From IMG/VR virus record IMGVR_UViG_3300013368_000005, positions 32,001 to 96,000 of that record: a stretch of 64,000 nt of DNA. One strand, given 5' to 3'. Shown here piece after piece: positions 1 through 64,000 of the stretch. Each line of letters starts with the position of its first letter. Positions within the stretch are counted from its first letter, which is position 1. Source of the stretch: a virus. Lineage: Duplodnaviria; Caudoviricetes. The position numbers were made by a program, and so were the translations under genes. The notes beneath the pieces are model-generated. The model was not told the DNA's origin and made no database searches. It worked only from the letters and a program-made list of their open reading frames with translations.

Positions 1-1919
1 TTAAAGAATGTAATACTGAGGATTACTCCATTTCAGAAATTAATAACAAATCAATGTATTTAGATTTCTTGGATCTATTTGGAGGAAGAATATTAGCAGA
101 TGGTTTGGATAACTTCTGGGATACAATGATAGATCCTATGACAGAAGATGTCTTAAGAAAATATAAACTTCCTACAGATTATATAGAAATTTTAGCTTAT
201 GCTAATATGCTATTATCAGATAATAAATACTTTAAGCATACTGATTATAGAAGTAAGAGATATCGTTCAAATGAGATAGTTGCTGGTTACTTATATAAGG
301 CATTAGCGGAGGCTTATGGTGATTATGTAAGAGATGTAAGAAGAGGTAAAAAGGCAACGTTAACAATGAAACAAAGTAAAGTAATTGATAATGTTTTATT
401 AGATCCTACATGTTCAGATTTATCTTCATTAAATGCATTAACAGAAGCAGAAGCTATAAATGCTGTATCTACTAAAGGTTTATCAGGAATGAACTCAGAT
501 AGAAGTTATAGTCTAGATAAACGTACGTATGACGAATCTATGATAAACGTATTAGCATTGTCAACAGGATTTGCAGGAAATGTTGGTATAACCAGACAGT
601 CTACAATAGATATGAATATTGAAGGTAAAAGAGGATATATTAAAGTAGATCCAGATCCAAATAAATTAAGTGTAACTAAAACATTTGCAGTTACTGAAGC
701 TTTGACCCCTTATGGAACCACAAGAGATGACCCATTCAGATCTGCTATGACGTTTATACAAACATCTAAACATGGTATGAGAATACAGGAAGGCACACCA
801 TTATTGATAACAAATGGTGCAGATCAAGCTTTACCATATATTGGTTCTAATACTTTCTCATTTAAAGCAAAACAAAATGGAAAGGTAATAGAAAAAACAG
901 ATGATTACGTGATCGTTGAGTATTCCAATGGACAACACGATTTTGTAGATTTAAGAAGTACAATTAAGAAAAACTCTAATGGTGGATTCTTTATTACTAT
1001 TAAACTTGATACGGATTTAAAACTAGGCTCCGTAGTAAAAAAAGATCAAATTTTAGCATATGATAAATTATCTTTTTCTGATAAAATAGGGGATGGCTCT
1101 AATATAGCTTATAATTTAGGATGTCTCACCAAAATAGCTATCCTTAATACTGATGAAGGATTTGAAGATAGTGCTATTATATCAGAATATTTATCAAACG
1201 CTATGGCTTCGGAAGTCGTAGTAAAGAAAGAAGTTGTATTACCTAAAAATACTAATATATATAACATGGTCAAGAAAGGACAACCAATTCAAGAAGGTGA
1301 TCCTTTACTAATATTCCAAAATGCGTTTGAAGAAGACGATGTAAATACTCTATTAAAGAATTTAGTAGATGATGAGAAGGAGATATCAGACTTAGGAAGG
1401 ATACGTTTAAAATCTAAAATTACTGGATTTGTAGAAGATATTAAAGTATATAGAACAGTAGAAAAAGATGAGTTATCAGATTCTTTAAGAAAGACAGTAA
1501 ATGAATTAGAAAAACCTAATAATAATATTAAAAAATCTATGGCTAAGTATTCTGATTTAAATTCTAATGTAATACAATCTACTGATAAACTAGAAGCTAC
1601 AGGAAAATTAAAAAATGCTAAAGATGGAGTATTAATAGAATTTTATTTAAAATATTTAGATCAAATGTCTATAGGAGATAAATTAATCTATTATTCTGCA
1701 TTAAAAGGTGTAACTAAAACTATTTTCCCTTTAGATAAAGAGCCACATACTGATTTTAGACCAAAAGAAAAAATACATTCGTTATTATCAATGGGTTCTG
1801 TTTCAGGACGTATGGTGTGTAGTATTAAGCTTAACTTAGGTTTAAATAAAGTATTAGTAGAAATGGATAGAAAAATTAAAGATAAACTTGGAATTAAATG
1901 GACAAATTTAGATGAATAG
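1..1919 (+). CDS. Phage multisubunit RNA polymerase beta-like subunit, 5'-truncated by the window edge
   Basis: Frame is open from position 3 to the annotated ATG at 54. RpoB-like motifs: DDPFRSAMTFIQTSKH (cf. DDANRALMGANMQRQ), EGFEDSAIIS (cf. GYNFEDSIL), SIGDKLIYYSALKGV (cf. GDKMAGRHGNKGV), SMGSVSGRM (cf. PLGVPSRM). It ends before the usual RpoB C-terminal clamp segment, consistent with a split subunit. Confidence 0.92.
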   Translation, partial: KECNTEDYSISEINNKSMYLDFLDLFGGRILADGLDNFWDTMIDPMTEDVLRKYKLPTDYIEILAYANMLLSDNKYFKHTDYRSKRYRSNEIVAGYLYKALAEAYGDYVRDVRRGKKATLTMKQSKVIDNVLLDPTCSDLSSLNALTEAEAINAVSTKGLSGMNSDRSYSLDKRTYDESMINVLALSTGFAGNVGITRQSTIDMNIEGKRGYIKVDPDPNKLSVTKTFAVTEALTPYGTTRDDPFRSAMTFIQTSKHGMRIQEGTPLLITNGADQALPYIGSNTFSFKAKQNGKVIEKTDDYVIVEYSNGQHDFVDLRSTIKKNSNGGFFITIKLDTDLKLGSVVKKDQILAYDKLSFSDKIGDGSNIAYNLGCLTKIAILNTDEGFEDSAIISEYLSNAMASEVVVKKEVVLPKNTNIYNMVKKGQPIQEGDPLLIFQNAFEEDDVNTLLKNLVDDEKEISDLGRIRLKSKITGFVEDIKVYRTVEKDELSDSLRKTVNELEKPNNNIKKSMAKYSDLNSNVIQSTDKLEATGKLKNAKDGVLIEFYLKYLDQMSIGDKLIYYSALKGVTKTIFPLDKEPHTDFRPKEKIHSLLSMGSVSGRMVCSIKLNLGLNKVLVEMDRKIKDKLGIKWTNLDE

Positions 1920-1931
1920 ACAAAAAAAAAT

Positions 1932-1959
1932 AAAGAAGATGCATTATGCATCTTCTTTT
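1932..1959. terminator. Bidirectional intrinsic terminator between convergent genes
   Basis: Perfect inverted repeat AAAGAAGATGCAT-T-ATGCATCTTCTTT flanked by A and T runs. Confidence 0.8.
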
Positions 1960-1971
1960 TACTTTAACAAA

Positions 1972-2268
1972 TTATTTTGCTACTTGATTTAAATCTTCAC
2001 TATAATAATTATATACTAATTGTAATGTTTTCTTTTCTTTATCTCTAGCAATTTTATCTAATTTAACATTTGCCATAACGTTTAATATTATTTCTATTCC
2101 AAGTATAGCTAAGAATACTACTATTGTTTTAATAGATATATATTCATGTCTAATAAAGTCTCCGAATGAATCTGCTAATACCCAGAATATAAACATAGTT
2201 GTTATAGCTATAACTTTCCCTGTTAAATTTCTAAACTTTCTTATTGACATATTAATCCATCCTCTCAA
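1972..2268 (-). CDS. Small membrane protein with 2 predicted TM segments; probable start at 2250
   Basis: Two hydrophobic stretches; GAGAGGATGG SD-like sequence ahead of the ATG of MSIRK. Confidence 0.65.
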   Translation of the reverse strand: MRGWINMSIRKFRNLTGKVIAITTMFIFWVLADSFGDFIRHEYISIKTIVVFLAILGIEIILNVMANVKLDKIARDKEKKTLQLVYNYYSEDLNQVAK

Positions 2269-2333
2269 AATAAGTTTTATAATTTTATATTAAATAAAGA
2301 TAACTTATAACTTTATTCTATTAATATAATATA
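2262..2333 (-). promoter_or_regulatory. Early-type promoter (TATATTAT) plus conserved leader hairpin, copy A
   Basis: Minus strand reads TATATTAT...AATAAAGTTATAAGTTATCTTTAT...AAAACTTATTTTGAGAGG, the same layout as 21718-21789, 31752-31822 and 35237-35307. Confidence 0.6.
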
Positions 2334-2352
2334 TAACTTATTTTATTAACTT

Positions 2353-3675
2353 TTACATATCTTCTTCTATAGTATACTCTTCTAGTACTTCATCCACAGA
2401 TTCTTCTTCTGGATTTTGAATATTATAGTATACAGGTTCTAAATAACTGATCATTTCTTTTATAGGCATTTCCGAAATGTTTATAAAATCATCCCTCAGT
2501 GATAATGCTAATATCCTTACCTCTGCCTGTGCTGCACTATCAGTTCTGAGTTCTAAAAACTTAATGAAACTTTTAAATGTAAATGTCATATATAAAGATG
2601 TAGTGCTATTATTAGGCAAATATGCTCTTGCATCTTCTTTTAATAATGCCTTATTTTCTGTTAATTGAGGATATATATTCATCATAATATCACCCAATTC
2701 TTGAAGCGTAAACATTTTGTATGATTTAGCAGAAGTGGCTGGGATATCAAAAGATATTTTATATTTCTTTGTGTTATCATATTTCTCAGGTTTAAATTTA
2801 CCAGGTGAATTAAATTTAAATTCACCTGAAGAATAATCTACATATCTTTGTGATAATTGAGTTATTCCAACCCTGTGTCTTGTTAATTGTTGAGATATTA
2901 TTCTAGATACATCTTTTATTAAAATAGTAATTGAACACATGCTAAGAATATCCCTTTTTGTGAATATATCTGGAATTACATCTCTTATTTTATATAACGG
3001 ATCAGCATTCAATATATTATAACTATCTCTTATTAATGGTTCAAATCTTTGGGTTATACCTAATTCTCTCTCCGAAGGTTCTATAGAAATTTTACTTTGT
3101 AATTCCCCTTCATTTAGTATCCAATCATCTGGTTCTGTATCCAATGGAAATTTCCTCTGATCCATTATACCAGCTTCTATAAAGTCCATAAAATAACAAC
3201 TACTTGTACCATATAATAAATTTAATATTTCCCTGGATATTTTATTTTCTGCGTTCTGTATTTCCCTAAAGATATGTTTGTATGCCCTAATACTCCCTCC
3301 TATTAAAAGATATCCTATACCGTCTTTTTCCTTATATTTAGTTTCCAGATATCTGCATACATCTAATACTTCAACTAAATCTTCAGACATATCTTTAGAA
3401 AATTCCAATAGCATAACAATATTAGAATGTTCTAAAATAGATTCATGTCCTGATTTTAATCTAGTAGCTATATATTTAGCTTTATTTTCATAAGTGTCTT
3501 TATTATCCTTATTATAACATATTTTGCATGCATCATGTACTAAATTTACATGATCATTCATATGTATAATAGCACCTTTTACTATTCCTGTTAGTTTACT
3601 CTCCTCTTTATTTTTATTAAAAATCCTATTAAATATTGCTTTGATATTATTTTTATTCATTATCCTTACCTCCAA
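2353..3675 (-). CDS. thyX: Flavin-dependent thymidylate synthase ThyX with an extra internal segment
   Basis: SGHESILEH, SRIISQQLTRHRVGITQLSQRY (RHRx7S motif), EDARAYLP and LRTDSAAQAEVR. Confidence 0.92.
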   Translation of the reverse strand: MEVRIMNKNNIKAIFNRIFNKNKEESKLTGIVKGAIIHMNDHVNLVHDACKICYNKDNKDTYENKAKYIATRLKSGHESILEHSNIVMLLEFSKDMSEDLVEVLDVCRYLETKYKEKDGIGYLLIGGSIRAYKHIFREIQNAENKISREILNLLYGTSSCYFMDFIEAGIMDQRKFPLDTEPDDWILNEGELQSKISIEPSERELGITQRFEPLIRDSYNILNADPLYKIRDVIPDIFTKRDILSMCSITILIKDVSRIISQQLTRHRVGITQLSQRYVDYSSGEFKFNSPGKFKPEKYDNTKKYKISFDIPATSAKSYKMFTLQELGDIMMNIYPQLTENKALLKEDARAYLPNNSTTSLYMTFTFKSFIKFLELRTDSAAQAEVRILALSLRDDFINISEMPIKEMISYLEPVYYNIQNPEEESVDEVLEEYTIEEDM

Positions 3676-3710
3676 ATTATTTATATTTATTATAAAGTTA
3701 CATAGACAGT

Positions 3711-3744
3711 AAAAAGGTAGTACAACTATGTGTACTACCTTTTT
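3711..3744. terminator. Intrinsic terminator hairpin
   Basis: AAAAAGGTAGTACA-ACTATG-TGTACTACCTTTTT. Confidence 0.8.
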
Positions 3745-3816
3745 GGCAACTTGCGATTTAAATTTAATATAAATGTAGACGGGGTAATATTATTTATTAT
3801 ATTGTTATTTGATTAA

Positions 3817-4626
3817 TTATTTAAATATGTTATTATATTCACATATTGTTAAAATGTCATTAAAAATTTCTTCTTCTGTTCTAATACTATTATTATCAGT
3901 ACATTTTACTACTTCATAACCCATAATATCTATTACTGTTTTTGAACTTTCTTCTACTAATTTCATAAAATTATAATTATTTTCATGTTCATCTTTCTTA
4001 CCATTAGTTTTCAATTTTCTTTTTTGCATCAATTCATAAGAGATGTCTATAGGCATATCCATAAATATACATAAATCTTCTTTTGGAAGGTCTAAGTGGA
4101 AATATTCAACCTTACAAATATTTTGAATAAAATCATGTTCATTATACTCCTTCTTGAAGATATTATAATCCATTTTATAATATTTATCATACTCTGGTAC
4201 TTTTTCATAATCTAATTTATAAAGATCAGTCTCTATACCATATAGCATTCGTCTATAATTATAAACATGTTTTGCTATTTCTTTAACTTTTGCAGTCTGA
4301 AATGTTAAATTTGAACCTATATATCTATCAAATATAATATACCATCCTTTTTCTAATAATTTATTTATTTCTAATTTAATTATAGAGTCCATTCTGTCTA
4401 AAGAATAGCAGTATGAAGCTTTATATGGATCAATATAAGATGCATTTCCATATGCCCCTGCTAAATACTCTTTTATAAAAAATGAAGATGGTGAATGATA
4501 ATTTGGAAATGAAAAATGTAATACTTTATTAGTTATATTACTATTTATATAGTGTTCTAATTTAATTGAATTTGTTTCTTTGAAGGAATAATCTAATCCC
4601 TCGAATACTATTAATTTACCTTTCAT
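3817..4626 (-). CDS. tmk: Thymidylate (dNMP) kinase-like protein
   Basis: N-terminal KGKLIVFEGLD, SFPNY, YSLDR, IIFDRYIGS, LPKEDLCIFMDMP and KDEHE are typical of TMK. The P-loop is atypical (EGLDYSFKET). Confidence 0.85.
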   Translation of the reverse strand: MKGKLIVFEGLDYSFKETNSIKLEHYINSNITNKVLHFSFPNYHSPSSFFIKEYLAGAYGNASYIDPYKASYCYSLDRMDSIIKLEINKLLEKGWYIIFDRYIGSNLTFQTAKVKEIAKHVYNYRRMLYGIETDLYKLDYEKVPEYDKYYKMDYNIFKKEYNEHDFIQNICKVEYFHLDLPKEDLCIFMDMPIDISYELMQKRKLKTNGKKDEHENNYNFMKLVEESSKTVIDIMGYEVVKCTDNNSIRTEEEIFNDILTICEYNNIFK

Positions 4627-4734
4627 AGTTAAATCCCCCTTTTGGTTTTAAATAATTACTTTATTGTTTTACTATGAATAAAAAATAAAAAAAAATAAAG
4701 ATAGGTTCCAAGCCTATCTTTAATCTTTCTATTT

Positions 4735-5382
4735 TTACAGATATAGAAAATTCGATCCTTTATAACTATTTTTATAATATAAAGGCATTATTGTAATCTT
4801 TCTATCTGATTCTTTATCATTCATTTGTATGATGGTATCTCGTGCTTCACAGATGTCTACATTATTTTTAAAATCTATTTTAAAAATATCTAGTATATCA
4901 TTATTCACATATTCTATAGTTAATGCGGATTGGGCTAATTCAATTTTTGTTATTAACCAATCTCTTCCTGTACTTATTCCACGTGAACGTATATCAACAT
5001 ATACTTTATTATTATCTTTAGGCATTATTACTTTGAGTATATAATAATATGCAAAAGAAGCTTTAATTTCTGCACTTGATAATTCTGTTGAAAAATTATC
5101 TCTATTTATTTCAAATCTAGATAGTGCATATTTTTTATGAGATAATAGTGATGATAATAACGATAAAAACATATATTTATTAGTATCATTAGAATTATCA
5201 TTTATATCTTGTAACATATGTTCTAATTTGCCTAAAATACTTTTTATCTCTAAATCTGTTATATTATCATGATCTAAAGTACTAGAGATAGATATATATC
5301 CGTTTATAAAATCACTTATTTTATCTAAATCATATTCCCTTTCATCATAATGCAATTTGTTGTTATTCATAAATATTGCCAC
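4735..5382 (-). CDS. Hypothetical early protein, similar to 6452-7111 and 7136-7762
   Basis: N-termini are alike: LHYDEREYDLDKI / ISYQGKEYNYNII / INYKGKNYDLNKL. Confidence 0.6.
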   Translation of the reverse strand: MAIFMNNNKLHYDEREYDLDKISDFINGYISISSTLDHDNITDLEIKSILGKLEHMLQDINDNSNDTNKYMFLSLLSSLLSHKKYALSRFEINRDNFSTELSSAEIKASFAYYYILKVIMPKDNNKVYVDIRSRGISTGRDWLITKIELAQSALTIEYVNNDILDIFKIDFKNNVDICEARDTIIQMNDKESDRKITIMPLYYKNSYKGSNFLYL

Positions 5383-5473
5383 CCTTCAATAAAAAATTAT
5401 ATATTTGAAATAGAATATCCTATTCTAATATATAATATATAATTTAGATATCGTAATTTAGCAATGTATATTT

Positions 5474-5782
5474 TTAATCTATTATTATCTTCTTTATATT
5501 TAAACTTTTCTTAAGTTGTTCTAATTCATCGTCTGGTATTATAAAATTAGATTCCTTATATTCACCGAATATTATATCTTTAGGAACATAGAAAAGTTTT
5601 ACGTGCAATATATTATCTTCTATATGTACTTTCTTAATACTTTTATTTTCTAAAACTGTTATAATTTCAGATACTTGCTCTCCTAAAACATTTTGATGTT
5701 CATTAATTGTCATTATATACCCTGTGCAAAAAGATACTAAAGCACATACGACAATAATAACTATAATTAATTTTTTTTTCAT
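5474..5782 (-). CDS. Protein with N-terminal signal or TM segment
   Basis: MKKK followed by a hydrophobic run; AGGAGG SD. Confidence 0.7.
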   Translation of the reverse strand: MKKKLIIVIIVVCALVSFCTGYIMTINEHQNVLGEQVSEIITVLENKSIKKVHIEDNILHVKLFYVPKDIIFGEYKESNFIIPDDELEQLKKSLNIKKIIID

Positions 5783-5916
5783 ATTTTTTCCTCCTTTTAG
5801 ATATTATTATTTTGTTTTATGCCTTTTATTAAATAACCAAATTACCATTATTTTATAAATTTGGTTATTATAAAAAATAAACTAGAGGTTAGCCTCTAGT
5901 TTAGATTATTTGATAT

Positions 5917-6405
5917 TTATTTTATTTCATATACTATATATTCGTTCTCTTTAATTAAATTTATTTTCTGTTCAATTGCTAAATTTTCTAAATTATTTAA
6001 TGTTACACAATTTTTACATTTCATTTTATTATCTTCTTTATCTAATACAAGATATTCTTTATTATCACATTCGCATTGTCCATTCAACAACATTTTTAAT
6101 ATTCCATCCAAATCATCAAAGTTTTTATTAAATTCTTCTGTTTGCATGTCATAAAATTTATATTTCTTTTCATTTTCTCTTTGTTTACGACTTCCATAAT
6201 AATATTCACTATCATGAGCTATAGCATAAGTAGTGCCTTTATTGTCGTAATATAGTTCTATATTTCCTACATCAGCGGATGTAGAACCAATGATTTCTAA
6301 ATCATTTATCAATGTACCTAATTCTTCTACTTCCATCCCGTCTATTTCTCTAAATACACCTATTAATTTTTCCATAATTAATCTCTCCCTTTTATTTTTA
6401 TTCAA
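5917..6405 (-). CDS. Hypothetical protein with a C-terminal CxC...CxxC zinc-ribbon-like motif; probable start at 6375
   Basis: CECDN...KCKNC; GGGAGAGATTAATTATG RBS. Confidence 0.65.
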   Translation of the reverse strand: MNKNKRERLIMEKLIGVFREIDGMEVEELGTLINDLEIIGSTSADVGNIELYYDNKGTTYAIAHDSEYYYGSRKQRENEKKYKFYDMQTEEFNKNFDDLDGILKMLLNGQCECDNKEYLVLDKEDNKMKCKNCVTLNNLENLAIEQKINLIKENEYIVYEIK

Positions 6406-6451
6406 TATTATAATATATAATTATAAATATATTTATCCTATCTGCTTATAA

Positions 6452-7111
6452 TTATATATTTCCATTATGATATACACTAGTACAAGAACAAGATATAATT
6501 TTACTATTTTGAGAGTATAAAATTATATCTGAAGGATCAGAAATACAAATGCAAATTATTTGATTATCAATCTTTTTGTGTATAGTTATTTTCTCAGTAA
6601 TTGATATTATATTGTCTTCTGTTGATATATTAATTGAATAAGGTGTTGTACCTGGTATATTATCATGTATAATAATTACAATAGATTTTTTGTCTGGTGA
6701 TACTACATATTCTATTCTTGGAGCTAATGAAAATGAAAAATAATTATATTTATATAAATCACCTATATTGTGTACTATAGTTAAAAAATGATCTTTTTTA
6801 CCATTAATGCGTATAAACTTATCTATTATAGCTATTATATCTTCAGCACGTTTCGATAATATCATTTCTATATTAAATTTACTATTCATACTTTGCATGA
6901 CTAATTCTATATTCATCATCAATCCTTTACATAATTCACTATCATTTTCTAACTCTGAAAAGTTATTTTCATACATACATAATTGTTTGTATATATTTTT
7001 TATTAGTAAAACGCCAAAGGTTCCTTCCCATTCTATAATACTATCTTTTAGAAAATCCTTTATTATATTATAATTATATTCTTTTCCTTGATAGCTTATT
7101 ACTTTTTCCAT
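6452..7111 (-). CDS. Hypothetical early protein (paralog family)
   Basis: Long ORF with GGAGAG RBS. Confidence 0.7.
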   Translation of the reverse strand: MEKVISYQGKEYNYNIIKDFLKDSIIEWEGTFGVLLIKNIYKQLCMYENNFSELENDSELCKGLMMNIELVMQSMNSKFNIEMILSKRAEDIIAIIDKFIRINGKKDHFLTIVHNIGDLYKYNYFSFSLAPRIEYVVSPDKKSIVIIIHDNIPGTTPYSINISTEDNIISITEKITIHKKIDNQIICICISDPSDIILYSQNSKIISCSCTSVYHNGNI

Positions 7112-7135
7112 AATTAAATCTCTCCTTTTTATTTT

Positions 7136-7762
7136 CTATATAAGTTCCATATCTAATTTAATAGTGCATGTAGATAATTCATTTTCATAATACTCTTCCA
7201 GTAACTTTTCTATTGTCATTGGTATTATTTTAACTTGAAATTTATCTGAGATTATTTCAAGTATATCATCAGTTATTTCAATTCTAGAATTGAAAAACGA
7301 TATATTAACAATCCTCTGTGCAGAAAATTGATTTCTACTGAATAATGATATAAAATTATTTATATCAATGTCTATCATTGGAGATATAAATAATTTATAA
7401 CTAGTTGAATCTTTTGTTGTATATCGTATAAATAAACATTTACCATCTAAATGTTGCTTATGGTTACTTATCTTAAGATAATTATTTTCTTCCTCATTAT
7501 AAATACAAGAATCTATGTCTACATTATTAGAAACTCTATTTAAAGAATTTATTATTGTATTCATATATGCATTTATCATTATTTCATCACCTTTGATTAT
7601 ATCAAAATTATGAAGTCTTATAAATTTAATTATAGCATTTATGTTATTTTCGGTTTGTTGATGTTCGAATCTCCAATCTATTTTTTCTAAATCCTCTATC
7701 AATTTGTTTAAGTCATAATTCTTTCCTTTATAATTTATTATTTGTAATTTTGGTTTCTCCAT
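7136..7762 (-). CDS. Hypothetical early protein (paralog family)
   Basis: GGAGAGATTAATTATG RBS. Confidence 0.7.
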   Translation of the reverse strand: MEKPKLQIINYKGKNYDLNKLIEDLEKIDWRFEHQQTENNINAIIKFIRLHNFDIIKGDEIMINAYMNTIINSLNRVSNNVDIDSCIYNEEENNYLKISNHKQHLDGKCLFIRYTTKDSTSYKLFISPMIDIDINNFISLFSRNQFSAQRIVNISFFNSRIEITDDILEIISDKFQVKIIPMTIEKLLEEYYENELSTCTIKLDMELI

Positions 7763-7782
7763 AATTAATCTCTCCTTTTATT

Positions 7783-8280
7783 TTAAAAATAAAATTTACC
7801 TTTATCTCTCATTAAATTTAATTTATTTATATATTTAACACTATGACTATATTGTCTTTGCAGTAGTTTTAATTCGCCTTTAATTTGATTATAATAAACC
7901 CTCATATCTTTTCTACTACCTTTAGGTAATGAATTTAATATTTTATATATTTCAAATTCATTTATCATTTTTTCTTTTATTAATATAGCCTTTATTTTTG
8001 CTTGTTCTTTCTGAATTAAAACTGTATAAGTTAAGAAATATAAAATATTTGCTATTTCGTCTTTTACAAATATTTTATATTTAATCATAAAAATTTGTTT
8101 CTTTCTATTTTTACACCATACAATAATATAATTTCCTTTTTCATTATACTCATAATGGATAGCATTTTTTGAATGATGTTTATCATTCAAATCTATCCAG
8201 AATGTTTTTACGATATGTGGTTTATAATTTTGTAAAGTATCAAATAATACTTTAAAATCAGATATGTTTCCATCAACCAT
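7783..8280 (-). CDS. Hypothetical basic protein
   Basis: GGAGAGATTAATTATG RBS. Confidence 0.7.
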   Translation of the reverse strand: MVDGNISDFKVLFDTLQNYKPHIVKTFWIDLNDKHHSKNAIHYEYNEKGNYIIVWCKNRKKQIFMIKYKIFVKDEIANILYFLTYTVLIQKEQAKIKAILIKEKMINEFEIYKILNSLPKGSRKDMRVYYNQIKGELKLLQRQYSHSVKYINKLNLMRDKGKFYF

Positions 8281-8355
8281 AATTAATCTCTCCTTTTTTA
8301 TTTTTTAGAAATGTATTAGAAGATTAGAAATAATCTAATCTTCTTTTTAAATAAA

Positions 8356-8492
8356 TTAAAATCTCACGAAGTGAGATTTATCAGCCTCCCCTTCATGTCT
8401 TCTAAAACATGAATAATTTACATTTATATTGTATTTATAATAATGAATTATAAATTAATTCAATGTTTTATACTTTGTAAAAATGTACAAGC
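8356..8492 (-). repeat. Copy 1 of a ~140 bp inverted-repeat element (late-type promoter plus two hairpins; candidate ncRNA)
   Basis: Its reverse complement matches 10071-10216 in three blocks: GCTTGTACATTTTTACAAAGTAyAAAACATT; ATGTAAAT(T)ATTCATGTTT...ACATGA; AAATCTCACTTCGTGAGATTTTAA. Confidence 0.85.
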
Positions 8493-8496
8493 TCCC

Positions 8497-9288
8497 TTAT
8501 TTATAAAAGTCCATAGAGAAGACATAGCAATCTTCTCTATCTACAAGAACATAATCGTTCATAGATATCAGTACTCTATTTTCGTCAAATAATAACTTAC
8601 GTATTATATTATTTAATATTTGGCTATTAGTATTAAATTCACCATGAAGTTTTAAATACTCAAATGTATTTGGTTCTATATTGCTTTTTATTATTATATT
8701 AAACGATTCTTTCATAGCAGTTATAGCATCATCATCTGTAAATAATAAATCAGTAACCTTTCTAATATAAAAGTTTTCAATAGTTTCTTCCTCATATATA
8801 ATTGTATCTATATCTAATTTAGTCATAGGTTTTTTTATGTATAACCTATCTGAATCCATTAATGTCGTTAAAAGATTAGTATTATCATCCATATATTTTA
8901 ATGCTAAATTATATGCTATATTTTTTATATCTGCATTATTTTTTTGTCTATCATATTTATAATTTAAAAAGTATAATCCAGATATAATCTCGTTTATTAT
9001 AATTGATTTAATTAAAATCATTTTTTCATATTCGCTATGAATATTATGTGCATGATCAATAATATTATTTATATCTATTACTATAGTATTTACAAATATA
9101 CATGATAAATTTTTACACATATCATAATCTTTTTCATTAAATAATAGCTGTATTGGAATTGCTATATTTAATTCGTCCTTCACTGTTCTAAATACCTTTT
9201 GTGCTAATATTTTTAAATTGAACATAATATCCTCGTTCAATTTAAGTCTAGTTGCCTTTTCATGCTTAAGTTTAATAATGTTATTCAT
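8497..9288 (-). CDS. Hypothetical protein, possibly a degenerate metallopeptidase-like fold
   Basis: 263 aa ORF with GAGGGGG RBS; IINEII sits where HExxH would be expected (weak). Confidence 0.6.
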   Translation of the reverse strand: MNNIIKLKHEKATRLKLNEDIMFNLKILAQKVFRTVKDELNIAIPIQLLFNEKDYDMCKNLSCIFVNTIVIDINNIIDHAHNIHSEYEKMILIKSIIINEIISGLYFLNYKYDRQKNNADIKNIAYNLALKYMDDNTNLLTTLMDSDRLYIKKPMTKLDIDTIIYEEETIENFYIRKVTDLLFTDDDAITAMKESFNIIIKSNIEPNTFEYLKLHGEFNTNSQILNNIIRKLLFDENRVLISMNDYVLVDREDCYVFSMDFYK

Positions 9289-9328
9289 TTGTAATCCCCC
9301 TCAAAAATATATTTTTTTATTCAATATT

Positions 9329-9400
9329 ATAATATATCATTGTATTATGCTTTACCATTTTTTCTATGTTCCTAGAAAAATGGTTATAATTATATATTAT
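9329..9400. promoter_or_regulatory. Divergent pair of early-type TATATTAT promoters at the strand-switch point
   Basis: ATAATATA at 9329-9336 (minus) and TATATTAT at 9393-9400 (plus). Genes to the left are minus strand and genes to the right are plus strand. Confidence 0.6.
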
Positions 9401-9441
9401 AGTAATGAATAAATATAGAAAATATTAAAGGAGAGATTAAT

Positions 9442-10062
9442 ATGAATAAATTAATAGTAGATCCAAATAACTATAGTATAGTATCAATTTCAAATGAGAC
9501 ATCCTTTGAAGAAACAGAGACTGATAAACTATGTAGACATATACTAGGTTTATTTAGTGATCTTAAAGATTTAGAGATAGAAATTGATGTGGATAAATAT
9601 AACAATTTTGAAGCATGTTTTCGTACAGAAAAAATAAATAATAAAAAAAGACAATATAAATATATTATAAATCTTAGACCATTTCAAGACTGTTTTAAAA
9701 AGGGAAGCATTTGTAGAAATAGTAGAGAAATTATAGAAGGTTTGGAGATAGATGAACTTTTAAGAATAAATAGTATTGATGAAAAATATAAATTTAAAGT
9801 TTACTATTTATTTTATATATTACATGAAATTGGACATATTAAGCATTTTAATATAAATGAACGATATATCAATAAATTAAAATTGGCAGATGTGTCTCTA
9901 GATTGTTCATTGCGTCAAACTTATTATAATGCTAATAAGAAACATTCTTATACGATATATCAATATGGATTATTCGAATCCCAAGCAAATTTATTTGCAT
10001 TTAAATATTTCACATATATTTGGAATAATGTATTAAAAAATACAAATTTTCTTAATATGTAA
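9442..10062 (+). CDS. Zincin-type (ImmA/IrrE-like) metallopeptidase domain protein
   Basis: ILHEIGHIKH (HExxH) followed by FESQANLFA (ExxANxFA). Confidence 0.7.
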   Translation: MNKLIVDPNNYSIVSISNETSFEETETDKLCRHILGLFSDLKDLEIEIDVDKYNNFEACFRTEKINNKKRQYKYIINLRPFQDCFKKGSICRNSREIIEGLEIDELLRINSIDEKYKFKVYYLFYILHEIGHIKHFNINERYINKLKLADVSLDCSLRQTYYNANKKHSYTIYQYGLFESQANLFAFKYFTYIWNNVLKNTNFLNM

Positions 10063-10070
10063 AAATATAG

Positions 10071-10216
10071 GCTTGTACATTTTTACAAAGTACAAAACAT
10101 TTAAATATTTATATTTAAATTATATAAATTTAATATATAAGTATAATGATGTAAATATTCATGTTTCTACAATACATGATGAGAGGATTGTCAAATCTCA
10201 CTTCGTGAGATTTTAA
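10071..10216 (+). repeat. Copy 2 of the ~140 bp inverted-repeat element
   Basis: See 8356-8492. Contains AACA-TTTAAA-TA at 10096-10107 and the hairpin AAATCTCAC-TTC-GTGAGATTT. Confidence 0.85.
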
Positions 10217-10230
10217 AGGAGGAATAAAAA

Positions 10231-10407
10231 ATGAAAGATTCTAAAATAAATCTAAATAATAAGTGGTTTACTATAGAACGAGATCATTACAAATGTAAAT
10301 TATGTAAATTCTATTATAAAATATACAATGAAACTGAACCCAGTAAATGTCCTAATTATAATCATAGTACTAAAGATGAACAAAAGAATATCAATAAAAA
10401 TAAATAA
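10231..10407 (+). CDS. 58-aa protein missing from the ORF track; zinc-ribbon or HNH-N-terminus-like remnant
   Basis: AAGGAGG SD; translates as MKDSKINLNNKWFTIERDHYKCKLCKFYYKIYNETEPSKCPNYNHSTKDEQKNINKNK. Confidence 0.55.
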   Translation: MKDSKINLNNKWFTIERDHYKCKLCKFYYKIYNETEPSKCPNYNHSTKDEQKNINKNK

Positions 10408-10498
10408 TATATTAAATAAACTAGGGAAACAATCTCTAGTTTATTTTTTGTGTATTTACATAAGATAACATTCATATAATTATGAAAGGAGTGATACT

Positions 10499-11311
10499 AT
10501 GAGAGATCCACAAAATATTCAACAAGTCGAATATAATGGAAATAAAATAAGTATAGTTAAAATGGACGATATACCTCCATTTGATATTCCAGACTATGAC
10601 CTATTAGATAGTAAAGAACTTAGTAAATATTTTGATGATATTGAAAGAAAAATAATAAGAAATTCATTTGAATATAGACAAATGGTGAATTTCTTAAGAG
10701 AAAATTTAGATATGAATAAATGTAGTTTCTATCAGAATGTAAATAATATAGATACATTTAAAATAAAAATACATTTACATCATGAACCATTTACATTATA
10801 TGATTTAGTTACTATAGTGTATAATAAGAGATTATTTTTCCATGAATGTTTAGAAGCAGAATTAGTAGCTAAAGAAGTTATGTACCTACATTACAAATTA
10901 ATGGTAGGTCTTATACCTTTAGCAGAAACTGTACATGAATTAGTACACAATAGCTATTTATTTGTTCCTATGGATAAAGTATTTGGAAATGTACAAGAAT
11001 TTATAAACATGTATGAAGATTTTATGTCTCCAGAACAATTAGATTTACTAGAAAGAAATCGACAATATACTAAAACTTACTGTGAAGAATTATCAAATAA
11101 CCATATCCTAAATAAAAACTATATATATTTAGATTTAACAGGTGCATATGATATTCCTACATTAGAAGAAGTAGTAGATTCTATGAATGCGAAGATAAAG
11201 GAGATAAAAGGGGATACCTCATCTATATATGTAGAAGAGAAGCCAAAAAAACAATTACAGCAGATGGTATCTTTTGGACAAGCACCTGATAGTGTTTTAC
11301 CTGATAAATAA
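10499..11311 (+). CDS. Late protein with His-rich HNH-like motifs; paralog of 20972-21625
   Basis: IHLHHEPFTLYD...LIPLAETVHELVHN; AACA-N6-TA promoter at 10467-10478. Confidence 0.65.
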   Translation: MRDPQNIQQVEYNGNKISIVKMDDIPPFDIPDYDLLDSKELSKYFDDIERKIIRNSFEYRQMVNFLRENLDMNKCSFYQNVNNIDTFKIKIHLHHEPFTLYDLVTIVYNKRLFFHECLEAELVAKEVMYLHYKLMVGLIPLAETVHELVHNSYLFVPMDKVFGNVQEFINMYEDFMSPEQLDLLERNRQYTKTYCEELSNNHILNKNYIYLDLTGAYDIPTLEEVVDSMNAKIKEIKGDTSSIYVEEKPKKQLQQMVSFGQAPDSVLPDK

Positions 11312-11449
11312 AATCTTAAACTATTTATTATTATGCACCTATATATTATTTATATTTATTATTTTTTATATATTTTTTTACATGAATATAGATGACTAAA
11401 ATAGATATAATAAACATTATATTAATTAATCTATAAAGGAGGAATAAAA

Positions 11450-11947
11450 ATGGCAGATTTATTTACTAAAAGTATAATTGATATTTTAAATGAAGCATCA
11501 GATTGTGAAGCTTGTTCTAATGAAGAATTAGAACTTGATGGGGAATTAGAAGATGAATACGATGATGTAGAAGAATTAGAAGACGATATAGAATATACTG
11601 AAGAAATGGTTAATGTAATATTACAAGAATCAAATTCACAAACTAAATATTTGATAGAATATGATAATCTTTGCAAATTGATGGAGTCTAAACGCATGGA
11701 TATAAAGGAGGCTATGATATCAGTTTGTGAGCATAACCAAATTTCATTCAGTCACGCATACCTTGTATTAGAATCCGATGAAACTTTCGCAGAAGCATTA
11801 AATGAAGCAAAAGCATCAATAAAATATGCAAATAACCCGATAGATAAAACAAAAAATAAAAAGAAAGTAGGAAAGGTTTACGATACTTTCAAGGATATAA
11901 AGAATAAAGGAATAAAAGTATTAAAGAAAAAATCTAAGAAAAAATAA
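11450..11947 (+). CDS. Putative virion internal (head) protein with acidic N-half and Lys-rich C-tail
   Basis: Late-type promoter at 11413-11424; repeated LNEA / LQES / LMES / VLES sites resemble prohead-protease cleavage motifs. Confidence 0.5.
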   Translation: MADLFTKSIIDILNEASDCEACSNEELELDGELEDEYDDVEELEDDIEYTEEMVNVILQESNSQTKYLIEYDNLCKLMESKRMDIKEAMISVCEHNQISFSHAYLVLESDETFAEALNEAKASIKYANNPIDKTKNKKKVGKVYDTFKDIKNKGIKVLKKKSKKK

Positions 11948-12069
11948 TTATATAACATATATTTAAAAAATATAATATTTTTTTATTTTCCTTTCTAAGT
12001 TATATTTAAACCAGATATATAAATGAATATAGTTTTCTATATTCATTTATATTATTTTAATATCAATAT

Positions 12070-12163
12070 AACAATAAAGTGAATTAGAAATTATTCATTT
12101 ATTCTATTTCATAATTAATCTCACTTCGGTAAAGTAGTATATCGTTATGATATACTACTTTTT
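12070..12163 (+). ncRNA. Candidate small RNA: late-type promoter, anti-RBS/anti-AUG tract, terminator
   Basis: AACA-ATAAAG-TG at 12070-12081; TTCATAATTAATCTC; terminator AAAGTAGTATATC-GTTAT-GATATACTACTTTTT; no ORF. Confidence 0.4.
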
Positions 12164-12184
12164 ATTATTAAATAATAATGCTAT

Positions 12185-12287
12185 AACATATAATTGAATA
12201 GCAAGTTTCATACTTAACCTCACCCTAAAGTTTTTATGATTTGAAATCAAATATAAAAGATAGAGATTAGTTTCTCTATCTTTTATA
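12185..12287 (+). ncRNA. Candidate small RNA: late-type promoter, anti-RBS/anti-AUG tract, terminator
   Basis: AACA-TATAAT-TG at 12185-12196; TTCATACTTAACCTCACCC; terminator TATAAAAGATAGAGA-TTAGTT-TCTCTATCTTTTATA. Confidence 0.4.
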
Positions 12288-12371
12288 CTGTCTAAATATA
12301 TACATAATTATATATTATAATAATGAAATAAACAATAAATTAATATTAAAAAATTTAAAGGAGGAATAAGT

Positions 12372-12968
12372 ATGAAGTTTTATTTCGATACAGAATTTAC
12401 ACAATTAAGAAAAGAAACAACATTAATCTCTGTAGGTATATTATCAGAAGATTATTCATGTTCTTTTTATGCAGAATTAACAGATTTTAATCAATCTTTA
12501 TGTGATGATTGGATAAACAAAAACGTTATAGATAATTGTATCTATATATCTAGAAAAGGAAAACAACAATATATATTTAATAGAACTATAGAAAGCTCTG
12601 AAACAAATAATATATCAATATGTGGAAATAGAGAAGAGGTTTCGAAAGAATTAGTAAGATGGCTTTCGAGATTTAGTGAAATTCAATTTGTAGCAGATGT
12701 ATGTAATTATGATTTCGTATTATTAATAGATCTAATCACAAATGGTGGTACCGCATTCGACTTACCAGCGAAAATATCACCATATTGTCATGATATAAAT
12801 CAAGATATCGCTGATTTTCTATCTATATCTGATAGTGCAGCATTTGATGTAAATAGAGAAGAATTGGCTTTGAAAATAAATCCATATTTAAAATTAAATG
12901 AAAAGTCTAAACATAATGCATTATACGATGCAAGAATGTGTGCTATTGTTTACAAATCAATAAAATAA
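12372..12968 (+). CDS. DEDDh 3'-5' exonuclease (Rv2179c/DUF5051-like)
   Basis: FYFDTEFT, YDFVLL, HDINQ and KHNALYDARM; early promoter at 12311-12318. Confidence 0.85.
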   Translation: MKFYFDTEFTQLRKETTLISVGILSEDYSCSFYAELTDFNQSLCDDWINKNVIDNCIYISRKGKQQYIFNRTIESSETNNISICGNREEVSKELVRWLSRFSEIQFVADVCNYDFVLLIDLITNGGTAFDLPAKISPYCHDINQDIADFLSISDSAAFDVNREELALKINPYLKLNEKSKHNALYDARMCAIVYKSIK

Positions 12969-12988
12969 TATATAGGAAGTGAATCTAA

Positions 12989-13318
12989 ATGGGAATGTAT
13001 TTTTATAAAGGTGTACCTTTATTTAATTATCATACAAGATTTAAAGACACTGACATTACTGTATATAATGGATATATGGGTCATAACATAAAATGGTTAA
13101 TAAATGATTTAGAACAACAATTTACAAAATATAATAATAAAAATACAATATTAATTAATCCAGATAATGGAGAGATATGTGTATATGATAAAAATGAAAA
13201 ACAAGAATTAAAATTTCAAATAGAAGATAGCAAAGATTATCAAAATTTGAAAAATATTATTATAAATAATATGAATACAGTATGTATAGATCATACTGAA
13301 AATTATCAGCTATGTTAA
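12989..13318 (+). CDS. Hypothetical protein
   Basis: ORF in the early operon with an RBS. Confidence 0.6.
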   Translation: MGMYFYKGVPLFNYHTRFKDTDITVYNGYMGHNIKWLINDLEQQFTKYNNKNTILINPDNGEICVYDKNEKQELKFQIEDSKDYQNLKNIIINNMNTVCIDHTENYQLC

Positions 13319-13371
13319 ATAAAGAACTTTAAGTTCTTTAATATAAAAAATGAAAATAGGGGGAGAAGGAA

Positions 13372-13683
13372 ATGAAAATATTTAATTGTCAAATCGTAAA
13401 AGGAGAAATAGTAGATATGTATGGAAGCGGTGTTGGTGAAGCACCCCAATATTTACTATTAGTGGAAGATAATGAGCATGAAGGATTAGACATAGAACCT
13501 TCAAAAATAATCTATTTAACAGAAGATTTAGCAGATGATGTAAAAGATATACATTATCAAATAATCGATGCTATGATAGATATGCTATCAGAAACAGAAG
13601 TAAATAATATAAGAATTAATAACTCTGAGTCAGCAATTGTTATAGGAGGTGCTGAAATTACGAGGAGGAAAAGTATTCTGTAA
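13372..13683 (+). CDS. Hypothetical protein
   Basis: GGGGGAG RBS. Confidence 0.6.
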   Translation: MKIFNCQIVKGEIVDMYGSGVGEAPQYLLLVEDNEHEGLDIEPSKIIYLTEDLADDVKDIHYQIIDAMIDMLSETEVNNIRINNSESAIVIGGAEITRRKSIL

Positions 13684-13693
13684 GGAGAAAAAT

Positions 13694-14389
13694 ATGAATT
13701 ATGAAGACATATTTAATAAAAATACATTAAATATATTTACTGATGCTTCAATCAGTAAAATAGGAAATGAAACAGTTGGTTGTAGTGGTTGTATAGCCAC
13801 TACAACTGATAATTATGGAAAATCGATAATAGTAGATGAATTTTATTTTATAAATAGAGATACTACTAATAATGATTCAGAATTAAAAGCTATACATGCT
13901 GGTATATATAAAGCTATACAGTATAGAAATAATTATAAACAAATTAATTTATTCTCTGATTCTCTTGTTTCAGTTAAGGGATTAAAAGAATGGATATTTA
14001 ATTGGATTAATAATATGAAACTAGGAGTATTATACGGAAGTTCTGGAGAAGTGAAAAATCAAGAATTAATAAAATCTATTATATCGGATATAATAACTTC
14101 TCAATTACAAATTAAAATTTATCACCAAAAAGGTCATATAAAAATCAATGATTATGATGATTTATTAAAAGCTCAAAGAATATTTTTAAGGGAGAACAAT
14201 ATTACTGCTCCTTTAGAATTAATTAAAGATTTATGCTATTACAATGATATTGTAGATAATACAAGTAGACAACGATTATTAATATATGTAAGTGACAAAA
14301 CCCAATCACTTCAGTTACAAAAAAATCCTATAAGTCATCTTATAGATACAACAAGAATAAGGAATGAATATAGAATATTGGTTAAGTAA
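13694..14389 (+). CDS. rnhA: Ribonuclease HI
   Basis: IFTDAS, TNNDSELKAI, LFSDS, HQKGH and NDIVD give the RNase H catalytic D/E/D/H/D set. AAGGAG SD supports ATG 13694 rather than 13649. Confidence 0.88.
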   Translation: MNYEDIFNKNTLNIFTDASISKIGNETVGCSGCIATTTDNYGKSIIVDEFYFINRDTTNNDSELKAIHAGIYKAIQYRNNYKQINLFSDSLVSVKGLKEWIFNWINNMKLGVLYGSSGEVKNQELIKSIISDIITSQLQIKIYHQKGHIKINDYDDLLKAQRIFLRENNITAPLELIKDLCYYNDIVDNTSRQRLLIYVSDKTQSLQLQKNPISHLIDTTRIRNEYRILVK

Positions 14390-14403
14390 AGGAGATTTTT
14401 ATT

Positions 14404-14814
14404 ATGAAATCAGAAGACTTATATAAAATGGATAAAGCCTATGAATTATTAGAAGAATGTGAACCAACATATAAGAGCTTAGATATACTTATATGCTTAA
14501 ACAAACCATTATTTATTATGTATTTTTCTAGTATTGATATCTTATTAAATAATGATGAAAAATATAATCGGTTTAACACTGCTATTGATAATTTAACTAA
14601 ACCAATGTATGATATTTTATCAACAGTAGAGCATAGTATTGATAAAGAAAAAATAATGAATATGAAAGAACTTTTAAAGATATGTATAATACATGAAGTA
14701 TTATGTTTAGTATCATCTGAAGAAGTATTCGATAAGCCATCTTCTATGAATTGTTTAGATAATTTAGTAAATAGTATTTTTACTGGGTTTAGTAAAATAA
14801 AAGGTTATTTTTAG
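14404..14814 (+). CDS. Hypothetical protein
   Basis: AAGGAG RBS. Confidence 0.6.
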   Translation: MKSEDLYKMDKAYELLEECEPTYKSLDILICLNKPLFIMYFSSIDILLNNDEKYNRFNTAIDNLTKPMYDILSTVEHSIDKEKIMNMKELLKICIIHEVLCLVSSEEVFDKPSSMNCLDNLVNSIFTGFSKIKGYF

Positions 14815-14904
14815 CTTATATATATTTAAGAGAAATGTAAAATATAGGTTACTACAAAAGTAGTAACCTATTATTAATATTAAAAATAAAGGGAGAGATT
14901 AATT

Positions 14905-15726
14905 ATGAATAAACAACAATTAAAGCCGATGGTAAAATTTGAAGATAATTTACAGTATAAGAATACAACTTATACAGCAGAAACAATGTATAGTAAAATA
15001 GCACAAATTTATACTAATGAGAGATTATTAGAAAGTGGTTATCCAGAAAATGAATTAATGTTAAACCACAGGAGAATGTGTTTAGAACAAACTTTTAGAA
15101 ATAGAGTTCAATTTTTATTAATGCAAGTTATTGAGAGCTTTAATAATAAGGTATATGAAGTGAACTCTTTATTAGAAAAAACAAAAAGTGGATTCACAAT
15201 CTATAGGTCACATACAGGAACATTAAATGGATATATAGAGTCTAAATTTGATTATATATATGATGTATATAGTTATATGCATATATTAAATAATCCGATA
15301 ACAATTAGTGACATATCATTAACTTTATCTACACTGATGTATAATGCAATAAATATATCAGTGCAAATACCTGAAGACATGAGAGATATCTATTATAATG
15401 AGATGTATGAGGTTAAGTTTGATAAATATATGCATAATGTAGATCCAAATATATTATTATCATTTGAGCAATATAGGACAAACTTAAGTAAATACTTTAC
15501 AATGCTAATAATGAAAATGTTCGAGCAATTATGTGGAGAAGTAAAAACAATTTATTTAGATGCAGGATATCCTAGATATGCGGAACCTTGTAAGTTCTGT
15601 TCAGAAGAAGAACCATCTAGGGCAATACAATTACATCAACCAGTAAAAACAATTGAAGCAACAGAAGGAAAAAAACGTAGATATAGAAAACTAGATATTC
15701 CATTATTTGAAGAATTGGAAAAATAA
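14905..15726 (+). CDS. Hypothetical protein
   Basis: GGGAGAGATTAATTATG RBS. Confidence 0.7.
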   Translation: MNKQQLKPMVKFEDNLQYKNTTYTAETMYSKIAQIYTNERLLESGYPENELMLNHRRMCLEQTFRNRVQFLLMQVIESFNNKVYEVNSLLEKTKSGFTIYRSHTGTLNGYIESKFDYIYDVYSYMHILNNPITISDISLTLSTLMYNAINISVQIPEDMRDIYYNEMYEVKFDKYMHNVDPNILLSFEQYRTNLSKYFTMLIMKMFEQLCGEVKTIYLDAGYPRYAEPCKFCSEEEPSRAIQLHQPVKTIEATEGKKRRYRKLDIPLFEELEK

Positions 15727-15759
15727 TTATCTGAATTTATTAAGGAGAATTAATTTACT

Positions 15760-16269
15760 ATGAATACACAAGTTTTATTTTCTAGTAATGATCAAACTTG
15801 GGAAACACCTTTAGAGGTGTTTTCCAAATTAAATAATGAGTTTAATTTCACATTAGATGTATGCTGCACCATGTATACTACTAAATGTAAAAAATTTTTT
15901 ACCCCAGAACAAAATGGATTAATTCAAGATTGGAGTAATAATGTATGTTGGATGAATCCACCTTACGGAACGGAGATACCTATTTGGATAGAAAAAGCTT
16001 ATAATGAAAGTTTAAAAGGAGCTATCGTGGTTTGCTTAATTCCAGCTAGAACAGATACAAAGTATTGGCATAATTTTTGTATGAAATCAGCTGAAATTAG
16101 ATTTATAAAAGGTAGATTAAAATTTGGTAATTCAAAAAATTCTGCACCATTTCCAAGTGCAATTGTGATTTTTAATAATAAAATAAATGAATTAACTGTA
16201 TCTAGTTATACAGTATATGGTAGATTAATTAATTTTAAGCTTCCAAAAATGGTAAGATACTTATATTAA
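15760..16269 (+). CDS. Phage DNA N6-adenine methyltransferase (Dam-like phage family)
   Basis: WETP, FTLDVC, WMNPPYG, LIPARTDT, IRFIKGRLKF and APFPS. Confidence 0.92.
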   Translation: MNTQVLFSSNDQTWETPLEVFSKLNNEFNFTLDVCCTMYTTKCKKFFTPEQNGLIQDWSNNVCWMNPPYGTEIPIWIEKAYNESLKGAIVVCLIPARTDTKYWHNFCMKSAEIRFIKGRLKFGNSKNSAPFPSAIVIFNNKINELTVSSYTVYGRLINFKLPKMVRYLY

Positions 16270-16338
16270 TTTATATTATAATCATATATTATATATGTAG
16301 GAAATAAATATAAATTTAATATAAATGGAGGGGATTAA

Positions 16339-17103
16339 ATGTTTTATCAACAATCTCCTATAGCTATGAATATGGGTGGTAATATGAATCAAGGATTTAT
16401 ACCACCCAATCCAATTAGTAATGTAGCAATAGGTAGTAACGGGTATAATGGAATAGGAAATATGGGTTCTTATTATACAGGAACTTATAATAATTATTAT
16501 AATCCATATATGGCAATGAAACAGCAAGAAGCAATGAAAGCTGTATATATGGAAGAACAAAGACAACAAGTTGATATTATGAAAACAATATCAAAAAATG
16601 TAAATAAATCTTATGGGACAGAAGTTGATGATATATTTCTAAAACGCTATGATCCTGTCGATATAATTCAACAGAATAGAGATCCTGAAATAGATATAAA
16701 TATAAGATTAGCCAATGCACGTGCTGAAGCACAGTATGGAAGAAATCCAGAAGTAGAAGGGTACATTTACGCAATTAATACGATGTATGATAAATCTAAA
16801 GAAATGTATCCAGATAGTATGGGTATATATGAATTTAATAAGATATCTTCTGAAATAAATTTACAATATTTAGAAGAAGAATATAGAGAGAAACAAAGAA
16901 ATGTTGGGACACTATATAATAGATCTCAATATAATCAGCTTATATCAGAACATAGCAAAGCAAATAATTCATTTAGTAATGTTTTTGGAAATACAAAAAA
17001 CATTAATTCTATAGATGATTTAGAAGTTACATTACCAAGTCATTTAAGTAATGAACTTGCAGCTCGAAGAGAAATGTTTATGAAAAGTATAATGGGTAAA
17101 TAA
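16339..17103 (+). CDS. Hypothetical protein with a low-complexity N/G/Y/M-rich N-terminus
   Basis: Early promoter at 16285-16292; GGAGGGG RBS. Confidence 0.7.
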   Translation: MFYQQSPIAMNMGGNMNQGFIPPNPISNVAIGSNGYNGIGNMGSYYTGTYNNYYNPYMAMKQQEAMKAVYMEEQRQQVDIMKTISKNVNKSYGTEVDDIFLKRYDPVDIIQQNRDPEIDINIRLANARAEAQYGRNPEVEGYIYAINTMYDKSKEMYPDSMGIYEFNKISSEINLQYLEEEYREKQRNVGTLYNRSQYNQLISEHSKANNSFSNVFGNTKNINSIDDLEVTLPSHLSNELAARREMFMKSIMGK

Positions 17104-17116
17104 GGGGGAATATAAT

Positions 17117-18454
17117 ATGGCAAGAGTAGATTTATTAAGTGTATTATATTCTAAAGAAAAATCACCATTAGAATTTAAATTCGATTCAATGTGGATGCCA
17201 TCAATGTATAATTATCTTACGCAACAGGATATACAAGCATTGTATAATATAGCATCCTCTATTAGATATAGTTCTAAGATAGAATTAAAATATAAACTCA
17301 TAGATGATATTATGACAGTAAGAGGATTTAAGAAATTTGCCTCTGGAACTAATAGAGTAGTTTATAGTTATTTAGAAGACCAATCATTTTTAGTAAAAAT
17401 AGCAATAGATAGAGTTGGTCTTGGAGATAATCCAGCAGAATATAAAAATCAATTTTTATTAAAACCTTTTGTATCTAAAATGTTTGAATGTAGTCCATGT
17501 GGGACTGTAGCATTTGTAGAAAGATTAGAGCCCATAACATCTAGACAAGAATTTTTATCTATAGGCGAAGATATATTTAATTTATTAAATGAATTTATTA
17601 TAGGTAAATATGTATTAGAAGATATAGGAAGTAAATATTTTATGAACTATGGATTGCGTAAAGGATTTGGTGTATGTCTCTTAGACTATCCTTATGTGTA
17701 TGAATTGGATGGAAATAAACTGTATTGTAATAAGCAAGAACTTGAAACAAAGAATCTTTGTGGAGGAGAAATAGATTATGATGCAGGATTCAACAATTTA
17801 ATATGTAGTAAGTGTGGCAAAAGATTCAAAGCCAAAGATTTACAACAGTCTGTTCAAAATAAATTAATTTTATTAAAAAATGAAGGAGAGATTGATATGA
17901 AAATTAAAGTTAGTTATCGTGGAGAAGTAATAAGAGAATTTAATTCATCTGATGAAAGTGATGTTATTGTTAGAAAGCAAAAACAGCAATCACAACCAAC
18001 AATGAATGTAAAAGTAAATGGAGTTCCGATAGGGGGTCCAAAAACTCCGATTAACAATGTAAGAGAGTCTGCTTTTATCAATAAAAATAGACACGATATA
18101 AAGGGAGATAAAAAAAGATATGCAGAAATGGGAAACGCTAAATCAGTTCAAAAAGATAATACACAAGAAATAAAAAATCAAGTATCCCAGGCAGATTCTA
18201 AACCTGAAACTATAGAAAAAACAGATAATATATATACTATTGCGGTCAAATCTGATCCTCTTAAAGTTCCTACAATAGATGCAGCAACTTTAAATTCTAT
18301 AGGATTATTAGATAAAGATTTTGAAGAAGAGGACTCATCGAATAAAGAAGAAGATAAAGACTTAGCAGCTAAATATTACGATGAGTATAAAGATTTTGAA
18401 GAAGAGGATAATTTTCAAAAAATTAAAAAGAATAAAATTATAGATAGATATTAA
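17117..18454 (+). CDS. Protein kinase-like fold protein with a zinc ribbon and a charged disordered C-terminus
   Basis: ASGTNRVVY (Gly loop), FLVKIA (catalytic Lys), PAEY (alphaC Glu), LEDIG...NYG (catalytic loop), LLDY (DFG-like); then C..C..CSKC. Confidence 0.6.
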   Translation: MARVDLLSVLYSKEKSPLEFKFDSMWMPSMYNYLTQQDIQALYNIASSIRYSSKIELKYKLIDDIMTVRGFKKFASGTNRVVYSYLEDQSFLVKIAIDRVGLGDNPAEYKNQFLLKPFVSKMFECSPCGTVAFVERLEPITSRQEFLSIGEDIFNLLNEFIIGKYVLEDIGSKYFMNYGLRKGFGVCLLDYPYVYELDGNKLYCNKQELETKNLCGGEIDYDAGFNNLICSKCGKRFKAKDLQQSVQNKLILLKNEGEIDMKIKVSYRGEVIREFNSSDESDVIVRKQKQQSQPTMNVKVNGVPIGGPKTPINNVRESAFINKNRHDIKGDKKRYAEMGNAKSVQKDNTQEIKNQVSQADSKPETIEKTDNIYTIAVKSDPLKVPTIDAATLNSIGLLDKDFEEEDSSNKEEDKDLAAKYYDEYKDFEEEDNFQKIKKNKIIDRY

Positions 18455-18467
18455 TGGGGGGATCATT

Positions 18468-19130
18468 ATGTTATTCAATGGATCTATCTTTGTAACGACA
18501 GATTTAAATGTTGTTAGAAATAATTTTACAACAAGTAAAGTCGTTGTAATTGGAGATAATCAGCCAAGCAACCAAGAATTAGTAACATCGGTTGGCGGAG
18601 TATTAGCAAGTGTATTGCTACCTCCATATCAATCTATGGAAGCATATTTAGATAATAGAAAAGAAGATTTTATAAATCTATACTATGCATACTTATTTAG
18701 TCGAGAAACATTGGCGTTATTAGCAGCTCTGGTGAGAGCTATAATGAATGGTACAAACATTCTTATCTATATTAATGCGGATGAATATAATATGTATTTT
18801 GAAGCATTGTATAATTTTATAGCAATAAATTTTGGAATATTTATTGGAACTGGAACAAACCAATTTGGATTTTCAAACAATCCAATTCACATTAAATTTA
18901 TTTGTGATACTTTATATTTAAATGAATTTTTAAGTATACCAGAATTATTTGCATTATATCCTGCAGATGCAGATTTTCTTCAAGAAGTTGTTGTTAAATT
19001 AATAAATGAGTTAAATCCATATGTTGCAGATACTTCTTTTGAAGGTTATTGTAATTATTTTAGAAACTATAGAAATCAAATGTTAGCGAATAATGGTTCG
19101 TTCTTAAAACCATTGGTGCATAAATGTTAG
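18468..19130 (+). CDS. Hypothetical protein
   Basis: ORF in operon; GGGGG RBS. Confidence 0.7.
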   Translation: MLFNGSIFVTTDLNVVRNNFTTSKVVVIGDNQPSNQELVTSVGGVLASVLLPPYQSMEAYLDNRKEDFINLYYAYLFSRETLALLAALVRAIMNGTNILIYINADEYNMYFEALYNFIAINFGIFIGTGTNQFGFSNNPIHIKFICDTLYLNEFLSIPELFALYPADADFLQEVVVKLINELNPYVADTSFEGYCNYFRNYRNQMLANNGSFLKPLVHKC

Positions 19131-19591
19131 TATTTGGTGACTATACATGTTTGAAGCCAGTAATGAAGAATTTCTTTATATTTAATCTGGCTTCTTCATT
19201 AGAAGGTTTCGAAAGGGTAGATATAATACCAAGATTTCAAATGGAATATTCAAATAGAGATTTTGATGTGCTATATGCAAAATATATAATGGAAACAGAT
19301 TCAGTGTTTTATGAATTTATGAAAATAATAATTTCATTATATAATGGATTTGATGTATTTATATTAACTAATAGAAGCGGATTTTATGAGGATATTATAG
19401 AATCCCTTCAAAAGTTAATTCAGCAACGATATGGTATAATATCTAATATTATAAATGAACCAGATGATTGGAATTATGTCCAAGAATCTTGTTTTAATAT
19501 TAATGGTTTATATAATTTAGATATAGACAAAGAAAGATATGCAGTGATGTTTACAAATTTAAATTTAGATACTATACTAAAGTCATTGTAA
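19124..19591 (+). CDS. Hypothetical protein, weakly similar to the upstream gene
   Basis: Overlapping start; ISLYNGFDVFIL resembles RAIMNGTNILIY in 18468-19130. Confidence 0.65.
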   Translation: MLVFGDYTCLKPVMKNFFIFNLASSLEGFERVDIIPRFQMEYSNRDFDVLYAKYIMETDSVFYEFMKIIISLYNGFDVFILTNRSGFYEDIIESLQKLIQQRYGIISNIINEPDDWNYVQESCFNINGLYNLDIDKERYAVMFTNLNLDTILKSL

Positions 19592-19643
19592 AATTAATAA
19601 AGTTAGAGATTATCTCTAACTTTATTTTTTCGGAGGTTTTTAA

Positions 19644-20465
19644 ATGAGTAATTTATTATGGAATAAAGTAAATTATACTGCAGATATAGAATATATAATA
19701 TCTAGTTATATTAGAGAATATGATATAAAAAAGGCAAATATAAATATTTTATATAATAAAGGAGTATTGACTAAGAATCAATATGAATATTATCATAGTT
19801 TAGAAAAGAAAAAAAGAGAAGTTAGTATAGGTTGTTTATTAAGAGATAATCCTCAATATAATAAAGTATTAATTGATGGTATAAAAGAATATAAACAGAA
19901 ATTCTTTGAAGCCAATAATATTAAATTTGAGGAAGTATTATCAATAAAAAATGATGCTGTATTTATAATAAATAAAATCCCTAATATAACTGTATTTGAT
20001 AATAATGTAGAATTTGTAAATAAAAATATATTTACGTCTTATTATAAATTAGGTCCAAATAAATCTGATATTGAAGCTTATTATTATTATGATATGGTTA
20101 ATAATACTGAAAAAATAGATATTAAAGGTATCAAAGATGAAAAAATATATTTACATGAAGATTACTTTTTAGAATTTTTAAAAGTATGTTTTTGTTCTGC
20201 TCAATCTGAAGGCATAAAACCTACTATAGATTTAATATCATCATTTTATAATAGATATATTAATTTGCAATTAGATATAGGATATTATAGAGAATTTAGA
20301 TCAGATTGTTGTTACACATTAAAAGGATTAAGCCAATATAGTATATTTAAATCTTTTAATTTGGAAGAACATAATAAACAATATGTAAATATTATAGTTA
20401 ATTTAAATATAATTAGACAACTTCATAAATACTTTTCTCAAATTTATTTTTCTAATAGTAGATAA
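19644..20465 (+). CDS. Hypothetical protein with PolB palm-like motifs
   Basis: REYDIKKANINIL and SIKNDAVF resemble motifs A and C; weak. Confidence 0.4.
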   Translation: MSNLLWNKVNYTADIEYIISSYIREYDIKKANINILYNKGVLTKNQYEYYHSLEKKKREVSIGCLLRDNPQYNKVLIDGIKEYKQKFFEANNIKFEEVLSIKNDAVFIINKIPNITVFDNNVEFVNKNIFTSYYKLGPNKSDIEAYYYYDMVNNTEKIDIKGIKDEKIYLHEDYFLEFLKVCFCSAQSEGIKPTIDLISSFYNRYINLQLDIGYYREFRSDCCYTLKGLSQYSIFKSFNLEEHNKQYVNIIVNLNIIRQLHKYFSQIYFSNSR

Positions 20466-20492
20466 AAAAGGATAGCGTTAAATCGCTATCCT

Positions 20493-20942
20493 TTATTTTT
20501 TATATGTTGCAACTTCCTGTCCATTGTTATTTTCAATAACATATTGCATTACTCTTAAATATACCTTCTCATTTATAAGTTCACCTAAACCGTCTTTATT
20601 ATAAATTAATGATAATTTATCGATCATAGCAGGTGATATTGTATTCAGTATCTTATAAGATACATGTTTAACTATTTCTGCTTCTGATTTAGAATCTATA
20701 TAATGTGTATCTTTAAATGCTTCATTCAAAGCCAAATATTCTAAAAAACATTCTTCTATTAAAGAAGGTAATAATGCAAAGTCTTCAGGTGTGATTTTAT
20801 AATTTACATTTATCATATAATAATCCTGTCTGATTTTTTTACTCTCATTTCTTGATGATACTATTAAATACCATGAAAAAGTTAATATAAAAATAATTGA
20901 AGTTATTAAAGCTAAAAATAATAATTGTTCTAAAATATTCAT
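20493..20942 (-). CDS. Single-pass membrane protein
   Basis: N-terminal TM segment; AGGAGG RBS. Confidence 0.7.
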   Translation of the reverse strand: MNILEQLLFLALITSIIFILTFSWYLIVSSRNESKKIRQDYYMINVNYKITPEDFALLPSLIEECFLEYLALNEAFKDTHYIDSKSEAEIVKHVSYKILNTISPAMIDKLSLIYNKDGLGELINEKVYLRVMQYVIENNNGQEVATYKK

Positions 20943-20971
20943 AAATAAATTCCTCCTAAATATATATATTA

Positions 20972-21625
20972 TTATCTATTTAAACAAGACCAGTCCAATA
21001 TTCTATCCCTTACTTGAAGAAGATCTGCATCTACTGAACCACCGTTTTGTATTGCTCTTTTAATATAAAATAATATTTTAAATGCTATATCCTGTGTTAA
21101 ACCTGTATTATATCTTAATAGAAAATCATACCAATTTCCAAAACACATATCTGGATGTATAAAGAAATCGGGATTATTATGATATAATTGATGTGGCGTT
21201 AGTGATAGCATTACCAATTGTATACGATTATTGATATGTTCATGTTTTAAAAGAGTAACTAAATCAAAGGTAGTTATTTTGCCTTTAGTATTTAAAACAT
21301 GTTCTGTGATAATTACAGCTATATCAAATATGGTAATCATATTATGATGCATTTCTACTTTAGCCATTGTATCTGCAACTATGCTAGAATGGAATTGGCA
21401 TCTATCGAATCCTAATCCATAAAGGTAACCCTTATAATGTTTATAAGTCCTACTATGCCTAAATCTAGCTATTGCATTTTCTATAAATCTTTTATAAGAT
21501 TCGACATCTAATAAGGTATCTCTAGTTTGAGCAAAAGGCAATTCATATGGACTGTTCGGTGAGGATATTGTTGGGTTTTCATCATTATACGAATCAATAT
21601 CTGGTAATTTATTATAGTCTTCCAT
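20972..21625 (-). CDS. Late protein with HNH-like His motifs; paralog of 10499-11311
   Basis: VEMHHNMITIFD...LVMLSLTPHQLYHN; AACA-TCTAAA-TA upstream. Confidence 0.65.
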   Translation of the reverse strand: MEDYNKLPDIDSYNDENPTISSPNSPYELPFAQTRDTLLDVESYKRFIENAIARFRHSRTYKHYKGYLYGLGFDRCQFHSSIVADTMAKVEMHHNMITIFDIAVIITEHVLNTKGKITTFDLVTLLKHEHINNRIQLVMLSLTPHQLYHNNPDFFIHPDMCFGNWYDFLLRYNTGLTQDIAFKILFYIKRAIQNGGSVDADLLQVRDRILDWSCLNR

Positions 21626-21717
21626 TTTAAAGACCTCCTCTTATTTGTTGTTATTTAGATGTTATTCTCCAATATTTGGCAATTATACATAATTGTATAT
21701 CTTTAGAATTTAAATTA

Positions 21718-21789
21718 TATATTATAATAATGTAATAAAGTTTGTAAGTTCTTTATATAGAAATAAAAATATTAAACTTACAGAAGGGG
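21718..21789 (+). promoter_or_regulatory. Early promoter plus conserved leader hairpin, copy B
   Basis: TATATTAT...AAAGTTTGTAAGTTCTTTATATA...AAACTTACAGAAGGGG. Confidence 0.65.
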
Positions 21790-21798
21790 TTAAATATA

Positions 21799-22479
21799 AT
21801 GTCAAGAATATGTGTAAAAGTTGAAGAAAAGGATGGGAAGTTATTTATAACTTCTATAGAGGGTAATGTGGATAAATTTTACTTAACTGTATATAATCCA
21901 CTAGAACCTAATATTATAGGTATATTTGAAGATGGGGATAGCTTCATTCATACCAATCAATTTAAAGAATGGACTGTTAAAAAAGTATCAGAGGGAGAAT
22001 GGAGATTTGAGCATTCTACATTTAAAGATAAATTAATCAAATCGGGAAATTTATATTTATTAGCTACAAGTTCTGGAGCAGCTAGAAATGGAATAATGCA
22101 TAATTATAAAGAACCTGAAAATATATTAGATGTTTTAATGCAATCGTCTAAAGGTAAAATAAAGTATAGGAAAGCTCGTCTAAACGAGAGTGATATTTAT
22201 ATTTCAGGGGATACATTATTAGGAGATCGTTCTTATAAAATTACGAGATGTATTTCTGATGGTAGACCAATAGAAATATCTCAAAAGGATAAATATACTA
22301 TATGTAAATATGACAATGCATCTGTAGTCATTTATATAACTATACAAAATCTTTATGATAATTATAATATAACTTTAGAGCTATATACTAATATGAGTAT
22401 AGAGGAAGTATGTAACAAAAGTAATTTAATCAATGATACTATAACCATAATAAAAGAAAATACAGAAGGGGTATTATAG
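21799..22479 (+). CDS. Hypothetical early protein
   Basis: ORF with RBS. Confidence 0.7.
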   Translation: MSRICVKVEEKDGKLFITSIEGNVDKFYLTVYNPLEPNIIGIFEDGDSFIHTNQFKEWTVKKVSEGEWRFEHSTFKDKLIKSGNLYLLATSSGAARNGIMHNYKEPENILDVLMQSSKGKIKYRKARLNESDIYISGDTLLGDRSYKITRCISDGRPIEISQKDKYTICKYDNASVVIYITIQNLYDNYNITLELYTNMSIEEVCNKSNLINDTITIIKENTEGVL

Positions 22480-22482
22480 AAA

Positions 22483-22779
22483 ATGGAGGAAAATAATTAT
22501 ACTGTAACCACCAAACAATTTAAATGTAAAAGCGAGGCAATGTTAGATGTCACATTAGATGATGAAAAAATATCTATTCCTGTATCCGAATTATTAAATT
22601 GTCAAATAGGATATTCATATAATATATCGTCTAATGATAATTCAAACAGAAAAATACTTACATTAACAAATAAAGCTTTATATGGATGCGAGTTATCACT
22701 AATATATTATGAAATTAATACATTGAAATCTATTACAATTATAAAAATTACTATTGAATCGAGTTCTATAGTAATATAG
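22483..22779 (+). CDS. Hypothetical protein, probable paralog of the next gene
   Basis: ISIPVSELLNCQIG resembles LDITGWQLFDLPIG; both end with IIKIT. Confidence 0.6.
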   Translation: MEENNYTVTTKQFKCKSEAMLDVTLDDEKISIPVSELLNCQIGYSYNISSNDNSNRKILTLTNKALYGCELSLIYYEINTLKSITIIKITIESSSIVI

Positions 22780-22793
22780 GAGATTAAAGAAAT

Positions 22794-23072
22794 ATGTTTG
22801 TCAAAAATAAGAAAAATACTGTTGATATTTATAATTCTGATATAATTACTCTAAAGGCAGGACATCGAGAATTAGATATAACTGGGTGGCAATTATTTGA
22901 TTTACCAATTGGCGGCACGATAGGAATTATAGATGGAGCATATTCTCATTTTATATTTGTAAATGAAATAGATATAAAAAGGAAGAGATGTGTTGTTACA
23001 ATGTCAAAAAGAAACATTGATAATCCATCTTATAGCAATATAATAAAAATAACATATAATATTAAAGATTAG
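22794..23072 (+). CDS. Hypothetical protein
   Basis: AGGAG RBS. Confidence 0.6.
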   Translation: MFVKNKKNTVDIYNSDIITLKAGHRELDITGWQLFDLPIGGTIGIIDGAYSHFIFVNEIDIKRKRCVVTMSKRNIDNPSYSNIIKITYNIKD

Positions 23073-23165
23073 AATAAACCAGGCTCTCCCCTGGTTTATT
23101 TTTTCTCTATTACATTTATTTTTTAACTACATATAAGTAATAATAGAAGGGAGATGTGATTAGTT

Positions 23166-25661
23166 ATGGCATATAACGTGGAAAATATTAAAACTGATAA
23201 TATACCTTTATTGGATGAATTAATATTTAATTTAAAAAAATTGCTATATGATTCTGTAATGAAGGATGAAGAAGCAGCTTTAAATAATGAAACTTTAGAA
23301 TCACAAAAAGAATCAGATGTCTATATATCTTGTTTACAAGACAGGGCTAATTTAAATATGTTTGATTATAAAATGCAGGAATTAATAAATCTTGGAATAC
23401 CTGATTATTTAATAAATGATATCTTATTAGATCCGAGTAATACTCCAGATAGTTTTAAGAAACCTTTATTAAAGTTTAAAACACAACAATTTATAGATAA
23501 TTATGTAGAAAAAAATAATTATTATCGTATGTTGAATGGTATACCCGATATAGGAGATTCTGGTATTAAAATACCAGAAGAATATTTAGATATTCAATTA
23601 AGAGGTATAATAGATACTAATATTTATGTACATCAAATGAGGGATACAGAAATAGATGTATTATATACATTTAATATAATCAATAGACTCATTCAGGAAA
23701 ATCCTACAAAGAAATACCTAGAGCATATGGGATCTAAGAGTATACCTATTATTGATGCTAGAACATCAAAGAAATTTGAATTGTTATATACAACTATTGA
23801 TTGCCCTAGAGAAGTATTAGTTAGATTTAGAGAAAAATTCGAACAAAATAGAATTTATACTTTAAAGGTGTTATATTCTGATGCATTTAAATTTGGTTCA
23901 GATTATTACGATAATTTTATGCAAGTTCTTATTCTTATCGAAACAGCTAAAGATATGTTAGCTGAGTTACCAGATTTTATTATTAAAAAGGATATCTTTG
24001 ATTTTAGAATGATAGAATTAATATTTCAATCTAACGGTATAGATTTTTTTCCAGAGATTCCTTTTAGATATCAAATAGCTATGGTAAGAAATTTAAATAG
24101 GTTAATTAAATTTAAATCCACTACAAAGAATATAATAGATATTTGTTCACTATTTGGGTTTGAAAACATACAAGTATTCAAATACTATCTACTCAGAGAT
24201 AGGAAATATGATAAGTTTGGAAACTATGAATTCAATTTTAAAGAAATTGTAAATGATGATAGTGGAGAGATAGAAATAGTAGAGGATGTTGCCGAGAATT
24301 ATGATTTAAAATTCTTAAAAGTACCAATTCAGGATAAAGCTGACGATTACTTATATGATAGAAGTAAATATCTAGATTATGATGAAATAGCTCTTGGAGA
24401 TAAATATTGGAATGGTGATTTAGATCATAATGATGTAAAAAGAGCAATATTGGAAGATGAATTTAATTATTTACAGTCTAAATATATTTCTATAGATACA
24501 ATATATAGTATGACAGAATTATCTTTTCAATTATGCTATTTTTATAATATATTATTTGATGAATATAAACTTGAAGATAAATTATTCGTAAGAGTTCCCA
24601 CTATAAATGGATTAGCTAAATTTAAATTGGTAGATCTAATAAGCTATCTTTATTCTTTAATGTATGAATACAATGGAGTGGTGGATGATTTAATGGATAC
24701 CCCTACTAAAATACTTTATATTAAAGGATTTAATTTTTCTGTAGATATGACTGCATTGGCGGCGTATGTTCAAGAACAAGGATTTACTATGGAAGAATTA
24801 GGAGTAGGTGGATTTATAATTCCAGAAACAGGTCTTTTATCTTACGAACAGTTAATACATGTATATACTAATAATAAAAATATGCATGATCATATTGTTA
24901 AGCAATTATATAAAGCTGATAATAAGAAGATATATGATATATATAAGAAAATATATGATAGTTTAATGATAATGGAATTAAGTATGAAATTTTTTACTTT
25001 AAAAGATGGTACTATTGCAAAAACGTATACCCAGTTTCTAAAAGAAAGAGATGTTATTCTTTATCAATCGCTTATAACAGTAAGGGCAACTGATAACAAT
25101 AGAGTTAAACAACAAAAGATAACAGAACTTATAGATGCTGTAATATACGCAATAGAAGAATATTTAGATGATGAACAGTTTAAGTTTATTTTTTCATTCT
25201 TACCTTCTGCTTCATCTGAAGCTGTAAAAAGATATATATATAAAGTAGTTAATTTCTTTAAATCTTATAAAGTAGATATACTTAGTATTAATACTATATA
25301 TAAATTTGATGATAAGTTAGAAAATAAAATAAATATTATAGATGATATATTTATCAAATATTTTTATACAAAACATGAGACTATAGATGCAATTTCTAAA
25401 TTAAGGAATAATGTAAATTTAACCAAAAAGGATATGCAGAAAATAATTGAGAAAATATATTTTGAAACCACTTTCTGGATGGATTTATTTAATTCGGATA
25501 ATATTACTACAAAAGATATAATGAATTTATTATCTACATTAAATCCTAAATCGTATGTTGATATCGGTGAAACAATAAGTACAATTGTAACTAAAAGACT
25601 TGAAAAGGAAAGTTTAAATATTAATGATAAGATTAGTATAACACCATTTACTGAAATCTAA
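23166..25661 (+). CDS. Large putative virion structural (baseplate-like) protein
   Basis: 831 aa; late-like TACA-N6-TA upstream; RNLNRLIKFKST...LFGF resembles baseplate wedge motifs. Confidence 0.5.
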   Translation: MAYNVENIKTDNIPLLDELIFNLKKLLYDSVMKDEEAALNNETLESQKESDVYISCLQDRANLNMFDYKMQELINLGIPDYLINDILLDPSNTPDSFKKPLLKFKTQQFIDNYVEKNNYYRMLNGIPDIGDSGIKIPEEYLDIQLRGIIDTNIYVHQMRDTEIDVLYTFNIINRLIQENPTKKYLEHMGSKSIPIIDARTSKKFELLYTTIDCPREVLVRFREKFEQNRIYTLKVLYSDAFKFGSDYYDNFMQVLILIETAKDMLAELPDFIIKKDIFDFRMIELIFQSNGIDFFPEIPFRYQIAMVRNLNRLIKFKSTTKNIIDICSLFGFENIQVFKYYLLRDRKYDKFGNYEFNFKEIVNDDSGEIEIVEDVAENYDLKFLKVPIQDKADDYLYDRSKYLDYDEIALGDKYWNGDLDHNDVKRAILEDEFNYLQSKYISIDTIYSMTELSFQLCYFYNILFDEYKLEDKLFVRVPTINGLAKFKLVDLISYLYSLMYEYNGVVDDLMDTPTKILYIKGFNFSVDMTALAAYVQEQGFTMEELGVGGFIIPETGLLSYEQLIHVYTNNKNMHDHIVKQLYKADNKKIYDIYKKIYDSLMIMELSMKFFTLKDGTIAKTYTQFLKERDVILYQSLITVRATDNNRVKQQKITELIDAVIYAIEEYLDDEQFKFIFSFLPSASSEAVKRYIYKVVNFFKSYKVDILSINTIYKFDDKLENKINIIDDIFIKYFYTKHETIDAISKLRNNVNLTKKDMQKIIEKIYFETTFWMDLFNSDNITTKDIMNLLSTLNPKSYVDIGETISTIVTKRLEKESLNINDKISITPFTEI

Positions 25662-25724
25662 TTATAACGTTTACTTTGTAAACATATATATAATTATGAG
25701 TAAATTAAGATAGGAGGAAATAGA

Positions 25725-26534
25725 ATGAAAAATAAAATTCTTCCTTTATTTGATAAAGGAAAAAATTACGATTCATGTTCAGTTCATAGAACTAATATAG
25801 TTATAAAGAATGAGTTTACTGGAGAAGAAGTTTTCAGGGGTTCTAATAAAGTAATAATTGGAGGTTCAGCATTTACAGCTGCCAAGCATTGGAATATAGC
25901 ACCACCAGTTTTTACGCCAACATATAATACTATAATGGGATTAGATAATTCTGTTATAGAACCTTATTCGGGTGATGGTATTAGAAAAGAAGAACAGGTA
26001 TTTTTATTTGCAGTAGGTACAGATGGCTGTGGACAAGAAAACTCACAAGTATTCGATGTAAATTATACTAAATGGATAGCTCCAGAAAATTTAGTTCCAT
26101 TTAGATATCAATTAGAAACAAATGATATCGCAGGACATTTAAGAGATAAATATTTTGGAAGAAAAACAACAACAAATAGAATAGCTTATTATTTTAAAGC
26201 ATTCGAGATGCCACCTCTATTTAAACAGCAATATGTAGATGGGACACCAATAGATGAAAATATTTATACATCAAGCAGAATAGAAGAAGTTGAATCTTTT
26301 GTAGAAATAAATTTAAAAATAACTAAAGAAGATTGCAGAGACTTCTTTTTAGCAACAACAGGTATAAACGATGCTAGAATTAACACTATATCTCTATTGA
26401 CAGCATGGAAAAAAGAAATAGATGGTTATGTTTATTATCAAGATATTAGACCATTAACAAAGCTAAACTTTCCTAACGAGTCATTGATTGATATGTCAAA
26501 AGGATTAGACATTATATACGATATATATTATTAA
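25725..26534 (+). CDS. Putative baseplate or tail structural protein
   Basis: Late promoter at 25681-25692; NKVIIGG, FAVGTDG, INTISL and C-terminal DIIYDIYY pattern. Confidence 0.5.
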   Translation: MKNKILPLFDKGKNYDSCSVHRTNIVIKNEFTGEEVFRGSNKVIIGGSAFTAAKHWNIAPPVFTPTYNTIMGLDNSVIEPYSGDGIRKEEQVFLFAVGTDGCGQENSQVFDVNYTKWIAPENLVPFRYQLETNDIAGHLRDKYFGRKTTTNRIAYYFKAFEMPPLFKQQYVDGTPIDENIYTSSRIEEVESFVEINLKITKEDCRDFFLATTGINDARINTISLLTAWKKEIDGYVYYQDIRPLTKLNFPNESLIDMSKGLDIIYDIYY

Positions 26535-26588
26535 AATAATAAAGAGGAGGTATAATCTCCTCTTTATTTTTTAGAGGAGGAATTAAAT

Positions 26589-27833
26589 ATGGCACAGAAA
26601 AGACAAATAAGAACAGCAAGAGCTGTTACTAAAAAAGAAGATATTGATTATTTAGTTAATATAAAAGAAGAAGATATTACAACAAGTTTTATAATGGATA
26701 CATTTGCAGAATTTAATGGTAAAACTAGATTTGATCCATATGATACTATAACTATACCTCCTGGTTCTTATGGTCCAGAAGGAAAAAAGAATAAAAATTC
26801 ATTTGACACAACAGTAGGATTATGGATTTTTAATAAATATTTTATAGAGAAAGATTTATTTAATTTATTTTTACCAAGTGGATATATAAATAAGTCTATA
26901 GATAAGAAAACTTTTGGAATGATAAATACCAAATTATCCAGGGCGATATTAGAAGATGATATAGAATTAGAAGCATCAAAAAGATATTTAATGAAAACAC
27001 AAAAGAGTATGCCTTATGTTAGTATATTATCTCCTAGCCATACATTAAGTTTATTATTAAGTCCTAAAGAAATAGAAAAAAAGAAAAAAGAACTAGCTAA
27101 AAAATATGCTAAAGAGTTAGAAGCAGGAGACGAAATAGTAGCGGAAAAAATAGAAACAGAGTTATTAGAATTTGCTAAGAGTTTTCTGGCAGGAGACCCT
27201 TCTATGGATTTCTATAATTCAGGAGCCAGAGGCTCATTTGGAAATAACTTTAAAAATATGTATGTAATGAAGGGTGCAATCAAAGATCCAGATCCAAACA
27301 AAGGTTATAATATCGCAATGTCAAATTATATGAATGGCATATCTAGAGAAGAATATGCAACATTCGCAAACTCATTAGCAGCTGGTCCTTATGCTAGAGG
27401 AAAGAAAACAGAAATCGGTGGTTATATGGAAAAACTATATTTATCGGCATTTCAACATATCACTTTAGACAAGCCTGGTTCAGATTGTCATACTGATCAA
27501 TATATAGAAGTTTTATTAGAAGGAAAATCAATAGATGATTATATGTATTCATATGTAATAGACGGAAATAATCTTGTAGAATTAACTTCTAAGACTATAG
27601 ATAAATATAAAGGAAAGAAAGTTAAATTGAGATTCTCTTCTTTATGTAAGAGTAAAACAGGTATTTGTAATAAATGTGCTGGGACTTTATTATATAGATT
27701 AGGATTAAAAAATGCAGGTATGACTTTACCAATAATACCTTCTACCCTAAAGAATTTAAGTATGAAAAGTTTCCATGATAGTAGCGTAGTAACAATAGAA
27801 ATGGACCCTATGAAGGCATTTGGTTTAAAATAA
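26589..27833 (+). CDS. Phage RNA polymerase beta'-like subunit, C-terminal part (bridge helix, zinc site, trigger loop)
   Basis: SGARGS; SNYMNGI...KKTEIGGYMEK (cf. SNFREGL...KTANSGYLTR); DC...RFSSLC...GICNKCAG (zinc site); NLSMKSFH (cf. QLTMRTFH). Confidence 0.92.
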   Translation: MAQKRQIRTARAVTKKEDIDYLVNIKEEDITTSFIMDTFAEFNGKTRFDPYDTITIPPGSYGPEGKKNKNSFDTTVGLWIFNKYFIEKDLFNLFLPSGYINKSIDKKTFGMINTKLSRAILEDDIELEASKRYLMKTQKSMPYVSILSPSHTLSLLLSPKEIEKKKKELAKKYAKELEAGDEIVAEKIETELLEFAKSFLAGDPSMDFYNSGARGSFGNNFKNMYVMKGAIKDPDPNKGYNIAMSNYMNGISREEYATFANSLAAGPYARGKKTEIGGYMEKLYLSAFQHITLDKPGSDCHTDQYIEVLLEGKSIDDYMYSYVIDGNNLVELTSKTIDKYKGKKVKLRFSSLCKSKTGICNKCAGTLLYRLGLKNAGMTLPIIPSTLKNLSMKSFHDSSVVTIEMDPMKAFGLK

Positions 27834-27954
27834 CTAAATATATCAAAAGAATATTTATTTTAATCAAGCTATACCATAACTGGTATAGCTTGTCTTTTTT
27901 GTTTTATACATAATATCAAACTATAATATAATAAATAATAAGGGAGAGATTAAT

Positions 27955-28626
27955 ATGACAAATGAATGGATTGAAAATGAATTAGACTTATATGAAAACG
28001 CACATAATATCAAACTTAATAAAGAAGAAATAAAAGGTGTTATAGAAATCTTTAAAGCACAAGGACACAGCGGTTTTAGTGCTAGTTATGTTATTGGTTA
28101 CATTAAGCGTCTTATATTAACTTATGATGAAACAAAAAGAGATTTAGAGAAAATGTTAAAATCAGAGGATAAAGATGGAATGCAAACACTTATAACAGAT
28201 AATATATTTGATATATACAATGCATGTGAAAATCTGAATGTATCTGAGACAGGATTAATACTATCCTTATTAGAGCATAAACCCCTTACTCCATTGACAG
28301 GCGAAGACAATGAATGGGGCGAATCATTTGATGATGATAATTTACAACAAAATAACAGATGCTCTGCAGTTTTTAGAGAGAAATATGATAATGGTCTTAT
28401 AATACCATATTATCTAGATGATACAGTATATTCTGATGATGGAGGATTATCATTTTATAGTACTAATAAATTTGGTAGAAAAGAAATATCTTTTCCGTTT
28501 ACAGTACCAGAAAAATCTGAATATGTATATTTGTATTATAGTGATGAAGAAACAAGACCTATAATATTAACTAATGCAGAGACTATTAAAAAATTACGTA
28601 ATATAAAAGAAACTGATTCAAAATAA
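27955..28626 (+). CDS. Phage hypothetical protein (QGHSGFSA...PLTPLTGEDNEW type)
   Basis: Paralog of 28935-29525. Confidence 0.7.
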   Translation: MTNEWIENELDLYENAHNIKLNKEEIKGVIEIFKAQGHSGFSASYVIGYIKRLILTYDETKRDLEKMLKSEDKDGMQTLITDNIFDIYNACENLNVSETGLILSLLEHKPLTPLTGEDNEWGESFDDDNLQQNNRCSAVFREKYDNGLIIPYYLDDTVYSDDGGLSFYSTNKFGRKEISFPFTVPEKSEYVYLYYSDEETRPIILTNAETIKKLRNIKETDSK

Positions 28627-28653
28627 TTAGATTATAAAAAGGAGAGATTTAAT

Positions 28654-28938
28654 ATGTATTGTGAAGAAAAAAAACATGAAATCGATAAGGCTATTAAAGA
28701 TATAGAAGATAAAGGTGGTATTACATGGAAAGCTGATGGAACCATGGATATACCAGATATACTACAAGTTAAAAAAGAATTTTATGAAAATGGTAATATC
28801 AAATCTAAAGAACACATGGGTACAAGAATAGAATATGATGAAGAAGGAAAACAAACTTATTTTAAAGATTTAGATGGCAATGAACTGTTTTTTGATAAAG
28901 AAGGAAATATCGTTAAACACAATCCAGCTGTAAAGTGA
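28654..28938 (+). CDS. Small YD/MORN-like repeat protein
   Basis: YENGNIK, EYDEEGKQ, FDKEGNI. Confidence 0.6.
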   Translation: MYCEEKKHEIDKAIKDIEDKGGITWKADGTMDIPDILQVKKEFYENGNIKSKEHMGTRIEYDEEGKQTYFKDLDGNELFFDKEGNIVKHNPAVK

Positions 28939-29525
28939 ATAATATAAAGAGGGGAATAGATATGACAGATCAATGGATTAAAAATGAATTAGATCTATAT
29001 GAGAAAACTCATAATATAAAACTTAATAGAAATAATATATTAAAAGTATTAGAAAAAATACCTGAAGATGAACAATATTCTTTATATCTAAAAGATAGAG
29101 ATTATATTAATCTTAACCTTACGCAAAAAGAAATGGAACTTATAATGCCATTAATGACTAGAATTCCTATTACTCCTTTAACTGGAGATAACAATGAATG
29201 GATTATGGTAACTCGTGGTAATAGTTCATTAAAATTTTATGCTAACAAAAGATCTATTAATACTTATAAAAAGGAATTTGAAAACGGTATAACGATATAT
29301 TATCATAAATTTTATGTAGAAAATGCATTAGACCTATATAGAAGTGGTTCTAGAATAGAAAATAGAGAGATAAAGTTTCCATTTATAGTACCTTTTCATA
29401 ATGAATATATTTATGAATATATACATGAGTTTAATGGTCTATCAGAATCTGTATTATTAACAAATGAGGAAACTATTAAAAAAATAAAAAGTATTATGAA
29501 ATCTAATATAATATGCAATGAGTAA
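28935..29525 (+). CDS. Paralog of 27955-28626 lacking the QGHSG segment
   Basis: MTDQWIKNELDLYEKTHNIKLN matches MTNEWIENELDLYENAHNIKLN; PITPLTGDNNEW; LTNEETIKK. Confidence 0.75.
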   Translation: MNNIKRGIDMTDQWIKNELDLYEKTHNIKLNRNNILKVLEKIPEDEQYSLYLKDRDYINLNLTQKEMELIMPLMTRIPITPLTGDNNEWIMVTRGNSSLKFYANKRSINTYKKEFENGITIYYHKFYVENALDLYRSGSRIENREIKFPFIVPFHNEYIYEYIHEFNGLSESVLLTNEETIKKIKSIMKSNIICNE

Positions 29526-29716
29526 ATATAAAGGTTATACCATTTGGTATAACCTTTTAACTTATTTTATAACCATATATTATACATATGAATATAAACC
29601 AAGAAAGGAGTTGAAAACAGTAATGAAAATAGCAGCAATAGTTATATCGCTATGTGCAATAATTTTAAATATAATTACTTTATTTATTAGAAGAAAATAA
29701 AAGGAGATGTTTTATT

Positions 29717-29935
29717 ATGGATAACTTTATTGTTCAAAAAAACCTCGCAAAAGATTTGGAACTATTCCAGAAGGAAAATATATGTAACTACGCTTCAAAT
29801 CAATGTAAGTCATGTGTTTTTAATATTGAAAATGGATGTGCATATAATTTAGTTATAAATGTATTATCTAATAACTTGAGTTTTAATAAAGAAATAAGTA
29901 AAAAACAATATAGGGAGATTATGGGATTTAAATAA
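29717..29935 (+). CDS. Small Cys-containing hypothetical protein
   Basis: AAGGAG RBS; C..CxxC..C. Confidence 0.55.
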   Translation: MDNFIVQKNLAKDLELFQKENICNYASNQCKSCVFNIENGCAYNLVINVLSNNLSFNKEISKKQYREIMGFK

Positions 29936-29994
29936 TTAATTTATAGAAGTAAAAATAATAGTATAATAAATAATATTTTTTAGGGGGAAATAAT

Positions 29995-31101
29995 ATGAAA
30001 AAAATTAAAAATCAAATAATGAAAATACTAAACAATTCAGAAGTAGAAGGTGCTAATTCTATAGAATATGGTACATGCAACAATGAGTTAATATGGTTTA
30101 AAGCATTAGATAGTAAAGGAAGACTATTACTAATTAATGATAATGAAAAAACTGAACAAGTAATTATATATTGCGATGAGATAAATATGGTTATAGTTAA
30201 AAACTTAGTAACAGGTCTCATAACGTCTACTGTATATAATAAACTTAATCTTAAAACATCTACATCTATTGATATTATATCGAATGATGAAGATGTTCGT
30301 AGTATGTTAAAAGATAAGAATGCGGTATCACGTACTAGCTATAAATATAATAGAAATAGAAAAGTTAAATGGTCACAACAAATTTCAAGTTTTAATACAA
30401 TTACAACTAAATATATTTATGAAGGTAATAAATTAGTAAAAGAAATTGAAGAAACCGAATATAAATTAGAAAAAGAAATTTGTAAAAATACTATTAAAGT
30501 AAGAATATTAGAATATTTTGAAGGTTCAGACATTCCAAAAAGAGATTATACTATGGTAAATGACAAAATAAAATCAGAGATTGTATACAATGAGAAAGGT
30601 GAAATTCTACATTCTTTAGATAACTATTGTATACAACATGATTATTTATATGAAAATAATTTATTATCTAATCTTATAGTATCAAATAAAGAAACAGGAA
30701 AAGTATTACAGGTATGTGATTATGAATACAATAAAAATGGTAATCAAATATGTGTGAACACATATGCTGATGGAAGTAACTATTGTAATTATTATGAATA
30801 TGATGATCAAAATAGACGTACTAAAATTATATCATATGCAGAAGGTGAATTAACCTCTGCTATGTATTATGAATATTATATTATTAATGGTAATAATATA
30901 ATTAAACAAACTGAAAGAACTAAAGGGTTCATAAGTGTAACCATATCCGCTAATAATAAATATCTTAGCCAGTTAACGCATTTCTTCGATACTATAAACC
31001 CTTCAATGGTATTTACTAGTTATGATGAAGACGGACGAGAAATACAAAGAATAGAAGATGGTAAAATTGAGATACTAGAATATAATACTATAAAACTATA
31101 A
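29995..31101 (+). CDS. YD/RHS-like repeat protein
   Basis: YNEKGEIL, YEYNKNGNQ, YEYDDQNRR, SYDEDGRE. Confidence 0.7.
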   Translation: MKKIKNQIMKILNNSEVEGANSIEYGTCNNELIWFKALDSKGRLLLINDNEKTEQVIIYCDEINMVIVKNLVTGLITSTVYNKLNLKTSTSIDIISNDEDVRSMLKDKNAVSRTSYKYNRNRKVKWSQQISSFNTITTKYIYEGNKLVKEIEETEYKLEKEICKNTIKVRILEYFEGSDIPKRDYTMVNDKIKSEIVYNEKGEILHSLDNYCIQHDYLYENNLLSNLIVSNKETGKVLQVCDYEYNKNGNQICVNTYADGSNYCNYYEYDDQNRRTKIISYAEGELTSAMYYEYYIINGNNIIKQTERTKGFISVTISANNKYLSQLTHFFDTINPSMVFTSYDEDGREIQRIEDGKIEILEYNTIKL

Positions 31102-31142
31102 TTAAAAGGAGATAAAAATAATTAAGTATAGGGGATTAATTT

Positions 31143-31682
31143 ATGAAAGTAAATGTTATTTTGGCAAAATGTAAAGATAATTCAGTAGAATGTGTTGCAA
31201 TATTAGCAACAAATGTAGAGATTGAGAAATATATTTCTCATAATGATGATAAATATGTATATTTATGGTTAGAGAGAGATATAGAAGTCGCAATGGCAAA
31301 TATATGTCCTGATATTATTACAGAACTAGACATATATTTAGCATATAATCATAATTGTGAATATCATATATTAGGTATAACTCCTAAAGGTGCGTTAAAA
31401 ATGCATTATTTTTATGGTAAAGCATTGGATGAGTCATTTGTAGTTACGGTACAAACGCTTACAATTAATACTGTTCAGAAAGTAGAATTACCAATAATAT
31501 GCCCTAATTGTTATAATAAAGTAGACATTATAACAAAATCAGAACACGATAATTATATATGTGAATTTATATCATGTAGTAAATGTAATACACATGGTGT
31601 TAGTTTATATAATAATAAACAGGAACAAAATAGAGGCAAAATTCATTGGCTGTTAGATAAATCAGAATTAACTAGATTATAA
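31143..31682 (+). CDS. Hypothetical protein with a C-terminal zinc ribbon
   Basis: CPNC...CSKC. Confidence 0.65.
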   Translation: MKVNVILAKCKDNSVECVAILATNVEIEKYISHNDDKYVYLWLERDIEVAMANICPDIITELDIYLAYNHNCEYHILGITPKGALKMHYFYGKALDESFVVTVQTLTINTVQKVELPIICPNCYNKVDIITKSEHDNYICEFISCSKCNTHGVSLYNNKQEQNRGKIHWLLDKSELTRL

Positions 31683-31751
31683 ATATAATTTTACAATAAA
31701 GGGTAGTTAACACCCTTTATTTTTTTTTGTAAAAGTATTATTTTTTAGGTA

Positions 31752-31822
31752 TATATTATAAATATGTATAGAAGTTGATAGTAATCTTTTATATAAATAA
31801 AATATAAAACTATCAGAAGGAG
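31752..31822 (+). promoter_or_regulatory. Early promoter plus conserved leader hairpin, copy C
   Basis: TATATTAT...GAAGTTGATAGTAATCTTTTATATA...AAAACTATCAGAAGGAG. Confidence 0.65.
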
Positions 31823-31828
31823 ATAATT

Positions 31829-32257
31829 ATGAAAAAATATACTAAACAACAAATCTTAAATATTCTCAAATATGAATTAAGTAAGACAGAGTTAGAAAAA
31901 CTATGTAACAGTTTAGAAGAAGGATACTATACTTTCGATAAAACTTCAGATATACATATGTTTAAGGAAAGATATGTATATATAAAAGATATTTATCATG
32001 ATAATAAAGACGATATCGAATTAATTGTAGAATCTAAGGAATTATTGAATATAGGTTATTCTAAGGCAGGATTCATTAATAGATATGAAACAAATTATGA
32101 AAATTACAATTTTAATAAGTGCGATTTTTTAAGAAAAGAAACAATTATTCAATCTGAAAATAAGAAGCATGTATTATTAAATAAGGTTTGTAATAAAATA
32201 AATGGAATGATTAGTAATGTATATGAATTAGTTTTCTATGTTCCTACAAATTATTAA
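31829..32257 (+). CDS. Hypothetical early protein
   Basis: AAGGAG RBS. Confidence 0.65.
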   Translation: MKKYTKQQILNILKYELSKTELEKLCNSLEEGYYTFDKTSDIHMFKERYVYIKDIYHDNKDDIELIVESKELLNIGYSKAGFINRYETNYENYNFNKCDFLRKETIIQSENKKHVLLNKVCNKINGMISNVYELVFYVPTNY

Positions 32258-32271
32258 ACAAAAGAGGAGGT

Positions 32272-32862
32272 ATGAATATGCGAGAATTACTAATCACTAT
32301 TACTGAAAATGAAAGTAGTGGAGAAAATATAAATATTAATACGGAATTGGAATTTTCAGCAAATATAAGAAGGAGATATGAAGATATGAAGAACAATTGT
32401 AAAAGATTTGAAGAAAATTTAGGTTCTATATATGAAGATATGAAATGTATGCTATGTGATAAACAAAGTCAATGCGATATTAAATATAGAGAAGCTTTAC
32501 TCGAAAAAAGAAATAATGAGGCTTGTAGACCTTGTACAAAATGCAGAGAATTACTTCAATGTAAAAAATATAAATATGGAAAAAGATGTATAGGTCAATA
32601 TGAACTATCCCATGAATATAATGAGTGTGCACGTTGTAATTGTAGATTTAACTGTATACAGTGGTCAGGCGAACAAGTATCATTTAAATGTATCAAAGAT
32701 TTAATAGCAGTTAGAGATGGACAAGAATATAGATTCTTTAAAAATAAAGATTACACTTTTATCAAAATATGTAATACCTTGATTTATGAATATACTATAA
32801 TTACAATAAATCAAAATAATTTAAAAGAATATCTAATTCCTATATCACAAGATTTAATATAG
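32272..32862 (+). CDS. Cys-rich hypothetical protein
   Basis: Three CxxC-x4-C-like clusters (CMLCDKQSQC, CTKCRELLQC, CARCNCRFNC). Confidence 0.65.
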   Translation: MNMRELLITITENESSGENININTELEFSANIRRRYEDMKNNCKRFEENLGSIYEDMKCMLCDKQSQCDIKYREALLEKRNNEACRPCTKCRELLQCKKYKYGKRCIGQYELSHEYNECARCNCRFNCIQWSGEQVSFKCIKDLIAVRDGQEYRFFKNKDYTFIKICNTLIYEYTIITINQNNLKEYLIPISQDLI

Positions 32863-32888
32863 GTACAATAAAGAAAGAGGTATTTATT

Positions 32889-33443
32889 ATGGCACATAAT
32901 TTAAATAATAGCATTATAATTTCTGAAGATTCAAAATTTGATAGAGGATTTATTCCAAACGATAAATTATTATTTGCAAAATGCCCTGATTGTGGTTATT
33001 TACAACAATTTGAATTAGGTCAAGGAACAATATTTAAAGATAACATATGTCCTAGTTGTAATAGTGGGGATTGTGACTATTATACAGAAGAAATATTTGA
33101 AAATACTACAGTATATTTTGTATACTCTGATTATAAGTATAAAATTAGCGAATTTACTGATATGAATAGTGATATTAAATTGACAAAAGATGTTTCAAAA
33201 TATTTAGGGGAAACATATTTTGATGCACCATGGAAACTTAATGATGATAAATTATATGATGTAGATTATTTTATAAAATTTAAATTATCATCTGATGAAT
33301 GTATTCTTATCAATAAAGAAGATACAGATATATTACTATACTTTAAATATAAAAACACTAATTTAAATAATATATATTATATTGATAAACATAATAAAAT
33401 TTGCAAATTATCTAAGATAGATGTCAGTATATCTATATCATAA
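32889..33443 (+). CDS. Zinc-ribbon protein
   Basis: CPDCG...CPSCNS. Confidence 0.65.
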   Translation: MAHNLNNSIIISEDSKFDRGFIPNDKLLFAKCPDCGYLQQFELGQGTIFKDNICPSCNSGDCDYYTEEIFENTTVYFVYSDYKYKISEFTDMNSDIKLTKDVSKYLGETYFDAPWKLNDDKLYDVDYFIKFKLSSDECILINKEDTDILLYFKYKNTNLNNIYYIDKHNKICKLSKIDVSISIS

Positions 33444-33498
33444 TATAAAAATTTAAGATATATAGACCCAAAATAAAAAAAATAAAGGGGGAAATACA

Positions 33499-33825
33499 TT
33501 GTTATCAGGTAATGTAATATTAGATAAAATATATAAAGAAGCAAAAGGATTCAATGGTGCTGGAGGGTTTACAAATATTCCATCATTCGAACAATTCGAA
33601 GAAGAATTATCTGAATTTATTAAGGAATGTAAATTACCTAGACATTTAGAAGAAATAATTAATATGTCCTATACTAAACAGTATAGGACAATTAAAGATG
33701 TAATAAATGAATATAACAAAATATCATATCCTCGAGCGATGGATATACTTCGTGTTACTGGATGGACATATTATACGTATAAATCTGAGGATAATAAATT
33801 TAATGTATTAAAAGGAGAGGTATAA
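33499..33825 (+). CDS. Hypothetical protein
   Basis: GGGGG RBS with TTG start. Confidence 0.6.
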   Translation: MLSGNVILDKIYKEAKGFNGAGGFTNIPSFEQFEEELSEFIKECKLPRHLEEIINMSYTKQYRTIKDVINEYNKISYPRAMDILRVTGWTYYTYKSEDNKFNVLKGEV

Positions 33826-33828
33826 ATA

Positions 33829-34209
33829 ATGGAAAAGAAATATACAATAAGTACAGAATATATATTTAAAGTAGATATGGGTTATGAAGAAAATGATACT
33901 ATGCAATTTATGATATCGGTTACTGAAAAGAACAAGGTTCTATTTATAATTTATATAAGTTATCCTAATATAAAACTTGAACCTTTTAATTATGATGCTT
34001 ATTATAAATATATAGCTGAATATAATTTACGAATTCATATGTATAATCATATGATATTAGAATTTGAAGACTGTACTATTTTTAAAGATATATTTAATGA
34101 TGTAGAAAATATGTGTAAAGAATTACATGAATTATCTGAAGATTATATTAATCAAAACAACTTAAATTTTAAGAATTATATTTTTAAGGAGATTAAAAAT
34201 GAAGAATAA
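33829..34209 (+). CDS. Hypothetical protein
   Basis: GGAGAGG RBS. Confidence 0.6.
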   Translation: MEKKYTISTEYIFKVDMGYEENDTMQFMISVTEKNKVLFIIYISYPNIKLEPFNYDAYYKYIAEYNLRIHMYNHMILEFEDCTIFKDIFNDVENMCKELHELSEDYINQNNLNFKNYIFKEIKNEE

Positions 34210-34606
34210 TTTAATAGTACAACAAATACTAATTATCAATGAAATAGATAATTCTGGATATCAAGAAGTTAGAAATCCAATGAACAATTATGCTTTATCA
34301 TATGTAAAACATGATTGTTCAAAAGAAGATATAGAGTTTATGTTGAGCAATATACCTCTAAATGATTCATATATTTATATTATAAATAAGAATAAAAATA
34401 AAATTAAATTTGATGCATCTGATGATGCTATCACTAGAATATATGAATTTATGAATAATAATATTAATATTGAAAAACCTAAAGAAATACATTTACAATC
34501 TACACGGTTAGAGTTAATAGATTGTGATAATATTATATTTATAAATTATCATGGATTTAAAAATAATAATATAAGAACCAACTTAAATTTTAAGAATTAT
34601 ATTTTT
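34158..34606 (+). repeat. Exact 28-bp direct repeat (34158-34185 and 34579-34606)
   Basis: CAACTTAAATTTTAAGAATTATATTTTT occurs in both adjacent ORFs, each time encoding NLNFKNYIF. Confidence 0.8.
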
Positions 34607-34738
34607 GATGGAAGTTTTGATTTTGATGGTGATTATAATGGATTAAATATATCAGATATTATCAAATCTGCAAGTAAAATTACAAAAAAATTAGTTCCTA
34701 AAGATACATTGTATATTGAACGAGGTAAACTAAAATAG
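34199..34738 (+). CDS. Hypothetical protein
   Basis: AAGGAG RBS. Confidence 0.6.
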   Translation: MKNNLIVQQILIINEIDNSGYQEVRNPMNNYALSYVKHDCSKEDIEFMLSNIPLNDSYIYIINKNKNKIKFDASDDAITRIYEFMNNNINIEKPKEIHLQSTRLELIDCDNIIFINYHGFKNNNIRTNLNFKNYIFDGSFDFDGDYNGLNISDIIKSASKITKKLVPKDTLYIERGKLK

Positions 34739-34849
34739 TATGCTTCTATATATAGAGTAAAAAGGGAGTTTAAAACTCCCTTTTTTATTTTTTACTAATA
34801 TTCCCACATTAAAATAATAATTATTTTATAATAAGGGGGAATATGGGAT

Positions 34850-35170
34850 ATGTCAAATATAAATTATTTTGAAGTAGATAAATTAGAAACAAATCCATAC
34901 TTTAGAGAAGAAGAATTAAAAAAGCACATTAACAGGTTGGCTAAGCATTTTAAAGGGAATTATTATTTAATTATTGGGATTGCTACTCATACAGAAACAG
35001 AAGAAAAAATGGTAATCTATAAAGCTTTATATGGAGAATGCAAAATGTATACAAGACCAATGAAAATGTTTTTAGAAAAATGTACTAAAGAACAACGTGA
35101 ATTATATGGACAAGAATATAGATTTGAATTTGTTAATTTAAGAGGAGTAACAAAATACGATAAAGAATGA
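34850..35170 (+). CDS. DUF1653 domain protein
   Basis: KHFKGNYY...ATHTETEEKMVIYKALYG...YTRPMKMFLE...QEYRFE. Confidence 0.88.
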   Translation: MSNINYFEVDKLETNPYFREEELKKHINRLAKHFKGNYYLIIGIATHTETEEKMVIYKALYGECKMYTRPMKMFLEKCTKEQRELYGQEYRFEFVNLRGVTKYDKE

Positions 35171-35236
35171 TTATAAATATGAGAGTATTATATAATACTC
35201 TCATATACATATTGTAAAAGTATATATAATGAATTA

Positions 35237-35307
35237 TATATTATAATAATGTATAAAAAGTTTGTAAGTATCTTTATATATTTAAATTTTTAAACTTACA
35301 GAAGGAG
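35237..35307 (+). promoter_or_regulatory. Early promoter plus conserved leader hairpin, copy D
   Basis: TATATTAT...AAAAGTTTGTAAGTATCTTTATATA...AAACTTACAGAAGGAG. Confidence 0.65.
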
Positions 35308-35315
35308 AATTAATT

Positions 35316-35753
35316 ATGAAAAAATATATGGAAAGTATAGATGCAGATATAGTTACAGGGGGAGTGAAGGTTACAACTGTAAAATTTATACCAACTATTG
35401 ATGATGACAATATTAAAAAAGAGATCATACAAAACGAAATGGAAAAATTTAATCAATATAATTATAATAAAGAAAATAATTTAAGTATATTTTTAGAACA
35501 AAATATACTTAACAATGAATTTGCAAAATTTTTATATGAAGTAGAAGATATGGAGTTTCAATTAATTAAGAATTTAGTAAAAGAAAGAAAAAAGAGATCC
35601 ATTACACAAAAAGAAATAGCTGAAAAGACGGGTTTGTCTCAGCAGGCTATATCTAGGATAGAAAAATATGGAAATAAACCTACATTAACAATTTATTTAA
35701 AATATATGTGTGCAATAGGGATTAATATTAATAATTTGTTTGAAAGAGAATAG
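35316..35753 (+). CDS. XRE-family helix-turn-helix protein
   Basis: RKKRSITQKEIAEKTGLSQQAISRIEKYGNKPTL. Confidence 0.88.
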   Translation: MKKYMESIDADIVTGGVKVTTVKFIPTIDDDNIKKEIIQNEMEKFNQYNYNKENNLSIFLEQNILNNEFAKFLYEVEDMEFQLIKNLVKERKKRSITQKEIAEKTGLSQQAISRIEKYGNKPTLTIYLKYMCAIGININNLFERE

Positions 35754-35859
35754 TAGGCTTCTAAATTATATACAGATCGTTTTAAATTATTAGATTGCTA
35801 AAAATATATTATAGACAATAATTAAAAATAAATTATTTTATTAAGGGAGATAATTAATA

Positions 35860-36363
35860 ATGGAAAGAATATATGAAATTATTAACAGTATTCAACAATC
35901 TTTAGGAATAACACAAACATCTGAAAAGGAAATGGATAAATTTAAGTTTGATATATATTTTCATAATGATCAAACTGATGATCAGCATTGTTTAATACGA
36001 AAAGGAAATAGGAGTTATAAAAAAGAGGAATTAAATAATGTATTAAATCGTATACTAACTCATATATATGGTTCAGGAAAATGTTATTCATATAGAATTA
36101 ATAGTTTTGATAAAAGATTAGCACAAATGGGAATTTCTAAAAAAGAGCAACAAAGAGAAAGAATTAGTATTATAACTATAGCAAGTATATTTATAATAGC
36201 TAGGGGATATCTAACACCTGAAAATGATTTATGTTCCACAATGTCATATTTAACTTATTGGTTAGATAGCACTAATATGCAACAATCTCTAAATGAAGAA
36301 AGTTCATTTTCTAAATGTGAAAAACCATGGGGTAAATATTATGGAAAAGGAAAGAATGTATGA
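35860..36363 (+). CDS. Hypothetical protein, tandem paralog 1
   Basis: ERIYEIINSI...IITIASIFIIARG...LTYWLD. Confidence 0.7.
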   Translation: MERIYEIINSIQQSLGITQTSEKEMDKFKFDIYFHNDQTDDQHCLIRKGNRSYKKEELNNVLNRILTHIYGSGKCYSYRINSFDKRLAQMGISKKEQQRERISIITIASIFIIARGYLTPENDLCSTMSYLTYWLDSTNMQQSLNEESSFSKCEKPWGKYYGKGKNV

Positions 36364-36796
36364 AATTGTAAATATTGTTGAAGAATCGATGGGTTTAAGA
36401 AAATCTCCAATTGAACGATTGGAAAAATCCCATATATGTAATTATTTTGACGGTATAGACAGAAATACTATGAGTATTATAATTCACGAAATAGATTCTG
36501 AATGTGAAAGGTTCATATATGATATCTTAGATAAAGTAGCTAAATACATTTATCCAGATGCAGTAATAAATTTATGTAGAAGGAAAATATTAGAGGAAAA
36601 GTTAAAAACGTTAAAAATAGATGATGATAATGTTACAGTAATAACGATAGCATCTATTTTAATATATTCACGTGGAATAAATATTAATAATGAAACATTA
36701 TATAGTGGTATATATACATTAGTAGCTCTTGTTGTTTCTATATTAAGTTTTTGGTTGGACAATGGTGAAAAAATGCCATTTGTAACAGATAAATAA
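36293..36796 (+). CDS. Hypothetical protein, tandem paralog 2; real start probably near 36341
   Basis: ERMYEIVNIV...VITIASILIYSRG...LSFWLD. Confidence 0.65.
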   Translation: MKKVHFLNVKNHGVNIMEKERMYEIVNIVEESMGLRKSPIERLEKSHICNYFDGIDRNTMSIIIHEIDSECERFIYDILDKVAKYIYPDAVINLCRRKILEEKLKTLKIDDDNVTVITIASILIYSRGININNETLYSGIYTLVALVVSILSFWLDNGEKMPFVTDK

Positions 36797-36867
36797 TAAC
36801 AAATAAAGAGAGCCAGCTCTCTTTATTTTTTTTTCTATAATATAATTTAAAATTATATATTATACAT

Positions 36868-37314
36868 ATGAATAAAAATAAGGGGGATTATATTATTATG
36901 AATAATATTTTACAAGATAAAGGATTATTACCAATACCAGAAACTATACACATTAATTATTCTATTTTATTAAATGAAATAGGGAAATGCGTATTTGAAG
37001 ATGCGGATAAAATAAAAAATAAAAGTATAGAAACATACGAGGCATTTTATAAATCGCATTATGAAAAAATACTTCATACAAGATTTGAATTAGAAAAACA
37101 AATTAAAGAGATAAAACCAGTAAGACCTTTTGAATGTATGTGTATGATGTATAATATTATATCAGAAGATTTACAAGAATATATTATAAATAAATTTCCA
37201 AAGGATATATTAGATGAAGATTTTTATCGTATAATAAATAATAGACAACAGGCTTATTATTTCTTTATAGATTCTATAAAATCTATGTGGAAATTAAAAG
37301 AGAAAGAATTATAA
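36868..37314 (+). CDS. Hypothetical protein; probable start at 36898
   Basis: Early promoter at 36856-36863; GGGGG RBS. Confidence 0.65.
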   Translation: MNKNKGDYIIMNNILQDKGLLPIPETIHINYSILLNEIGKCVFEDADKIKNKSIETYEAFYKSHYEKILHTRFELEKQIKEIKPVRPFECMCMMYNIISEDLQEYIINKFPKDILDEDFYRIINNRQQAYYFFIDSIKSMWKLKEKEL

Positions 37315-37435
37315 ATGATTAAATTTACGTAGTATAATATATAGAGAAAATATTGACCAAAAAGAATTATCTCAAAAAACAGGTATAAGACCAGGTACAA
37401 TATCTTCTTATTATAATAATAATTATAAGAACTGA
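37315..37435 (+). pseudogene. Frameshifted and truncated XRE/Cro-type HTH gene
   Basis: ATG at 37315 is out of frame with NLRSIIYRENIDQKELSQKTGIRPGTISSYYNNNYKN*, a typical HTH_XRE stretch. Confidence 0.6.
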
Positions 37436-37636
37436 TTATGATATATAAAGGATATATTATCTTCTACGCATAATAAGAAATATTTAGAATTTTGTGGAGA
37501 TGAAAATAGTAAAATACTAATACACAAAGATTCTATTGATGTTACAATTAAGGATAATAAAAGGAAATAATTCATTTCCTTTTATTTTTTTACTTGTCCA
37601 TTAACAAAAAAGTAAGTTAATAAAAGGGGTGTTAAT

Positions 37637-39184
37637 ATGATAAAGACATTAATAAAGAAAGAAAAAAATGAAAATGGAGGTGAAACATTATTTTATAATG
37701 ACGGCATGATAGAAAAAGACAAAAGTGGTAATATGACCCATGAAATTAAAATACAAAAGGAGAAAAAGGAAATTCTTCCTAATAGTGGTATATTTTTAGA
37801 ATTAGAAACTGTTATTGAAAAATGGTGGAAATATGATCAAGATAACAGACTGATTTATTATAATAGGAATAATGAATACAATGAATATAGGCAATATTTG
37901 AATGATAATGATACACAATATATTACCAAAAAAGAGAATATAAGAGAACAAACCTTAGAAATAATAAATGAAAAAAATCAATGCATCCAAAGAGAAAAAG
38001 ATGGAAAACAACATTTTTATTCTTATAATAGTAATGGAAGAATAGTAGAATATAGTACTTATAATAGCACACGCCTGGGAGCAAGAGAATTAGTTAATAT
38101 GATCAAATTAGATAATAATGGTAATATTACTTATGCATTTTATACACGTATAGTAGAGCCTACTAAATACATTAACGCATATACAGTGGAGGAAAAGGTT
38201 TATGAATGGTATAAATATGATGAAAAAAATAGAAATATTGAATATAAAACAAAGATTGAATCTTCTAATCTAGAATCAGAGAGAATATATCTAGAAGAAT
38301 ATTCTTATTATGATGATAGCAATAAAATTAGAACTGCAAAGCGTTATATTATCTTTATAAATTCTAATTTTTGTGAAAATAAACAACTTATAGAAATTGT
38401 AGATTATGATTTATATCAAAATATAATATCTAAAAAAAGTAATAATCGTATAACAACAGTTTTCGAATATTATGCAGATGATAAAAATAAATTAAAATTT
38501 AGAACCGTAACAATAGATGATAAATATAATAAAGAAACTAATACGAAATTATTAAAATATGATGAATATGATAGATTAATATATAAAGAAACAACCGAGA
38601 GTATTGAATCTTTTGAATATGAAAAAGATAAATTTGCACTCCGCCACAAAAAAATCATGTCTTTAAATGGCACAGGTCATCTAGATGAGTATTATGATGA
38701 AGAAGGAAGAATAATAAAAGAAATAAACAAAGCTTATATTATTGAATATGAATATAAAGATATAGATAATCCTAATTGCATTACTTTAAAAAAATATAAT
38801 AATATAAAAGAAAGATTTAAATATAGTAATAAAATATGTGTTTATCATACTATTCAAAAAGGAAGGAAGATAGTATATAAAGAAACATGGGCTTATGATA
38901 ACAATAATAGATTATTAAAGTATGAAAACTCAAATGGCGACTTTAAAGTATATAGATATGATCATAAAAATAGAAAAGTTTATGAGTCAGAAAATATACC
39001 TCATAAATATCGTATAACTATATATAACGATGGGAATAAACCAGAGGAGTATTATGAAAAAGATGAATATGGTTTAGTTAAGCATTATATTGGGTACAAA
39101 GAAGACTTCTCTAAATCCATTTATCAAATGAATGAAATATTTAACCAATTAGAAGAATCGTATTTAAAGAAAAGTTTAAAATAA
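37637..39184 (+). CDS. YD/RHS-like repeat protein
   Basis: Many KYDxxNRxI / YDEEGRII repeats; AACA-N6-TA upstream. Confidence 0.75.
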   Translation: MIKTLIKKEKNENGGETLFYNDGMIEKDKSGNMTHEIKIQKEKKEILPNSGIFLELETVIEKWWKYDQDNRLIYYNRNNEYNEYRQYLNDNDTQYITKKENIREQTLEIINEKNQCIQREKDGKQHFYSYNSNGRIVEYSTYNSTRLGARELVNMIKLDNNGNITYAFYTRIVEPTKYINAYTVEEKVYEWYKYDEKNRNIEYKTKIESSNLESERIYLEEYSYYDDSNKIRTAKRYIIFINSNFCENKQLIEIVDYDLYQNIISKKSNNRITTVFEYYADDKNKLKFRTVTIDDKYNKETNTKLLKYDEYDRLIYKETTESIESFEYEKDKFALRHKKIMSLNGTGHLDEYYDEEGRIIKEINKAYIIEYEYKDIDNPNCITLKKYNNIKERFKYSNKICVYHTIQKGRKIVYKETWAYDNNNRLLKYENSNGDFKVYRYDHKNRKVYESENIPHKYRITIYNDGNKPEEYYEKDEYGLVKHYIGYKEDFSKSIYQMNEIFNQLEESYLKKSLK

Positions 39185-39289
39185 AAAAGAGAGCTTGTTG
39201 CTCTCTTTTTATTTTTCATATAACTTCTATATAATAATAATAATAGTTATATATTATAATCTTGAATATTTATATAGGGGGATATAATT

Positions 39290-39505
39290 ATGGATAGAAA
39301 AACTTTTGGAAATATTGAAGAATTGTATGGATGTGGTTATTGGAATGTATGCTCAGAACATAGCTGTCCATGTGGACCTTCCGCTAGAGTAACTAGAGGA
39401 TATGATGGACGAACTTATAATGCAATGAGAGTTTCATTTGAAAAAGAAAAACAAGAACAGAATAGACTTTATAACAGTTATGAATTTGAAGAATGTGATT
39501 ATTAA
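39290..39505 (+). CDS. Small Cys-rich early protein
   Basis: Has its own early promoter (39250-39257), RBS and terminator. Confidence 0.65.
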   Translation: MDRKTFGNIEELYGCGYWNVCSEHSCPCGPSARVTRGYDGRTYNAMRVSFEKEKQEQNRLYNSYEFEECDY

Positions 39506-39634
39506 AATAACAAGGAGTTTGTGCTCCTTGTTATTTTTTATATGTTCCTTAACAAATAAGTAATGTACATACGTAATTACAGTTATATATTATAATATTG
39601 TAATATAATGTAAAATCGAAGGGAGATTTGATTA

Positions 39635-41197
39635 ATGGGAAATTTTAACGTAAATTTAAGTTATCCTTTTTCGCCTGATTTCTATTATGAGACAAGGCTA
39701 AAAAGAATAAATCTTGATGAGAGAAGAAAACAATCAATTATTAGTGGAAAGGGGTTTATAATCTCCAATCCTCAAAGTACTTTAAAGAAAGATATGAAAG
39801 ATCCAAATAGTATATTTTCATCTAAATTTGGACAAACATTACAAGATGTAAATCCATTTGGTGATAGATACAAATGTGAATGTGGATATTTAACGTCAAG
39901 AATAAATCATGACATAGAGTGTCCGATATGTCATAAAAAAGTAAAATATATAGATGATGATTTTGGAATATTTGGTTGGATTGTATTGAAAGATCCATAT
40001 TATATAATACATCCAAACTTATATAAATCTATGGAATATTTAATTGGTGGAGGAAAATTTGATGGTAAGAATGGAAGTAGACTTGATAATATTCTTAAAC
40101 CAGTAGAACAAAAGGACGAAGATGGTCATACAATAGGAATAGGAGGATTACCAAACGGTAAACAAATTCCAGCAGACCAACCTTTTTATGGTATTGGTAT
40201 TTTAGAATTTAAAGAAAGATTCGAAGAAATAATGGATTACTATTTAAAGAAAAATCCTAATAAGAAAGATTATTATGATGATATAATGGAAAATAAAGAT
40301 AATATATTTACTCAATCTGTCCCAGTATATACAACACATTTAAGACCTTTTAAAATAGATGGAGTGTCGTTTCATTTTGAAGGTGTAAATGCAATTTATA
40401 ATATGATTTCTAAGCTTTCATCTTATATAAATAAAGATGATCTAAAAATGTTTAGAAAAAAGAAAACAAAAAATCAACTTCTATACGATATGCATATAAA
40501 ATATTTAAAATTATATGGAGAGTTAGAAGAAGTATTAGCAGGAAAGAAAGGTACTTTAAGATCAGTGTTTGGTGGAAGATATAACTTTGCATCAAGAAAT
40601 GTTATAGTACCAAATGAAACATTAAGAATAGATGAGGTAACAATGCCATATGCAGCTATGGTAGAACTGTTACAACAAACAATAATAAATATACTTCATA
40701 AGACATATAATATAACTTATAATGATGCTTATAATATTTGGGCTAAAGCTCAATTGGTAAGGGATGATAGAGTATGGCAAATAATAGAAGGTTTAATCAA
40801 GGATTCAGGTAGGGGTATACCTGTAATTATTAATAGAAACCCAACGATTCAGTATGGTTCACTACTACAAATGTATGTAGTCGGCATAACTGACACATAT
40901 ACATTAGCGTTACCATTACAGATACTACCATTAATAGCTGGAGACTTTGATGGTGACGTATTAAACGTATTATATATTATTAATGAATCATTTAAACAAC
41001 AAGCAATAAAAATACTAAATCCAAGAAATGCAATGTATATTTCAAGGAATGATGGTAAGATGAATCCAGATGTAAATCATACTAAGGATTTATTAATAAA
41101 TGCAAATGCATTAATAAGATTGGGTAGAACAAACTATACACAAGAACAAGTTGATAGAATTAGACAATTACAGAATATGCTAAATTTAGCATCATAA
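39635..41197 (+). CDS. Phage RNA polymerase beta'-like subunit, N-terminal part with catalytic DFDGD
   Basis: SIFSSKFG, YKCECG...CPIC (zinc), GKKGTLR...GGRYNFASRNVI, IINRNPTI and IAGDFDGD. Confidence 0.94.
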   Translation: MGNFNVNLSYPFSPDFYYETRLKRINLDERRKQSIISGKGFIISNPQSTLKKDMKDPNSIFSSKFGQTLQDVNPFGDRYKCECGYLTSRINHDIECPICHKKVKYIDDDFGIFGWIVLKDPYYIIHPNLYKSMEYLIGGGKFDGKNGSRLDNILKPVEQKDEDGHTIGIGGLPNGKQIPADQPFYGIGILEFKERFEEIMDYYLKKNPNKKDYYDDIMENKDNIFTQSVPVYTTHLRPFKIDGVSFHFEGVNAIYNMISKLSSYINKDDLKMFRKKKTKNQLLYDMHIKYLKLYGELEEVLAGKKGTLRSVFGGRYNFASRNVIVPNETLRIDEVTMPYAAMVELLQQTIINILHKTYNITYNDAYNIWAKAQLVRDDRVWQIIEGLIKDSGRGIPVIINRNPTIQYGSLLQMYVVGITDTYTLALPLQILPLIAGDFDGDVLNVLYIINESFKQQAIKILNPRNAMYISRNDGKMNPDVNHTKDLLINANALIRLGRTNYTQEQVDRIRQLQNMLNLAS

Positions 41198-41254
41198 TTA
41201 TAAAGAAGAGGTGATTCCTCTTCTTTCATTTTTATTAATAAGGAGTGTAGATAC

Positions 41255-41590
41255 ATGTTATTCGATATAGAAACTAATATAGAAGCTTCATTTTTTAAAG
41301 ATAATAAAGGAAAACAATTATTTAATGGCGAATTGCTTAAAGTTAAGTATAACAATAATAATTATCTTGGAGAGCTTATATATAATGGTAATTATTTTAC
41401 TATAAAAATATATGGTTATGATGATGGTATGCAACTATTATATGTTGAGGGTTATATAGATTTAAGACAATATTATAATATAATTGAATTCTGTACCGTC
41501 AGTGCTTTAGATTTTGTAGAGTCTTTAGGTATCAACTCTTATAATACTAATTTAGGAGCTTATCAAATTTATAATGACAATATAGGCTAA
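41255..41590 (+). CDS. Hypothetical protein (YopX-like C-terminal pattern)
   Basis: KDNKGKQLFNGELL resembles DKNGKEIYEGDI. Confidence 0.5.
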   Translation: MLFDIETNIEASFFKDNKGKQLFNGELLKVKYNNNNYLGELIYNGNYFTIKIYGYDDGMQLLYVEGYIDLRQYYNIIEFCTVSALDFVESLGINSYNTNLGAYQIYNDNIG

Positions 41591-41624
41591 ATAAAATTAA
41601 AAAATATAGAAACGATAATATAGA

Positions 41625-41828
41625 ATGGATGCTATATCATATTTAGGATTTTCTAGGGAAACAGAAAATATAATAAAAGATATAACAGAAGAAGATATAA
41701 TATTAGGATATAAGTTAGTCCCTTGTCCAGAATGTTTAGGTACTGGAGTATGGGATTTTGCACCTTATATTTCTATAGAAGAATGTGTTGTATGTAAAGG
41801 CACAGGAAAAGTATATATAAATGTATAA
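41625..41828 (+). CDS. DnaJ-type zinc finger mini-protein
   Basis: CPECLGTG and CVVCKGTG (two CxxCxGxG). Confidence 0.75.
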   Translation: MDAISYLGFSRETENIIKDITEEDIILGYKLVPCPECLGTGVWDFAPYISIEECVVCKGTGKVYINV

Positions 41829-41851
41829 TAAAGGAAGAAGAGTGAAATAAA

Positions 41852-42076
41852 ATGGATATTAGAATATTTAATTTGGAAGATTTAAATAGAGAAGGGTTAA
41901 TACGTCTTTTACGAGATTACGATGACTATGTTAAAGAGATAATTGAAGATGGAGATTTTTTAGACAGAGCACCTGTATGTATTTCTGAATATTTAAATAA
42001 TGATTTTAAGGAAAATAATGAAATAGATTCACTTATATTAAGTCCAATGATAACAATTAAAAAATCATATAAATAA
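41852..42076 (+). CDS. Hypothetical protein
   Basis: ORF in operon. Confidence 0.55.
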   Translation: MDIRIFNLEDLNREGLIRLLRDYDDYVKEIIEDGDFLDRAPVCISEYLNNDFKENNEIDSLILSPMITIKKSYK

Positions 42077-42099
42077 AATATATAGGGGGTTAAAAATAA

Positions 42100-42633
42100 A
42101 TGAATATTAAAGATGCAAGAGAATTTATAAACGAATATGAAATACTAGAGAAATCTATATATCAAATAGGTAAGATACGTAAAATTAATGAAGATCTTAA
42201 AAATAAAGCAACTAATTTATCTATATCTATAAATGATGATGGAAATATATTATTCGCTTATAAAGTATATAATATATTTCATGAAAATGGAAAAGTCGTT
42301 ATATTAAATTTTGATATGCCTAAAAATAGTATTTTAAAATCTGAGTTTAGAGATATACTAGGTAAATATTCGGATGCATATGCATCATTCATTCGAGATA
42401 TTGAGAAGATTACTAAATCTAATATACAGTTTATAAGCAGCATTATTAATGAATTAGATAATATTAATAATTTTATTCTAGCATTATGGAGAGGAAATGG
42501 TGAATTTCCTTTAAAAGATAAATTAGATATAGATACATTTGATTTAAAACATGATTTAATAAAAATGATTTTAAATTATGAATCTGTGTTATTAAATCGT
42601 AAAAAAGAAATGGAAATACAAATGGAAGATTAA
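42100..42633 (+). CDS. Hypothetical protein
   Basis: GGGGG RBS. Confidence 0.6.
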   Translation: MNIKDAREFINEYEILEKSIYQIGKIRKINEDLKNKATNLSISINDDGNILFAYKVYNIFHENGKVVILNFDMPKNSILKSEFRDILGKYSDAYASFIRDIEKITKSNIQFISSIINELDNINNFILALWRGNGEFPLKDKLDIDTFDLKHDLIKMILNYESVLLNRKKEMEIQMED

Positions 42634-42654
42634 AAAAATATCGGGGGTAAGGGA

Positions 42655-43809
42655 ATGAATATAGATTTAAACAATATGGTTACAATGGGATTAATTGGAT
42701 ATATAGCGATATTGGCAAAAAGTATACCACGAAAGATATTCTCATTATTCAAAAGTAATTTAGCATACTCAATCAGTATTACAAGTGCTGATGAAGACCA
42801 ATATGATAAGATAAATAACTGGCTCATTAATCTTAATAAAAGATGTATAAATAATAATATTAATTTAATTCAAAGATTTGAAGGTGGATTGGTTAGAAGT
42901 CAGAAAACTATAAACTATGGTGTATATACTTTTATATATAAGGGTTCTCTTATAACTATAGATAAACATTTATTATCACAATCGAGCGAAGCTCTTACTG
43001 TAAAAGATATTTTAGAAATAACCATATGGGGTTATAATGCAAGAACAACATATAATGAACTTAATAAATATTGTATAATAAATTCTATGAATGGGCTAAT
43101 TATAGAAACAGTTACTAGTTTTAATAATAAATATAATATAACTCAAGATAAAAAATTTGATGATATATTTATAGATAATAAACAGCAAATAATAAATCAT
43201 GTGAATAGATGGGTTAGTAACGAGCAATTTTATTTGGACCATGGCATAATATATAAAACAGGTATATTATTATATGGAGAGCCAGGAACTGGTAAAACTA
43301 CATTGGCAAGAGCTATAGCAACATATTTAAAATGCAATATAATTATAATAGATTTTAAATCTAAGAAAAGTATTTCAGACCTAAGTTCTATTATAGGTAG
43401 TGCTATGCAACCTGGTAATAGAAAGATAATTTTATTAGAAGATATAGACTGTATATCCTCTAATAGAGAAGATGAAGACGAAATTAGCGACGAAAAGAGA
43501 GAATTTATAGGCTCATTATTAAATTTATTAGACGGAGTTAATAGTCCTAGAGACACTATATTCATAGCAACAACTAATCATATAGAAAAGTTAGATCCTG
43601 CTATAATAAGAAGTGGAAGGTTTGATCTTAAAATGGAAGTAGGAAATATATCTAAAGAACTAGCAATTCAAATGTGTAAAAGGTTCGGTATTAATGATCA
43701 TAGAATTCTTAGAGATGAACAATTCCCAATAAATCCTTCTTATTTACAATGTAAAATATTAGATAAAATAGTCAAAGGTGATACTCTATTAATTAAGGAG
43801 GTAATATAA
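42655..43809 (+). CDS. BCS1-like membrane-anchored AAA+ ATPase
   Basis: N-terminal TM; GIIYKTGILLYGEPGTGKT (Walker A), ILLEDID (Walker B), LLNLLDGV, TTNHIEKLDPAIIRSGRFD (SRH). Confidence 0.88.
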   Translation: MNIDLNNMVTMGLIGYIAILAKSIPRKIFSLFKSNLAYSISITSADEDQYDKINNWLINLNKRCINNNINLIQRFEGGLVRSQKTINYGVYTFIYKGSLITIDKHLLSQSSEALTVKDILEITIWGYNARTTYNELNKYCIINSMNGLIIETVTSFNNKYNITQDKKFDDIFIDNKQQIINHVNRWVSNEQFYLDHGIIYKTGILLYGEPGTGKTTLARAIATYLKCNIIIIDFKSKKSISDLSSIIGSAMQPGNRKIILLEDIDCISSNREDEDEISDEKREFIGSLLNLLDGVNSPRDTIFIATTNHIEKLDPAIIRSGRFDLKMEVGNISKELAIQMCKRFGINDHRILRDEQFPINPSYLQCKILDKIVKGDTLLIKEVI

Positions 43810-43810
43810 T

Positions 43811-44731
43811 ATGTATAATATTACAAAAATAAAAGGAATAGACTGTCCAAGTAAATATTTAATAAGTATTAAAAATGAAAATTTATTCTTTGTAAATAGT
43901 AAAAGAGTAGCAGGGCTAGCAATTAGCTATTTAGAAGGTAATGATCGTGTAGATTTACCTGATAATACTAAGAGATTTTTAAAGAATTATAGAAAAGTAA
44001 AAGAAGATGATATAAAACAAGAGCAATATCATCCTATAGCTAAATATGATAATAATGAGAATATATTTTATTATAACGATTGTCATGGATATGAATATTG
44101 GGAACAATATGATGAATATGGTAATATGATTCATTACAAAGATTCTTATAGATATGAATATTGGCAGGAATATGATGACAATGGTAATATAACTCATTAT
44201 AGAAATTCTAAAGGACATGAATATTGGAAAAAATATGATAAGAATAAAAATTTAATTTATTATAAAGATGATATTACCGAAGTTGAATATTGGAAAGAGT
44301 ATAATGATAATGGGAAATTAACTTATTATAAAGATGATGAGAATGAATATTGGAAAGAATACGATAAAAATAATAATATAATCCATTATAAAAATTCCGA
44401 TGGATATGAAGAATGGCGTAGATATGACAATAAAGGAAATCAAACTTATTATAAAAACTCTACTGGATATGAAGATTGGCAGGAATATGATGAAGATAAT
44501 AATATAATTCATTATAGAAATTCGAAAGGGCTTGAAGATTGGAATCAATATGATGAAAATGGTAATATAACACATTATAGAAATTCTAATGGATATGAAG
44601 AATGGAAAGATTATGATGAAAATGGTAATATGATCTATTGCAAAAACTGTTATGGAGATGAAGAATGGTATCAGTATGATGAAAATGGTGATATAATCGA
44701 AGATAAAGATAGTATTACTATTACAATATAA
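43811..44731 (+). CDS. Tandem ~22-aa repeat protein (EYDENGNxIHYxNSxGYExW)
   Basis: About 10 tandem repeats after an unrelated ~70 aa N-terminus. Confidence 0.8.
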   Translation: MYNITKIKGIDCPSKYLISIKNENLFFVNSKRVAGLAISYLEGNDRVDLPDNTKRFLKNYRKVKEDDIKQEQYHPIAKYDNNENIFYYNDCHGYEYWEQYDEYGNMIHYKDSYRYEYWQEYDDNGNITHYRNSKGHEYWKKYDKNKNLIYYKDDITEVEYWKEYNDNGKLTYYKDDENEYWKEYDKNNNIIHYKNSDGYEEWRRYDNKGNQTYYKNSTGYEDWQEYDEDNNIIHYRNSKGLEDWNQYDENGNITHYRNSNGYEEWKDYDENGNMIYCKNCYGDEEWYQYDENGDIIEDKDSITITI

Positions 44732-44736
44732 GGAGG

Positions 44737-45366
44737 ATGTTAAAAATAAAAATGAGATATTGTATAAAATTAATAAAAAATATATTGGATAGATTAAAAA
44801 TATCTACGAAATATAATAATAATAATGAAGTTTATTGTAAATATCTTAGTGGATTAGAGATTTGGAAAGAGTATAATGATGAAGGTAATTTGATCCATGA
44901 AAGAAATTCTAATGGTTATAAATTATGGAAAGAGTATAATAACAATGGGAGTACCATACATCGTATGTATCCCGATAGAGCGGAACAATGGATAAAATAT
45001 AATAATAGAGGTGTTCCTATTAGTGGCTATTTTATAAGTCTCGATGGACACGAAGAATGGAAAGAATATGATAATAAAGCATGTTTAATTCATTATAGAG
45101 ATAATAAAGGCTACGAATATTGGATGGAATATGATAAGAATAGAAACTTAATACATTATAAGAATTTTAATGGAATTGAATATTGGAAAAAATATGATAA
45201 TAAGGGAAATATGATTCATTTTAGAGATTTTAATGGATATGAATATGAGTGTAAATTTGACAATAAGAGAAATATAACTTATTATAAAGATTCTAATGGA
45301 ATTGAATATTGGAATAAATATGATGATAAGGGAAATTGTATTTATAACAAAATAACAACGCAATAA
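44737..45366 (+). CDS. Tandem ~22-aa repeat protein, paralog of the upstream gene
   Basis: EYWKKYDNKGNMIHFRDFNGY-type repeats. Confidence 0.8.
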   Translation: MLKIKMRYCIKLIKNILDRLKISTKYNNNNEVYCKYLSGLEIWKEYNDEGNLIHERNSNGYKLWKEYNNNGSTIHRMYPDRAEQWIKYNNRGVPISGYFISLDGHEEWKEYDNKACLIHYRDNKGYEYWMEYDKNRNLIHYKNFNGIEYWKKYDNKGNMIHFRDFNGYEYECKFDNKRNITYYKDSNGIEYWNKYDDKGNCIYNKITTQ

Positions 45367-45396
45367 ATTAAATAATAAAATAAAGGAAGTATTAAT

Positions 45397-45702
45397 TTGA
45401 GAAATTTTGAAAATGCAAATGAATTTAAAAAGAAAGGTATAAAACCACATCAAATACTCATAGTAATTACAAATGAATCAGATTATGAAACATACAGAAG
45501 AATATTATTAACTGATATAGAAGGATTAGAAGTTGGTGAATATTTATTATTAGAAGGTGAACACTGCAGTTGCTATGATTTTGATGAAACCGATTGGCAT
45601 GGAACTGTTTATACATTAGATGAATTAAATAAATTAGCTAAAGCTGAGTATAATGAAAATGATGTATTTTGGAAAGAAATATTATCTATACCTCAAATTT
45701 AG
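45397..45702 (+). CDS. Hypothetical protein
   Basis: EGEHCSCYDF motif; terminator follows. Confidence 0.6.
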   Translation: MRNFENANEFKKKGIKPHQILIVITNESDYETYRRILLTDIEGLEVGEYLLLEGEHCSCYDFDETDWHGTVYTLDELNKLAKAEYNENDVFWKEILSIPQI

Positions 45703-45833
45703 TTTCATGTGGTATACAATAAAATAAAGGAGGTATAATACCTCCTTTATTTTTTATAATAATACTAATCGTTCATTCATTATCAGTGCATACTCTAAAC
45801 ATATAAGTAATATTTTATTAAGGAGGTAATTTT

Positions 45834-47108
45834 ATGGATATTAATGATATAGAAACTAGAGAATTGTATCAAAGTTTATCAATTCCATCAATAATAAATT
45901 CACATTCATTAGCAGTAGATTATATGCAAAAATGGTTTTTATCTAAGTTCAAATCTAATTATTTTAAAAAGATTCATATAGATAAAAGACATATACTACA
46001 TGAATTTAAACAGGAAGACTATAATAATATTAGAGCATTAAAAGCTGCAAAACCATCTTTAGCTATTATACCAAACCCACAATTTGATTTTAATAGAGAT
46101 ATGGTTGATTTAAATCAACAAGGATTAGGTATTTATCATAGAAGAAGTAAATTAGATAGGCACTTCTTTAAAGATTTATATAGAAATATGTATTTAGGAG
46201 TTTCATTAGATCAATTATTAATTAATTTTACATTTAGAATTAGGGTATCAACAAGAGCACAGCAAGTAGATCTTGCATCTTATATGAATATGGCTTTTAG
46301 AATAGGTTCTACCCAAGGTGAAGATATAGATATGGATATTCATATTCCATATAGTTTAATGATGCAAGTTGCCAAAGATGCTGAATTTGAAGTTATTGAC
46401 GATAAAGTAGTTAACGTGGTAGAGTTTGTTGCTTATTTAAATAAACATTCTTTATATCCTATTTTATATAAATTTAGAGCTATAAATGGTAAAAGTGAAT
46501 TCTTTATGAGACTATCTGGATTATATACTCATATTTCTTGTTTAGAATCTTTATCGTTAGATGATGGTGAAAGACAAGGACATTTGAATAATGATTTTGT
46601 TATAGAAATGGGTGCTCAATTAAAAATAGCATCTCCTAAACTATACAGTTACTATTCATTAGAGAAACATGATATTATAGATAGCATAGAATCAGATGAA
46701 GACAGTCTAGGTATAGGCGTATATAATGTAAAACTCGCAGATATACCAGAAGTTAATCAAAAAGGGTGGACGCAATATTTAACTACAGAATATCAAGATA
46801 AAGATTTAAGTAATAATTTAGTAATAGAATTTAGGGAATTATTTTCAGGTGGAGAATTAAATGATTTTATTACTAGATCTAAGAATATGTATATTTCTCC
46901 TTCATTGTATATAGACTTTAAACTATTTAATAATGGAGATGAAATTGAATATGAGATAGATTGGGATAAATTTACTATAACTACTAAAAAACCAATACAG
47001 TCTGAAATAACCAATATTTCAATATATATAGATAACGAATATTTAAATACGGAATTGATAAATATAAAAAATCTAAGTGAAGATAGAATTAGACAACAAA
47101 ATGGATAA
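45834..47108 (+). CDS. Putative virion structural (tail completion-like) protein
   Basis: Late promoter AACA-TATAAG-TA at 45798-45809; AAGGAGG RBS. Confidence 0.5.
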   Translation: MDINDIETRELYQSLSIPSIINSHSLAVDYMQKWFLSKFKSNYFKKIHIDKRHILHEFKQEDYNNIRALKAAKPSLAIIPNPQFDFNRDMVDLNQQGLGIYHRRSKLDRHFFKDLYRNMYLGVSLDQLLINFTFRIRVSTRAQQVDLASYMNMAFRIGSTQGEDIDMDIHIPYSLMMQVAKDAEFEVIDDKVVNVVEFVAYLNKHSLYPILYKFRAINGKSEFFMRLSGLYTHISCLESLSLDDGERQGHLNNDFVIEMGAQLKIASPKLYSYYSLEKHDIIDSIESDEDSLGIGVYNVKLADIPEVNQKGWTQYLTTEYQDKDLSNNLVIEFRELFSGGELNDFITRSKNMYISPSLYIDFKLFNNGDEIEYEIDWDKFTITTKKPIQSEITNISIYIDNEYLNTELINIKNLSEDRIRQQNG

Positions 47109-47135
47109 GAGATATTAATCTCTTATCCTTATTCT

Positions 47136-47597
47136 TTATATTATATCCATATTTTCAAATACATTTATTGTTTTAGGTTTGGTCTCCTCAATAAGTTCAT
47201 CATTAATATCATCTTTTATATTTTCATCATCAAGATCAATTTCTAATTCTGGTATATATTTACTAAAAAATAGATTACGAATAGATTCATATTCTAAAAT
47301 ACAATATAGCTCATCTTCTAGAGTCTGTATTATATAATTGCTTATTTCATAATCATATAATTGTTGAAATTGGTAAATAATTTCATCGCATAAATCGAAT
47401 AAAAAGTCCTTTTGCTTTATATCTTCTTTAGAGCAATCATTTTCTTGAATATAAGCATACAATAATCCTTCTATAGATCTTCTATACTTATTCATAGTTT
47501 CATTGTCAACTCTACTAATAGCTAACATCTTTCCTAATTGTTTAATTTTAAGTATTATTAATATAACTAATAATACTCCACCGACCATTTGTATCAT
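47136..47597 (-). CDS. Single-pass membrane protein
   Basis: N-terminal TM; AACA-TTAAAA-TA upstream. Confidence 0.65.
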   Translation of the reverse strand: MIQMVGGVLLVILIILKIKQLGKMLAISRVDNETMNKYRRSIEGLLYAYIQENDCSKEDIKQKDFLFDLCDEIIYQFQQLYDYEISNYIIQTLEDELYCILEYESIRNLFFSKYIPELEIDLDDENIKDDINDELIEETKPKTINVFENMDII

Positions 47598-47699
47598 AAA
47601 TACAACCCCCTATATATTATTATTATATTTTAATGTTGCGTATATGGTAAATTATTACTATGCACATAACAAAAAATAAAGAATAAAAGAAGAGGGGTA

Positions 47700-48812
47700 A
47701 TGAAGACAATGAAAGCAAATGAAATTACAATCAATTTTCCAACAGGAATTGCAACAGAAATTAAAAATACATCTAAACCAGGGAGGTCATTTAAATTTAA
47801 TGAAGATTATAATCAGCTTTTTTTTAAAACACAACGTGGTGAATTAGAATTTATTGGATACGCTCCAATGTATTTCGATTTAATTAATTTTGGAGCAGAG
47901 AGAGGGGTGTTTTTTCATGATGGTATGATTACCAAAACTATAGATTTGAATCATAATGAATATATCAATATCACTTCATCATTCGATAATTGTGAAAATG
48001 AAAATGTATTAATAGCATCTATTAATACATTTGAGGCTGATTTATTAGATGATGAAGTGATATTTCCAAAATATAATACTTATATAGTTCCAGATGGTGT
48101 CGGTTATAAAGGTTCAATATATCTTAGAATAAATGATGAGCAATTGAATGAATATTTATTACATTCTATTCATTATGTTGATATAAAAGCTGCTGCAGAA
48201 GATTTATACAGAATAGAAAATGATTTTATAGAAGCACAATTTGAAAATATGATAGAAAATATAATTACGAATGAATATGCATATGCTATAAAAAATAATA
48301 TTATATCTAGAATAACTGCTCCATTTGAAACTTTTGAAAAGTTCCAAATAGATATACTAAATTCAGATAAACATTTATATCCACATGCTACAGATTTGGT
48401 ATTAGAAGATTATACAATAATAACAGAAGATGTATATATTATGTATGAAGGTGATATATATTATCAAGCTAAAGAGGTACACAATCCAGATCCTAAAGTA
48501 TTTGCCCCTGTATTTAGTAAATCATTAATAAAGTTATTTGTTTCACTAAGAGATACAATATATCAATATAAAAGCAAGGATATTGATATGATAGAAGTAT
48601 TAAATGAAACATATCTACAGTTTATTAATGTTAAAAAAATGATCTTAAAGAAAGATGGAACTAATGAGATATTAAAAAGAGGGATTGTATATCAATTCGG
48701 TTTTGGTTCAATACTAATAAATTCTAACTTTATTGAATCAATATTTACAGAAGTTACTAATATTTACAAAGAACTTAATCATGAGACAAAAAATCTGGAA
48801 TGTACTGAATAG
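47700..48812 (+). CDS. Hypothetical protein
   Basis: 370 aa ORF; GAGGGG RBS. Confidence 0.7.
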   Translation: MKTMKANEITINFPTGIATEIKNTSKPGRSFKFNEDYNQLFFKTQRGELEFIGYAPMYFDLINFGAERGVFFHDGMITKTIDLNHNEYINITSSFDNCENENVLIASINTFEADLLDDEVIFPKYNTYIVPDGVGYKGSIYLRINDEQLNEYLLHSIHYVDIKAAAEDLYRIENDFIEAQFENMIENIITNEYAYAIKNNIISRITAPFETFEKFQIDILNSDKHLYPHATDLVLEDYTIITEDVYIMYEGDIYYQAKEVHNPDPKVFAPVFSKSLIKLFVSLRDTIYQYKSKDIDMIEVLNETYLQFINVKKMILKKDGTNEILKRGIVYQFGFGSILINSNFIESIFTEVTNIYKELNHETKNLECTE

Positions 48813-48822
48813 TACATTCCAA

Positions 48823-49194
48823 TTATTGTTTATCTTCTAATTCTTTTTTCATTATATCATCTATAAGTGGTTTCTTAGCTCGATATACTTTTATCCAAAA
48901 TGCTAAATTTTTTATTTTACCTAAAACTTCAAATCCTAACATACCTCCAACAAAGCATGGAAGTATAAATAGTTTCATAGATATTTTAGAGAGTATAAAT
49001 TCACTTAACGAAAATAAAATTATAGATGATACTGTTGTCGATATCAATATTCTACTTATTTTTACCTTAGTGTCCTTTTCAGTAAAAGTGTTATAGGTGT
49101 CTTTAATTATAGCCCCCAATAAACTAAAAACAAATATAAATAAAAAATCCATTATACTTGAAATAAGTGCTACTTTGTCAATTACCATCCCCAT
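48823..49194 (-). CDS. Holin-like membrane protein (3 TM, charged C-tail)
   Basis: FSLLGAII / ISTTVSSIILF / CFVGGMLGFE; late transcription unit. Confidence 0.6.
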   Translation of the reverse strand: MGMVIDKVALISSIMDFLFIFVFSLLGAIIKDTYNTFTEKDTKVKISRILISTTVSSIILFSLSEFILSKISMKLFILPCFVGGMLGFEVLGKIKNLAFWIKVYRAKKPLIDDIMKKELEDKQ

Positions 49195-49220
49195 TTCACA
49201 TCACTCATTTCTTTACTAAA

Positions 49221-50201
49221 TTAATCTTGTTTTGGAATTTTATTTTGTAAACACCCTGAGCCTATAATCACAAATATACCTATTATTGTAGATTGTGCCA
49301 TAGCTGCAGCGTTTCTTTTCTGATTTTCTATTATATCATTACGCAAATCATCAATTTGATGCTTGTATTCATATATATAAGACAAATAAGGTTGTAATGC
49401 ATCTAATATATTAATTCTTTGAATAATAATAATCTTAAAATTATCTATTTTGTACCCTAAGCTGTTTAAATCTTTAGTTCCAAATATATCTCCTTCTTTA
49501 GTCAAATATAGAGGTACTAATAATTCATAAGAGCTTAGAGCTGTTATTCCTTCTTCTTTATAGATTTTAAGTAGTTCCTTTATATTCATAGAACTAATAC
49601 ACTTATGTGGATTATTAGATCCAATTGGCTCCCAGAATATAAACTCATTTTCAAGATTGGTATTTTTTATTGCATTTATAGCTTGTTCGGTTAAAGCTGT
49701 ATTATGGACTACACTTTTCATTTTACTCCAACTCATATATTGAGTTTCTATATCTTGGTTTGCATCAAATTGGTATCCAATAGATCTATTCCAGAGAATG
49801 TTATCCATTGAAGCAACAAAAACTTTATTTGACATAGAATCTTTATTTATATAGGTATCGGATAACATCTCATCAAATATTTTTGTTAATTCACTATCAG
49901 TACTAGGGTTACTGATATCATACTCTAGATCATTTAACTCTCCTGCATATCGATTTAACATTGTTTGCTGAATATCATTTGTTCTAATTGTTAATGAGTC
50001 TTCAGCTCTTCTTATATTTTCAAGTAGAATTGTAGAGATATAATTCTCCATATCACATTCTACAGATTCTATTATATTATTATATTTAATTTTCATTATT
50101 TCATATTCATTATATTGCTTATATCCAAATACAGTCACACATAGCAATATTGAAAGTGTTGACATAGCTAAGATTTTCGATATGACATTTTTTTTCATCA
50201 T
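49221..50201 (-). CDS. Membrane protein with N- and C-terminal TMs and a large extracytoplasmic domain
   Basis: Hydrophobic ends; late promoter at 50222-50233; co-transcribed with the holin-like gene. Confidence 0.6.
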   Translation of the reverse strand: MMKKNVISKILAMSTLSILLCVTVFGYKQYNEYEIMKIKYNNIIESVECDMENYISTILLENIRRAEDSLTIRTNDIQQTMLNRYAGELNDLEYDISNPSTDSELTKIFDEMLSDTYINKDSMSNKVFVASMDNILWNRSIGYQFDANQDIETQYMSWSKMKSVVHNTALTEQAINAIKNTNLENEFIFWEPIGSNNPHKCISSMNIKELLKIYKEEGITALSSYELLVPLYLTKEGDIFGTKDLNSLGYKIDNFKIIIIQRINILDALQPYLSYIYEYKHQIDDLRNDIIENQKRNAAAMAQSTIIGIFVIIGSGCLQNKIPKQD

Positions 50202-50279
50202 AATTCGTCACCTCCTTTTATTATATTTATGTTATACAAAAAATGGAAGCAGGAATATATATTCCTGCTTCTAATATTA

Positions 50280-51221
50280 TTAACCAAATCTATTTTCTGA
50301 ATTACATAAACATCTTCCGTTGCAATTACATGTGCCATTTCCTCTGGTGACGCATGAACATAGTTCATAAACATCACATGTACATCCAGATGTTGGGGTT
50401 CTACTCACACACATACAATCTGTATTACATGTACATGCTTCAATTGTTGTTCTACTAACACAGTTACATACATTATCTGCATTACAAGTACAATCTGGAG
50501 AAAATGTTCTATCAACACATAAACAACCATGTTGTATACATATTGTCTCTGCTGTTCTGTCAACACAGGTACAACCAGTATCCGAATTACTAGTGCATTG
50601 AGTGCCTGTTCTAGTGACACATAAGCAATTAGATGGACAATCACCGCCAGTTACTTCCCCTGAAGTTCTTGAGTTACAATCACAATTTGTTATTCCTACT
50701 CTCGATACGCATGTACATAAAATATTAGAATCACATGTGTCAACTGCTGTTCTTGATACACATGAACAAGTATTATCATTACAACTACAAGAATATCCTG
50801 TTCTAGCAACACATGAACATGAGACATTCTCAATACATTCTAATTCTGATGTTCTAGCCACACAACTACATATATTACTTGAACAAATATCGCCTGATGT
50901 TCTTGCAACACAATTACAAGATGTATGAGCATCACAGGAGAGTTCTGAAGTTCTAGTAACGCAATTACATGTAGTATCTACATGTGAATCACATGTTAAT
51001 GGCATTATATTATCCATAATATCCTCTATATCACCTATAGAGACAGTATTATCTTTTAATGCAAAATTATCTATATGAGCTATACAAGTTCCAAGGTTTC
51101 TTTGATTATTCATATCATCTAATAAATCTTTTAATTGACCTAATGAATTATATTGAGGAGGATTTGTATAACCCTTTTTTATTTGTAATAAGTTTTTTAA
51201 TCTTATTAAACTCTTATTCAT
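50280..51221 (-). CDS. Cys-rich repeat protein with about 13 CxCxxR[T/V/G] units; candidate radical SAM substrate
   Basis: ~75 aa non-repetitive N-region, then CNCVTRT, CNCVART, CSCVART x2, CSCVSRT, CTCVSRV, CDCNSRT, CLCVTRT, CTCVDRT, CLCVDRT, CNCVSRT, CMCVSRT, CSCVTRG. Confidence 0.85.
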   Translation of the reverse strand: MNKSLIRLKNLLQIKKGYTNPPQYNSLGQLKDLLDDMNNQRNLGTCIAHIDNFALKDNTVSIGDIEDIMDNIMPLTCDSHVDTTCNCVTRTSELSCDAHTSCNCVARTSGDICSSNICSCVARTSELECIENVSCSCVARTGYSCSCNDNTCSCVSRTAVDTCDSNILCTCVSRVGITNCDCNSRTSGEVTGGDCPSNCLCVTRTGTQCTSNSDTGCTCVDRTAETICIQHGCLCVDRTFSPDCTCNADNVCNCVSRTTIEACTCNTDCMCVSRTPTSGCTCDVYELCSCVTRGNGTCNCNGRCLCNSENRFG

Positions 51222-51237
51222 AATTTATCCTCCTATA

Positions 51238-52011
51238 TTATTTATATAAAATAGTCCATCTAAAGCCACCAACAAAACTTCCTGAATTACCTACAAATAT
51301 ATTTGTAGCATCAGCTCTAATCCATGTTTCGCCTAAATATCCTTGAGGATTTTCAATAGGCATAATCATTATATTTGTTGGTGTAAATGATAATCCATGG
51401 GCTATAGTAACTTCATTATTACTTCCAGCAAAATTTGCTATACCACTTTTATCTGTTATTTTTTGACTTAATTTTTCTGCTATTGAAGTAGCAAAATTAG
51501 GATCTTCTCCTAATGCTTTAGCTAATTCAGATAATGTATTTAATGTCTCAGGCGAAGAATCAATTAAATTAGTAATTGCTGTTTCTACCCCTTCAGTTAT
51601 TTTAGCATCTGTTTCCGTTTTATTATAGTAATCAACTAAAACGTTTGCTATTATCTCTTCTACTGTTAATTGAGGTTTGTTTAGATTAGGTACACCTTTA
51701 AATGCAATAAAATTAAATACTGTATCTATACCTGTAGTCCCCCAATCATTTCCTAAAGACATTATAGCTGTACCTTCTGGATTTATTGTGTATGACGTTT
51801 CAGGAATATATTTACCAGCAATAAATACAAATAATAAATCATAATTAATATTAAAATTTTCTATACCAATATTTACACTAGGTGCAGTTCCTGTAATAGT
51901 AATATTATTTTTTCTATATCCTATAATACCAGTAGCAGCAGCTTTTTCAAATTGCATAAATAAATCATTGCTTATTTCGTGACCTGTTACTTTTCCTCCT
52001 ATACTAGCCAT
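51238..52011 (-). CDS. Tail fibre-like protein
   Basis: LIDSSPETLNTLSELAKALGEDPNFATSI is a common tail-fibre segment; YYNKTETD repeat; C-terminal VTIAHGLSFTP; late promoter at 52038-52049. Confidence 0.8.
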   Translation of the reverse strand: MASIGGKVTGHEISNDLFMQFEKAAATGIIGYRKNNITITGTAPSVNIGIENFNINYDLLFVFIAGKYIPETSYTINPEGTAIMSLGNDWGTTGIDTVFNFIAFKGVPNLNKPQLTVEEIIANVLVDYYNKTETDAKITEGVETAITNLIDSSPETLNTLSELAKALGEDPNFATSIAEKLSQKITDKSGIANFAGSNNEVTIAHGLSFTPTNIMIMPIENPQGYLGETWIRADATNIFVGNSGSFVGGFRWTILYK

Positions 52012-52096
52012 ATTATTTCACTCCTTCATTTATATATTATTATAATGTTAAAATTGGGTAGGATTAATCCTACCCAACTATACTTATTATATAATA

Positions 52097-53005
52097 TCAT
52101 ATTTGTAATAGTTGTTGATAATAATCATATACTTTTTTTCTCATATTATATACTATGATATTACTCTCTTCTAATGTATGTTGTGTTTTGATAATTTTAT
52201 AATTTAAGTCTTTAGATGATGTATAATCATTACTATTTCTACCATAAGTTTCGCCTATAACTTTACCAGATGAATCTTTAACATATGTTCTGATATCATT
52301 TTTAGGAGGTGGCACTAGAAAATCTGATATTTGTATACCTTCAAGTTTATTTGATATAATATCATGAGCTAAATCATGCATTTCAGACAGATATCTATTT
52401 AAATAATTTTCATCTACAGACATTGTAGATTCTATAATACCTATATTCATTCTACACCTTATGCCTTTTTCATGTAGTTCATGAATACTTTCTCTTAAAA
52501 AAGCTATATTATACGGATGAGTAACAATATGCATATTGTAATTAATACCATTTCTATTTAACTTATCTATATTTTCTATTACTTTATCAAATGTATTCTC
52601 ATGTGTATCCTTAAATACTCTAAGCTGATTGGCAATTTTATTACCGTCTAAACTTATAGAAAATACTATATTTTTATTCTCTTTAAGAAATTTAATGTGT
52701 TCATCTTCTAATATAGTGCCATTAGTTGTAATATATATTGTATTTACTATATTATTAAATGAAGTGTTTCTTTCGGTAAGTTCTATCCATTCATATGCAC
52801 TTTTAATATTATCAAAAGCTAACATTGGTTCTCCACCTAGAAATTCTATATTAAATCTTTTATTATGACCAGCGAAATTGTATATATTATTTATTAAGTC
52901 TTCGATTTCTTCTTTACAATATATAGATTCTTTATCTTTTTCGTAACAATATTTACAATTACAATTACATTCCTTGGTTACATGAATGACATAAGTTTCT
53001 ATCAT
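52097..53005 (-). CDS. Radical SAM protein without a SPASM domain
   Basis: CNCNCKYC (CxxxCxxC), FLGGEP, ITTNGT and SISLDG; no C-terminal Cys cluster. Confidence 0.92.
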   Translation of the reverse strand: MIETYVIHVTKECNCNCKYCYEKDKESIYCKEEIEDLINNIYNFAGHNKRFNIEFLGGEPMLAFDNIKSAYEWIELTERNTSFNNIVNTIYITTNGTILEDEHIKFLKENKNIVFSISLDGNKIANQLRVFKDTHENTFDKVIENIDKLNRNGINYNMHIVTHPYNIAFLRESIHELHEKGIRCRMNIGIIESTMSVDENYLNRYLSEMHDLAHDIISNKLEGIQISDFLVPPPKNDIRTYVKDSSGKVIGETYGRNSNDYTSSKDLNYKIIKTQHTLEESNIIVYNMRKKVYDYYQQLLQI

Positions 53006-53018
53006 AATTATTCACCAC

Positions 53019-54557
53019 CTAGAGATTTTTTATTATTTGCGTAAGAGCTTCAGGTATCAATTCTGTTACACTAGTATACATATCTTCAATTTTATTATTT
53101 AAGAATTGCTTTTCTAAAATTAATCCAGTATATTCTTCGATAGTTAAACCTTCTTCTTCAGCACGTTCTAATATTTTATTATAAGTAGATTTAGCTAATT
53201 TTATTGTAACAATATTATCTGATTTAATCTCAACTTTATTAGCTGATATCATATCTGCTTTGAGTGTAAACTTATTATTAGTCTCTTCGCTATCTATTAA
53301 ATTAAATTGTGTACCTCTTGAATCACATAAACATGCTGGGTTGTCTGGATTATTTCCTATGGTTGAACTTATTTTATTATCTTTTCTATCTAATACTCCC
53401 AATTTATAATACTCCTCTACTTCTTTTTTTATATATGATTGTATTTCTTTTTCTATTTTACTCATTTGACATCTATACCCTCTAGATACAGATAATATAG
53501 AACCATTTTCACAAAGATTTTCTGCTATACATCTATAACAATGATAGCAGTCACAATCTGGATCATCTATTTTACAACTTAAATCATTATTATCATACTC
53601 TACGAATAATAATCTTTTTTGATCGTCTATACCATCAAATATATTACCTATTATATATTGTCTTTCTGGATCATTAAAATATATATGATGACAAGGTGAA
53701 ATATCTCCATTGGCAGTAATAGTAATAAAACTATTACCAGCTCCACAAGGTTTATTCGAAAAATCACAAGCATTAGATAAACTTCTGTCTAATGGTGCAT
53801 AATTTCTTATTTCATTTAAATTACCTTCCTTTTCTACTCTATTTAATATATAGTCTGCTATTTTGCCTAATTGTTCTTTATACATATTAACATCTTTTTG
53901 AGTCCAATCATTACTATGAATAGGCATAAACCATATATGTTTTAAACCCCAATCTTCTCTAAAGAATTTATAACTTTCAAATAAATATTTCATAGAAAAA
54001 TCATTTAAACATCCATGTATGCTTAAATTATCAGGTTTATTTTTGAAAAGATTTTTCCATTTAGGGATATTCTTTTCTACTATTTGAAAACTACCTTTTT
54101 TATTATGTGTTATTCTAAAAGCATCTTGAACTTTTTGAATACCATCTACAGATAATTGAACAGTAAGATTAACGTTATATATTCCTTTACTAAGTATTCT
54201 TTCTAATTCTGTTGTCAGTATGGTACCATTTGTTATCATATTCATAGACACGGGTATCTTTGTTATACTACTTATAGCACTAGCTTCATCGATTATAAAT
54301 TCCAATATCTCTGGCTCTAATGTTGGCTCTCCTCCAAATAATAATATATTTACCCGTTGCTCTCCAAATCCATTATCTATATTTTTTTTCGCATTGTCAA
54401 ATAAGAATTTAATACCTTGATTAGCAACTTCATAAGACATTTTATTCTTATTATGTTTTTCGAAACAATATGAGCAAGCTAGATTACAATTTTCTGTAAC
54501 TAGAAAACTTGCTGCAGTGGGTTGTAAAATCTTTTTAATGTCGATTATTTTTATCAT
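53019..54557 (-). CDS. Radical SAM/SPASM peptide maturase-like protein with a C-terminal extension
   Basis: CNLACSYC, FGGEP, ITNGT, LSVDG; SPASM CGAG...GDISPC...C..CDCYHCYRC...C; late promoter at 54577-54588. Confidence 0.93.
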   Translation of the reverse strand: MIKIIDIKKILQPTAASFLVTENCNLACSYCFEKHNKNKMSYEVANQGIKFLFDNAKKNIDNGFGEQRVNILLFGGEPTLEPEILEFIIDEASAISSITKIPVSMNMITNGTILTTELERILSKGIYNVNLTVQLSVDGIQKVQDAFRITHNKKGSFQIVEKNIPKWKNLFKNKPDNLSIHGCLNDFSMKYLFESYKFFREDWGLKHIWFMPIHSNDWTQKDVNMYKEQLGKIADYILNRVEKEGNLNEIRNYAPLDRSLSNACDFSNKPCGAGNSFITITANGDISPCHHIYFNDPERQYIIGNIFDGIDDQKRLLFVEYDNNDLSCKIDDPDCDCYHCYRCIAENLCENGSILSVSRGYRCQMSKIEKEIQSYIKKEVEEYYKLGVLDRKDNKISSTIGNNPDNPACLCDSRGTQFNLIDSEETNNKFTLKADMISANKVEIKSDNIVTIKLAKSTYNKILERAEEEGLTIEEYTGLILEKQFLNNKIEDMYTSVTELIPEALTQIIKNL

Positions 54558-54645
54558 AAATATCTCCTCCCTTGATTATAATAATGTTTGTCCCATGATA
54601 TAATAATAAAAATTACAAGATACCAATTAAGGTATCTTGTAATGA

Positions 54646-55494
54646 TTAGCAAGTAGCAACCCAACTTGTTCCATTATAATATTTCATAATACCATTTTTC
54701 CAACCTAAATTATAAGGTTGAGGTACATTTGATGTTACCCATGAACTCCCATTCCATACATGACAACCAGATCTATAAGTTGCATCCCAGCCTTCTTCTG
54801 CTTGTAAATCCGATTCATAACTTCCATTTAATGAAGACACTGCAAATTGAATACCATCATAAGCACCAGCAGCACTATTAACAGGAAAGTCATATCGATT
54901 ACTTACAACAGTACTTTGATAACTCCAATTGGCATTCCATGTTCCAGTAGAATGATTATAATATCTAGCATATACTTTATATCCAGTTGCTCCAGATGCT
55001 CCAGTAAAGGTAACTCTCATTTCTTCTCCTTTATTGAATAATCCTGAAACAGATACGTTTGATGGTTTGTTTGGAATTGTTTGAATTTGATCTAATGTAA
55101 CAGTTTTTCCTACACTCATCGTTCCTATCCAAACACCTGTATAAGTAATTTCTATAGCAAATGTTGCTGCTAGATCTACTGAACGAGATCCATCTGAATT
55201 ATGAGGCACTGTAGCTGTTCTAGTAACTAATACATTTTGCCAAATTTGACTATCATCATTTCTATCTGGAACAGATTTACTAAAATTTTGCGTACTTCCA
55301 TTTATTGTGGTTGTTCCATTTTTTACTAATCCCCATGTACTTACAGAACTACTTTCCATTATTACTGAAATTGTTACAGAGGATGAATTAGTAGCTTGAT
55401 TTGGAGTTGATGACCATTGAATACCTAATCTAACATTATATCTCTCTAAAGCAGAACCACCATAATACCCACTCCAAAATATTCCACTAGCCAT
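54646..55494 (-). CDS. Tail or receptor-binding-like protein (DUF859-like N-domain plus FN3-like domain)
   Basis: NQATNSSSVT...VPHNSDGSRSV...LDQI; PNKPSNVSV...GATGYKVY; WNGSSW / YNGTSW. Confidence 0.7.
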   Translation of the reverse strand: MASGIFWSGYYGGSALERYNVRLGIQWSSTPNQATNSSSVTISVIMESSSVSTWGLVKNGTTTINGSTQNFSKSVPDRNDDSQIWQNVLVTRTATVPHNSDGSRSVDLAATFAIEITYTGVWIGTMSVGKTVTLDQIQTIPNKPSNVSVSGLFNKGEEMRVTFTGASGATGYKVYARYYNHSTGTWNANWSYQSTVVSNRYDFPVNSAAGAYDGIQFAVSSLNGSYESDLQAEEGWDATYRSGCHVWNGSSWVTSNVPQPYNLGWKNGIMKYYNGTSWVATC

Positions 55495-55509
55495 AGATAT
55501 ACACCTCCT

Positions 55510-57090
55510 TTATATCCAACTTATCCACACATCTCCAGTTTTAGGGCTAGATGGTGCAGTTTTTTGTATCTTTATTTTACTATCTAATGTAGTTATTGTA
55601 TTATTTATAGTATTTACTTTACCATCCATTTCAGTTTTAGTATAATAACCACCAAATTTGTTATTTATAGTGGTTATCTTACCATCTATTTCACCTTTGG
55701 TATAATAATTACTTAGACTATTGGATAAGCTAGATATACTATTATTTATAGTATTTATCTTACTGTCTATATTCGCTTTATTATAATAATTATTAGCAAG
55801 ATTATCAGATAAGCTATCTATACTATTATTTATAGTATTTACTATATTATCTATCTCTAATTTAGTATAATAATCATTAAATTTTTCTATAGCACCAGTT
55901 ATCATATCTTGTATTTCTTTAGATAATGCTTCCCATGGTATAGAGCCAGGATCTATTATAGAGCCATCCACTCCTACTTCTGATATAGGAACGTTAACTA
56001 ATCCTATAATATTAAATACTGTTGGGTTTTCTGGTGTTCCTTCCCATATTTCTGTTTCAGGACATAATATATTAATACCATCTTCTGTAATTGTATAATC
56101 TTCATTTTCTGCTAAAAATACACTATTTTTGAATACTAGTAAAAAGTCAACACCCTTTCTAAATTTAATTCCTATTTCAATATAGTTTACATTTTGTGTT
56201 ATAGCTACAGTATTTTTTCTTGCTACAAATCCTCCATTAATTCCATCTTCTCCAGTAGCTATTACAATCCATCCTGTTCCATCAAACTGCTTTATAGCCT
56301 TAGCAGAAGTATCAAACCAGATGTCTCCTCTTATTCTATCATATGGTTCACTAACACTAACAATATATCTATATCCATTTACCATATCAGCATCTATTAC
56401 GCTATCATCTGATATAATTTGTGCATAATTAAATATATATGTTAATCTTTCATCTTGATTAATTACAGGATATGATTGAGAAAAAATAAGATTATAGTCC
56501 TCTGCAATAACATAATCTTCTGTTTTTACAAGTTCATCATTTCGTAATACAACCATTGGAAATTTAGTAAAATCATAACCAACAAAAGGCACAGGTATTC
56601 TAAATATTCTCTGAGCTGTTCTTTCAACAAAATAATGTTCCATTTGAGTTTTTAACTCAAATCTTTTTCCTTCTTTAATCATATCGTCTAAAACACTTGA
56701 TAATGGGGTACCATCATCATTAAATACTTGGCTTGTTAATGTTCTGGGAGCAGTAGCTATACCATTTTCCTCTATTGTCGCTGGAACTAGTTCTCTTAAT
56801 ATCGCACCACCTAATATAACATCATCTGTTATTCTCATCCAAGAATATTTAAATTTATAAGTCATATTTGTTTCTTTTACAAGATATATCATAGATAAGT
56901 CTGGTGTTTCAATTTGTTCTCTTTCATATTCAGTTGCTAATATGATAATATTTTCAACTAGAACTCTTTCAGCATTGTTATTATCTACGAATATTTCATT
57001 TGTGTCTGTACATTCAATAATCTGACCTGTAATTATAGGTATTTTTACTAATCCAGGTTTTAATGCAGATATATATTTTATTATAGTCAT
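55510..57090 (-). CDS. Tail fibre protein
   Basis: Four YY[T/N]KxxxD repeats; GDIWFDT...FDGTGW; C-terminal APSSPKTGDVWI; late promoter at 57120-57131. Confidence 0.8.
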   Translation of the reverse strand: MTIIKYISALKPGLVKIPIITGQIIECTDTNEIFVDNNNAERVLVENIIILATEYEREQIETPDLSMIYLVKETNMTYKFKYSWMRITDDVILGGAILRELVPATIEENGIATAPRTLTSQVFNDDGTPLSSVLDDMIKEGKRFELKTQMEHYFVERTAQRIFRIPVPFVGYDFTKFPMVVLRNDELVKTEDYVIAEDYNLIFSQSYPVINQDERLTYIFNYAQIISDDSVIDADMVNGYRYIVSVSEPYDRIRGDIWFDTSAKAIKQFDGTGWIVIATGEDGINGGFVARKNTVAITQNVNYIEIGIKFRKGVDFLLVFKNSVFLAENEDYTITEDGINILCPETEIWEGTPENPTVFNIIGLVNVPISEVGVDGSIIDPGSIPWEALSKEIQDMITGAIEKFNDYYTKLEIDNIVNTINNSIDSLSDNLANNYYNKANIDSKINTINNSISSLSNSLSNYYTKGEIDGKITTINNKFGGYYTKTEMDGKVNTINNTITTLDSKIKIQKTAPSSPKTGDVWISWI

Positions 57091-57178
57091 AATAACTCCT
57101 CCTTATTTAGTTTACTTATTATTATTATGTTTGCTGAAGACAAATAGAGTGTATATAATATTATATACACTCTATTAT

Positions 57179-57904
57179 TTATCTTATAGAATTTAATAGT
57201 TTTATCAAAAATGTCATATCTGTCCGTTTAACTATTTCTGATGTACTCTTCTTTGTAGGTAAAGTTCCTCTTATAAATTGAGTTAATGGTATCATTGCAT
57301 CTATAAATTCATTATAATAATTTATATGCCAGATACAGGTGGAATCTATACCTACAAAAGAAAATGCTGTTAAATACTTATATATCCTAAATTCATTTAT
57401 TTTTTGTCTAAGTGAGATTACATCGTTTATAGTAATGTGTGTTTGTTCACCTATCTTCTTTTCTTGCCATGTAAAATTAGCTGGTCTAGGTTTTTGATCC
57501 TGTTGAATATTACACTGACATGCTATTTGACACATATCTTGACAATAGCTTTGACAAGTAGTTAAACATGCTTTTTCACATGTAAATTGACATAACATTT
57601 GACAATTTTCTTGGCAATTTAATTCACAACCAGTTTGACAAGCCGTTTGACAAACAGTTTGGCAAGTTTGACATCCTTGTCGTTCACATTGGCATACTGA
57701 CAAACATGTTGCTAAGCATGCTTCATTTACTAATTGACAAGCATTTTCACATTGATTGCATTCTGCCTCTATGTCCATACACATACATGTATTCATACAA
57801 GCATCTGAACAACTGCTATTTGCTAAAGTTACGTTATTAGAATCATTCAAGAAGTCAGGAATAGTTATTTCAGTACCTTTTAAAAAATCGCTCATTTCGA
57901 TCAC
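57179..57904 (-). CDS. CxxxC-repeat protein fused to a C-terminal globular domain; candidate radical SAM substrate; probable ATG at 57895
   Basis: ~30 aa leader, then CSDACMNTC...CQTVCQTACQTGCELNCQENCQMLCQFTCEKACLTTCQSYCQDMCQIACQC, then a ~100 aa RPANFTW... domain. Its GGAGGTG SD overlaps the rSAM stop codon. Confidence 0.85.
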   Translation of the reverse strand: MIEMSDFLKGTEITIPDFLNDSNNVTLANSSCSDACMNTCMCMDIEAECNQCENACQLVNEACLATCLSVCQCERQGCQTCQTVCQTACQTGCELNCQENCQMLCQFTCEKACLTTCQSYCQDMCQIACQCNIQQDQKPRPANFTWQEKKIGEQTHITINDVISLRQKINEFRIYKYLTAFSFVGIDSTCIWHINYYNEFIDAMIPLTQFIRGTLPTKKSTSEIVKRTDMTFLIKLLNSIR

Positions 57905-59157
57905 CTCCTGTTAAATTGAGTTTTAAATAATTCATTTGACTCACCTGCTAACGTATTCATTATATTTATCGATGTATCTAAGCATATATTATAAAATTTA
58001 CATAATATTTCTGGAACTATTGTTAAATCGCCACAGGAAAAATAATTGTTTATAGAGCAATACCCATCACATATATTATGGAGTCTGCATGTCTTACACC
58101 TTTTTGAATCAGAACACCTGACTTTTTTTACATCAAACGAGTTTATAATTTCCCATCTTTTATCATTATAGATTTCAGTGAATAAATTACCTATTATAAA
58201 TTTATCTCCATTTTCTCTGTTTCCTACCATTTCTTGGCAAGAATATATTTCTCCATCGGGACCTATTGATGCAAATCTATTAGAACCTAATCCGCATCTA
58301 CCATATGCAGGTGCATCTGTAGCATTTCTAAACGATGCAGTTTCATTAAATCTATTAATCTTTTTTATATTACCAAATGCATAATCAAATTGCGAAATAG
58401 ATATATCTCTACCTTCTCTTATTAATTCTATATACCAATTAGCAACTTCATTGATCGCTATTACTAGATCATTAACCTCTTGATTAGTCCATTTAGTAAA
58501 TACATTAACAATAAAAAATATATTATTATATCCTTTTTCTATAGCAAATTTACAATTATGCAATAATTGTTTACAATTATCATGATCTAATGTCATTCTA
58601 AAAGTCATATTAGGATTTAATTTTAGAGCTTTAGGGATATTATTTATTATTAAATCAAATGATGATTTTCCATTATGAAGAGGTCTATTTAAATCTTGTG
58701 TAGGTTTATCTCCATCAATACTGATCATAATTCCAATATTATTATCTTTTATAAATTGTAATCTTTCCTCATTCAATAATGTACCATTGGTCGTCATAGA
58801 TAATTGAAAATTATTATTACATTGCTTTCTAATATATTTAGTCAATGGTACAATTATTTCATCCCATTTGAGCATGGGTTCTCCACCAAAGAAATTGATA
58901 CTAGGAATGTCCCCTTGTATTTTAGAATTTTCTATAATAAAATCTACAGCTCTTTTTGCAGTATCATAAGACATTTCTTTAGCATATTGATCTATAAAAC
59001 AATACTTACATTTAAGATTACATTTTTGTGTAACATTGAGAAATATGGAAGTTATTAATGGTAAGTCTCCATCTTTCCATATTTGCTCTACTGTTCTAAA
59101 ATTATTATTTTCGCATTGTTGATTTACACATTGTTCACAATTCATATTAATTACCAC
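57901..59157 (-). CDS. Radical SAM/SPASM peptide maturase-like protein; probable ATG at 59145
   Basis: CNLKCKYC, FFGGEP, MTTNGT, ISIDG; SPASM CGLG...GEIYSC...CKTCRLHNICDGYC...C. Confidence 0.94.
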   Translation of the reverse strand: MVINMNCEQCVNQQCENNNFRTVEQIWKDGDLPLITSIFLNVTQKCNLKCKYCFIDQYAKEMSYDTAKRAVDFIIENSKIQGDIPSINFFGGEPMLKWDEIIVPLTKYIRKQCNNNFQLSMTTNGTLLNEERLQFIKDNNIGIMISIDGDKPTQDLNRPLHNGKSSFDLIINNIPKALKLNPNMTFRMTLDHDNCKQLLHNCKFAIEKGYNNIFFIVNVFTKWTNQEVNDLVIAINEVANWYIELIREGRDISISQFDYAFGNIKKINRFNETASFRNATDAPAYGRCGLGSNRFASIGPDGEIYSCQEMVGNRENGDKFIIGNLFTEIYNDKRWEIINSFDVKKVRCSDSKRCKTCRLHNICDGYCSINNYFSCGDLTIVPEILCKFYNICLDTSINIMNTLAGESNELFKTQFNRR

Positions 59158-59207
59158 CTTTAAAAAATAATTAAAAAACCCATTACGAGTTTTTTAATTA
59201 TTATATT

Positions 59208-60413
59208 TTATGAGAAATAAGCACCACCAAGTGTAATCCATCCAGAAGTTGTTTTTAATTTTATTACTTTATTTATACTATCTATCCATAACTCATTTTC
59301 TAAAGCATTAACAGGTTCCATAGTCTGAATGTAATATGTCGGTTTCTTAGATAGCATGGCATCAACTTCAGATTTTGTATATACCATATTAGTATCTACC
59401 TTAGAAGCTATCTGTTGGATTATAGTGCTTGACATATTGGGATTACTTGCCAACATATTAGAAAGTTGGGTCAAAGTAGCTAAATCTGTTGGGGAAGCAT
59501 TGATTATACTTTGAATTAAATCTTGAGTTTCTTGTTTTGTATAAGTATTATATCCATCAGCCTTTGATGTAAAGTAAGTTATTTGATCTTCGGTAACAAA
59601 TTTGTTATACATATCTTGAACTATACTCTCTGCTCTGATAGCTATATCATCAGCAAGTTTTATTGATGTTATAGATTTATCTGCATAATTTTTGGTTGTA
59701 AGAACTGTATTGGCGTTTAAATCATAAAATCTAGTATAAAAAAATATAAATAATGCAAACTCTCCTTGATTTAGGGCATCATTTGGGTTTTTAATTACTA
59801 AATCATCGCCTTTTACTTCATACTTTCCACTAAAATTATAGCCTCTAACAATTACAGCCATCTTATCTTGAGCCAAATCATAATTAGCTATCGGATATGG
59901 TATTTTTATTATCATCTGTTTATCTCTAGTAGCATGTACATAAATAGATTTACTAGCTGTAACTGCTATTTTATCAATAGCCTCTAAGGATTCTGCTAAT
60001 GTACTTCCATCTTCCATAATTACAACACTTGATAATGTTGTAGGAGCGATACTCTGCTCCATTGCAGCATAAAGTCCTTTTGTAGAATAAGTACTTTGTA
60101 AGAACTCATCTGAAGAGAATGCTGTTGTTAAGAAATCTTGTTGATCTTGTATAGTAAGCCATATTAAACCATCGTGCTTGTATACATTACCAGTTTCTTT
60201 AACATAATAAACTTTAGTCATTGACGTATATTGTAATAGGTCTTTATCAGCTTCGGTTGATAGATATATTATTTCATTTAATATTATACGTTGTTCATCT
60301 GATAGATCAAAAAAAGATTCTTTTGTATCAGTGCAATATATTATTTGATTTGTAAATAATCGAGTATTTCCTAACATATCTCGTATTATTTCTTTATAAC
60401 TAACAAATGACAT
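59208..60413 (-). CDS. Tail fibre protein, paralog of 55510-57090
   Basis: QIIYCTDTKE, APTTLSS, YTKQET / YTKSEVD, ASPTDLATLTQL, NELWID; late promoter at 60439-60450. Confidence 0.8.
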   Translation of the reverse strand: MSFVSYKEIIRDMLGNTRLFTNQIIYCTDTKESFFDLSDEQRIILNEIIYLSTEADKDLLQYTSMTKVYYVKETGNVYKHDGLIWLTIQDQQDFLTTAFSSDEFLQSTYSTKGLYAAMEQSIAPTTLSSVVIMEDGSTLAESLEAIDKIAVTASKSIYVHATRDKQMIIKIPYPIANYDLAQDKMAVIVRGYNFSGKYEVKGDDLVIKNPNDALNQGEFALFIFFYTRFYDLNANTVLTTKNYADKSITSIKLADDIAIRAESIVQDMYNKFVTEDQITYFTSKADGYNTYTKQETQDLIQSIINASPTDLATLTQLSNMLASNPNMSSTIIQQIASKVDTNMVYTKSEVDAMLSKKPTYYIQTMEPVNALENELWIDSINKVIKLKTTSGWITLGGAYFS

Positions 60414-60508
60414 ATTAAATCCTCCTTTATAAATTAATTAATATTATGTTATCTTTATGGATAGATACAAAGAATAACACTTCTTGAATTAACAAGAAGT
60501 GTTATATT

Positions 60509-61027
60509 TTAGTCTAGCATATCATCCCAACTAGGAATCTTTTTATCTAATTCAGCTTTTAGAGTATTTAATGATGTTTTAAATACAAAATAAGAGACTA
60601 TACTATTTTCTGCATAAATTGGGATTAAGTCCCCATCTGCTCCATGCATAGCATTTGCTTCTTCCATTGTTGATACTATATTAGCAAATACTTTAAGCCA
60701 TTTATCATCAAACCATATATATCCTGAACCAGTATTATATAATACATATATAGTGCCTTCTTCACCTACATCAGGTAAAGAATATACTAATTGTGCACTA
60801 TTAACATCGTCTTGTAGTGCTAAAGCTTTTAATTCTTTATTTGAATTAATTATATATGCTTTATTTGAACCATTGTCAGTGGTAACACCTATAACTTGAT
60901 TAATATAAGATGTTGGACTATTTGCATATGCAATTGCCTCATTTATAGTATTAAAAACTGTATCGACATCTAAGGGACCACTAAATAATCTCTTATAACT
61001 TAAAACCATTGAAGTACCTGTTGCCAT
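60509..61027 (-). CDS. Tail-associated protein
   Basis: YKRLFSGPLD...SYINQVIGV; LPDVGEEGTIY; lies in the tail cluster. Confidence 0.6.
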   Translation of the reverse strand: MATGTSMVLSYKRLFSGPLDVDTVFNTINEAIAYANSPTSYINQVIGVTTDNGSNKAYIINSNKELKALALQDDVNSAQLVYSLPDVGEEGTIYVLYNTGSGYIWFDDKWLKVFANIVSTMEEANAMHGADGDLIPIYAENSIVSYFVFKTSLNTLKAELDKKIPSWDDMLD

Positions 61028-61040
61028 TTTAAATCCCTCC

Positions 61041-62219
61041 TTAAATAGTTACAGTATACGTATCTGAACTTACGAATGGAATACTAGGTGTATAAATATA
61101 TACTTTATATTCTATAGGTTCATAACTATTAACACCGCTTACTTGAATTAATTGTTTTGTAAAAGTATTTTTAACATCTAAATTTAATGCACTAGATATT
61201 ACACTTGTAATATCTCTTAATGCAGATGGATAAGCAAATATTATCATTGATGTACCAAGTGATATATTTATAGTTAATTTGCTTCCATTAATAGGATCTA
61301 ATACATTTTGAGGTAAAGCTCTAATATTATCACTATCAATAGTGTTTATTGTGGATATTAGACTACCATAGAAGGCTTTTCTTTTACCTATATATTTTAG
61401 TGTAGACGAAAGTGTTCCTGCATTTATTTGACCTATCGGATAATCGTTACCTAAATTATCTTGTTTTATAGCTCCTTGATTATAATCTACAGTAGATGTG
61501 AATTTTAGATTTTCACCATCTGGCACAACTATACTAGTTTGTGAATAAGGTTGGATAACCAAAGTATCTACGACCTTAGTAGTACCTAACGAATCGATTC
61601 TGGATAGACTATATTTAGTTATATCTCCTGCATCATTTTTAATAAATGAACTATTTATAGTTGGAGAAATTGCAGAACCAGATTCTAAAGTTTGTATGCC
61701 TCCTGGTATTATTGATAAAATAGGCATTTTATAAATAGGAGGGATTATTTTTGCCATTTGATTTGCTATTATTGTTTGGATAGGAGTGCCAGATGGTATT
61801 ATATCTCCGTCTTTATATACTCCTATATTTTGTCCTATAACATTTATAGGAACAGTAGTTAATAGATTATCTGCTCCAGTTCCTATACCAGTTTTTATAT
61901 ATTCTCTAATAGCTTCAGCGGTTACTAATCCGACTGTAGATTCATCCATTATATTAGAAATGTCTGGAATTAACTGTTTCCACTCTATCCCATTCCATAT
62001 ATTTACACTTAAATTTGGTAATATATAGATTTTATTTTTACCTGCAACGGTAGGTAACTCATTTACAAATGTTGCGTTTTGTGTATAACACTCATTCCCT
62101 TTATAAATTTCTTTTGTATCATTTATATAGTATAAAGCATTTGGATTTTTAATTTGTATTAATTCGTATTCCGAATGCGTAACATTAAACCATTGAATTA
62201 TATTGGTTATTTCAGCCAT
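61041..62219 (-). CDS. Tail-associated or fibre protein
   Basis: KNPNALYYINDTKEIYKG, IWNGIEW, IIFAYP, YKVYIY; late promoter at 62238-62249. Confidence 0.65.
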   Translation of the reverse strand: MAEITNIIQWFNVTHSEYELIQIKNPNALYYINDTKEIYKGNECYTQNATFVNELPTVAGKNKIYILPNLSVNIWNGIEWKQLIPDISNIMDESTVGLVTAEAIREYIKTGIGTGADNLLTTVPINVIGQNIGVYKDGDIIPSGTPIQTIIANQMAKIIPPIYKMPILSIIPGGIQTLESGSAISPTINSSFIKNDAGDITKYSLSRIDSLGTTKVVDTLVIQPYSQTSIVVPDGENLKFTSTVDYNQGAIKQDNLGNDYPIGQINAGTLSSTLKYIGKRKAFYGSLISTINTIDSDNIRALPQNVLDPINGSKLTINISLGTSMIIFAYPSALRDITSVISSALNLDVKNTFTKQLIQVSGVNSYEPIEYKVYIYTPSIPFVSSDTYTVTI

Positions 62220-62254
62220 ACTAATACCTCCTTAAACTATGATGTTGTTATATA

Positions 62255-63286
62255 TTATTGTTTCCAAGCCAATAATGTATCTATTTCTTGTTTACTATAA
62301 TAGCTTCTAATTATGTCTTCTACAGAATAATATCCATCTCTAATATCTATTTTATCAAAGTATAAATCTTTCATTTCATTTACATCATAATATTCAGTTG
62401 CTAATTCTTGTTTAGAAACATAGTTTTGTTCTAGATAAGCTACATCTACTTCGACTTGTTCTTCACTTCCAGTTCCTATTTCTCCATAAGCAGAATATTC
62501 TGCCATCCAAGTATTACCAGAATCCCATGTTATAAACTTATATATTTGATGAGAGTTTGCAGCAGGTTGAACACCTCTATTATTTCTAAATAAGATATTT
62601 TCACCGAATTTAAATTCTGGTTTAAACGAATACGTTATTATATGCCAATATATTTCACAGAATTCATCTAATGTTTTTGGTAATATAATAGTAGCATTTT
62701 CATGCATATTGGTAGTCATTTGTCTTTTAATAGCTTTTAAATTCACTCTACCATTTACAGGTTCTATTTTTTCAACTCTTGTACTTTTAGTGGAATCTTC
62801 ATTATCTGGAATACCTCCCCCGCTACCATCAGGATTATCTCCAGCTATTGGTAAATCTGTCCATACTATACTTCCATTTTTCTTTTGAGGTACGGTTAAT
62901 TCTCTTGCAGTATCAAATCCGACTATTTGTATAAATGAATATTTACTTTCAATAGAAGATCCATCTAATTTACTAGCTTTAGGAATATAATGCATAGTTC
63001 TATTAGAATCTACTACCTGTAATGAATTATCTATAGCTGTTTTTATTTGAATAAGATATTCTGTTAAATTTATAGTACCCAATCCAGGAATGGTAATTTC
63101 TATTTTATCTCCGCCTATATTATCTATAGCATTTTTTATTTCGGATGTTACATCGATTAATTCCCCTGTAGAAGAAGCTATATAAATATCTCCAGTTTCA
63201 TAATTAATTACCAATTCCTTGGGCTTAGCCAAATGTTTATCTTTATAATCTAAAGGACTAAAAGGAACCCTTCCTAATTTTGCCAT
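62255..63286 (-). CDS. Tail-associated or fibre protein
   Basis: ELVINYETGDIYI N-module; TWDSGNTW; C-terminal YYSKQEID repeats; late promoter at 63313-63324. Confidence 0.65.
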   Translation of the reverse strand: MAKLGRVPFSPLDYKDKHLAKPKELVINYETGDIYIASSTGELIDVTSEIKNAIDNIGGDKIEITIPGLGTINLTEYLIQIKTAIDNSLQVVDSNRTMHYIPKASKLDGSSIESKYSFIQIVGFDTARELTVPQKKNGSIVWTDLPIAGDNPDGSGGGIPDNEDSTKSTRVEKIEPVNGRVNLKAIKRQMTTNMHENATIILPKTLDEFCEIYWHIITYSFKPEFKFGENILFRNNRGVQPAANSHQIYKFITWDSGNTWMAEYSAYGEIGTGSEEQVEVDVAYLEQNYVSKQELATEYYDVNEMKDLYFDKIDIRDGYYSVEDIIRSYYSKQEIDTLLAWKQ

Positions 63287-63349
63287 AATATTTACCTCCT
63301 TTTAATAATATTTACATAAATGTTCTAAATAATTATAGACTAGCATCTG

Positions 63350-64000
63350 CTAGTCTATAATTTTATCATTTATATTTGCATCTAAAGCCCTAATAATAAC
63401 ATTTCCATCATTATCTGTTTCAGTAAATTCAGTATCATCGAAATCATATACAAATAATCCATTTTCAGAAGTTGCATGAGCAAGATAATAATCATATATA
63501 ACTTTATAGATTACTTCTTTCATCCCTATAGCATTTTTATTAACTATATCTTCTATATCGTTAATATTGCTTATACCAAATAAATCAGTTAATTCATTTA
63601 TATTAGTATTTATAGATTGTTCCATAGTGGATATATTATTCATAAATAATTCATATAATGTATTATCATTAGGAATATATTTTAGTATGGTTAGATTCTT
63701 TGAACTAGAAATATCTGTATCAATTATTTTTATCTTATTAGCATCAATATCTATTAATTGATCCTTTCTAAGCTTTCTTCCATTTATAAAGAATAATAAT
63801 AAATCTTTACTTAACGGATAATTTATGTCACTTCTACCAACTACAAGATTTCCTGTTATAGGCACATTAGGATTAACTGGAATTTCTTCTAGAATAAATG
63901 GCATATAAAAAACTTCCACTTTATCAGATTTCCTCAAAGGTATATTAGTATATATAGCAACTTCATCAAAAGGTCTAGTTGTCTTTATAATGGTAATCCT
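63350..64000 (-). CDS. C-terminal part of a structural protein continuing past the window
   Basis: Frame is open from 64000 to the stop at 63350; LFFINGRKL motif. Confidence 0.6.
   Translation of the reverse strand, partial: RITIIKTTRPFDEVAIYTNIPLRKSDKVEVFYMPFILEEIPVNPNVPITGNLVVGRSDINYPLSKDLLLFFINGRKLRKDQLIDIDANKIKIIDTDISSSKNLTILKYIPNDNTLYELFMNNISTMEQSINTNINELTDLFGISNINDIEDIVNKNAIGMKEVIYKVIYDYYLAHATSENGLFVYDFDDTEFTETDNDGNVIIRALDANINDKIID

Follow-up and report, generated by a model that had tools for sequence, protein, structure and literature searches.

The stretch analysed here, which we call the window, is 64,000 nt of DNA from a virus (Duplodnaviria; Caudoviricetes), positions 32,001 to 96,000 of IMG/VR record IMGVR_UViG_3300013368_000005. 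The phage genome is AT-rich, 186,590 bp long, and carries split genes for a multisubunit RNA polymerase. Among isolates, those nearest to it are AR9/PBS1 and the Fusobacterium JD-Fnp phages (about 25% identity). The initial annotation had called it a jumbo phage; its size falls below the usual 200-kb line, but the polymerase genes and the presence of AR9/PBS1 among the closest isolates fit that description. ORFs, Pfam matches and Cys motifs confirmed a minus-strand tail cluster containing three radical SAM (rSAM) genes, two SPASM-type and one SPASM-less, along with genes for two Cys-repeat proteins. These three are the only CX3CX2C ORFs in the genome. The neighbouring genes match tail and tail-fibre families of PHROG, as had been proposed. 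The features are given below from high to low coordinates, with A and B denoting the two enzyme-target systems into which we divide the cluster.

60474-60505: terminator-like hairpin, just upstream of the following promoter-like motif
60439-60450, minus strand: promoter-like motif AACATAATATTA, 26-37 nt upstream of the start at 60413, opening unit 1 (401-aa fibre, system B rSAM, CXXX protein)
59208-60413, minus strand: tail-fibre protein, 401 aa (phrog_23820, E 9e-15; phrog_1197)
57901-59157, minus strand: system B rSAM/SPASM enzyme, 418 aa (Radical_SAM, E 1.5e-18)
57179-57904, minus strand: predicted system B target (CXXX protein), 241 aa, recognised by Cys spacing and relatives
57143-57176, no strand assigned: palindromic terminator-like hairpin ending unit 1
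55510-57090, minus strand: tail-fibre protein, 526 aa, first gene of unit 2 (promoter-like motif at 57120-57131)
54646-55494, minus strand: tail protein, 282 aa (phrog_372 tail protein, E 6e-18), with a terminator-like hairpin after the gene at 54612-54643
53019-54557, minus strand: system A rSAM enzyme with a SPASM-like domain, 512 aa (promoter-like motif at 54577-54588)
52097-53005, minus strand: system A short, SPASM-less rSAM enzyme, 302 aa
51238-52011, minus strand: tail-fibre protein, 257 aa (PHROG tail/tail-fibre families; promoter-like motif at 52038-52049)
50280-51221, minus strand: predicted system A target, 313 aa, with a terminator-like hairpin 3' of the gene at 50246-50271

The transcription units begin with fibre genes, and the cassette genes have a promoter-like motif in common with other structural genes. 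This motif, AACA-N6-TA, had been read as a late-type promoter. It is not enriched over the window as a whole (78 found versus 93 expected), but it is concentrated in minus-strand intergenic gaps: eight such gaps, totalling 582 nt, hold seven copies where 0.3-0.5 would be expected (P ~4e-8), and each intergenic copy lies 20-40 nt ahead of a start codon. The two longer fibres are partly paralogous, with 27% identity over 233 aa between the N-terminal 230 aa of the 401-aa protein and the 526-aa protein.

All three enzymes match Pfam Radical_SAM (E 1.5e-11 to 1.5e-18). The 418-aa enzyme (414 aa if started at the ATG at 59145, as gene callers elsewhere do) carries a CxxCxxxxC motif near its N-terminus at 59113-59145 and a canonical SPASM layout, C-x18-C followed by C-x2-C-x5-C-x3-C and then more Cys. 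The 512-aa enzyme carries a variant SPASM with seven conserved Cys, including C-x4-C-x2-C, and scores exactly at the Pfam SPASM cut-off of 21.5 bits. After its SPASM-like domain come a conserved GNNPDNPACLCDSRG motif (53313-53357), found in five of six aligned orthologues, and then a helical tail. In the 302-aa enzyme CX3CX2C and GGEP are intact; by Cys positions the auxiliary-cluster (SPASM) cysteines are absent, with only C30 and C184 outside the CX3CX2C region.

Profile searches placed PapB (NF047865) as the best family for all three enzymes and their orthologues, at 227.8 bits (418 aa), 202 bits (512 aa) and 93.9 bits (302 aa), below the cut-off of 340. The CXXX maturase family TIGR04115 gave 118.2 bits (418 aa) and 127.7 bits (512 aa), with orthologues at 93-144, below its cut-off of 350; SCIFF/CteB (TIGR03974) gave 152.6 and 111.6 bits against 425, QhpD 139 against 453, and anSME (TIGR03942) 74-97 against 349 (E 1e-22 to 1e-27). 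The expected rSAM and SPASM families were found; CXXX-repeat, PapB and SCIFF cut-offs were reached by no enzyme and no target. The closest solved structure for all three is CteB (PDB 5WGG; E 1.9e-30 for the 418-aa enzyme, aligned from CteB residue 95). The 5WGG alignments leave out the N-terminal RRE of CteB, opening only at its residues 95-99, and just 15-35 residues precede the core of the phage enzymes, which have no RRE domain. The enzymes fall into three clades, with 34-72% identity within and 25-28% between clades, and each clade is tied to one substrate type.

The 313-aa protein contains 47 Cys and 14 CxCxxR units, ten of them exactly CxCVxRT; the Thr is nearly invariant in this unit (unit A). 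Ahead of the units lies a conserved helical N-domain of 75 aa, in which R41, C46, H49 and S61 are invariant, and after them comes a conserved C-terminal CxCNGRCxCNSENRFG. Its only database relative, P0001, adjoins a fibre and four rSAM genes, two of which encode enzymes 43-44% identical to the system A pair of the window. The fibre at that locus ends in the same C-terminal domain (CTD) as the 257-aa fibre of the window, whose last ~65 aa (51241-51435) make up a domain found with every system A cassette; in an alignment of 17 sequences its G-x-LGE-x-W is invariant. System A therefore has four parts: the CTD fibre, the CxCxxRT protein, the SPASM enzyme and the short SPASM-less enzyme. No locus with sufficient flanking sequence lacks any of them: the set is complete in 18 of 18, from 17 distinct phages or prophages with a GC content of 22-52%, among them all 11 such metagenome loci. 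They recur in IMG/VR contigs of siphovirus-like (TMP-Dit-Tal) and P2-like (baseplate J/I/H) context, in Tissierella and Clostridia MAGs, and in one 223-kb phage contig. The 512-aa enzyme is 43-53% identical to the enzyme adjoining every CxCxxRT protein, and the 302-aa enzyme has 25 full-length metagenome relatives, which co-occur with the other three parts. Between loci the N-terminal parts of the fibres are unrelated while the CTD is conserved, which indicates that CTD and cassette move together. The CTD is not a dedicated partner, since 11 of 16 IMG/VR loci have it but no cassette, and it is also found on proteins only 79-150 aa long. Where two loci are closely related, the enzymes are far better conserved than the repeat part (98% versus 72% identity in one pair, 86-93% versus 70% in another).

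The 241-aa protein (238 aa from the called start at 57895) is encoded by a gene that abuts or overlaps the rSAM gene. It begins with 30 aa of N-terminal sequence, continues with C[QE]xx repeats over about 100 aa that hold 26 of its 27 Cys, and closes with a 105-aa phage-specific C-terminal domain. From Cys 81 to Cys 129 a Cys stands at every fourth residue through 12 uninterrupted Cxxx steps, and Q or E follows 18 of the 26 Cys of the repeat tract. In the AF2 model residues 140-241 reach pLDDT 84-97, whereas the repeat stays at about 50; neither this repeat nor that of system A yielded a confident model. No NCBIfam profile matched the 241-aa protein at E<=1. It has 136 relatives, some of them full-length (P0003 at 42% identity, P0015, P0086); one, P0031, matches TIGR04117 weakly (E 0.013), and P0004, P0005 and a 523-aa neighbour have faint or weak precomputed PF27846 matches. 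An rSAM gene lies beside or near the repeat protein in 5/5 informative relatives. At L010, L012 and L013 it is directly upstream, and its product is 36-40% identical to the 418-aa enzyme. In one relative the repeat is fused to a 1163-aa protein encoded after the tape-measure gene, in another to a 1422-aa protein of the baseplate module, with the rSAM gene a few genes downstream in both. Relatives that have the C-terminal domain without the repeat had no rSAM gene nearby. One repeat-less relative is placed just before lysis genes.

The initial annotation had made conserved linkage of such rSAM genes to Cys-repeat and tail genes a point on which its reading should be judged, and that linkage held in every system A locus with enough flank and every informative system B locus. 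Its picture of one three-enzyme system gives way to a different one: judged by sequence, the cluster is two independent systems, A and B, kin to the bacterial sets that cross-link small Cys-rich peptides. Gene content, enzyme families, three enzyme clades that track their substrates, and conserved linkage to tail genes are established by this analysis. Because the enzyme-target sets recur beside tail genes in many unrelated phages, phages probably apply such cross-linking chemistry to parts of their host-binding fibres.

Several characterised systems resemble those of the window. PapB, which acts with PapA (freyrasin ranthipeptide), is also a short rSAM/SPASM enzyme whose profile starts at the rSAM core, with no N-terminal RRE, and PapA, like the window targets, has many regularly spaced Cys. 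However, PapA is built of CX3D units, whereas the window targets have CxCxxRT or C[QE]xx and no regular Asp at +4; they are also 241-313 aa long and encoded among phage tail-module genes, and system A has a second, SPASM-less enzyme. CteB, which acts on CteA (SCIFF ranthipeptide), forms a Cys-Thr gamma-thioether (PMC8326336), a bridge that can be compared with the near-invariant Thr of unit A, but it has the N-terminal RRE that the phage enzymes lack. The bacterial CXXX-repeat system (maturases TIGR04115/TIGR04119, targets TIGR04117/PF27846) has the same Cys at every fourth residue as the system B target, although the window repeat is set in a protein with a phage-specific C-terminal domain. 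The rSAM/SPASM enzyme QhpD makes Cys-Asp and Cys-Glu thioethers, its target being a structural protein subunit rather than a secreted peptide (PMC8326336). QhpD ranks among the top matches and, in quinohemoprotein amine dehydrogenase maturation, sets a precedent for a structural-protein target; its substrate QhpC, however, is a cellular enzyme subunit with three bridges, compared with dozens of repeats in a proposed virion protein. The adhesin gp38 of phages T2 and S16 is small and separate, its gene following that of the fibre; the N-terminal part by which it attaches is conserved, and its repeat scaffold bears variable loops. The system A target resembles it in position, conserved N-part and repeats, by analogy only: there is no sequence relationship, and gp38 has a glycine-rich scaffold that needs no enzymatic maturation.

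We consider it likely (probability roughly 0.6) that both systems mature tail-fibre-associated proteins, with thioether stapling as the likeliest chemistry. In system A, the 512-aa SPASM enzyme and its 302-aa SPASM-less partner would modify the 313-aa CxCxxRT protein, whose helical N-domain would then dock on, or work with, the CTD of the 257-aa fibre, whose gene lies just upstream. Together with its fast-evolving spacers, the cross-linked array would form the distal part of the fibre, much as the accessory adhesin gp38 does in T2. In system B, the 418-aa enzyme would modify the C[QE]xx repeat of the 241-aa protein, a putative stalk module between the N-terminus and the phage-specific domain. 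The likeliest reaction is that of the closest characterised enzymes, PapB, CteB and QhpD, joining a Cys sulfur to a side-chain carbon, the candidate acceptors being Thr or Arg for unit A, Gln or Glu for unit B. As non-reducible staples, these bridges would be suited to virions of reducing, anaerobic habitats. We infer three things: action of the enzymes on the Cys-repeat proteins, the thioether nature of the bridges, and the presence of the products in the virion.

It is unlikely, in our estimate, that the cassettes instead make large RiPP-like products outside the virion (a bacteriocin, a signal, or an anti-defence or superinfection factor released at lysis) and lie beside tail-fibre genes because this is a common spot for accessory genes. 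Such a role would agree with enzyme families that are RiPP maturases, with a conserved N-part and hypervariable repeat resembling the ordinary leader/core pattern, and with our search for a fibre fused to a CxCxxRT protein, which found none (weak as evidence). Phage copies of rSAM maturases have also been annotated as antibiotic synthesis genes (PMC12801897). However, the targets, at 194-369 aa, are far above RiPP precursor size, and neither target of the window opens with a hydrophobic stretch that could be read by eye as a signal peptide. No transporter or protease family was found among the main genes of the cluster by Pfam and PHROG, as the initial annotation had said; the same was true of transporters and peptidases among called genes with a Pfam record at related loci, and no immunity gene was seen at the loci examined. 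A non-virion product also sits poorly with a system A that always adjoins the same CTD on unrelated fibres, with system B repeats that other phages build covalently into tail-module proteins, and with the transcription units and promoter-like motif that cassette and fibre genes of the window have in common. Still less probable is that the Cys-repeat proteins are intracellular chaperones of fibre assembly, missing from the finished virion. Genes for tail-fibre assembly proteins do usually lie directly downstream of the fibre gene, as the system A target gene does, but neither enzymatic maturation nor a fast-diversifying repeat would be expected of a chaperone, and system B repeats occur as internal modules of long tail-module proteins.

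Somewhat less remote, though we still doubt it, is a fibre-associated role with other chemistry: metal or Fe-S binding, or conversion of Cys to formylglycine (anSME), epimerisation or methylation. CxC motifs are typical of metal-thiolate proteins, anSME is among the profile matches, no thioether system is known to include a counterpart of the SPASM-less partner, and every score lies under its family cut-off. Against this, PapB, SCIFF/CteB, QhpD and the CXXX maturase rank above anSME for all SPASM enzymes, and metal binding alone would not call for two or three dedicated, co-inherited radical enzymes. The substrates also do not fit an anSME-type activity: the sulfatase motif C/S-x-P/A-x-R is absent from the repeats, and in unit A the Arg lies at +3 or +5 from Cys, not +4, without Pro/Ala. 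With scores below the cut-offs and substrates lacking the CX3D of PapA, the chemistry could nevertheless differ from that of the known families.

Maturation of fibre-associated proteins by stapling remains our preferred reading. A literature search found no paper describing rSAM maturation of phage tail-fibre proteins, and to our knowledge covalent maturation of virion proteins is known in only a few cases, such as the isopeptide bonds of the HK97 capsid. rSAM peptide maturases have so far been regarded as natural-product enzymes; if this reading is correct, RiPP chemistry would extend to viral structural proteins and the orphan rSAM genes of many phage genomes would be explained. It would also set up two new protein families whose enzyme-substrate pairs are clear enough to be taken straight into biochemistry, let annotators recognise such genes by rule, and hint at how phages of reducing environments stabilise host-binding tips without disulfides. 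More tentatively, phages of anaerobic habitats may build their host-recognition apparatus partly from enzyme-stapled Cys-repeat scaffolds. The CxCxxRT protein would then be a new class of accessory adhesin, in which thioether-locked repeats show hypervariable loops and the whole is docked on, and maybe covalently linked to, a portable fibre-tip domain, while C[QE]xx would be a thioether-laddered stalk replacing FN3 or collagen-like spacers. Were this so, RiPP chemistry would be a general tool of virion construction and host-range evolution.

The source contig, of which the window covers bases 32001-96000, is a single piece of 186,590 bp with 26.6% G+C. Split multisubunit RNA polymerase beta-type subunits are encoded in the window, and the nearest isolates by a virion protein are the Fusobacterium JD-Fnp phages and Bacillus AR9/PBS1 (~25% identity), from which we conclude that this is a large AR9-like phage. 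The contig falls slightly under the 200-kb line that defines a "jumbo phage", the term used in the initial annotation. A 440-aa protein (window 2353-3675, minus strand) has a thymidylate synthase family match limited to its C-terminal third, which is noteworthy because the AR9-like lineage may use modified DNA bases.

Between 63 and 50 kb, the window carries one minus-strand block in which tail and fibre genes, recognized by PHROG matches, are interspersed with three radical-SAM (rSAM) and two Cys-repeat genes. The arrangement first read from the sequence was thus borne out by ORFs, Pfam Radical_SAM and PHROG matches. Only three ORFs with a CX3CX2C motif occur in the whole genome, all of them in the tail cluster. 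Outside it lies one further Cys-rich ORF (window 32272-32862, plus strand; 196 aa, 15 Cys). The motif AACA-N6-TA, which we take to resemble AR9-type late promoters, had been proposed to precede the genes of this cluster. That held for the intergenic gaps of the block, where 582 nt contain seven copies against 0.3-0.5 expected, each 20-40 nt ahead of a start codon; across the whole window, however, the motif is not enriched. Together with terminator-like hairpins, these promoter-like motifs divide the block into three transcription units.

Transcription units of the block, predicted from promoter-like motifs and hairpins
Unit 1, minus strand: fibre-401; rSAM-418, a SPASM-type enzyme (57901-59157); CXXX-241, a C[QE]xx-repeat protein (57179-57904)
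Unit 2, minus strand: fibre-526; tail-282
Unit 3, minus strand: rSAM-512, a SPASM-type enzyme (53019-54557); rSAM-302, a short enzyme (52097-53005); a second promoter-like motif; fibre-257; Cys-313, a CxCxxRT-repeat protein

Directly past the Cys-313 terminator (window 48823-50201, minus strand) are genes for a 326-aa protein with hydrophobic ends, which had no family match, and a 123-aa membrane-like protein. A lysis or membrane role is possible for both, since such proteins follow the cassette in prophage relatives.

Pfam Radical_SAM matched all three enzymes. The SPASM cysteines are canonical in the 418-aa enzyme and form a seven-Cys variant in the 512-aa enzyme, and auxiliary cysteines are missing from the 302-aa enzyme, which agrees with the original description of two SPASM-type enzymes and one without SPASM. 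By blastp, the enzymes and their relatives fall into three clades (A-SPASM, A-short and B) with 34-72% identity inside a clade and 25-28% across clades, and each enzyme clade goes with one substrate type. PapB was the best-scoring family for all enzymes, and the SCIFF maturase, QhpD and the CXXX-repeat maturase were also among the top matches of the SPASM enzymes; none of the enzymes reached the curated family cut-offs. The closest solved structure is CteB (5WGG), whose RRE has been located (PMC8326336). Since alignments of the phage enzymes begin only at CteB residue 95, they lack the N-terminal RRE that the initial annotation had suggested looking for. The 418-aa enzyme, used as a single-protein query against IMG/VR, gave no match.

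Several enzymes carry additional cysteine motifs. Past the SPASM domain, the A-SPASM enzymes have GNNPxNPxCLCDSRG in five of six orthologues; in the 512-aa enzyme it reads GNNPDNPACLCDSRG (window 53313-53357), copying the CxCxxR unit of the substrate. This substrate-like motif might act as a pseudo-substrate, be modified by the enzyme itself or bind a metal. A CxxCxxC-type start is present in three of four B enzymes: that of the window opens with MNCEQCVNQQC (window 59113-59145), and the related loci L010 and L012, but not L013, have like motifs. At another related locus, L001, the short rSAM (399 aa; L001:4233-5432) bears a helical C-terminal extension with a CDC motif and is accompanied by a truncated SPASM enzyme (392 aa), so that the extension is placed opposite to that in the window. 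This swap suggests that the two enzymes of system A, the unit 3 enzymes with fibre-257 and Cys-313, act jointly. Some system A loci have two to three further rSAM genes beyond the conserved pair, namely L001:2180-6360, L025:8391-11434, and L035 and L036:9238-12870.

The 313-aa protein of system A contains 47 Cys and 14 CxCxxR units. Neither it nor its relatives matched a family in Pfam, NCBIfam or PHROGs, and tblastn against 50,697 phage records gave no match. A word-based protein search found one relative, on a contig that encodes, in order, a fibre with the ~65-residue C-terminal domain (CTD) of fibre-257, the Cys protein and four rSAMs, two of which are 43-44% identical to the 512-aa and 302-aa enzymes. 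Wider scans seeded with system A alignments recovered the same set in three IMG/VR contigs, two MAGs (Tissierella sp. and a Clostridia bacterium), a 223-kb phage contig and 25 metagenome contigs; one of the IMG/VR contigs and the Tissierella locus represent a single prophage. Counting only loci with sufficient flank (6 + 11 + 1, from 17 distinct phages or prophages), the complete four-part set of CTD-bearing protein, SPASM enzyme, CxCxxR protein and short enzyme was present in 18 of 18. The proposed linkage of rSAMs to Cys-repeat and tail genes thus held at every such system A locus. These loci range from 22 to 52% G+C and their tail contexts vary: tape measure, Dit and minor tail protein genes in one, baseplate J/I genes and then a P2 H-like fibre N-terminus in another. 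The 223-kb phage contig, from IMG/VR, encodes a pair of CxCxxR proteins, one of 202 aa and one of 335 aa with 54 Cys, along with two CTD-like genes (L088:5161-11783).

The N-terminal parts of the CTD-bearing proteins are unrelated to one another, and protein length runs from 79 to more than 781 aa. The cassette was present at only 5 of the 16 IMG/VR loci with a CTD, yet the CTD accompanied the cassette at every system A locus with sufficient flank, so the cassette depends on the CTD but not the reverse. A protein atlas hinted at a likeness of the CTD to tail-fibre ends of the H-type lectin or Gp53-like_C kind; as neither a PDB profile search nor Pfam scans of 17 CTDs bore this out, we treat it as no more than a lead.

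Members of the system A target family share a helical N-domain with invariant R41, C46, H49 and S61, followed by the repeat array and a conserved C-terminal CxCNGRCSCxSExRF. Judged by eye, their N-termini have no hydrophobic stretch of the signal-peptide type. In close pairs, the enzymes are 86-98% and the N-domains 93-95% identical, and the repeat part is 70-72% identical with indels. Longer, fused forms of the CxCxxRT protein were looked for and not found, which the search tool itself rates as weak evidence, and the AlphaFold2 model of the 313-aa protein was unusable (mean pLDDT 42).

In system B (rSAM-418 and CXXX-241), the 241-aa protein has 27 Cys, with 12 unbroken four-residue steps and mostly Gln or Glu directly following each Cys. 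It matched nothing in Pfam, and NCBIfam only at chance level; its sole PHROG match was the C-terminal domain to phrog_37329, a family of unknown function. AlphaFold2 was confident for that domain alone (pLDDT 84-97). With the whole model, Foldseek found no match in the PDB and only uncharacterised phage proteins in BFVD, and the VIA-align matches were limited to generic helical bundles that fell on the low-confidence repeat.

An exhaustive HMMER search returned 136 relatives of the system B target, and the full-length ones share its architecture of repeat and C-terminal domain. Where the context could be read (L010, L012, L013), the gene immediately upstream encodes an rSAM with 36-40% identity to the 418-aa enzyme. 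Other relatives have the C-terminal domain with FN3 domains replacing the repeat, and no rSAM is nearby; one of these directly precedes amidase and holin genes. The rSAM therefore tracks the repeat and not the C-terminal domain. In two other phages, C[QE]xx repeats hundreds of residues long lie inside large tail-module proteins. One, of 1163 aa, is encoded two genes past the tape-measure gene and weakly matches Phage-tail_3; the other, of 1422 aa, belongs to a baseplate V/W/J module. The repeat behaves like a stalk module that can be exchanged. Both fusion loci have an rSAM and a GT9 glycosyltransferase a few genes downstream; the GT9 gene adjoins the rSAM or follows one small gene after it (L011:14858-15814; contig of the related protein P0004), and the repeat may also be glycosylated.

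Because enzyme clade, substrate type and tail context are strictly inherited together, all three, the Cys-repeat proteins are very likely the targets of the enzymes. We rejected a role in DNA or nucleotide modification, as the pairing of enzymes with Cys proteins persists in phages of unrelated types. Thioether stapling would be the most likely chemistry, by analogy with characterised relatives that join Cys to a side chain through a thioether: Cys-Asp in freyrasin, Cys-Thr in CteA, Cys-Asn in NxxcA and, in a protein, Cys-Asp/Glu in QhpC (PMC8326336). As to where the stapled products would reside, the fusions to tail-module proteins directly support a virion location for the system B repeat. 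For the system A protein, such a location is supported only by its position, its obligatory CTD partner and its divergence pattern, the last of which would also arise from a RiPP leader and core.

Full-text searching of the literature turned up no account of phage fibre proteins being matured by rSAM enzymes; in one phage paper, an enzyme of this kind is interpreted as serving antibiotic synthesis (PMC12801897). Those relatives that carry names derive from Clostridia-class MAGs and a fermentation metagenome, sources that would suit enzymes sensitive to oxygen and make non-reducible cross-links useful.

Follow-up and report, generated by a model that had tools for sequence, protein, structure and literature searches.

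The gene at 50280-51221 of the DNA analysed encodes a 313-residue Cys-repeat protein, here called CysRep, which by sequence is a member of a real, unannotated family of about 30-40 clusters and which recurs beside genes for two radical SAM (rSAM) enzymes in phage tail modules. Sequence features and analogy with characterised enzymes make it somewhat likely that CysRep is the substrate of both enzymes, cross-linked by thioethers in the manner of ranthipeptides, and that the product is a tail appendage and not a secreted peptide. The DNA analysed, hereafter the window, is a stretch of 64,000 nucleotides from a 186.6-kb IMG/VR virus contig with 25% G+C. Separate ORFs at 26589-27833 and 39635-41197 of the window match phage RNA polymerase beta-subunit PHROGs (222 and 199 bits, respectively). 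A split multisubunit RNA polymerase is typical of phiKZ-like jumbo phages. The features on which the analysis draws are as follows.

50280-51221, minus strand: CysRep gene, 313 aa, start ATG at 51221, frame open
50982-51221, minus strand: N-terminal helical domain of CysRep (aa 1-80), from the AF2 model and homologs
50310-50981, minus strand: CxCxxRT array of CysRep (aa 81-304), from motif counts and 28 representative homologs
50283-50309, minus strand: C-terminal cap LCNSENRFG of CysRep (aa 305-313), from homologs with matching architecture
51229-51234, minus strand: AGGAGG ribosome-binding site of the CysRep gene, read directly in the sequence
51238-52011, minus strand: short tail-fibre protein, 257 aa, with PHROG matches
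about 51241-51465, minus strand: conserved end domain of about 65 aa (the knob) at the C-terminus of 51238-52011
52097-53005, minus strand: SPASM-less rSAM enzyme, 302 aa, CX3CX2C at aa 13-20
53019-54557, minus strand: rSAM/SPASM enzyme, 512 aa, CX3CX2C at aa 24-31
53310-53333, minus strand: substrate-like unit CLCDSRGT in the C-terminal extension of 53019-54557, followed by a helical tail
50246-50271, minus strand: terminator-like hairpin and T-run directly after the CysRep stop, 3' end of the apparent four-gene unit
54612-54643, minus strand: terminator-like hairpin upstream of the rSAM/SPASM gene, 5' boundary of the apparent unit

The Cys-repeat protein and its family

CysRep contains 47 Cys residues, 15% of its 313 residues. 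The first-pass annotation had described 13 repeat units, most of them preceded by a third Cys and separated by variable linkers, and had attributed their likeness to selection at the protein level. The strict pattern C.C[VND].R[TVG] does occur 13 times, together with one looser C.C..R unit (CNCNGRC), and shuffling residues 71-313 of CysRep 5000 times gives C.C..R matches by chance with a mean of 0.5 and a maximum of 4. A further Cys lies 5-8 residues upstream of most units, and the inter-unit linkers are 4-12 aa long and differ in sequence. Tandem Repeats Finder detects no DNA-level tandem repeat over the array, its sole find being an 11-nt stretch present 2.9 times. Between units, codons differ at 35% of identical-residue positions, a figure to be read with the caveat that the Cys and Arg codons (TGT and AGA) are uniform in CysRep because the genome has 25% G+C. 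The missing DNA repeat and the differing codons show that the units are conserved at the protein level and are not recent DNA duplicates, in agreement with the first-pass proposal.

CysRep matches no family in Pfam, none in NCBIfam (E<=0.01) and no PHROG, and a profile search against PDB sequences gives a best E of 0.68 to an unrelated protein, a chance match. A feature search of the ESM Atlas yields no usable match. Membership of a known disulfide or zinc repeat family, which would have spoken against the first-pass proposal, did not emerge: no known disulfide, zinc or metallothionein repeat family is matched in these Pfam, NCBIfam and PDB searches. Nor is any known RiPP-precursor family matched (Pfam, NCBIfam, PHROG and PDB sequences), consistent with the first-pass view that the motif lies outside the described precursor classes. 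In the AF2 model, built on the family alignment, residues 1-78 form three helices at a pLDDT of about 70-91, and the array stays below 50. The modelled helical N-terminal domain has no informative fold match (Foldseek against the PDB, best E 2.9; VIA-align, Z<=4.3). Within this domain, Cys-46, His-49, Cys-77 and His-80 form a C-x2-H...C-x2-H pattern.

An exhaustive HMMER search of 1.84 billion representatives has recovered 28 representative homologs at E<=1e-3, ten of them at E<1e-10, and a word-indexed search has added a few more relatives, all named 'hypothetical'. The 28 homologs have a common architecture, consisting of a helical N-terminal domain of about 80 aa, a variable array and a C-terminal CxCNGRCxCNxExRF cap. 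The N-terminal domain follows the pattern LSLxxLKxxLxxKxGY...LxDLKxLLxxM...R....C..H....SLGD, in which Arg-41 and Cys-46 are invariant and His-49 and Cys-77 are near-invariant. The 295 CxCxxR units found across 30 proteins have the consensus C-[DSTN]-C-[NVQD]-S-R-T and a period of mostly 8-11 or 16-19 residues. The residue at +6, which is position i+4 from the second Cys, is Thr in 63% of the units and Asp in 4%. The putative substrates of the family range from 170 to 715 aa with 8-25 units. Some paralogs contain runs of C-S-S-R-T or C-T-A-R-T, which reduces the core conserved throughout to C-x-x-R-T.

The Arg has been lost in a few distant members: the proteins at L022:4381-4869, L040:11268-11696 and L093:9211-9969 keep the N-terminal domain and the CxC spacing in CxCN... 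units, and an ortholog of the second rSAM enzyme was not found within the DNA fetched for these three loci. Seven CxCxxR-rich paralogs of 166-715 aa stand in a row at L010:1106-16894 (= L025; IMG/VR 3300035505_000313, 75.5 kb). Some of them have S/T/Y-rich linkers and no N-terminal domain. Two genes for family-2 glycosyltransferases come after the row, along with a third, weak rSAM gene and the enzyme pair, and the linkers could conceivably be glycosylated. A row of five rSAM-like genes is present in a jumbo phage locus (L023:10013-17562), together with two Cys-rich ORFs of 192 and 202 aa (31-35 Cys) that the family HMMs do not recognise; the locus may be a further variant of the Cys-repeat/rSAM theme. 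Longer fused forms (943-2690 aa) were not found, a null result that is weak evidence. The internal insert of protein P0005 was compared with the tail-protein domain of 54646-55494, and the candidate relationship was set aside, as the match spans just 40 aa at an E of 0.004 with no Pfam or PHROG match.

The enzyme pair and its linkage to the family

The SPASM region of 53019-54557 has nine further Cys residues between residues 264 and 363, and six Cys at 271-363 are invariant among six orthologs. The CX3CX2C motif is at residues 24-31, and so the enzyme has no room for an N-terminal recognition domain. Its best profile is PapB (NF047865; 202 bits, cut-off 340), and it also scores with the CXXX-repeat maturase TIGR04115 (128 bits, cut-off 350), QhpD (116 bits, cut-off 453), the SCIFF maturase TIGR03974 (112 bits, cut-off 425), TIGR03942 (81 bits, cut-off 349) and TIGR04119 (74 bits, cut-off 150). 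The nearest profiles, PapB, CXXX-repeat, QhpD and SCIFF, are those of thioether formers. The second enzyme, 52097-53005, matches Radical_SAM at 59.7 bits, and maturase profiles, including PapB NF047865 at 93.9 bits, align to its core alone. Only two Cys residues lie outside its cluster motif, so that it lacks an auxiliary cluster domain. Among the NCBIfam profiles, no curated maturase cut-off is reached by either enzyme, and so the reaction type is only an analogy.

The SPASM enzyme ends in an extension with the sequence GNNPNNPxCLCDxRG and an amphipathic helix (..IAMALKLIL.K.D..EK.Q..LLKK.L), which thus contains a unit resembling those of CysRep. The extension is kept in the window and in six further enzymes (L005:8573-9985, L011:1-747, L013:4569-5933, L014:9869-11338, L015:10019-11413 and L092:10001-11305). 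A related CLCNLR copy is present in the L009 enzyme, an extension-like segment is carried by the other rSAM protein (399 aa) in L003, and in L007 the extension is apparently a separate 87-aa ORF, a weak match with an E of 7.8e-4. The extension may dock the substrate, the N-terminal recognition domain being absent, or may be a pseudo-substrate. The ortholog at L017:9974-12298 has 774 aa, with a C-terminal addition of about 400 aa that has no family match, and its ORF overlaps the start of CysRep by 4 nt.

Two alignments, one of the SPASM enzyme and one of the fibre end domain, were searched against viral and genome contigs, and the fetched loci were scanned with the CysRep family HMMs and the window proteins. 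A family member adjoins an ortholog of the 512-aa enzyme (246-482 bits) in 19 distinct loci, namely the window, L003, L004 (at a contig edge), L005, L007, L009, L010 (= L025), L011, L013, L015, L016, L017, L021, L022, L040, L092, L093, L175 and L176. An ortholog of the 302-aa enzyme (150-265 bits) is present in at least 15 of the 19. Each rSAM match of about 240 bits or more adjoins a family member, with the exception of L014, where the contig ends, and none of the matches below about 230 bits has an adjacent family member. The common gene order is short knob-ended fibre, SPASM enzyme, CysRep and second rSAM enzyme. The co-occurrence with rSAM genes that the first-pass annotation had put forward as a check is therefore seen for both genes, for the second in most loci. 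Its proposal that the units are sites for one or both enzymes gains from this pairing with both enzyme genes, and modification of the units themselves would follow only by analogy.

The module is carried by jumbo phages of 108-235 kb, by a 75-kb phage and by prophages in metagenome-assembled genomes (MAGs) of Thermoanaerobacterales and Eubacteriales. In cultured phages, tblastn detects no ortholog of the SPASM enzyme, all matches being below 30% identity, and no match to CysRep, a result to which the low-complexity filter may contribute. Megablast of 15 kb of the window against cultured-phage records found nothing.

The window also contains, at 57179-59157, a second, different Cys-repeat protein (CQxxCQ-type, 241 aa) with its own rSAM/SPASM gene, and pairs homologous to it are present in L034 and L038. 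The gene for the CQxxCQ protein overlaps by 4 nt the end of the gene for this PapB-like enzyme (418 aa, 228 bits). The two SPASM enzymes of the window (512 aa and 418 aa) are only 32% identical.

Tail-fibre position and alternative explanations

The protein encoded at 51238-52011 has 22 PHROG matches, mostly to tail or tail-fibre families (best 5.6e-18), and tail and tail-fibre PHROG matches are also found at 54646-55494 and 59208-60413. The AGGAGG of the CysRep gene lies 4 nt past the stop codon of the fibre gene (51238-51240), and the CysRep gene is predicted to be translationally coupled to it. Terminator-like sites number 9 in the region, 2.2 being expected. Because hairpins flank the genes and the ribosome-binding site follows the fibre stop so closely, 53019-54557, 52097-53005, 51238-52011 and 50280-51221 look like one transcription unit, judged by these signals. 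The two genes after CysRep (48823-50201) encode a 326-aa protein with an N-terminal hydrophobic segment and a 123-aa hydrophobic protein, and their order is kept in L004:4426-5750. Both are without a family match and could be lysis or membrane proteins.

The module is also present in two PBSX-like prophages that are independent of each other, L005 (on a 510-kb MAG contig) and L092. Their genes run in the order sheath, tube, tape measure, LysM, YqbQ, sheath initiator, baseplate J and Mu gp48, after which only the knob protein (156 or 120 aa), SPASM enzyme, CysRep, second rSAM enzyme and a few small ORFs are present before the holin and amidase genes that end the interval. This interval, bounded by the Mu-gp48-like baseplate gene on one side and by the holin/amidase genes on the other, is the tail-fibre slot, and a knob protein of 156 or 120 aa is by itself very short for a fibre. 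The CysRep gene therefore occupies a tail-fibre position both in these prophages and in the window, where it is flanked by tail-fibre PHROG matches.

In 12 or more loci the knob forms the C-terminal end of the protein encoded before the module, and it is found also in about 10 loci without the module. The latter observation weakens the idea of the knob as a specific partner of CysRep and indicates that the two are not obligate partners. Complex prediction for the fibre knob with the N-terminal domain of CysRep gives a score of 0.09, a value that argues neither for nor against contact between them. A possible homology between the CysRep N-terminus and the 'LSLxELRDQI' proteins downstream of the knob in module-less phages was rejected at an hhalign probability of 1%. 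At L182:5776-9915 and L186:5761-9882, which have the knob without the module, a protein of about 500 aa with weak FGE-sulfatase or Rcc01698_C similarity is encoded downstream and is followed by a reverse transcriptase gene (RVT_1, 73-75 bits). This arrangement resembles a diversity-generating retroelement that targets a receptor-binding protein and, by position only, fits a host-recognition role of the slot.

It is unlikely that CysRep is instead a giant multi-core RiPP precursor carried as phage cargo, in which the N-terminal domain would be the leader and the modified array, whole or cut after Arg, would be released at lysis as a bacteriocin, signal or anti-defence molecule. A leader-like domain followed by repeated cores, an rSAM/SPASM enzyme in the RiPP-maturase clade and an Arg in each unit that could be a cleavage site are what such a precursor would have, and a gene that closes the tail module, with genes for small membrane proteins of possible lysis function nearby, would suit release, but no peptidase, ABC exporter or immunity gene is seen in the window. 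Neither protease nor exporter genes are detected among the window neighbours with Pfam, NCBIfam and PHROG, and the Pfam-annotated neighbours of related loci contain none of these genes except one PhageMetallopep gene in L007/L008. Some loci have more than one paralog, with two fibre-CysRep pairs in L015, two paralogs in L004 and the seven in a row in L010, and several lack the N-terminal domain, a poor fit to a leader-dependent precursor. Members of up to 715 aa, a gene that fills the fibre slot of prophages without another plausible fibre, and its coupling to the fibre gene in one apparent transcription unit likewise argue against a released product. A tail structural protein is therefore favoured over the RiPP precursor suggested by the first-pass annotation, whose image of a poly-macrocyclic rod is retained in part, a rod being closer to a tail part than to a released peptide.

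A metal-binding or disulfide-stabilised Cys-rich fibre or polymer, holding Zn, Fe, Fe-S or Cys pairs while the rSAM enzymes act elsewhere or on few sites only, is similarly improbable. The CxC motifs and the 15% Cys content resemble those of metallothionein-like proteins, and the Cys-46, His-49, Cys-77 and His-80 pattern would suit a metal site, but this explanation leaves the strict co-inheritance with two rSAM enzymes unexplained, neither the invariant Arg nor the conserved Thr is a usual metal ligand, and the Pfam, NCBIfam and PDB searches match no metal- or disulfide-repeat family. A strict anaerobe, moreover, is unlikely to have stable disulfides in its cytoplasm. The usual place for a fibre chaperone gene is just downstream of the fibre gene, and the CysRep gene lies in that place and is apparently coupled to translation of the fibre gene, as expected of a non-virion assembly factor, chaperone or scaffold for the adjacent fibre. 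Such a role is nonetheless very unlikely, since the repeat number is highly variable and the linkers are hypervariable, up to seven paralogs occur in one phage, two dedicated rSAM enzymes are not expected for a chaperone, and other phages have knob-bearing fibres without CysRep.

Proposed modification and comparison with known systems

The thioether-stapled tail appendage, which is the preferred explanation, leads to the following model. CysRep would be the dedicated substrate of the two co-inherited rSAM enzymes, and the SPASM enzyme would most likely form intramolecular thioether staples in each unit, binding a unit Cys at an auxiliary cluster and joining its sulfur to a carbon of a nearby residue. 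By analogy with CteB and PapB, the best candidate for the link is from the sulfur of the second Cys to a carbon of the i+4 residue, usually Thr, and the invariant Arg would be the recognition residue of each unit. The SPASM-less enzyme would add a second radical modification. The product would not be exported and, in phages of strict anaerobes, would form a fibrous, redox- and protease-resistant component of the tail-fibre apparatus, with the conserved ends of CysRep serving as anchors and the variable linkers exposed. Against this explanation, AF2 gives no confident structure for the array and CysRep has no PHROG match to a known fibre family; against the thioether analogy, PapB-type acceptors are acidic and the conserved i+4 residue here is Thr.

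In its wider form, the model holds that phages and tail-like prophages of strictly anaerobic Firmicutes build part of the host-recognition fibre from a poly-Cys repeat protein that is thioether-stapled unit by unit by two phage-encoded rSAM enzymes, which is plausible but short of probable. rSAM/SPASM thioether chemistry is so far known from small secreted peptides and one enzyme subunit. If the model is true, RiPP chemistry would be used for a virion structural element as an oxygen-independent substitute for disulfides. Virions would thereby gain a new class of post-translational modification, and phages of anaerobes a new route to fibres that are both stable and variable. The short motif C-x-x-R-T would then be enzyme-recognised and, with the enzyme pair, would be available for peptide stapling. 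The module comprises four genes, and its repeat of 8-17 residues is within reach of chemical synthesis. The CxCxxRT motif and the enzyme pair have not yet been described, as a literature search found no paper on either this motif or rSAM-modified phage tail proteins.

Cys-Thr and Cys-Asp thioethers formed by such rSAM/SPASM enzymes are documented (PMC8172795; PMC12373016). PapA has six CXXXD units modified by the rSAM/SPASM enzyme PapB (PMC12373016), CteB/Tte1186 forms a thioether between Cys-32 and Thr-37 (S-C-gamma), and QhpD forms several Cys thioethers in a protein subunit that stays within a larger assembly (PMC8172795). The PapB/PapA system (freyrasin, NF047865) resembles the present one in pairing an rSAM/SPASM enzyme with a repeated short Cys motif and a conserved i+4 residue, and PapB is the best profile for both SPASM enzymes of the window, at 202 and 228 bits, below the 340-bit cut-off. 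The acceptor position here is Thr and not Asp or Glu, however, and C-X3-D/E units are absent (Asp in 4% of 295). The CysRep units have an invariant Arg and a second Cys, and the substrate is 170-715 aa long with 8-25 units. In addition, the enzyme starts at the rSAM core and has a substrate-like C-terminal extension, a second, SPASM-less rSAM enzyme is present in most loci, and the context is a phage tail.

The CXXX-repeat system (maturases TIGR04115 and TIGR04119, target TIGR04114) likewise places a long Cys-repeat target beside an rSAM/SPASM maturase. The scores of 127.7 and 74.1 bits are under the cut-offs of 350 and 150, and the target profiles are unmatched, as the present motif is CxCxxRT with variable linkers and not a Cys at each fourth position; CysRep is also distinct in its N-terminal domain and its C-terminal cap. 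SCIFF/thermocellin of Clostridia (CteB/CteA, Tte1186; TIGR03974) is the nearest precedent for a Cys...Thr unit. The SCIFF precursor has about 45 aa and six Cys without repeats, whereas CysRep has 313 aa, and the N-terminal recognition domain of the SCIFF maturase is absent here, the alignment beginning at profile position 100 with 111.6 bits, below the cut-off of 425.

QhpD/QhpC, the maturase and gamma subunit of quinohemoprotein amine dehydrogenase, is alike in that the modified protein is kept in an assembly (116 bits, below the 453-bit cut-off), but QhpC belongs to a periplasmic enzyme complex and has acidic acceptors and no repeats. For the anaerobic sulfatase-maturating SPASM enzyme, the recognised feature is a short motif in which a Cys is combined with an essential Arg. 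This motif, C-x-[PA]-x-R or, with Ser allowed for Cys, C/S-x-P/A-x-R (TIGR03942), resembles the CysRep unit in combining these two residues, but in CysRep the Cys-Arg spacing is 3 or 5 instead of 4, position +2 is neither Pro nor Ala, and the score of 80.8 bits is below the cut-off of 349. By analogy, therefore, the CysRep system appears to resemble the ranthipeptide and CXXX-repeat systems functionally, and it differs from them in its motif, the size of its substrate, its second, SPASM-less rSAM enzyme and its place in a tail module.

Follow-up and report, generated by a model that had tools for sequence, protein, structure and literature searches.

The window analysed here, a stretch of 64,000 nucleotides, is part of a 186.6 kb IMG/VR virus record with a G+C content of approximately 25%. 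The record codes for the beta subunit of a phage-type multisubunit RNA polymerase and for a virion structural protein. On the minus strand of the window, a run of genes extending from 63.9 kb to 49.2 kb matches tail-fibre and tail PHROGs. The whole record contains three radical SAM genes and two extremely Cys-rich proteins, all of them interspersed among these tail-type genes. One of the enzymes and one of the Cys-rich proteins, referred to below as the target, are encoded by a cassette of two genes only, bounded by a 62-nt gap and a hairpin. Both products (414 aa and 238 aa) are called identically on two other assemblies. The elements of the locus are as follows:

57901..59145, minus strand: radical SAM/SPASM enzyme, 414 aa (ATG at 59145, TGA at 57903-57901), with matches in Pfam, NCBIfam and PDB
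57901..57909, minus strand: Shine–Dalgarno sequence AGGAGG fused to the enzyme stop codon, AGGAGGTGA, read from the sequence
57179..57895, minus strand: target protein, 238 aa, consisting of a head, a Cys ladder and a C-terminal domain (CTD); an open reading frame with homologues
57143..57176, strand-neutral: perfect 15-bp inverted repeat, terminator-like, 3 nt past the target stop codon
59208-60413, 55510-57090, 54646-55494 and 51238-52011, minus strand: tail-fibre and tail genes, from PHROG search

The enzyme gene begins at ATG 59145, preceded by a GGTGG ribosome-binding site, and its TGA (57903-57901) lies inside AGGAGGTGA (57909-57901), in line with the original prediction that the Shine–Dalgarno sequence of the substrate overlaps the stop codon of the enzyme. 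The ATG of the target at 57895 sits 8 nt past AGGAGG. A start at GTG 57904, which the earlier coordinates implied, was rejected, since the ATG at this distance fits best and gives the protein of 238 aa. The inverted repeat past the target was called by the scan on the plus strand only. The two-gene cassette holds no protease or exporter gene and no TIGR04119-type partner protein. In the window, a match to TIGR04119 was seen only for the other enzyme (53019-54557), which scores 74.1 bits (cut-off 150).

Architecture of the target protein

The target is composed of three parts, located at the following positions:

57812..57895, minus strand: Cys-free head of 28 aa, with ITIPDFL at residues 10-16 (57848-57868)
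57512..57811, minus strand: Cys ladder built on the unit C-[Q/E]-x-x, residues 29-128 (26 Cys), defined by spacing and a shuffle test
57182..57496, minus strand: CTD, three helices, residues 134-238 (105 aa), defined by AF2, phrog_37329 and a profile search

This layout agrees with the one originally predicted, namely an N-terminal stretch of about 30 aa (28 aa, Cys-free), more than 25 Cys mostly at a four-residue period (26 Cys), and a folded-looking C-terminal domain of about 100 aa (residues 134-238). Within the ladder, 17 of the 25 successive spacings are exactly 4. The target contains 17 CxxxC pairs; when the same residues were shuffled 10,000 times, such pairs averaged 6.1 and never exceeded 14. 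The ladder is thus non-random. The residue that follows Cys in the ladder is Q in nine units and E in three. Among 187 units from 12 relatives, this position is occupied by Q in 52% and by E in 31% (Q/E 83%), after which come T/S and then a small residue. In the full-length AF2 model, the ladder is weakly helical at low confidence (pLDDT about 45-55), and the head is disordered.

The head carries the motif I-x-[IV]-P-x-x-L, which is present in one or two copies in nine of the 13 ladder+CTD proteins, that of the window counted. It also occurs in two further Cys-rich CTD proteins, in up to four copies, and in ladder proteins from other viral loci. Four of the 13 proteins (P0002, P0097, P0128 and P0019) have no head and consist of ladder from the start. 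Because some relatives lack it, the head may not be a leader. The distribution of the head motif is not used as evidence of co-evolution with the enzyme, as the motif types cluster on the enzyme tree, yet are not strictly congruent with it. In the enzyme tree, the enzyme of the window groups with enzymes whose targets have a different head.

The CTD is modelled by AF2 at a pLDDT of 88.9 as three helices behind a short strand region. A link between the last ~105 aa and phage tail proteins had been foreseen, and searching this part alone did return tail-module proteins. It matches the C-terminus of phrog_37329 (positions 495-593 of 594, E 1.2e-5), and in tblastn it matched 15 Bacillus phage records. 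The proteins matched, again at their C-termini, include two of 593 aa, Basilisk gp52 and the ‘fibronectin-like protein’ of Thrax2, in which Fn3-like repeats are followed by the CTD. In both phages, this gene closes the tail module, past the tail fibre and ahead of the lysis genes. The description of gp52 as a tail-associated structural protein is speculation only (PMC6145125). Other CTD relatives, including those on metagenomic siphovirus-type contigs, are encoded directly after Dit/Tal or tail-fibre genes, and the gene of one ladder-less CTD protein (P0009) lies just past a Tal gene. Because the Basilisk, Thrax2 and metagenomic relatives sit in tail modules, the CTD is, judging from homology and gene position, linked to tail-module proteins.

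A profile built from three CTDs and run against 1.84 billion representatives identified 1,299 representative clusters at E<=1e-3, including 681 at E<=1e-10. Among the 150 best hits of these 1,299 clusters, the match is C-terminal in all but one, and a CxxxC-rich part stands ahead of the CTD in 16. Mostly, the CTD is found behind Fn3/Ig arrays; Pfam fn3 was detected in 32 of 61 ladder-less CTD proteins, and Ig-like domains in others. Many CTD proteins consist of one Fn3 and the CTD (about 200 aa), or begin with Fn3/Ig. A word-indexed protein search with the target returned two relatives besides itself. The CTD aligns end to end with that of relatives, and the ladder-to-CTD junction is conserved as well. 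The CTD of the window keeps most of the near-invariant residues (R137, P138, W143, I166, N167, F169, R170, Y172 and K173), and it has Val where about 90% of the relatives have Trp.

Structure searches with the CTD model gave no match in PDB at E<=0.001 (Foldseek). An exhaustive VIA-align search reached a best Z of 6.2, all matches being generic helical proteins. All matches of the model in BFVD and the ESM Atlas were either phage proteins that are themselves uncharacterised or the terminal parts of Ig/Fn3/Flg_new arrays. Assignment to Peptidase_S74 was suggested by one Atlas row (TM 0.71), yet none of the 61 members matches that Pfam family, and the assignment was rejected. Searches against phage records found no match for the whole target (tblastn) or for the 7 kb around it (blastn), and an IMG/VR pattern scan using the target was also negative. 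The other Cys-rich protein of the window (50280-51221) has, as previously noted, its non-repeat part at the N-terminus; no sequence similarity was found between the CTD and the N-terminal 75 aa of that protein.

The enzyme and its co-occurrence with the ladder

The enzyme contains the following Cys motifs:

59113..59139, minus strand: N-terminal Cys triad (C3, C6, C11), from the Cys positions
58999..59022, minus strand: CxxxCxxC radical SAM cluster motif (C42, C46, C49), invariant in a four-orthologue alignment
58000..58296, minus strand: SPASM region with seven auxiliary-cluster Cys (C284, C303, C350, C353, C359, C363, C382), invariant in a four-orthologue alignment

Both the radical SAM motif and the full seven-Cys SPASM set are intact, and the protein matches Pfam Radical_SAM at 1.5e-18. 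Its best NCBIfam match is the PapB family (NF047865), with 227.8 bits against a cut-off of 340. Lower scores were obtained for the nif11-type maturase (159.7 bits), the SCIFF maturase (152.6 bits, cut-off 425), QhpD (TIGR03906; 139.3 bits, cut-off 453) and the CXXX-repeat maturase (TIGR04115; 118.2 bits, cut-off 350), and the enzyme reaches the curated cut-off for none of the NCBIfam maturase families. Because its best matches are thioether-forming maturases, all of them under cut-off, the enzyme is assigned by similarity to the class of thioether-forming peptide maturases, as a member of no named family.

The best PDB match is CteB (5wgg, E 2e-30), and residue 30 of the enzyme aligns to residue 95 of CteB. 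This alignment, together with the N-terminal lengths, indicates that a leader-binding RRE domain is absent from the enzyme and from the related phage enzymes. The residues ahead of the first cluster Cys number 41 in the enzyme of the window, and 15-36 residues precede the cluster motif in 20 enzymes, of 22 related, that could be read from a start codon. The original prediction also pointed to a resemblance between the N-terminus of the enzyme and its substrate. A Cys triad rich in C/Q/E/N is indeed present there; however, it does not hold as a conserved trait, since among 23 enzymes only that of L009 and perhaps that of L040 have a comparable extension, and the likeness is therefore lineage-specific rather than a trait of the family.

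In three other loci (L002, L009 and L010), a radical SAM gene is found directly upstream of the gene for a ladder+CTD protein. The four enzymes of the ladder+CTD loci are 36-45% identical to that of the window. L010 is a contig recoded to read TAG as Q. In L002, the gene order is tape measure, Dit, Tal, enzyme, a 57-aa peptide with head and ladder, a 410-aa protein and a fibre (>1,189 aa). Read-through of TAG in L002 was ruled out, as TAG ends other genes of that contig.

An IMG/VR scan using the enzyme alignment yielded 36 loci. Downstream sequence was available for 20 distinct loci, and in 18 of them the next gene or genes code for a protein with at least 11 Cys; 14 of those 18 have a ladder of the C[QE]xx type inside a protein of 219-785 aa. 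Ladder proteins vary in their C-terminal module: some end in the CTD or in Fn3, others in Ig-like domains as in phrog_10993 or in a sequence that also occurs in a phage amidase. Moreover, in at least five loci the start of the next large gene resembles a lysis amidase. No radical SAM gene was found for four ladder-less CTD proteins, either in the whole Basilisk and Thrax2 genomes or on the L050 and L051 contigs. In other words, the enzyme co-occurs with the Cys ladder and not with the CTD. Of the arguments available for the ladder as the substrate of the enzyme, this pattern is the strongest, and the enzyme–substrate link originally proposed thus gains support from comparative genomics.

Comparison with known systems

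The nearest defined kind is the CXXX-repeat system (targets TIGR04114/TIGR04117, maturase TIGR04115, partner TIGR04119; PF27846), in which a radical SAM/SPASM enzyme likewise adjoins a protein in which every fourth residue is Cys, in tandem Cys-Xaa-Xaa-Xaa units. However, the proteins of the window miss the score cut-offs, and the cassette lacks a TIGR04119-type partner. The target itself gave no hit to the TIGR04114 or TIGR04117 models at E<=10; the 57-aa peptide of L002 scored 17.1 bits with TIGR04114 (cut-off 20), and the best TIGR04117 score among relatives of the target was 15.6 bits (cut-off 50). A further difference is that the target of the window has 238 aa and ends in a phage tail-module domain. 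A full-text literature search returned no paper on the CXXX-repeat system, which is, as far as was found, defined by computation only.

The PapB/PapA (freyrasin) and CteB/SCIFF systems are similar in that short Cys units are repeated and each Cys lies close to a side-chain acceptor. PapB binds its leader through an RRE domain (PMC12373016). Such a leader-holding domain is a feature of the PapB and CteB systems that the enzyme of the window does not have, and the presumed acceptor in the window is mostly Gln, not Asp/Glu as for PapB. Ranthipeptide systems also differ in the nature of the target, which is a small secreted peptide in their case and a folded-domain protein encoded in a phage tail module in the window. 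QhpD is a radical SAM/SPASM enzyme that forms several Cys-to-Asp/Glu thioethers in QhpC, which stays in a larger assembly. The likeness lies in a polypeptide target that remains part of such an assembly, and in the match of the enzyme to TIGR03906. Nevertheless, QhpC has three cross-links in about 80 residues, no periodic ladder and no phage context.

As for the C-terminal part, Basilisk gp52/phrog_37329 and other proteins of the [Fn3/Ig]n-CTD layout share the three-helix CTD, almost always C-terminal, and its encoding in tail modules. They carry Fn3/Ig arrays where the window has a Cys ladder, and their phages lack a radical SAM gene. In T4 Hoc, Ig-like display domains precede a small C-terminal domain through which the protein binds the particle. 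The resemblance to Hoc is one of architecture only, and the Ig-like modules of some ladder proteins match the ‘Hoc-like’ phrog_10993. On the other hand, the CTD has no sequence or fold match to the binding domain of Hoc, and genes of the type found in the window are located in tail modules, not in head modules. The full-text literature search found no description of such a phage system combining radical SAM with a Cys ladder.

Proposed function and alternative explanations

We favour, with moderate confidence, an explanation in which an RRE-less radical SAM/SPASM enzyme of the thioether-forming type is co-translated with its target and staples the ladder, the product being a tail-associated accessory protein made from a two-gene cassette of the tail-fibre cluster. 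The action of the enzyme on the ladder, the thioether bonds, the presence of the protein in the virion and the identity of the attaching end are what we infer here from sequence. According to this explanation, the enzyme (of the ranthipeptide or QhpD-like kind) would be translated together with its target, and it would abstract hydrogen from a side-chain carbon near each Cys, closing a thioether. The candidate acceptor is the Gln/Glu at position +1 (or +5 from the preceding Cys). PapB links Cys to the carbon adjacent to an Asp/Glu carboxylate, over distances from i+1 to i+7 (PMC12373016). A counterpoint is that the commonest residue after Cys in the ladder is Gln, while PapB has been reported so far to need a carboxylate acceptor (PMC12373016). 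In this way, the 100-residue ladder would become a chain of small non-reducible rings, and the target would stay fused to the CTD, with no free peptide formed. Since many phages put the CTD behind Fn3/Ig arrays, the modified ladder is probably a substitute for such Ig-like display or spacer domains in an accessory protein associated with the tail.

The original prediction assigned to the CTD the anchoring of the modified Cys run to the virion. Such a role is plausible, and the CTD is a candidate for it by analogy with T4 Hoc; it can be regarded as a reasonable attachment candidate because many members of the family consist of one Fn3 and the CTD only. Nevertheless, the conserved R, W, N, Y and K residues of the CTD would fit a distal, ligand-binding role equally well. 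The alternative of opposite polarity keeps the relation between enzyme and target, but has the protein dock on the baseplate or fibre by its head or its ladder, the CTD being the distal end that binds, for example, a component of the host cell wall. Fibre-type phage proteins usually attach by the N-terminus and bind their target by the C-terminus, which agrees with this arrangement. With no RRE in the enzyme, there is no need for the head to serve as a recognition leader, and repeated copies of its motif are unusual for leaders of RiPPs. Moreover, R, P, W, N, F, Y and K residues are near-invariant over ~1,300 clusters from diverse phages, which is more in keeping with a common ligand than with a virion partner that co-evolves, and ladders are also fused to other modules, such as the ‘Hoc-like’ Ig-like domains and the stretch shared with amidases. 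What makes this alternative rather unlikely is that proteins made of one Fn3 and the CTD, or starting with Fn3/Ig, leave the CTD as the sole candidate for specific attachment, as in T4 Hoc, and that the head is missing from some ladder proteins.

Release of the ladder as a RiPP-like product, which after modification would be cleaved off the head, the CTD or both to act as a free toxin, signal or metal binder, is very improbable. The head-plus-core layout does recall RiPP precursors, L002 encodes a stand-alone 57-aa peptide with head and ladder between the enzyme and a large protein, and all the closest enzyme families mature peptides. However, the cassette provides neither a protease nor an exporter, and it is followed directly by a terminator-like hairpin. 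The ladder is consistently in frame with Fn3, Ig or CTD modules in proteins of 219-785 aa, its junction with the CTD is conserved, and the cassette is always located in tail modules. It is also very improbable that the ladder is simply a metal-, Fe-S-binding or disulfide domain, with the enzyme acting elsewhere, on a fibre protein or a small molecule. Cys residues spaced i, i+4 would share one face of a helix, a structure weakly predicted by AF2, and the scores of the enzyme below all family cut-offs would be compatible with a different substrate. Yet the enzyme accompanies the ladder over very different genomes and architectures and is missing where the CTD occurs without a ladder. The tight start–stop coupling of the enzyme gene to the ladder gene also argues against this alternative, as does the conservation of Q/E after each Cys, which metal binding does not explain.

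Returning to the stapled, tail-associated protein, a broader proposal can be put forward only tentatively, as a possibility that falls somewhat short of an expectation. Phages of anaerobes may apply RiPP-type radical SAM chemistry to their own particle, with a thioether ladder replacing Ig/Fn3 domains and with the CTD as a general docking module. The present case contributes the fusion of a ladder to a large family of tail-module domains that includes ladder-less controls, the lack of an RRE, and a conserved head motif. It likewise offers a way into a very large family of phage domains (about 1,300 clusters) that is so far uncharacterised. Additionally, an RRE-less maturase may recognise the repetitive core directly, which is of interest to peptide engineering.

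Radical SAM enzymes are known to install thioethers in small secreted peptides and in one bacterial enzyme subunit; to our knowledge, no such case has been described for virus particles. Should the broader proposal hold, a virus structural protein would for the first time be seen to undergo post-translational modification by radical SAM chemistry, and the CTD would allow the tail to bear Ig-like arrays in some phages and stapled Cys ladders in others. Were the ladder both stapled and located on the tail, it would provide phages with a rod or display element resistant to proteases and to reduction. Such a ladder could bear on the stability of the particle, as in guts and sediments, and on adsorption.

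Gene arrangement and probable recoding in related loci

An enzyme-target pair of the same kind as the window's is also present on the contig L010 (398-2412). The target there can be translated only if TAG is read as glutamine (TAG=Q), suggesting a phage that has recoded this stop codon. On another contig, L002, a stand-alone peptide combines two parts known from the window's target, the head and the Cys ladder:

L002:6850-7023, head and ladder peptide, 57 aa, between the radical SAM gene and a gene for a 410-aa ladder protein

The 410-aa protein is head-less, and it shares one frame with the peptide, a single TAG lying between them. A recoded fusion of the two was considered and rejected; because other L002 genes terminate at TAG, the peptide and the 410-aa protein are two genes. 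At L040:6001-9200 the cassette takes a more complex form, a 242-aa Cys-rich protein being surrounded by several radical SAM genes.

Neighbours of ladder-less proteins

L050 and L051, mutually unrelated contigs, both encode a ladder-less protein with the C-terminal three-helix domain. In both, a Cu_amine_oxidN1-like gene (~180-190 aa) directly adjoins the domain gene, on the opposite strand:

L050:2875-3447, Cu_amine_oxidN1-like gene
L051:2559-3098, Cu_amine_oxidN1-like gene

Other window genes and phage type

Distinct from the main cassette, a second unit occupies window positions 50280-54557 and includes:

radical SAM/SPASM enzyme, 512 aa, touching TIGR04119, a partner-protein model of the CXXX-repeat system
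radical SAM enzyme without SPASM, 302 aa
protein with CxCVxRT-type units, 313 aa, 47 Cys, without a match in Pfam, NCBIfam or PHROG

Two further window genes are:

48823-49194, hydrophobic protein, 123 aa, end of the tail cluster
39635-41197, ORF with a match to the beta subunit of a phage multisubunit RNA polymerase (phrog_2987, 2.9e-58)

The former, for which no PHROG match was found, may be a holin. Whereas IMG/VR labels the source record a provirus, the polymerase match fits a jumbo-phage-like lifestyle.
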